Origin: Oculatellaceae cyanobacterium bins.114
GTDB taxonomy: Bacteria > Cyanobacteriota > Cyanobacteriia > Elainellales > Elainellaceae
Direction of reading: 5' to 3'
Length of the DNA: 22,389 nucleotides
Assembly (NCBI GenBank): GCA_033764315.1
Contig: JANRJA010000072.1
Coordinates: 1-22,389 of the forward strand
Shown: in pieces, positions 1-22,389 of the stretch
Numbering within the stretch: the first letter of the stretch is position 1
How the letters are laid out: each line of letters opens with the position of its first letter
Made by a program: the position numbers and the translations under genes
Notes under the pieces: generated by a model
What the model saw: the letters and a program-made list of their open reading frames with translations, nothing else
The model's database searches: none
What the model was told of the DNA's origin: nothing

Positions 1-55
1 CTATGACTTCATCCTAGAAGCTCTTTTTGGCGCAGCTTCATAAAATATTGGTATA
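1..55. mobile_element. Probable terminal end of an IS/MITE inserted at a TA in the DUF2808 gene; the element continues beyond the left edge
   Basis: The minus strand reads ...GCACCCT-TA-TACCAATATTTTATGAAGCTGCGCC. DUF2808-like similarity stops exactly here, after VPEDAGAPL. The motif resembles TACCAAT...ATGAAG.TGC ends I recall from cyanobacterial TA-targeting elements. The other end and any transposase are not visible. Confidence 0.5.
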
Positions 56-275
56 AGGGTGCTCCTGCATCTTCAGGAACCGTGAGCACTAAACGGTAAG
101 TATCTCCAGATTGATGAGTTTGACTAAGATTAGAGGTCAAACGGACAACACGAGGCGCACGATCGAAAGCATATTGTCCCTCTCCAATGGGTATTGCAAT
201 GGCAGGAGCCGCAAACAATAGAAGTGAACCTGAAATAAGTGTGTTGAGTAGGCGTGAGAATGGGTGGCGAATCAT
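9..275 (-). pseudogene. DUF2808-family secreted protein, N-terminal fragment, apparently interrupted
   Basis: ATG at 275 with AAGGAG upstream; signal peptide (LLLFAAPAIA); FDRAPRVVR...TYRLVLTVPEDAGAPL resembles the DUF2808 N-terminus. An unrelated 14-aa tail and a stop follow, giving only 88 aa. Confidence 0.6.
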
Positions 276-352
276 TGTGAATTCTCCTTGAAATAAAGTG
301 ATTGATGGTTGTAAGAATGAGTATTCGTTCTGTTGAACGATCGCAGATTGAA

Positions 353-841
353 CTACTGAACGAGAAAGAAAATTGCGACCATTAATAGACCGATCGCAAT
401 GCGACGATAGCGAGTTAGACGATGTTGAGGCAGTCCTAACCAACCAAAATGATCGGCAATCATCCCTGCGATCGCCTGTCCAAAAACCACGAATCCTAGT
501 GTTAACGTTGCTCCTAAAGTCGAGATGAAATAAGCACTAGAGGCAATGTACCAGGCTCCAAATACGCCTCCTGTCAAACTCCAGTGAGGGGCTTTCGGCA
601 ATGCCAGCCAATCAGGATGATCAAACCAGTGTGTGGGCAGCAAAGCCGCTAGTGCCAAGAAGCCAACCAAGTAAGAAACATTTGCCGCCAACGGAGCAGA
701 CGTGAGCGATCGCGCTAATTGGGCATTTAAGCTGGCTTGAATCGGTAACAATGCACCGCTTAACAACGCCAACAAAAGATAAAGACAAAGTTGACAGCGA
801 AACCAGAGGCTCCGCGATCGGAACAGAGGCAAGAAGCTCAT
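353..841 (-). CDS. DMT-superfamily transporter, YdcZ/DUF606 type
   Basis: About 5 hydrophobic helices with motifs GALLPIQASLNAQL, PHWSLTGGVFGA and GQAIAGMIADHFGWLG. Confidence 0.85.
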   Translation of the reverse strand: MSFLPLFRSRSLWFRCQLCLYLLLALLSGALLPIQASLNAQLARSLTSAPLAANVSYLVGFLALAALLPTHWFDHPDWLALPKAPHWSLTGGVFGAWYIASSAYFISTLGATLTLGFVVFGQAIAGMIADHFGWLGLPQHRLTRYRRIAIGLLMVAIFFLVQ

Positions 842-926
842 AGCTGAAAGCGTGGGTAAATGAATTGCAGTGAGGTAAATCCTTAAATCTGGAGCGTTAA
901 CCAGCGGAATATTTGGAATTCAAATT

Positions 927-986
927 TACCTTGATATCAAGATACTTTAGTCAAAGATAAAAGTCAAGAATCTCGATATCAAGATA
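927..986. promoter_or_regulatory. Tandem palindromic MarR operator sites
   Basis: TACCTTGATATCAAGATA (927-944, perfect core CTTGATATCAAG), ATACTTTAGTCAAAGATA (942-959) and AATCTCGATATCAAGATA (969-986), lying between the divergent DMT and MarR genes. Confidence 0.8.
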
Positions 987-990
987 TAAT
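985..990 (+). promoter_or_regulatory. -10 element for marR, likely leaderless transcript
   Basis: Perfect TATAAT 6 nt upstream of the ATG at 997, with no Shine-Dalgarno in between. Confidence 0.6.
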
Positions 991-996
991 GACCTC

Positions 997-1497
997 ATGA
1001 AACACGATCGCATTGATGAAATTTTGGAGCAATGGCAGCGCGAGTCTCCGCAGTTGGATGTCTCGGCACTTGCGGTAACAGGGCGCGTCCTGCGAATTGC
1101 TCGCTTACTGGAAAAGCATCGAGAATCCGTTTTGGCAGACTATGGGTTAAACGTCTGGTCGTTTGATATGTTGGCGACGCTGAGGCGACAGGGAGCACCC
1201 TATCAACTCAAGCCGACGGATCTCTATGAACTGTTGATGCTCTCATCAGGAGCGATGACGAACCGGATCGATCGCCTGGAACAAGATGGGGTTGTCATTC
1301 GCATTCGTGATCCAGACGATCGGCGCAGCGTCAGTGTGCAGCTAACTCCCAAAGGGATTGAACTGACAGATACCGTTATGCCTGTGCTGTTTGAACGGGA
1401 AAAACAATTTCTGGAGCAGTTTACGAAAACAGAGGCTCAAACGTTGACGAAATTGCTGCGTCAGTTTTTGTTGATGTTTGACGTGAACAGCAGGTGA
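997..1497 (+). CDS. MarR-family regulator, PecS/HucR/TamR (UrtR)-like
   Basis: N-terminal ILEQWQRESPQLD helix, FDMLATLRRQGAPY, SSGAMTNRIDRLE and wing DPDDRRSVSVQLT. Confidence 0.92.
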   Translation: MKHDRIDEILEQWQRESPQLDVSALAVTGRVLRIARLLEKHRESVLADYGLNVWSFDMLATLRRQGAPYQLKPTDLYELLMLSSGAMTNRIDRLEQDGVVIRIRDPDDRRSVSVQLTPKGIELTDTVMPVLFEREKQFLEQFTKTEAQTLTKLLRQFLLMFDVNSR

Positions 1498-1693
1498 CAC
1501 AGTCTTACTCTCTACCTATTTGCGCCAAACTAAGCGATCGCCTTGTCCCAATCCTTAACAGGCGACCCTTTAAATTGGTATGACATTTTTTTAGTTAAAC
1601 CGACTCATTGGCTGATCGGTACCTATTAACCTATTCTCGATGTATGACCCATGTCCCCTACCCAACCGCTCATCTCCAGCTCCTAAGCCCCAA

Positions 1694-3295
1694 TCACTCA
1701 TGCCCCAACTGAGCAGTCTGCACAAAGCCAACTAACCAATCTTTAACCCGGTAGGTAGCTCGGCAATCATCTTCGTTGTAACAAAGAATGGCATCTAGAA
1801 AAGCGCGATTGCCTGTCGATAACCACTCTGAATACCAATAGATAGACTGGGCACCGTTGGCTCCTTGGTCGCGCCAATTAAAACCTAACCAGCGGGCGAT
1901 CGGTTTCAACGCATAGCTCTCAACAGGTAATATGGCGACCCGAGTAATACGTTCATGCAGATCAACAAAGCGAGTGAGCAAGGGTTCAATCTGGTCGTAG
2001 GGCGTGTCGTAATAATCAGCCAGACGCTTGACGGTTTGCACCTCGTAGGGACAAAAGTGGAAAATGGGAGCAGTGGGATAATGCCACACCAGATCAATAA
2101 ACTTTTGCCAAATGACTCCTTCATCTTCAGGGCGATCGGCAAGCAATGGGTGAAAGGTTTCTGTTTGGTGGAGGCGATCGACGACGAGAACACCATGTAA
2201 ATAAACCAGGTTTTGTTCTGGGGCAGCCTCAATATCGAAATAAAGTTCGATGGGTGCTGTGGGTATCTCGATGTCAGTCAACAAAGGATTAGGGGCAATA
2301 TCCGGTTCAAATGGTTTGACCAGTGCTTGTTGCTGAAGGGTTGATTGCGCCTGCCGAATCAAGCGATGTGCCACTTGAGTCCCAAATCCTGGTAGAGATT
2401 CTAATTGATGGGGATGCACCGTTGCCAGGGATTCAACTGTGGTCAGTTGCAAGTCTTGTAGATGAACATATCGACTGGGGGTAACGCCTGGTAATAGGGA
2501 TAGGTGGCGATCGCGGGTGGCAATGCCATAGCAGTGGCTAAACCAATGGCAAAGATCACAGCGATTGTGAGCAATAAACACATCTGGTGCTTGCGGCACC
2601 GAAAACATTTGCATGCAGTCGTCTAGAATGGTCTGCATTTTGGGCAATAGCTCGACCAGGTCGATCGCATAAATACCTCGTTGGCGCAACACCAAAAAAC
2701 TAGTTTCTGACCAGGTGCCTTGCACAGCTGCTAAGACGTAGGCATGAAACGCTGCTGTGATTTGATAGTCTAGTTTAGGACGCTTTCCCAACTTAATTTC
2801 AGTAGGGACATAACGCCAATTACCAAAATAAGAAGCACCGGGTTCTTTAATCAACAGATCAGGGCAACTGACTAAAACAATGCCATTGCCTTGTGGCAAC
2901 AACAACACGGCACGAGCAATCCGCTCAGCCCCATTTTGCATCAGTTCCAGAGTTGCGGTTGCTCCTGCAATCCAATCACGAGGAGGATAGGTTGCCTGCT
3001 CTACTGGGCTTTCACTTAGAACAAGGCGTTGGTGGTTATAGCTATCTTGTTTGAGTTTGAGGAGATAGTCGCTAGGTGGGTCGCTTTGTTCCCAATCACC
3101 AAAGACATCTAAATACGCTCGGCGGTTGCAGCGTTGATAGTTAAACAACAACTCGTTGGTGAGCCAGAGACGAGGGTTGCTCTCCGCAATAGCAGCTAAA
3201 TTGTGGTCAGGCATCCAAATAGAAGAGGCTGTCGAGCTTCCGTCAGCCTCCGTTAAATTGGGGCGATCGGCATTAACTGGCACCTTTCCTAGCAT
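1694..3295 (-). CDS. TM0106-family RecB-like putative nuclease (true start may be downstream, e.g. 3214)
   Basis: N-terminal YQRCNRRAYLD; PD...EIK motif (SCPDLL...PTEIKLGK); CDLCHWFSHC; HhH-like LPGV/LPGFG; C-terminal RNase H-like YFDIE...YALKPIA...YNEDDC. Confidence 0.9.
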   Translation of the reverse strand: MLGKVPVNADRPNLTEADGSSTASSIWMPDHNLAAIAESNPRLWLTNELLFNYQRCNRRAYLDVFGDWEQSDPPSDYLLKLKQDSYNHQRLVLSESPVEQATYPPRDWIAGATATLELMQNGAERIARAVLLLPQGNGIVLVSCPDLLIKEPGASYFGNWRYVPTEIKLGKRPKLDYQITAAFHAYVLAAVQGTWSETSFLVLRQRGIYAIDLVELLPKMQTILDDCMQMFSVPQAPDVFIAHNRCDLCHWFSHCYGIATRDRHLSLLPGVTPSRYVHLQDLQLTTVESLATVHPHQLESLPGFGTQVAHRLIRQAQSTLQQQALVKPFEPDIAPNPLLTDIEIPTAPIELYFDIEAAPEQNLVYLHGVLVVDRLHQTETFHPLLADRPEDEGVIWQKFIDLVWHYPTAPIFHFCPYEVQTVKRLADYYDTPYDQIEPLLTRFVDLHERITRVAILPVESYALKPIARWLGFNWRDQGANGAQSIYWYSEWLSTGNRAFLDAILCYNEDDCRATYRVKDWLVGFVQTAQLGHE

Positions 3296-3494
3296 GATGA
3301 GGCGAGCAACTAAAGCTACCGATGATTTGCCGATATGAGTTGAAACTCAATTCTGGATGCATGCCAACTTTACTTCTATCATTTCTATCATCACCACGAT
3401 ATTGCGATGACTCAAGCATGGGTTAACTCTATTGTCTATGACTTTAACCTGATTCCACACTTTTTTGGGATATTGATCCCCCATGTTTTTTTGA

Positions 3495-3631
3495 ACAGAG
3501 GCAAAGCATTCAGAAATCCCATCTGCAACGTCATTCCATCTCTCTGCTAAATGGGTTATTTGAGAGCAAAGTATCTGACAAATCTCACCTGCAACTTGAT
3601 GGCAATTCTCTACCGAATGCTTCGCCCCTAC
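3495..3631. repeat. GTAG-type REP-like inverted repeat element
   Basis: Right arm 3613-3631 CCGAATGCTTCGCCCCTAC (reverse complement GTAGGGGCGAAGCATTCGG). Left arm 3495-3513 ACAGAGGCAAAGCATTCAG matches it 14/19, all mismatches being transitions. Confidence 0.7.
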
Positions 3632-3667
3632 TATACAATTCAACAAACTTTGTAGATATCACAACCC

Positions 3668-4864
3668 ATGACGAGTGTAACCGCCACTCCGGCTTCTACC
3701 GAAGAACATCGACAACACTTTCCTGCTTTGGCAAACAAAGCCTATTTTAACTACGGAGGTCAGGGGCCGTTGCCCTTAGAGGCGATCGCTGCGATTCAGC
3801 AAGCTCACGAGTTAATGCAGCGATCGGGGCCTTTCTCAAGTGAGGCCAATGTCTGGGTTGGTCAAGAAATGGGTCAAGTGCGGAGTGCGATCGCCGCTGA
3901 ACTGCACGTTCCTCCTACATCCATCACCCTCACCGAAAACGTCTCAATGGGATGCAACATTCCTCTGTGGGGCATCGATTGGCGACCTGGAGATCACTTG
4001 CTGCTGTCAGATTGTGAACATCAATCCGTGTTTGGCATTGCTCAAGCCCTGCAACATCGCTTTGGGATAGAGCTTTCCGTTTTTCCTTTACTAGATACTC
4101 TAAATAGCGGTGATCCGGTCGCGGTAATTACTCAACATTTGCGTCCCACAACTCGCCTGGTCGCCATCAGCCATGTGTTGTGGAATACAGGGCAAGTGTT
4201 GCCATTGGCGGAGATTGTGGCGACCTGTCACGCTTACCCCGCCAACGCTGCCCCTGTGCGAGTGTTTGTAGATGCGGCGCAATCAGTCGGCATGCTGCCG
4301 CTCAATCTAACCGAATCGGCAGTAGATTTTTATGCCTTTACGGGGCACAAGTGGTGGTGTGGGCCAGCCGGATTGGGTGGATTGTATGTCAGCCCTGAAG
4401 CAGCTGATAGCCTGAATCCAACCTTTGTGGGTTGGCGCAGTGTCGTCAAGGATGACAAAGGATATCCCACAGGTTGGCTCACAGATGGGCGACGGTTTGA
4501 GGTGGCTACCTCTGACTATCCTCTGGGTTTGGCATTGCGAGAGGCGATCGCCCTTCACAATGTTTGGGGCACCGCAGAAGACCGTTATCGTCGCATCTGT
4601 GAGTTGAGCCAATATCTTTGGCAACGGTTAGTAGCACTTGATTCCATCCATTGTCTTGCTACCCATCCTCCTCAATCAGGCCTAGTCTCATTTCAAGTCA
4701 CAACTGGCACTTTGAACCACAATCAGTGTGTTCAACAGCTTGAAAATGAGGGCTTCCTGTTGCGTACATTGCCCCATCCCAATTGCATTCGGGCTTGTGT
4801 TCATTACTTCACTACAGAGACTGAGCTTGATCAATTAGTTACAGCTATTCAAGCGTTGAGTTGA
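3668..4864 (+). CDS. Class V PLP aminotransferase-fold enzyme, L-cysteine/cystine C-S lyase (C-DES-like)
   Basis: FPALANKAYFNYGGQGPLP, SHVLWNTG, VDAAQSVG, FYAFTGHKWWCGP (PLP Lys) and IRACVHYFT. Confidence 0.9.
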   Translation: MTSVTATPASTEEHRQHFPALANKAYFNYGGQGPLPLEAIAAIQQAHELMQRSGPFSSEANVWVGQEMGQVRSAIAAELHVPPTSITLTENVSMGCNIPLWGIDWRPGDHLLLSDCEHQSVFGIAQALQHRFGIELSVFPLLDTLNSGDPVAVITQHLRPTTRLVAISHVLWNTGQVLPLAEIVATCHAYPANAAPVRVFVDAAQSVGMLPLNLTESAVDFYAFTGHKWWCGPAGLGGLYVSPEAADSLNPTFVGWRSVVKDDKGYPTGWLTDGRRFEVATSDYPLGLALREAIALHNVWGTAEDRYRRICELSQYLWQRLVALDSIHCLATHPPQSGLVSFQVTTGTLNHNQCVQQLENEGFLLRTLPHPNCIRACVHYFTTETELDQLVTAIQALS

Positions 4865-4915
4865 GTGAAACTAAGAGCAGGCAAGAGAGAATGGGCTGCC
4901 GTCGTGAGCCAGTCA

Positions 4916-5045
4916 ATCAGGAATTGAGGATTAGAACCCCGTGGGCGATTTCCTCCAGATCCCCGGTTGCTGTGACGCAAATCAGCCTACTTTGAGAATG
5001 CTGAACGAGCAATTGGGGATCTAAACCTCTAGTTGCATATCGCGT
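4916..5045 (+). repeat. Left copy of a ~105-130 bp repeat (MITE/REP-like) with internal hairpin
   Basis: Its reverse complement aligns with 6011-6140. Internal inverted repeat AGATCCCCGGTTGC...GCAATTGGGGATCT (4957-5022). Confidence 0.85.
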
Positions 5046-5229
5046 CATTGGAGGCATTTACTTGGGGGGCATTTACTATGGAAATATCTGTGAAACCTGA
5101 CTGGCGATCGCTCTTTCCCATAGAAGAGTGAACAATAGGGGACAATCTGCTGAATGCGATTGAGTTTTATTGCATTCGACTCTGCTTAACCCACCCTCAA
5201 AGCTGAATACACTCTAAACGATTGACCTC

Positions 5230-5649
5230 GTGCTGCCTTTTGAATTCGTAGTCATTGGTAAGCCCATTTCTCATCAGACCAAAGACCGCAAACGGTTGCA
5301 AACTTGGAAAGAAGAGGTGCGGCAAGCGGCAAAAGCCTGCTGGAAAGCGGATGCTCCTTTAGGAGAGTCGCTCAAAGTGGTGATCACACATTACTATGAC
5401 GTCGTCACCGGGGAGGAGGCAGGCGTTCCAGATAGTGATAATATAGTGAAACCAGTGCGTGATGCGCTGAATGGGGTCATCTACGTAGATGATTATCAAA
5501 TTACAGATTTTATCAGTCGTCGGCGCAATCTAAATGCCTCCTTTCGCGTGAAGGGGATGTCTACTGCATTAGCAGAAGGATTCTGTAAGGGTAAGGAATT
5601 CCTTCACATTCGCATCGAGACGGCACCTGATCCATTAGATTTGAGTTAA
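5230..5649 (+). CDS. RusA-family crossover-junction endodeoxyribonuclease-like protein
   Basis: GTG start; FEFVVIGKP N-terminus; catalytic signature PDSDNIVKPVRDALNGVIYVDDYQI. Confidence 0.85.
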   Translation: MLPFEFVVIGKPISHQTKDRKRLQTWKEEVRQAAKACWKADAPLGESLKVVITHYYDVVTGEEAGVPDSDNIVKPVRDALNGVIYVDDYQITDFISRRRNLNASFRVKGMSTALAEGFCKGKEFLHIRIETAPDPLDLS

Positions 5650-5659
5650 AAAGCTAGAC

Positions 5660-5974
5660 ATGACTACCATGACGGGTCAAATGAGTGAAAACTTATTGGA
5701 GCATCGGCGGCTTTTAAGACTCGCTCGCGAATATCGCCAACGGGGATATGATGTCATTCTCCATCCTTTACCAGAGCAATTGCCGCCCAGTTTGGCTAGT
5801 TGTTCTCTAGATTTGGTGGCAAGAAATGGCAGCAAAGTCGTAGCAGCCGAAGTCAGAACTAAAGAAAACCTGACCCTTAACGGGTCTGAAGATCTGCGTC
5901 GGATTAGTGAATCGGTGCAAAAACTACCCGGATGGGAATTTGAGTTAGTTATCACAAATCCCCGTAGACGCTAA
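5660..5974 (+). CDS. Small restriction-endonuclease-fold protein (REase_AHJR-like)
   Basis: LAREYRQRGYDV...LDLVARNGSKVVAAEVRT...GWEFELVI pattern, typical of Hjc-like PD-(D/E)xK domains; starts 10 bp after the RusA stop. Confidence 0.7.
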   Translation: MTTMTGQMSENLLEHRRLLRLAREYRQRGYDVILHPLPEQLPPSLASCSLDLVARNGSKVVAAEVRTKENLTLNGSEDLRRISESVQKLPGWEFELVITNPRRR

Positions 5975-6010
5975 ATTCTCTCTCATTCATTCTTGTTAAT
6001 CTTTAATCGT

Positions 6011-6140
6011 ATGTGATGTGCAACTTAGAGGTTTAGATCCCGGTTGCTCGTTCAGCATCCTCAAAGGGGTCTGACAAACCTCACCAGAAACCGGGGATCT
6101 GGAGGAAATCGCACACCGAGTTAATCTTGTTAATTCTGAT
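6011..6140 (-). repeat. Right, inverted copy of the ~105-130 bp repeat
   Basis: TGCAACTTAGAGGTTTAGATCCCGGTTGCTCGTTCAGCATCCTCAAAG...AACCGGGGATCTGGAGGAAATCGCACAC matches the reverse complement of 4941-5045. Confidence 0.85.
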
Positions 6141-6243
6141 GCCGTCAGCGGTGCAGACCGTGCAAGGTAATCTCCTCAAGAAGGGCGATCGCTTGTTTTG
6201 GTTTTGTGCTGCACAGATTGTGACCGCAAATTCATAGAACAGT

Positions 6244-6348
6244 TTGATACGGGTTGATACGGAATCTTGCAGTGGAGTATCACTTGACCCCACCACAGCT
6301 TGACTGGTCTGAGTCGTATAAATTTCTGATACTTTTCTGATACTTTTC
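6244..6348 (+). promoter_or_regulatory. Direct-repeat pairs upstream of the DUF928 gene (possible regulator sites)
   Basis: TTGATACGG x2 at a 10-bp period (6244-6262) and TTTCTGATACT x2 at an 11-bp period (6323-6348), sharing a TGATAC core. Confidence 0.4.
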
Positions 6349-6407
6349 AGGAAAACCACAATCAGGTGTGGAAGTAAAATTTGCTTCTGTCTCTTTAGGT
6401 AAAGCCC

Positions 6408-7265
6408 ATGTTGCGTCATTGGTTCCTTGGCAGTCTGATGACAAGCTGTTGCCTTGTATCAATTTTGTGGTCAGCCCCAGTGGGGGCTTGTGGGTTAGGA
6501 GATGCGATTCAAAATCGTCGGAGTTTGCCTGACTGGGACAGGGCAACCTATCCAACTGCCGAGTTGCTGCAAAAAATGAATGAGATTTGGGAGGGCGAGA
6601 AACAAGCGATCGCCTCTCCTGCCAGTCGGTTTAACTTATCTCAAGTCAGTTGGGCATCCCAGGAGATCTTGCCCCCCGGCATTCGACATGATGCCACGAG
6701 ACGATGTGGGGGTGCTCCTTATGCAGGCTATCCGCTGATTGCTTTAGTCCCTGAACAAGCCTATGGACAAACCATTTCCGCGACTCCTAAACTGTTTATC
6801 TATGTGCCGCCTACCTTGGGGTTGAGAGCAGAATTCAGGCTCACTAACACAGAAGAGCAAACAGAGGTGGTCAAGGAATTTACCTTGCCAGAGGGGTCAG
6901 GAATTATTGCCATTACTCTGGAAACACCAGATCATAGTTTTTCTCTGGAAACTGGCAAATTATATGAATGGGATTTTGTTATCCCCGTTGATCCGCTTGA
7001 TCCGAGTGGCGATGCATTTTTGCACGGCTCGATTGAACGGGTTGCCCCTGACCCCACACTAACGGCAGCCCTAGCCCACAGTTCAACGCTTGACCGCCAA
7101 GCTTACTTAGCAGAAGCAGGGCTTTGGTATGACACCTTGGCATCACTCTATGCACTGCGCCAAACAAACTCTACAAATGCGGCTTACGTTAGCCAGTTGC
7201 AACAGGTGTTAGAGTCCGTTGACTTAGGCTACCTTTCGGATAAGCCGATTGTTGCTGAGTTTTAA
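6408..7265 (+). CDS. DUF928 domain-containing secreted protein
   Basis: Signal-like N-terminus; ATRRC, LIALVP, GQTISATPKLFIYVP, LETGKLYEWDF, GSIERV and AEAGLWYDTLASL motifs. Confidence 0.88.
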   Translation: MLRHWFLGSLMTSCCLVSILWSAPVGACGLGDAIQNRRSLPDWDRATYPTAELLQKMNEIWEGEKQAIASPASRFNLSQVSWASQEILPPGIRHDATRRCGGAPYAGYPLIALVPEQAYGQTISATPKLFIYVPPTLGLRAEFRLTNTEEQTEVVKEFTLPEGSGIIAITLETPDHSFSLETGKLYEWDFVIPVDPLDPSGDAFLHGSIERVAPDPTLTAALAHSSTLDRQAYLAEAGLWYDTLASLYALRQTNSTNAAYVSQLQQVLESVDLGYLSDKPIVAEF

Positions 7266-7273
7266 GCTTTCTC

Positions 7274-8431
7274 TTACAAGGCATCCAAAATGGCTTGTAA
7301 CCGCTCAACCGTACGTTGATTTTCAGAGGGGGTACCAATCGTAATTCGCAAGCCACCACTAATTTTACGCACCAGAGTGCCCTCGGCTCGTAGTTGTTGA
7401 AATACCTGATCGAGGGTCGTTTCAGATTGATCGGTCGATCCATCTTCACCTTTGAGCCGTAAAAAAATAAAGTTAGCATCGCTCGACCAAACTCTTAGAC
7501 GAGGATGACTTGACCAAATTGAGAAGAGTTGGTCGCGTTCTGATAAAAGTGCTGGAATCGTGGATAAGAGCGTGTCTCGATGAGCGATCGCCAACTCAGC
7601 GGCAGCTTGCGACAAACTCGGCAAATTGTAAGGTAAGCGTACTTTTTCGAGAGCGGCGATTAACTCAGGATGGGCGATCGCATAGCCTACCCGATGTCCT
7701 GCCAGTCGAAATGCCTTCGACAGGGTTCGCAATACTACCCAGTTGGAATGCTGTGCCAGTTCTGCAACCACCGTAGCTTGACTAAACTCAAAATAAGCTT
7801 CATCCACAACTACCAAAATATGGTCGGGCAAACTCCGCAACCACTCTAACTCAGCAGCGGTGAGGGCGTTGCCTGTAGGAGAGTTGGGATGCACCACAAA
7901 CACGACCCGAATGGGGGGATTTTGAGTTTGAGCGATCGCGGTTTGAGCACCAGATAGATCCATCTCAAAGCTATCGGGCGATCGCCCCACCGTTACCACA
8001 GAAATGCCCAGCGTCTGAGCGGTAATGCCATACATTGAGAAAGTGGGCTGTGCCACCAAAATTGATCCGGCTCCATTCAAGCAAGTAGCAATCAAAATCG
8101 AGCGAATCAGTTCATCAGATCCATTGCTGACAGAAATTTGAGTTAGGTCTAATGGAGTCGTGAGGACGGCCGATTCTGTGACATATTTGGCGATCGCCCC
8201 TTTTAGTTCAGCATGAGAGCCATCAGGATAACGGTTTGACTCGATCTCTTGTTGCACCAACCCACTCAGCTTTTGTTTTAGCTCGTCTGACAGGTCTACT
8301 GGGCTTTCATTAGTGTCCAGCCGATCAAGCGTTTGCGGATCTTTTGCTGAGGCAGCATGTGTTCCCGTACCCCCTGGATGCGGCGTATAAGCAACGAGTT
8401 GAGCCAGATCTGTGCGGAGGTAAGGAAGCAT
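7274..8431 (-). CDS. hisC: Histidinol-phosphate aminotransferase
   Basis: [57 protein letters not shown] and LRITIGT. Confidence 0.93.
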
Positions 8432-8508
8432 AGGATCGTAAATATTGAGAAAAGAATATAGAGATTTGCTAGAAAACTTAGCTAGATCACGCTATTTTGT
8501 CAGTCCAA

Positions 8509-8534
8509 TGCACAAACGATTTAGGATTGCTATA
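8509..8534 (-). repeat. Solo MITE/IS-like terminal repeat remnant
   Basis: The minus strand reads TATAGCAATCCTAAATCGTTTGTGCA, resembling a dispersed cyanobacterial repeat terminus as I recall it. No partner arm was found. Confidence 0.45.
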
Positions 8535-8693
8535 TGTTAAGTAGTAGTTACATAATCGCTTGATGACGATAGGTAATCATTGGACAATTTATTTCAGTTA
8601 ATAACATACTGAAATCGTATTTTTTTGTAGACTCACAATAAAACTTACCTAAAGAAAACCTTTGCTATCAGAGCTTTTGTTGGCACTAAACTA

Positions 8694-9185
8694 CTAAGGT
8701 AAAACAAACATAACCCCTTCTTGGCGCAACATTTCAAACGTGCGGATGCAGGGAATATTTAGTTCCCGACAAACTGCCGGAATCTTGACTTTTCTTCGCT
8801 CACCCTCCACATAAATCTCATGAGATACAACCGTATGGCTATGTGCTTTAGCATAAGCAATTAAGAATGGATCAGCCCCAGATAAGAATACTCTCTTAGC
8901 GTCTTCTTTGTGCGGTGCGCTCTGTACCCAAGTACTCACCGTCGTCATTGTACGGATAGCAGGTTGATCAAGTGGCAAGAAAAAGCTACTTCCTTTATCA
9001 GTCACCCATTGTGATAGGTCATCCGAAAATGAACTCAGTTCTATCTGAACACGATCTATGCTGAATACTTCACCTTTTTGGTTCTGTTGTTCCAGCCAAT
9101 TCCAAAATCCCGGACATAGATCGAAGCCATAATACTCGTTTTTGGCTTGAATAAATATGTTTGAGTCGAGTAGGTAGGCCATCAA
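8694..9185 (-). CDS. DUF4411-family PIN-like protein
   Basis: YLLDSNIFIQAKNEYYGFDLCPGFWNWL, ADPFLIAYA, VVSHE and KIPAVC. Confidence 0.88.
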   Translation of the reverse strand: MMAYLLDSNIFIQAKNEYYGFDLCPGFWNWLEQQNQKGEVFSIDRVQIELSSFSDDLSQWVTDKGSSFFLPLDQPAIRTMTTVSTWVQSAPHKEDAKRVFLSGADPFLIAYAKAHSHTVVSHEIYVEGERRKVKIPAVCRELNIPCIRTFEMLRQEGVMFVLP

Positions 9186-9189
9186 AATA

Positions 9190-10341
9190 TCAAATAGAAA
9201 ACGTTAATTCTCTAGCCAATTTGTGGAATGTCTCTACCTTAGGTAGTCCAAGTAGTCTAAGTGCATCTCGGTAAGGAGTACGACCCTCTAAAGTGCTTTC
9301 AACCAATGCTCGAATAAACTGATGACTTAAGCGAGACAGTTGAGTTCGATAAAAGTCTCCCCCTCCTGTCTGCTGGCTAGTAGACTCTTGAAACCTTTCC
9401 TGTTCGATCTGATAGCGTTCCTGAAAAGTACTTGGAGAAATTAACTCACTATCACGCATTCGCCGCAAAATTACCAGGGAACTCACTTTAAATCGCTGGG
9501 TTAGGGTGTGTAACCAGTTATCTTGGGACGCCACTTCCGCCCATTGTGCCAGTAGCTCAGCAGATGGCACAAGTAACTCAGCAGCAACTTGGTTGCAAAA
9601 TTGCTCTACTCCATTGTGTTCAACATAGGTTTTGTCTAAATTAGACACCCCAGAAACACCAACCCAGATATGAACCAGTTCATGGGCTAAAGTGAACATC
9701 TGAGCTGCTTTAGTATCTCGTCCATTAATAAAGATAAGCGGTGCATAAGCATCAGATAAAGCAAAACCCCGAAACTCCTCTACAAAGAGTGGTCGATGAG
9801 TATTGTTACCAACAATACCCGTCCGCATGACTAGTACTCCTGTGTTTTCAATTTGCTCTATTTGCAGACGCAAAGCTTCTTCCCAGTTATGGGCACGTTG
9901 CCTGACATCAAAGCCAACGACCTGGCGAATGTGGTCAGCAGCTTCTAGCTCAGGCAAATTCTGTGACAGGCTATCTACAAACGGTAATGGCTCTCGTCCG
10001 CGAGTTATTAACTCTTCTCGAAACCAGCTCTGAATCTGCTGCGCTTGATCAAGAGTTGCTAACAAAGAAGGACTAGGATGGTTAATTTCCTCGTTGCCTA
10101 AAGTCCGGAAATCAGGAATTGGTAATAGTTCTTGAGGTGGTACAGGCAGGTATAGGTATCCAAAGGGAATGTGAGTCACTTTAGCCAGTTTTTCAGCCTG
10201 ATTGAAGCTTAGTTCCCCAGTTTCTTCCCAATCTACTACTTTTTCAGGTTTGACCTGTATTTTTTTTGCCAATGCTTCCACACTAAGCCCAGAGCGTTCA
10301 CGCGCCCAGCGCAAAATGGTAGGTTGCAGGCTAATGTTCAT
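9190..10341 (-). CDS. XRE HTH plus ImmA/IrrE-family (DUF955, COG2856) zinc metallopeptidase
   Basis: N-terminal HTH (LRWARERSGLSVEALAKK...VVDWEETG), PDFRT, FRGFAL, PLIFING, FTLAHELVH (HExxH), EQFCNQVAAELLVP and GGGDFY. Confidence 0.92.
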   Translation of the reverse strand: MNISLQPTILRWARERSGLSVEALAKKIQVKPEKVVDWEETGELSFNQAEKLAKVTHIPFGYLYLPVPPQELLPIPDFRTLGNEEINHPSPSLLATLDQAQQIQSWFREELITRGREPLPFVDSLSQNLPELEAADHIRQVVGFDVRQRAHNWEEALRLQIEQIENTGVLVMRTGIVGNNTHRPLFVEEFRGFALSDAYAPLIFINGRDTKAAQMFTLAHELVHIWVGVSGVSNLDKTYVEHNGVEQFCNQVAAELLVPSAELLAQWAEVASQDNWLHTLTQRFKVSSLVILRRMRDSELISPSTFQERYQIEQERFQESTSQQTGGGDFYRTQLSRLSHQFIRALVESTLEGRTPYRDALRLLGLPKVETFHKLARELTFSI

Positions 10342-10538
10342 GACTTGCGAATTATTTCAGCGAAATCCAAGAAGGTATCAGTATTCTAGTTCAAATGAAC
10401 CTAATATGTTATGGCTCTAAACTTTACTATAGCCAAACAGTATCGTGTGATTCAAACGACATAGAATTTGCTATTCCTGCTTGTCGTAATGCATTTTACG
10501 TAATCACCTTTGTCAGTTGTTTAACAACATCTCCTGAA

Positions 10539-11624
10539 TTATCTAGAATTTTCTAAGAACTTGCCGTTTGGGTCGATGTACTGCCATTGGCGATCGCGCT
10601 CGACCCAGGCAAACCCCTCCGAAAAAGAACCCACGCTTGTGAATTGGGGGGCGATCACAACTTCGCCTGTTTTGTTGATATAGCCAAAGGAATTGCCCAC
10701 CTTAACCGCTGCAAGCCCTTCTGAAAAGTCAGCCGCAAAGTCAAATTGGGGTTCAATGACCACAGTGCCTGTGCGATCGACATATCCCCATTTAGCCCCG
10801 ACTAAAACAGCCGCCAAGTCTTCTGAAAAGTCAGAGGCAAAGTCAAATTGAGGAGTAAAGGCAGGTTCACCCGTCTCGTTGATAAAGCCCCATTGACTGC
10901 CAATGCGAACTCTCGCCAACCCATCAGCAAAGCCAAAGGCTCCATCAAACTTAGGTTCAATGGCGATCGCCCCGGTTTTGTCTAAGTAACCCCATTTTGT
11001 GTTGACTTTCACGGCAGCCCGCTCTTCTGAAAAGCTCCAGGCATCTGCAAATCGAGGCTGAATCACCCATCGACCCGCTCGATCAATAAACCCATAGGCA
11101 TTATCAACTTTGACGGCGGCTAATCCATTTGAGAACTCAGCAGCCAGGTTAAATTGGGGTTCAATCACTAATTCCCCATCTGGGTTAATGTAACCGTAGC
11201 GATTGCCAGGGCGAACGGCAGCGAGTCCTTCTGAAAAAGGGGTAGCACTGGCATATTGAGGGGGCACAATCACTGCTCCCGTTCGATTGATGTACCCATA
11301 GACCTGGTTAACTCGCGTTAGTGCCATATCATCTGAAAAAGGGGCGATCGCTTCTAGCACTGGGTCAACAGCGATCGCTTCACTGCCAGTATGGTCAATA
11401 TAGAGATAGCGATCGCCTATCCGCACAGCGGCTAACCCCTCTGAAAAATCGGAGGCAAAATCAAACCGTAAAATCGAATCATCCATTCTCTGACTGTTGG
11501 TAGGCTGATGAGAGCGTTGGTGGAGTGTCATCAACTCAAGTGTCGGCTCCGAATGAATTGGCTGAACACAGGAGGTCAACGCCAAAGCGAGATAACCGAG
11601 CCACACTTGACGAATGTGTTTCAT
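10539..11624 (-). CDS. WG-repeat (KWG/WG_beta_rep) lipoprotein
   Basis: Lipobox-like LALTSC; about 9 repeats of F-S-E-G-L-A-x-V...W/Y-G-Y/F-I-D/N-x-x-G-x-x-V-I-x-P-x-F; ATG at 11624 preferred over GTG at 11630. Confidence 0.92.
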   Translation of the reverse strand: MKHIRQVWLGYLALALTSCVQPIHSEPTLELMTLHQRSHQPTNSQRMDDSILRFDFASDFSEGLAAVRIGDRYLYIDHTGSEAIAVDPVLEAIAPFSDDMALTRVNQVYGYINRTGAVIVPPQYASATPFSEGLAAVRPGNRYGYINPDGELVIEPQFNLAAEFSNGLAAVKVDNAYGFIDRAGRWVIQPRFADAWSFSEERAAVKVNTKWGYLDKTGAIAIEPKFDGAFGFADGLARVRIGSQWGFINETGEPAFTPQFDFASDFSEDLAAVLVGAKWGYVDRTGTVVIEPQFDFAADFSEGLAAVKVGNSFGYINKTGEVVIAPQFTSVGSFSEGFAWVERDRQWQYIDPNGKFLENSR

Positions 11625-11786
11625 ACACACCTTCTAGGAGAGAATAAACTGATTTGGTTCGGTCCAGCAATTGCAAAGCAGCTTCCTTAATGGGTAATCG
11701 CTACAATTTAGCTAGAATTTACCGAGTCTATGAGAAGACTTCATCGCCCTTTGGTGTCAACTTTAGACGAAGTAGCCGTCGTTCAT

Positions 11787-12587
11787 ATGCATCAACAATT
11801 TCATTCCTGGTTTTTGTTCACTCAAGCCGTTGTCGTGTTAACTCTGACGGGTTGTGCTCAACTGATATCTCCCAATAGTCCGACAACCCCTACTCCGATG
11901 GCGTCTGTTACTCCAACATCGAGCCTCACGCCTGCAAGCCCGACTCCAGGCGTAGATTCTGATGTGTTGTGGGAGCAAGCACTCGAACGAGCAACCAGCG
12001 CAGAGGGGTTGTCTCAGTCAGCCCAATCTCGTGATGATTGGAGGCTCGTTAGCAATCGTTGGGAGCAGGCGATCGCCCTACTACAAAGCATTCCGGTCAC
12101 TGATCCTCGTCATGGCGAAGCCGAGCAAAAAATTAATGCTTACAAAAATCAACTAACGGCTGCTCGACAACGAGCCAATATCACCACACCCGATGTCACC
12201 CTAACGGCTCCGGTAGCAGACCCTGCCTCACCCAGTGCTACGGCTTCACCCAGTCCGTCTACCAGTCAGGCGATCGCGTTAGCCACCCATCTCAGCACCC
12301 TTGGCACAACGCTTTATCTGGTGAATGATGAAACCTGTACTGACTGTCAGCGACAGCGCGATCTATTAGGGGCAGAGGCGATCAGCAAGCTCAATGTTGT
12401 TAGTTGTGCTCCTGCGGCTAGTCCGACTAGTCCGGCTAGTCCAGCTAGTCCTGCCACCCCTGACCCTTGCCGTCAAGCCAATATCACCGCATACCCCACC
12501 TGGAGCATTAACAATCAACTTTATCCGGGTGTGCAATCGTTAGAGCAGTTAGCAGAATTATCGGGGTTTGAAGGGAATGCAGGATGA
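11787..12587 (+). CDS. Putative lipoprotein with Pro/Thr/Ser linker, helical domain and C-terminal thioredoxin-like (VKOR-associated type) domain
   Basis: Lipobox LTLTGC; AQSRDDWRLVSNRWEQAIALL helical motif; LATHL...CTDCQRQRDLLG...C...CRQANITAYPTWSINNQLYPGVQSLEQLAELSG. The ORF track gives an upstream start at 11730. Confidence 0.75.
   Translation: MHQQFHSWFLFTQAVVVLTLTGCAQLISPNSPTTPTPMASVTPTSSLTPASPTPGVDSDVLWEQALERATSAEGLSQSAQSRDDWRLVSNRWEQAIALLQSIPVTDPRHGEAEQKINAYKNQLTAARQRANITTPDVTLTAPVADPASPSATASPSPSTSQAIALATHLSTLGTTLYLVNDETCTDCQRQRDLLGAEAISKLNVVSCAPAASPTSPASPASPATPDPCRQANITAYPTWSINNQLYPGVQSLEQLAELSGFEGNAG
12417..12452 (+). repeat. 4 x 9-bp in-frame tandem repeat encoding (A/T)SP
   Basis: GCTAGTCCG ACTAGTCCG GCTAGTCCA GCTAGTCCT. 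Confidence 0.9.
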
Positions 12588-12748
12588 GAGGGAACTGTCT
12601 CTATGTAAGCTAGTCTAGAAAGGTTGGGTAAGCTCTTTAGGGGGGCAGTGTGATTGGCAGCACATCTTGGCAGCACACCAAGTTTAAGGCTGCAACGAGA
12701 CTAGACACCAACGCAAGCGAATACTGAAAAGGTAACAGAGTAACGGGA

Positions 12749-13069
12749 ATGAGCAACAGATACGCCAGACAAAACCAATATGCCGATCGCTTACCTCGCC
12801 TCACATCTCATGCAAAATCGGAGGCGATCGCAACTACAGCCACCTACGGGTTGCGTTCTAGTAAAACCATCGACCTCTGTTGTTTAGCAATTTGCTCTTG
12901 TGCCTTAACGCTGTTGTGCCACTCCCTTAGCAGCGCACCTCAGACTCAGACCAGCAGCTATTCTGTTCAGACGTCTAGCCAGTCATCAGCCCCCATCTCT
13001 AACGCGGTTTCTTCCTTTAAGCTGTTTACGCTGTCTGCATCTAAGCCAGAGATCGAAGAAGAAGAGTAA
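12749..13069 (+). CDS. Hypothetical protein with one hydrophobic Cys-rich segment
   Basis: Only sizeable ORF in the gap; ATG preceded by a purine-rich tract; Ser/Gln-rich C-terminal half; no recognised family. Confidence 0.45.
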   Translation: MSNRYARQNQYADRLPRLTSHAKSEAIATTATYGLRSSKTIDLCCLAICSCALTLLCHSLSSAPQTQTSSYSVQTSSQSSAPISNAVSSFKLFTLSASKPEIEEEE

Positions 13070-13108
13070 AGGGGAAAAGGAATAAGACGCTAAGGTGTGC
13101 TTTTGCTC

Positions 13109-13447
13109 TCAATGACCATGCGTCGGACAAGGGGGAGCCGAGATCGAGCGGTCGAGCCAGCCTTCGGCCTGTTGCAACCGCAGCAAGGCTTCTTCAGGGT
13201 TATTTTTGAGTAGATAAACCAGGGCGATCGCGGCTTGTTCGCTAGCGCGAGCTTTGCGGTTTGACTTGAGCCGATGCCAATCAGTGGGGGCGATCGCCAA
13301 CCGCTCTGCCAGGGCTTGAGCCAATTCTGTGGTGCTCAGGTCTGACAAGTGACTAGTTTTAGGATTCGATAGGGTAGTTTCAGACATCAAAGGACGAACT
13401 GAGGTCGGGTCAGGCATAGTTATGTCAGGCATAGTTGCGTCAGGCAT
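13109..13447 (-). CDS. DUF6439-family conserved cyanobacterial protein (start uncertain: 13486, 13447 or 13387)
   Basis: ELAQALAERLAI...DWHRLKSNRKARASEQ...QQAEGWLDRSISAPPCPTHG. Confidence 0.75.
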   Translation of the reverse strand: MPDATMPDITMPDPTSVRPLMSETTLSNPKTSHLSDLSTTELAQALAERLAIAPTDWHRLKSNRKARASEQAAIALVYLLKNNPEEALLRLQQAEGWLDRSISAPPCPTHGH

Positions 13448-13448
13448 A
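13409..13448 (-). repeat. 3 x 15-bp tandem repeat (MPDAT-MPDIT-MPDPT)
   Basis: GTCAGGCATA at 13409, 13424 and 13439. Confidence 0.85.
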
Positions 13449-13536
13449 TAGTTCTCTAAAATCAAGTTGCACGAGTAAAATGCCAACAGTCTTAGTGTTG
13501 AATGAACCGCTTATCTCTTAACTCTACTACGTCAGC

Positions 13537-13896
13537 ATGAAGCCATCTCAAGACCCACCCTCATCAGACGAGCAAACGTTTGAGCAGACGCTTGCAGAAG
13601 TAGAGCGATCGCTAGCGGCCCTCAAGGCTCGTTATGCTCAGACACGAGCTGACCAACAACAACAAGCCGAGTTGCAACAGCAGTTGCGATATAGCCAGGA
13701 TCAGCTGAAATATAACCCCAGCAGTGCTTTGCAAACTGAGATCAAGCAGATCAAACAGCGTTTGGAAGAACTCGAAATTGCTTTAGAAAGCCAGTTATTT
13801 TCGTGGAAAGGGTTAAAAGAAATTTTTTGGTTGGCAGTGCGTTTTGGAGGAATTGGCATTCTGTTGGGATGGATTTTGAAATCTTGTGCGGGTTAA
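13537..13896 (+). CDS. Hypothetical coiled-coil protein with C-terminal membrane anchor
   Basis: Heptad Gln/Glu/Leu-rich helix followed by LESQLFSW...FWLAVRFGGIGILLGWILKS. Confidence 0.8.
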   Translation: MKPSQDPPSSDEQTFEQTLAEVERSLAALKARYAQTRADQQQQAELQQQLRYSQDQLKYNPSSALQTEIKQIKQRLEELEIALESQLFSWKGLKEIFWLAVRFGGIGILLGWILKSCAG

Positions 13897-14204
13897 ACCA
13901 GCCCCAAATGATGCAAAACTTCATGGATTTTTTTTAAGCCATAGTACGAGATCGTTACCTCAGCGATCGCTCTATATCGGCTCTTTAAATCGCTCAAAAC
14001 CTTATCAATAAAAGGTTTTCCGTAAATTGAGCTAACTCTTTTCGCCTTTCAAAGTCATTAAATCTTCTTGCAACTTGCCACACAGAATGAGAGTGTGCGC
14101 TTCAATAAAATTCAGTTGTCCAGACGGTGTATTGAATAGGAGTTTACCCACCCGTTACAAACTGTAACAGGTTGCGTGGGCGGTGCTAAGTCTGGTTTGA
14201 GCTG

Positions 14205-14510
14205 ATGAATGGATTGAGCAAAATTATGAACTGGTATTCGCAACTGCCTCGTCTCATTTTAAGTTTTTATCGCGAAGACCCCATCCAGTTGCAGCAGTTG
14301 CAACTCATTAAATCTTGCCGATTGTCAAGACGCTGGGGTGTATTGCGCATTGAGTGTCGAGATTGGCAAACTGCCAATGCCATCCAAGGGGCGATCGCCT
14401 TAATAAGAGAGCCAGTCGCACAATTACGTCTGGCTCAACAAATCAACATTCTTGTTCAAGGCTCACTTGTCAAAACGTTGCCTGTGCACCCGTTTAAGAT
14501 CACAACCTGA
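14205..14510 (+). CDS. Conserved hypothetical cyanobacterial protein (alternative start 14226)
   Basis: Well-formed ORF (LILSFYREDP...SRRWGVLRIEC...IREPVAQLRLAQQI) filling the gap and converging on DoxX. Confidence 0.7.
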   Translation: MNGLSKIMNWYSQLPRLILSFYREDPIQLQQLQLIKSCRLSRRWGVLRIECRDWQTANAIQGAIALIREPVAQLRLAQQINILVQGSLVKTLPVHPFKITT

Positions 14511-14553
14511 ACGATCGAGCCTAAAAATTTAGCCGTCACTTGAGGCGTTAACC

Positions 14554-15093
14554 TCACTTTTGAGACACAGACTCTGCGGTTTGATAAGACGTTTCGAGAG
14601 CTTGACGCTGCTGTTCTGCAACTTCTGGCGCAAAAGCGTTCAACAAGCCTGCGAGCAGAGCATCGAGTGAGAACAACCCACCCCCATTCACCGCATAGAA
14701 CAGGAAACAAGCTGCATAGAGTGCCGAGAGTTCTAAATAAGGAATGCTAAAGCCTGCCACTTTGATGTGGTGATACATGGCAACTAGCATAGTTGAGAAC
14801 AGTCCCAGTGCCGCAGGTCGCGTAAACAACCCCAGTGCCAACAAGGGAGCACCAATCAATTCGGTGTAGCCCGCCAAATAGCTAAAGAAAACTGGGAAGG
14901 GCAGCCCAATCACTTTGACATAGGCTTCGGCAAAGCTTTCGATGTTAGATAGCTTATCTAGTCCGTTGTGGAACATAACAATGCCAGCAACAACGCGCAA
15001 AATTGTCCAGACAATCTGAGAAGGATAATTGGGTGCTAAATTTGGGCGAAGTGCCGCCACTGCTAAGGCTGTCAGGCGTTGAATGATAGTCAT
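14554..15093 (-). CDS. DoxX-family membrane protein
   Basis: ILRVVAGIVMFHNGLDKL, GLPFP, ELIGAPLLALGLFTRPAALGL and GGGLFSLD. Confidence 0.92.
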   Translation of the reverse strand: MTIIQRLTALAVAALRPNLAPNYPSQIVWTILRVVAGIVMFHNGLDKLSNIESFAEAYVKVIGLPFPVFFSYLAGYTELIGAPLLALGLFTRPAALGLFSTMLVAMYHHIKVAGFSIPYLELSALYAACFLFYAVNGGGLFSLDALLAGLLNAFAPEVAEQQRQALETSYQTAESVSQK

Positions 15094-15126
15094 GATGGCT
15101 CAGCAAGGATGAAACGATTAGGAAAG

Positions 15127-15163
15127 CTTGTTAAGAAATATAACGATCTTTAATTATTGTAAC
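15127..15163 (-). promoter_or_regulatory. Candidate HLR1-like (RpaB-type) direct repeats upstream of doxX
   Basis: Minus strand GTTACAAT-AA-TTAAAGAT-C-GTTATATT-TC-TTAACAAG partially matches KTTACAWW-NN-KTTACAWW. Confidence 0.35.
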
Positions 15164-15231
15164 TGTTTTCCCTGGCACTGTTTGCTAATTGAGGCGTCTT
15201 GTGCAGATATATCAACTACCAAAACATTTGA

Positions 15232-15453
15232 TATAGCCGCAGTCACTTGGGTTAGGACGGGGCACAGGGGCTTCGTCGTGAGGTTCAGCGTTTGACAGCT
15301 CGACGACTCGACTGAGCCATCGCCGAACGTCTGAGCTTATGCCGAAGTCCGAATGGTGGAATCCCCTTTAGCTTGAGTACTTATGTCGAAAGCTGGTTGG
15401 GAACGCTGCCCCCACACTCCCTCTGTCCTAAATTTAAAGTGGCGGTAGCTATA
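15232..15453. mobile_element. MITE-like element (222 bp) with imperfect TIRs and TA ends
   Basis: Left end TATAGCCGCAGTCACTTGGGTTAGGAC; right end (reverse complement) TATAGCTACCGCCACTTTAAATTTAGGAC; non-coding interior. Confidence 0.75.
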
Positions 15454-15804
15454 ATTGACACGGGTTTTGGGTCGAGGGATGTCAAGTCGCCTTACTCACG
15501 ACTCAACCCGGTTTTAAGTCATTTTAATAGCATTCAGTTTGATCAAAAGTAGACGGCGATCGCCCAGCTTGAGCAACCTGGTTTTTCTGCAAGGGATGTG
15601 CTGAACAGCGCTCTACACCGGGTATGTGAGCTGATCAATGGATGATGGAAGTAGACCGCAAAGCAAGGCTCGATAACCAAAATCGGCTGCGGACATTACC
15701 GCTCAATCACACTAAGGATGTAACCCTCTTTTGCAGCCATGATGCGGTTGAGTTTGCTGCGTTTGCTAACGAATCCAACCGTTCGGGTGCCAAAGTTTGA
15801 TTGG

Positions 15805-16452
15805 TTAATGAGTTTCTTGAACCCATGCTCGGAGCAGTTGTAGAGCTTTTACTAGCCCAATCGTGTCGCTTTGCTGAATAAATTGAATGATTTGAATGGC
15901 AGGTAAACCTGAAAAAAGCGCACTCTTGCCCTGTTCAATATAGCGATCGCCCTGGAGCTGATAGATCAGCAGGTTGCCATTCAACACGTCGTCTCCTGCC
16001 TGAGTAATATAACGCCACACTTCAGGAATGTTGAGATCGGCATAGAGTGATAACTTATCAAATGTGCTTTTGGTGATGACGATTTCAACGGCTAAATCAG
16101 GGGAAGCATCTTGAGTCAAATCAGCTAGATGTCGGTTGTCAGGAACGGGGTAGCGCACATAGTAGCCCCCATCCACTTCTACTGCACAACCTCGATGGTC
16201 TGCTTTGAGTAATAGAGGGAGACAAGATTCAATGGAGAGGTCTAACTCATCGGCTAACAGCAAAATTAGAGATTCGATCAGCTTGTTGCAGCGATCGCGC
16301 TCAGGGAGTGGAGTCAGCATCTCTAGCTTGCCGCGATCATAGGTGAGGCGGGCAATGCGCTCTTGTCCCAGTTCGGCTAACAAGGCTTCAAATTTTTGCC
16401 AACTCACATTGGAAAGGAGAACAGGTTGTTCGGTTTGAGTCGGTTTTTTCAT
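15805..16452 (-). CDS. Uma2-family (DUF820) endonuclease-fold protein
   Basis: VLLSNVSWQKFEALL, RLTYDRGKLEMLTP, PDLAVEIVIT and KLSLYADLNIPEVWRY; ATG at 16452 overlaps the upstream TGA (ATGA). Confidence 0.9.
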   Translation of the reverse strand: MKKPTQTEQPVLLSNVSWQKFEALLAELGQERIARLTYDRGKLEMLTPLPERDRCNKLIESLILLLADELDLSIESCLPLLLKADHRGCAVEVDGGYYVRYPVPDNRHLADLTQDASPDLAVEIVITKSTFDKLSLYADLNIPEVWRYITQAGDDVLNGNLLIYQLQGDRYIEQGKSALFSGLPAIQIIQFIQQSDTIGLVKALQLLRAWVQETH

Positions 16453-18218
16453 GACTCGTTCTCTTGCACCACGAGAGGAACAGAACACTGAATGCAGGTC
16501 ACAGTTGCTTCAGTTGCAGCGTCGGTTGGAATGGCTAATAGCTCTAGCTGTCCGCCCATCAGTTCTAATAGGGTCTGATTGATCAACAACATAAACTCTG
16601 GAGAGAATCTAATTGGAGTCGGTTTGTTAGTTGCAGTGGCGATCGCCTCTTTTAAGTGAGCAAAAGGAGTGGACTCTGGCGATCGGGGAGACTGCAACAG
16701 GTGAATTGGCTCACTCCAATGATGGGGAGGACGTTCATCCTCAATTTGAATCAGCACGCGATCGCCCTCAGGGGAAACTTGAGTGGTGACGCGCACCGTG
16801 CCCTCTTGCATCAACGACAACGGCGTGTCGATCAGACTGAGCAAGATTTGATGTAACCAGCGTGGATCAGAAGACACATACAAATCCGGGTGAGGTAACT
16901 CAACCTCAAGCCGCAGACTGCGATTTTGTGCCTGCAATTGGGTTAGCCGTTGCACCTCCTCTAAAATCATAGCGAGTTGCAAGGGCTGTAATTGAAACTG
17001 TTCGGTGCCGTACTCGGTTTTAGAAACCCGAATCACCTCATCCAACAAACGCAACATCTTTTGAGCGGCAGTGTGGGCTTGAGCGATAAAATCACGCTCT
17101 TCTTCGGGGCTATCGCACAGATCTGCCAGGATCAGTTGATGCAAACTAATGACACTGTTGAGGGGCGATCGCAACTCGTGTGAGGTGCGTGCTAGAAATC
17201 CTGCCTTAAACTGGCTGATCTCAGACGCCATGACATAGGCTAGCTGAGTCTGTTGCAACTGATTAACGGATTGAGACTGGTCAACCGAGTTGGTTTGCGG
17301 TGACACAGAGGAGTGATCGTCAACAATTTGCCATGCCAGTTTTGCCGCACCGACAATGCCAGCGTGGTTGCCTAACTCGGCTGTGAGCAACTGCAAGCCA
17401 TCACGAGAACTGGGCAGCACCCGTCGCTCAATTTCAGCTTGCATGGATGAAAAAAAGAACTCAGCACTGGCACTGACACCGCCCCCAATGAGCACCGCTT
17501 CTGGGGTGAGGACATAAATTAAGCTGGCGAGTCCTGCGCCCAACTCACATCCATAGGTCTGCCAAAAGGCGATCGCCTCTGCATCTCCTGCTTTGGCTTT
17601 GGTGCCCAATACTTCTGGCTCTAGCCCAGTACGACGGCGAATCGCCTGCACCGAGACATGTTGCTCAAGGGAACCATCGTTGCCACTATTGCAGCTAGGG
17701 CCTGCATAGTCGAGCGTAATCAACCCCAATTCACCTGCGGTGCCATCGCGCCCCGTAAAGAGTTTGCCGTTTAAAATAATGGCTCCTCCCACCCCAGTCC
17801 CCAGAGTTAGCAAAATTAAATTTTCAAACCGTCGTCCTGCGCCCAACCAATATTCACCCAAACCAGCACAATTGGCGTCGTTGGCTAACAAAGTGGGCTT
17901 ACCTGTTTTTGCTTCTAACCAATCTGCCAGAGGAACATCTTTCCAACCTAAGTTAATCGCGACTCTGGCAATTCGTCCCGTAACATCGGCAGGGCCAGGA
18001 GTGCCTACGCCAATCGCCAAACTCTGATTATCTGGGTCTAGTTGGGCGATCGCTGCCACCATCGCAGCTAACACGGCTTCCGGTTCAGATGGCTGCGGAG
18101 TGGGAACACTAAGAGACTGTAAACACTGCCCAGTTCGATCAAACCGTCCCAGCTTGATCGCGGTTCCTCCCAAATCAATGCCAACTACAAATTGCCCAGT
18201 CGCTCCCTCAGGATACAT
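16449..18218 (-). CDS. ROK-family sugar kinase fused to HisKA and a degenerate HATPase domain
   Basis: ROK motifs GIDLGGT, ANDANCAGLGE, LTLGTGVGG, GELG...CNSGNDGSLEQ and GIVGAA; then FLARTSHELRSPLN H-box; a single uninterrupted frame. The ORF track starts at 18251, but ATG 18218 has GAGG upstream. Confidence 0.88.
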   Translation of the reverse strand: MYPEGATGQFVVGIDLGGTAIKLGRFDRTGQCLQSLSVPTPQPSEPEAVLAAMVAAIAQLDPDNQSLAIGVGTPGPADVTGRIARVAINLGWKDVPLADWLEAKTGKPTLLANDANCAGLGEYWLGAGRRFENLILLTLGTGVGGAIILNGKLFTGRDGTAGELGLITLDYAGPSCNSGNDGSLEQHVSVQAIRRRTGLEPEVLGTKAKAGDAEAIAFWQTYGCELGAGLASLIYVLTPEAVLIGGGVSASAEFFFSSMQAEIERRVLPSSRDGLQLLTAELGNHAGIVGAAKLAWQIVDDHSSVSPQTNSVDQSQSVNQLQQTQLAYVMASEISQFKAGFLARTSHELRSPLNSVISLHQLILADLCDSPEEERDFIAQAHTAAQKMLRLLDEVIRVSKTEYGTEQFQLQPLQLAMILEEVQRLTQLQAQNRSLRLEVELPHPDLYVSSDPRWLHQILLSLIDTPLSLMQEGTVRVTTQVSPEGDRVLIQIEDERPPHHWSEPIHLLQSPRSPESTPFAHLKEAIATATNKPTPIRFSPEFMLLINQTLLELMGGQLELLAIPTDAATEATVTCIQCSVPLVVQENES

Positions 18219-18815
18219 AGCCGTCCTCATTTCCCACTGCTGCCAGTTCATTATAGGGGTGGCCGTACGCTACGTCTCTAGGTAGATGAATAGCCATCTC
18301 AAATCATTGATAAGAAAGGGGGTTGTGAAATCTCTGGTTTGCAGAATGGGAACTCTTATAAATAGCCCTGAAGTTGTCATGCATTGATGTTAACGACTAA
18401 CGCCTAAAGAGGGTTTATCAGTAATGATAGTTACCCAACATTGATATAGGGTTCTTCTGTGATGATCTTTTAGTCTTGAATGAAATAGTTTCATCTCGCT
18501 TTTATAAAGCCATAGGCGATCGCTTGATTAAAGAAAAACCTGTTATCCTTCAGGCTCCTAAAAGACGAACAAATGTGTTCTAATACACCATTTTTATAGT
18601 AGAAAAACATGGATTTACCCTTAACAACATCTGAGCACTTTAATAAAAATTTGGTAAACCTTAAAAGCTTTAAAGGCATCACTAAATTTTTAGGCTAGAC
18701 TGTGACCGAGTCTTGATGATCTGGGTTGGGCTGCAACTAACAGAGTAAATAGAATCTATCTAAAATTCATTCATTTGAAATGCTGTGGATTATCTAGTTT
18801 GCGTAGCTTTCTATA

Positions 18816-19766
18816 ATGTGGATATCTAACATGACACATCCCTTTCAGCACATTTTAATTACACGCATGAATGTGGAATGGAACATCTCCAGACCTGTCG
18901 AAGAACGAAATAATCTAGACTTTTTAAGCTATAGGTTTAATATTTTTGAGAAAACGTGTTTTCCATCTGTAAATGCTCAAAGCAACAAAAATTTCGTCTG
19001 GTTGTTATTACTTGACTCAAAGTTGCCCGATGAATTTAGAAAGAGAGTCGAGCAATATACTTCAACTCCTCAATTGATCCCGGTTTATATCGAAAACAAG
19101 GACACGTTTCTAGATCAACTCAAACAAGCTATTAATACCCATCTCTCAGCATCAACCACCCATCTCATGACAACTAATCTGGACAGTGATGATGCAATAT
19201 CTAAAGACTTTGTTGCAACTATTCAAGAGCAATTTAAAGGTCAGGATTTTGAATTCATCAACTTTCCTTTTGGCTTTATGTATCGCTTTGTTGATGAAAA
19301 GTTATATCTCCGTGATTGGTTAACAGCCCCCTGTCACACACTAATTGAGCAGCGAGACAATTTTGAAACAGCGAGCAACTATAAGCACGATACGATTACT
19401 AAATACAAGACGCGTCAAATTCCCACAAAACCCATGTGGTTAATGACGGTGCATGGCAAAAATGTCAGAACTAAATTTGATGTCAACGCTGCATGGCAAC
19501 CCACTCAGCGACTGACTCATGATTTTGATATTCGCTTTGACTTGCCTCACACGAGTTATTTGAAGACCCTAAACGAAATCTTTGCAGCCGTCATCACAGT
19601 CATTACAAGCCAACGAGACTGGGACAGCCCATCCGTTAAATTTAAGAAGGTTGCCAACATCTTATCCCCAGCAATCATGCGATCGCTCCGGCAGGCTCAG
19701 ATGGTGATCCAAAAGCTAGCTCATTCTTTTCAAAAAAGCTCTCTCAAAAATACGGTGGTTGAGTAA
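18816..19766 (+). CDS. Glycosyltransferase, putative rhamnosyl-transferase family (GT-A fold)
   Basis: FQHILITRMNV, RFNIFEKTCFPSVNAQSNKNFVWLLLLD, TTNLDSDDAI (DxDD) and VHGKN. Confidence 0.8.
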   Translation: MWISNMTHPFQHILITRMNVEWNISRPVEERNNLDFLSYRFNIFEKTCFPSVNAQSNKNFVWLLLLDSKLPDEFRKRVEQYTSTPQLIPVYIENKDTFLDQLKQAINTHLSASTTHLMTTNLDSDDAISKDFVATIQEQFKGQDFEFINFPFGFMYRFVDEKLYLRDWLTAPCHTLIEQRDNFETASNYKHDTITKYKTRQIPTKPMWLMTVHGKNVRTKFDVNAAWQPTQRLTHDFDIRFDLPHTSYLKTLNEIFAAVITVITSQRDWDSPSVKFKKVANILSPAIMRSLRQAQMVIQKLAHSFQKSSLKNTVVE

Positions 19767-19798
19767 TATCTCTCACCCATTTTGACCAAAATAATTTC

Positions 19799-20377
19799 TT
19801 AAAAAGATGAGCCTGGTTGTTTGAGAAATTCAATTTCTTCTGGGGTTGAAGGGCGATTTAAGATCACATTGCGATGGGGAAACCGCCCAAATCGCTGAAT
19901 GACAGTTTGATGACGAATCGCATACTCTAATCCATCCTGTAGTTCAGAGTAATCAAGCACTAGAGCTTGATATAGAGCAACAGCTTGGTTTTGATCTGCC
20001 AGATGTTCACTGTGTTCAAGTGGCAGATAAAAAAAGAATCGCTGTACGGGTTCGAGTTGTTGGTCAAACCCCTGAGCGATCGCCCCTTTTGCAATGATTT
20101 GAGCTTGAGGGTCAGTGGCAAACGCTCTAGGCTGACCCCGAAACATGTTTCGAGAGAACTGATCAAGCAGTAACACCAACGCCAAGCAACTGCGAGGGGA
20201 GGTTTGCCACGCTCCCAACTCGCCTGAGGCAGCTTGCTCGTAAGCAGACAGGAAGCGATCGCGCAACAGTTGGTCAAAAGCTGGATTTTTTGAGAACCAC
20301 AGTTTTCGGCGTTGACTATAGGTTTCGACCGGATTGCCAAACCAGACCTCTAAAATCTCGTCAACTGACGCCGCCAT
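19799..20377 (-). CDS. DUF924-family protein
   Basis: ILEVWFG, WFSKNPAFD, LALVLLLDQFSRNMFRG, FFYLPLEHSE and IQRFGRFPHRNVILNRPSTPEE. Confidence 0.93.
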   Translation of the reverse strand: MAASVDEILEVWFGNPVETYSQRRKLWFSKNPAFDQLLRDRFLSAYEQAASGELGAWQTSPRSCLALVLLLDQFSRNMFRGQPRAFATDPQAQIIAKGAIAQGFDQQLEPVQRFFFYLPLEHSEHLADQNQAVALYQALVLDYSELQDGLEYAIRHQTVIQRFGRFPHRNVILNRPSTPEEIEFLKQPGSSF

Positions 20378-20383
20378 AGCCCA

Positions 20384-20782
20384 CTAATTTTGTTGGGGTG
20401 TGCTAGGGGTTGTATTCGAGGATTCGGGCTGATTTTGCTGACGGAGCAACTCCATCTGACGATTGCGAAATTCAACGGCTTCTGATGAAATATTTTCGCG
20501 TTGCTCTTGCTGAACCTCTGACATACTGCGGATGCCCCCTTGACTAGCCCGATGAATCAGGTCGAAGACGCTGTTCATTTGCCCATTACCAGTACCAGAA
20601 AACGGGTCAGAGCTATATTCTCCAGATTGAGGGGTTTGTTGCAGAGTATCTGCTGTGGTCGGTTGAGCTGAAGCAGGTTGTACCCCAAACCCTGCCGTAA
20701 TAGTGGTTAAAACAAGGAGGCTCAGTGTTGTCAAACTGAATGCGTGACCCTGCTTGGCTAGAGTATGGATGGCTGCTCTCAT
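20384..20782 (-). CDS. Hypothetical secreted cyanobacterial protein
   Basis: Signal peptide ending PASA|Q; FDLIHRA motif; ends 6 bp before the DUF924 start. Confidence 0.75.
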   Translation of the reverse strand: MRAAIHTLAKQGHAFSLTTLSLLVLTTITAGFGVQPASAQPTTADTLQQTPQSGEYSSDPFSGTGNGQMNSVFDLIHRASQGGIRSMSEVQQEQRENISSEAVEFRNRQMELLRQQNQPESSNTTPSTPQQN

Positions 20783-20937
20783 AAAATTTCAGCTTAAAGA
20801 AGGATAAGGGCAATACTTACATAAACTAAGACGAAACTTGTAGGAAATTGCTCCCAACTTTGACTAGTGTAGCTGTGGATTTAGTGGGTGAGCAATTTGG
20901 CTGTGAAACCTTTAAGGTTTTAACTCCTTAACCCGCT

Positions 20938-21828
20938 TTAAGCGAGGCTGCGGCTCAATAACGACCGAACGCTCAGTAGGGCGATCGCATCAAACCCAAT
21001 GAGCACTAGCAATGCTGTTCCTAACGTCACATCTGCGAAGGGAGCTTGCAACACAACACTGTTAAACGCCCAATCGCTGTGCAGATAGAGATAACGAATG
21101 GGTTCGATGGCGTAACTCAAAGGGTTTAAGCTGGCAACCCACTGCAACCAGCTAGGCATAAAGCTTAGAGGGGCAAGTGCTGTGCTGGCAAACAAGAGAG
21201 GCAGATTAGTGACAAAGATGACAGCAATTAACTCAATATGACCGGGCAGGGCAAAGGCAAGCCCTAAACTGATCGCTGTCACCCCCAACACCAACAACAA
21301 GACGATCGCCACCACCAACGCCAACCCAACTGGGTCAGGCAGACCAGCCCCCAAAAAGGCACTCGCCGCCACGATCGCCGCCGTTTGAATCATGCTTAAG
21401 GTAGAGATAAAAATGGCAGATGCTAGCACAATCGAAAACCGTGACACCAACGGAGCCACCAATAACCGATTGAGGAAGCCAAACTCTCGGTCAAACATGA
21501 CCGGCAACCCAGCGTTGAGTGCGCCCCCAAACGCAGTAAAAACAATGACTCCTGCGCCCAAAAACTGCCCATAGTTAGCACTTTCGCCAAACAAACCTTG
21601 GGGTACGTTTTGAAACAGAGCACCAAACAACACCAACCACATAATCGGCTGAACCAATCCAGCAATCAGGGTGCTGGGACGACGCTGAAGCTGAATGAAC
21701 AGGCGACGAGTCAGGGCAACGGTTTCTTGGATGAACTCATTGATGCCAGACGGTTGAGGAGTGATTACCAAGTTGCTCGAACGAGCATCGCTAGATGTAG
21801 TGGGGGGTGGAGTTAGAGTTTGGCTCAT
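20938..21828 (-). CDS. ycf38: ABC-2 type transporter permease (Ycf38-like)
   Basis: ALTRRLFIQLQRRPSTL, QPIMWLVLFGALF, MFDREFGFLNRLLVAP and NPLSYAIEPIR; MSQT start at 21828 preferred over 21846. Confidence 0.88.
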   Translation of the reverse strand: MSQTLTPPPTTSSDARSSNLVITPQPSGINEFIQETVALTRRLFIQLQRRPSTLIAGLVQPIMWLVLFGALFQNVPQGLFGESANYGQFLGAGVIVFTAFGGALNAGLPVMFDREFGFLNRLLVAPLVSRFSIVLASAIFISTLSMIQTAAIVAASAFLGAGLPDPVGLALVVAIVLLLVLGVTAISLGLAFALPGHIELIAVIFVTNLPLLFASTALAPLSFMPSWLQWVASLNPLSYAIEPIRYLYLHSDWAFNSVVLQAPFADVTLGTALLVLIGFDAIALLSVRSLLSRSLA

Positions 21829-22053
21829 ATCCGCAAGTCCTTTCAAGCCAGAACATTATGCTGCAATATGCAGTTTGTCTTTAGCCTAGCGCATATCGCC
21901 CGCTCTCAGAAAAGTAGGTAGCTCTAGTTGAGCACAAATGCCCCTATTGCCTTCAAAGAATGAACTGTTTAAAGCTAGGTGTACGATCCCAAATAGGCAT
22001 CTTACTTCAATGCTGCATTGAGAGTAGGACACAGGAAAATGCTACGTGACTTG

Positions 22054-22389
22054 TTAGAACTTGATCTGTTCAAACAATGCGCGATCGCCTGTATACGGTG
22101 CCTTTAATGGGTTAAAAGCAAGGGGTAAGGGAAAAGTTTCTAAAAAAGATGTAGGAGACCAATCTATGGGACTCCAATGGTGATCGATTGCTTTAATCAA
22201 ACTCTCCCAATTGGTTTCCTTAGTACGGCGTTGTCCATAGATAAATAACTTTTTCAAACCCACGCCTTTGTAAAAATCTCGCATTCGCCAGTCTAGACGT
22301 TCACTATCATCATCTAGGTCTGGAAAAGCAACTCCTTTGCCTAAAATCCGAAAATAGACACAAGGAATGCCATAGGTTTCAGCAATGAC
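22054..22389 (-). CDS. Polysaccharide pyruvyl transferase family protein, C-terminal part (5' end outside the window)
   Basis: The frame stays open to the window edge: VIAETYGIPCVYF...RLDWRMRDFYKGVG, matching the IAExYGIP...DxY motif of pyruvyl transferases. Confidence 0.7.
   Translation of the reverse strand, partial: VIAETYGIPCVYFRILGKGVAFPDLDDDSERLDWRMRDFYKGVGLKKLFIYGQRRTKETNWESLIKAIDHHWSPIDWSPTSFLETFPLPLAFNPLKAPYTGDRALFEQIKF

Follow-up and report, generated by a model that had tools for sequence, protein, structure and literature searches.

What does a protein do that joins a ROK-family sugar kinase, in one reading frame, to a histidine-kinase-like module whose ATP-binding domain appears degenerate, and is such a protein real? 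The question arises from a locus of Oculatellaceae cyanobacterium bins.114, within the whole stretch of 22,389 nucleotides that was analysed (the window). A sequence-only reading had proposed the fusion without giving its strand, and both Pfam domains do lie in a single minus-strand frame that is uninterrupted across ROK and HisKA (open reading frame listing and Pfam). The open frame spans 16449..18251 and comprises 600 aa counted from the ATG at 18251, which is the numbering used for residues throughout. We prefer the ATG at 18218 (Met12) as the start because homologues begin there in the alignment, because the database copy (P0002) has 589 aa, and because a GAGGA motif precedes it. The gene and its boundaries are as follows.

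16449..18218, minus strand: coding region of the fused gene, giving 589 aa when read from ATG 18218.
18224-18228, minus strand: GAGGA, resembling a Shine-Dalgarno sequence, 5 nt upstream of ATG 18218, read directly.
16449..16452, minus strand: ATGA overlap between the fused gene, which ends in its TGA, and a downstream Uma2-family gene (MKKPTQ...), which starts at its ATG.

Rfam gave no matches anywhere in the window, promoter-like sites in the window are no more frequent than in shuffled sequences, and terminator-like sites were not found in it. No response regulator adjoins the fused gene, either here or in the related loci examined.

The fused gene is genuine and not an assembly artefact, because the same fusion occurs in independent assemblies and in single-contig genomes (G017 and G346). 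Whether it is conserved, a point raised by the sequence-only reading, is answered by 35 further protein clusters with a ROK-HisKA fusion (P0003-P0037, 55-86% identity) and by its presence in 18 of the 57 genomes of the order and 9 of the 25 genera, including a genome of the same genus (G326) at 87% identity. That two genes were wrongly joined, or that the frame is a decaying remnant, is scarcely credible given these independent occurrences, the uninterrupted frame and the functional motifs conserved in both halves. Chance is excluded by the Pfam E-values together with the conservation. A search for sequencing runs listed none, of either DNA or RNA. Other proteins considered as independent ROK-kinase fusions (P0127, P0149, P0164, P0186, P0236, P0253 and P0265) were rejected, as they lack HisKA; they are ROK-ROK tandems or ROK proteins with an unassigned N-terminal extension.

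The N-terminal half matches the ROK family strongly (PF00480, 205.8 bits against a cut-off of 22.9, E = 1.4e-60), and its best sequence matches in the PDB are ROK glucokinases (8e-45).

17331..18185, minus strand: ROK domain, residues 23-307, from Pfam PF00480 and an AF2 model with pLDDT mostly 80-97.
17661..17732, minus strand: former zinc-motif region of the ROK domain, residues 174-197, ELGL...CNSGNDGSLEQ.

ROK kinases are characterized by the motifs DxGxT, NDAN with the catalytic Asp, and GTGxGG. In the fused protein these correspond to DLGGT (26-30), ANDANCAG (123-130, with the catalytic Asp125) and LTLGTGVGGA (148-157), which show little or no variation among 25 fused and 17 ROK rows; the GGGVSAS sequence is also kept, at a similar level, in the family. 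The domain had been called complete, but its zinc-motif region is not canonical. Instead of the signature GH...CxCGxxGCxE, present as AEFGHI...CGCGSQGCWEQ in the Streptomyces griseus glucokinase (3vgk), the fused protein has GELGL...CNSGNDGSLEQ, so that Leu177 stands in for the zinc- and sugar-binding His and Ser for two of the three zinc Cys. The replacing sequence is itself conserved, and the AF2 pLDDT falls to about 57 in this region. The zinc motif is likewise absent from all 16 stand-alone cyanobacterial ROK orthologues aligned; identity between the ROK half and stand-alone ROK genes reaches 77-80%. With 200.9 bits the protein stays under the 260.35 cut-off of NCBIfam TIGR00744 (ROK_glcA_fam, a glucokinase subfamily). 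The genome has a single PF00480 match, and a separate PF02685 glucokinase is present. No transmembrane helix is indicated, in agreement with the earlier reading, because the 19-residue window of highest hydropathy (1.74, residues 237-255) falls within the confidently folded core of the ROK domain.

The C-terminal half has the architecture of a histidine-kinase transmitter, with a conserved phospho-acceptor domain and a strongly altered ATPase domain.

17013..17273, minus strand: DHp/HisKA helical hairpin, residues 327-413, from Pfam, alignment and AF2.
16467..16994, minus strand: degenerate catalytic/ATP-binding-like domain, residues 420-595, with the alpha/beta fold of the histidine-kinase ATPase domain.
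16818..16844, minus strand: N-box remnant LLSLIDTPL, with Thr476 where RetS has the N-box Asn.
16725..16745, minus strand: G1-box remnant IEDERPP, with Asp505 invariant and the glycines missing.
16584..16604, minus strand: G2-box remnant SPEFMLL, for which the family consensus is SPGLxLL.

Pfam places HisKA at residues 350-414 (43 bits against a cut-off of 26.9, E = 4.8e-11). ROK and HisKA are the only Pfam domains found in the fused protein, and the chain ends after the ATPase-like domain. The H-box had been described as intact, and it is: SHELRSPLN includes SHELRSP at 17163-17183 with the phospho-acceptor His358 at 17178-17180, and this motif, LLSLIDTPL and IEDERPP were all confirmed as the earlier reading had quoted them. 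The pattern H-E-[LV]-R-[SA]-P occurs in every one of the 76 family members, fused and stand-alone, and the residue before the phospho-acceptor His is Ala in 10 of 36 fused rows. The phosphatase motif of HisKA proteins carries Thr or Asn four residues after the His. At this position the family has Ser (74 of 76 members) or Ala (2 members), and, to judge from sequence, a phosphatase activity of the kinase-like half is uncertain.

Class I histidine kinases share an N-box Asn, a G1 DxGxG motif and a G2 GxGxG motif. The description of the ATPase domain as degenerate is upheld, as the N-box Asn and the G1 and G2 glycines are absent from every one of the 46 rows aligned (25 from fused proteins, 21 others) and Pfam HATPase_c does not match the fused protein even at E<=1. 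Precomputed PF02518 matches exist for none of the 36 fused clusters and for 2 of the 40 stand-alone clusters, and one stand-alone protein (L041) reaches 26.0 bits for HATPase_c against a cut-off of 26.4. AF2 predicts the DHp hairpin and the alpha/beta domain with a pLDDT of about 90 in the core, and the region equivalent to the ATP lid has low confidence. Potentially the protein could still be a true sugar-sensing histidine kinase, whose divergent ATPase domain has a non-canonical mode of ATP binding and supports autophosphorylation of His358. The intact and confidently predicted fold would fit this, as would the weak HATPase_c similarity of those few stand-alone members and the invariance of His358, Glu359 and Asp505; the last is the Asp that contacts adenine in the G1 box, and its invariance means that some nucleotide could still be bound. 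The loss of all three motifs throughout the aligned members and the poorly predicted lid weigh against it, and in GacS Gly-to-Ala changes in the G2 box suffice to abolish ATP binding (PMC8498467). We regard autophosphorylation by such a route as improbable.

Sequence comparison shows that each half has an orthologue encoded as a gene of its own in other cyanobacteria, which settles whether the homologues are split elsewhere. The stand-alone kinase-like genes encode proteins of ~280-350 aa that are orthologous to residues ~320-597 of the fused protein, at 45-62% identity and with E-values of 7.5e-49 to 5.4e-95, versus about 1e-26 for paralogues. In this genome the next-best match to the kinase half is 32% identical (3e-26), the closest paralogues (G000:C187:7279-7812, C87:19228-19785 and C154:5162-5770) are 30-32% identical, and the fused gene is the sole copy of either half that was found. 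The stand-alone proteins, annotated at their source as 'HAMP domain-containing/sensor histidine kinase', have HisKA only and share with the fused protein both the H-box and the degenerate N, G1 and G2 boxes. The degenerate ATPase domain is seen in all 20 that were aligned (20 of the 40 listed), and since these orthologues are equally degenerate, the degeneracy is not something that the fusion brought about.

The two forms differ at their N-termini. Stand-alone proteins start with MxWTNxxxLxxGLGxGxxxxW, a hydrophobic segment that is probably a membrane anchor and that is replaced by ROK in the fusion; a hydropathy test for such an anchor is weak, reaching at least 1.6 in just 12 of 40 stand-alone proteins. 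In all seven stand-alone loci scanned, the gene order is Tic22, PrmC-like methyltransferase, Sua5/TsaC and the kinase-like gene, with a convergent GNAT gene. Genomes with the fusion have no kinase-like gene at this usual site after Sua5 (a different gene is there in G000 and G017), and they retain the OppC-type permease that is found before ROK in other genomes.

Of the 126 same-class genomes listed, 116 have one or more matches to the zinc-less ROK, 113 of them with a best match at E<=1.9e-94. Two matches occur in 81 of the 126, and in all 35 genomes with the second match listed it is the degenerate kinase-like gene; ROK also occurs in genomes without the pseudo-kinase. The suggestion that the fusion joined two normally adjacent genes does not hold generally: outside the family, the two genes are adjacent in none of the 35 genomes with the second match listed, being on different contigs in 25 and at least 110 kb apart in 10. 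It does hold locally, as the ROK and kinase-like genes are adjacent and unfused in G333, G335 and G343 (3 of 57 genomes of the family). An anchor-less, unfused kinase-like gene is found in G349, G333 and G335. In trees of the kinase half, fused and stand-alone rows intermix and the backbone is unresolved. A constraint that makes a single clade of the 36 fused rows, applied to all 76 rows, was not rejected (lnL 3.48 better, p-AU 0.578), and the anchor-less adjacent pair of G333 and G335 groups with fused rows at an SH-aLRT of only 82%. The trees favour neither order of events, fusion of adjacent genes or splitting of a fused gene.

The two halves are joined by the following segment.

17274..17330, minus strand: Ser/Gln-rich linker, residues 308-326, of a length that differs across the family.

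AF2 gives residues 315-326 no secondary structure, and the distance from the end of ROK to the His ranges from 36 to 83 residues in 36 fused proteins. Because the linker is variable and unstructured, coupling is more likely to occur by tethering or oligomerisation than through a rigid signalling helix. This variability argues against tight allosteric coupling, and two independent activities would fit it equally well. The protein may be bifunctional with no signalling between its halves, ROK sugar kinase and pseudo-kinase each performing its ancestral task and the fusion ensuring just co-expression or co-localisation. Consistent with this, the ancestral conserved motifs are almost unchanged in both halves, the genes are unlinked in most cyanobacteria, and G349, G333 and G335 have a kinase-like gene that lacks the anchor without being fused. 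However, fusion and operon-like adjacency co-occur in one family, and the fusion is retained in 9 genera, down to 55-58% identity, for which a functional link would be the usual reading. Independence of the halves is a possible explanation, though a doubtful one.

The fusion exists in part of one cyanobacterial family, and in it the ROK domain takes the place of the hydrophobic N-terminal segment of the stand-alone protein. We lean, with moderate confidence, toward a product that acts as a ROK-tethered pseudo-histidine kinase signalling through a partner. The kinase-like half would be incapable of canonical autophosphorylation. His358 may remain engaged in phosphoryl chemistry through a partner, as suggested by the strict retention of His358 and Glu359; this could involve DHp pairing with a genuine kinase (in the manner of RetS and GacS), phosphorylation in trans, or action on a response regulator. 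ROK would provide the input or the location, and its closure or dimerisation, dependent on sugar or ATP, would alter the behaviour of the tethered transmitter.

In a different arrangement, ROK itself would do the work of the dead ATPase domain and supply the phosphoryl group for His358, by direct transfer or by way of its sugar-phosphate product. All ROK ATP-binding and catalytic motifs are kept, and a flexible tether places them beside a DHp that has the His and adjacent Glu but no working ATPase domain. Nevertheless, the stand-alone pseudo-kinase occurs in genomes whose ROK gene is distant from it, ROK is also present where the pseudo-kinase is missing, and we know of no precedent for a ROK protein as phosphoryl donor to histidine; we consider this very unlikely.

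Returning to the tethered pseudo-kinase, the genomic-context signals that link the halves are the fusion itself and the unfused adjacency in G333, G335 and G343; they suggest a joint function for two cyanobacterial genes that are widespread but unstudied. A broader form of this idea, which we offer as an unlikely speculation, is that they form a signalling pair across cyanobacteria. The zinc-less ROK would be the missing input of a sensor-less, ATP-blind kinase-like protein, reporting sugar or amino-sugar status into the two-component network by phosphoryl chemistry at the conserved His, by RetS-like kinase pairing or, in the boldest form, with ROK as phosphoryl donor.

As far as our literature search reaches, no two-component transmitter with an N-terminal ROK domain has been described, and the search found no study of the stand-alone degenerate histidine-kinase-like family. 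The only bench data found for the ROK side concern slr0329 of Synechocystis, which may be a member of the zinc-less cyanobacterial ROK clade; if so, this clade includes a protein that is not the main glucokinase of Synechocystis. In the part of PMC12696579 that was accessible, cyanobacterial glucokinases are of a non-ROK type and the zinc-less ROK clade is not mentioned. The zinc-less ROK and the degenerate histidine-kinase-like protein are two families widespread in cyanobacteria without an established role. The fusion, kept in 9 genera, and the operon-like adjacency of the two genes in sister genomes give a concrete, testable hint of their joint action. The fused form also offers a soluble protein in which to test phosphotransfer by a histidine-kinase module without ATP-binding motifs.

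Among characterized systems, the glucokinase of Streptomyces griseus (3vgk) and the Enterococcus protein 2qm1 have DxGGT, NDAN, GTGxGG and two sugar-binding Glu in common with the fused ROK. In contrast, the zinc His and three Cys of 3vgk-type glucokinases correspond to Leu, one Cys and two Ser in the fused protein, which also falls below the cut-off of the NCBIfam glucokinase subfamily. Regulators of the Mlc/NagC type offer another parallel, as they join a ROK domain to an output module and sugar binding controls regulation. Their output is an N-terminal DNA-binding module and their ROK is not a kinase, whereas the fused protein has a C-terminal transmitter as output and retains the ROK catalytic motifs.

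DivL of Caulobacter (4q20) is among the matches to the kinase half, both by sequence (1.1e-08) and by fold (1.6e-10). DivL is a kinase-like protein that signals by binding a partner and not by autophosphorylation; it has Tyr in place of the phospho-acceptor His, whereas the His is invariant in the fused family. The closest matches are RetS and GacS of Pseudomonas aeruginosa (6dk7, 6dk8, 7n0e and 7z8n). Chains of the RetS kinase region rank best in the PDB sequence search (7n0e_B at 1.3e-18, then 6dk7_A and 6dk8_A), and the top Foldseek matches are GacS (2.7e-14) and RetS (4e-13, TM 0.72). They share with the fused protein an H-box of the type FLAxxSHExRxPxN, although the kinase regions are only about 22-26% identical in sequence. 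RetS is a membrane-bound hybrid kinase, carrying two receiver domains besides its periplasmic sensor, whereas the fused protein lacks a receiver and has ROK as its sole sensor; in the alignment RetS retains the N-box Asn, and the fused protein is the more degenerate of the two. The kinase region of RetS contacts the DHp of another kinase directly and blocks its trans-autophosphorylation (PMC8498467).

The sugar-kinase-type ROK domain and the kinase-like module occupy a single open frame on the minus strand (16449..18251, 600 amino acids; residues are counted from 18251). Translation probably begins at Met12 (18218), because close homologues start there, the database copy has 589 amino acids and GAGGA lies 5 nt upstream. 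Pfam places ROK at residues 23-307 (1.4e-60, 205.8 bits) and HisKA at residues 350-414 (4.8e-11, 43 bits), and finds no further domain in the fused protein even at E<=1. The sequence-only reading, a ROK kinase joined to a degenerate histidine kinase, was accurate: both domains share one frame, and every motif it quoted was located where it had been placed. The H-box histidine is His358 (17178-17180). In AlphaFold models made with family alignments the ROK fold is confident, residues 315-326 are unstructured, 327-376 and 382-413 form a two-helix DHp hairpin, and the C-terminal alpha/beta domain has a core pLDDT of about 90; confidence is low at 524-549, where the ATP lid would sit. In Foldseek, the C-terminal half matched entire histidine-kinase cores, with GacS and RetS at the top.

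The fusion is real and conserved. ROK and HisKA occur together in 35 protein clusters besides that of the window's own protein (55-86% identity), and the fusion was found in nine genera of the order; in one of the fused genomes, G348, it was reported as two matches within one 606-aa frame.

Arrangement of the two genes in 57 genomes of the order (one family, 25 genera), classified partly from ORF details
Fused: 18/57 genomes in 9 genera, among them G017 and G346 (each a single contig); two truncated by contig ends
Adjacent, unfused: 3/57 genomes
2 kb apart, one intervening gene: 1/57 genomes
Both genes present, far apart or on different contigs: 24/57 genomes
Only one half found: 8/57 genomes, mostly incomplete
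Neither half found: 3/57 genomes

Among 301 genomes searched across the phylum, only G000 (the window's own genome) and G017 carry the fusion. In G000, whose assembly is 90.7% complete, the fused gene is both the sole ROK and the sole orthologue of the kinase-like gene. Clustering of 1.84 billion proteins at 50% identity left one representative of the fused family, and the best 150 matches among such representatives included no independent ROK-kinase fusion. In a tree of the kinase half the fused sequences fall into three to five groups with an unresolved backbone; constraining all 36 to one clade gave a slightly better likelihood (p-AU 0.578). A single origin is thus compatible with the data, though not proven.

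Elsewhere in the cyanobacteria the two halves are separate genes. Of the 126 individually listed genomes from the same class, 116 had at least one match to the fused query; the best match had E<=1.9e-94 in 113 of the 116, and every listed match this strong was to the ROK half. Two matches occurred in 81/126. In all 35 genomes whose second match was listed, it was the kinase-like gene; 25 of them have it on a separate contig, and in the other 10 it is 110 kb to 4.3 Mb distant. The suggestion that two normally adjacent genes had fused therefore holds within the family (3/57 adjacent and unfused) but not beyond it, where none of the 35 listed pairs is adjacent.

At the N-terminus of the stand-alone kinase-like proteins is a conserved segment that is hydrophobic and rich in glycine (MxWTNxxxLxxGLGxGxxxxW); basic residues and a variable spacer come next. 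There is modest support for this segment as a putative membrane anchor; hydropathy reached 1.6 in only 12 of 40 proteins. A 435-aa member of this kinase-like family (P0247; 44% identity to the window's C-terminal half) has another N-terminal replacement, a CDP-alcohol phosphatidyltransferase (an integral membrane enzyme) fused to HisKA and a weak HATPase_c match, an architecture that fits a membrane-associated ancestral state. In 7/7 stand-alone loci scanned (9 fetched) the gene order is Tic22-like, PrmC-like methyltransferase, Sua5/TsaC, kinase-like gene and convergent GNAT acetyltransferase, a weak RimI-like match (L041-L045, L048, L049; e.g. L042:4972-9301). Only 28-300 nt, and 28-36 nt in three loci, separate Sua5 from the kinase-like gene, which may thus be co-transcribed with genes of translation-related function. 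Stand-alone ROK follows an OppC/NikC-type ABC permease in 4/9 loci and faces CTP synthase in 7/9.

In fused genomes a different gene occupies the place after Sua5: a convergent RsbW-like HATPase_c_2 protein with a SpoIIE-type phosphatase in G000 (L050:2270-3580, contig C193), and a CHAD-domain protein in G017. The permease still lies upstream of ROK in 5/6 family loci examined. It follows from these arrangements that the kinase-like gene has moved to the ROK locus, with loss of its N-terminal segment. Possible intermediates are G343, where 230 nt separate ROK from an anchor-bearing kinase-like gene downstream, and G333 and G335, in which an anchor-less one follows after 34-37 nt; the latter pair could predate the fusion or be secondary splits of the fused gene.

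In the window, the fused gene and a Uma2-family gene (PF05685, putative restriction endonuclease; 15805-16452, minus strand) share an ATGA at 16449-16452, the TGA being the stop of the former and the ATG the start of the latter; this overlap suggests that their translation is coupled. Cyanobacteria commonly have Uma2 genes, and one lies near the stand-alone kinase-like gene in L043. Within a low-GC stretch (~18000-19800; 0.36-0.41, flanked by about 0.48) there is a divergent gene for a putative rhamnosyl transferase (18816-19766, PF11316) at the position of the OppC-type permease in related genomes, so an insertion may have broken the permease-ROK linkage in this genome. A canonical HisKA and HATPase_c kinase (HATPase_c 91.6 bits) lies convergent and directly downstream of the fused gene in G348 (L057:1-1011); this arrangement is not shared by G017 or G000, and the window and related loci examined have no conserved adjoining response regulator or partner kinase. 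Unrelated to the fusion, an HTH and Peptidase_M78 (IrrE/ImmA-like) gene lies beside one for a protein with eight WG_beta_rep repeats (9190-11630, minus strand).

In the ROK half, the motifs for ATP binding and catalysis, DLGGT, ANDANCAG, LTLGTGVGGA and GGGVSAS, are invariant or nearly so among aligned family members. The zinc signature is absent (GELGLI...CNSGNDGSLEQ, versus AEFGHI...CGCGSQGCWEQ in S. griseus glucokinase). Because 25/25 fused proteins and 16/16 aligned stand-alone cyanobacterial orthologues share a conserved replacement sequence, this loss is a clade feature, not decay. ROK scores below the NCBIfam glucokinase cut-off, and the genome encodes a separate PF02685 glucokinase. The Synechocystis member of this clade would be slr0329, which published work describes as not the main glucose-phosphorylating enzyme. 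The zinc-less gene often directly follows a permease of OppC/NikC/DppC type, not sugar type (L016, L031, L034, L024, L040, L052, L053, L055, L057); purely as speculation, its substrate might be peptide-linked or an amino sugar, e.g. cell-wall recycling products. A giant predicted protein (P0123, 7883 aa), possibly a repeat protein or else an artefact of gene calling, has 48 separate stretches matching query residues 15-100, the first part of ROK (34% identity).

The H-box core H-E-[LV]-R-[SA]-P of the kinase half is present in 76/76 family members (36 fused, 40 stand-alone). The N-box, G1 and G2 are the defining nucleotide-binding boxes of a kinase ATPase domain. Here Thr476 aligns with the N-box Asn of RetS, G1 reads EDERPP, retaining the Asp alone, and G2 reads SPEFMLL. 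These losses are common to all aligned members (25/25 fused, 21/21 further), and so are not peculiar to the window's gene; a precomputed HATPase_c match exists for 0/36 fused versus 2/40 stand-alone clusters. Substitution of both G2 glycines alone abolishes ATP binding in GacS (PMC8498467). Given that result and the family-wide box loss, canonical autophosphorylation is unlikely, although the invariance of Asp505 in G1 leaves slight room for doubt.

Both parts belong to known families, and their combination, for which nothing was found in the literature searched, appears undescribed; databases name the protein 'ROK family protein' or 'glucokinase'. That literature likewise appears to contain no description of the degenerate kinase-like family found across the cyanobacteria.

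We propose that the kinase half does not autophosphorylate and that, because His and the adjacent Glu are under strict constraint, it still handles a phosphoryl group, or mimics a kinase DHp towards a partner, with ROK supplying input or placement. Between the end of ROK and His there are 36 to 83 residues, depending on the family member, and the spacer before the DHp is predicted to be disordered, which favours tethering or dimer-driven coupling over a rigid signalling helix. That the two halves simply act side by side in one protein is a less probable reading, but one that we take seriously. For the action of the kinase half, RetS, its nearest solved relative, offers the best available model: RetS blocks GacS by putting a RetS-GacS interface in place of the one that joins the GacS DHp homodimer (PMC8498467). 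The analogy implies no RetS membership, since the fused protein is only about 22-26% identical to RetS and lacks its sensor and receiver domains.
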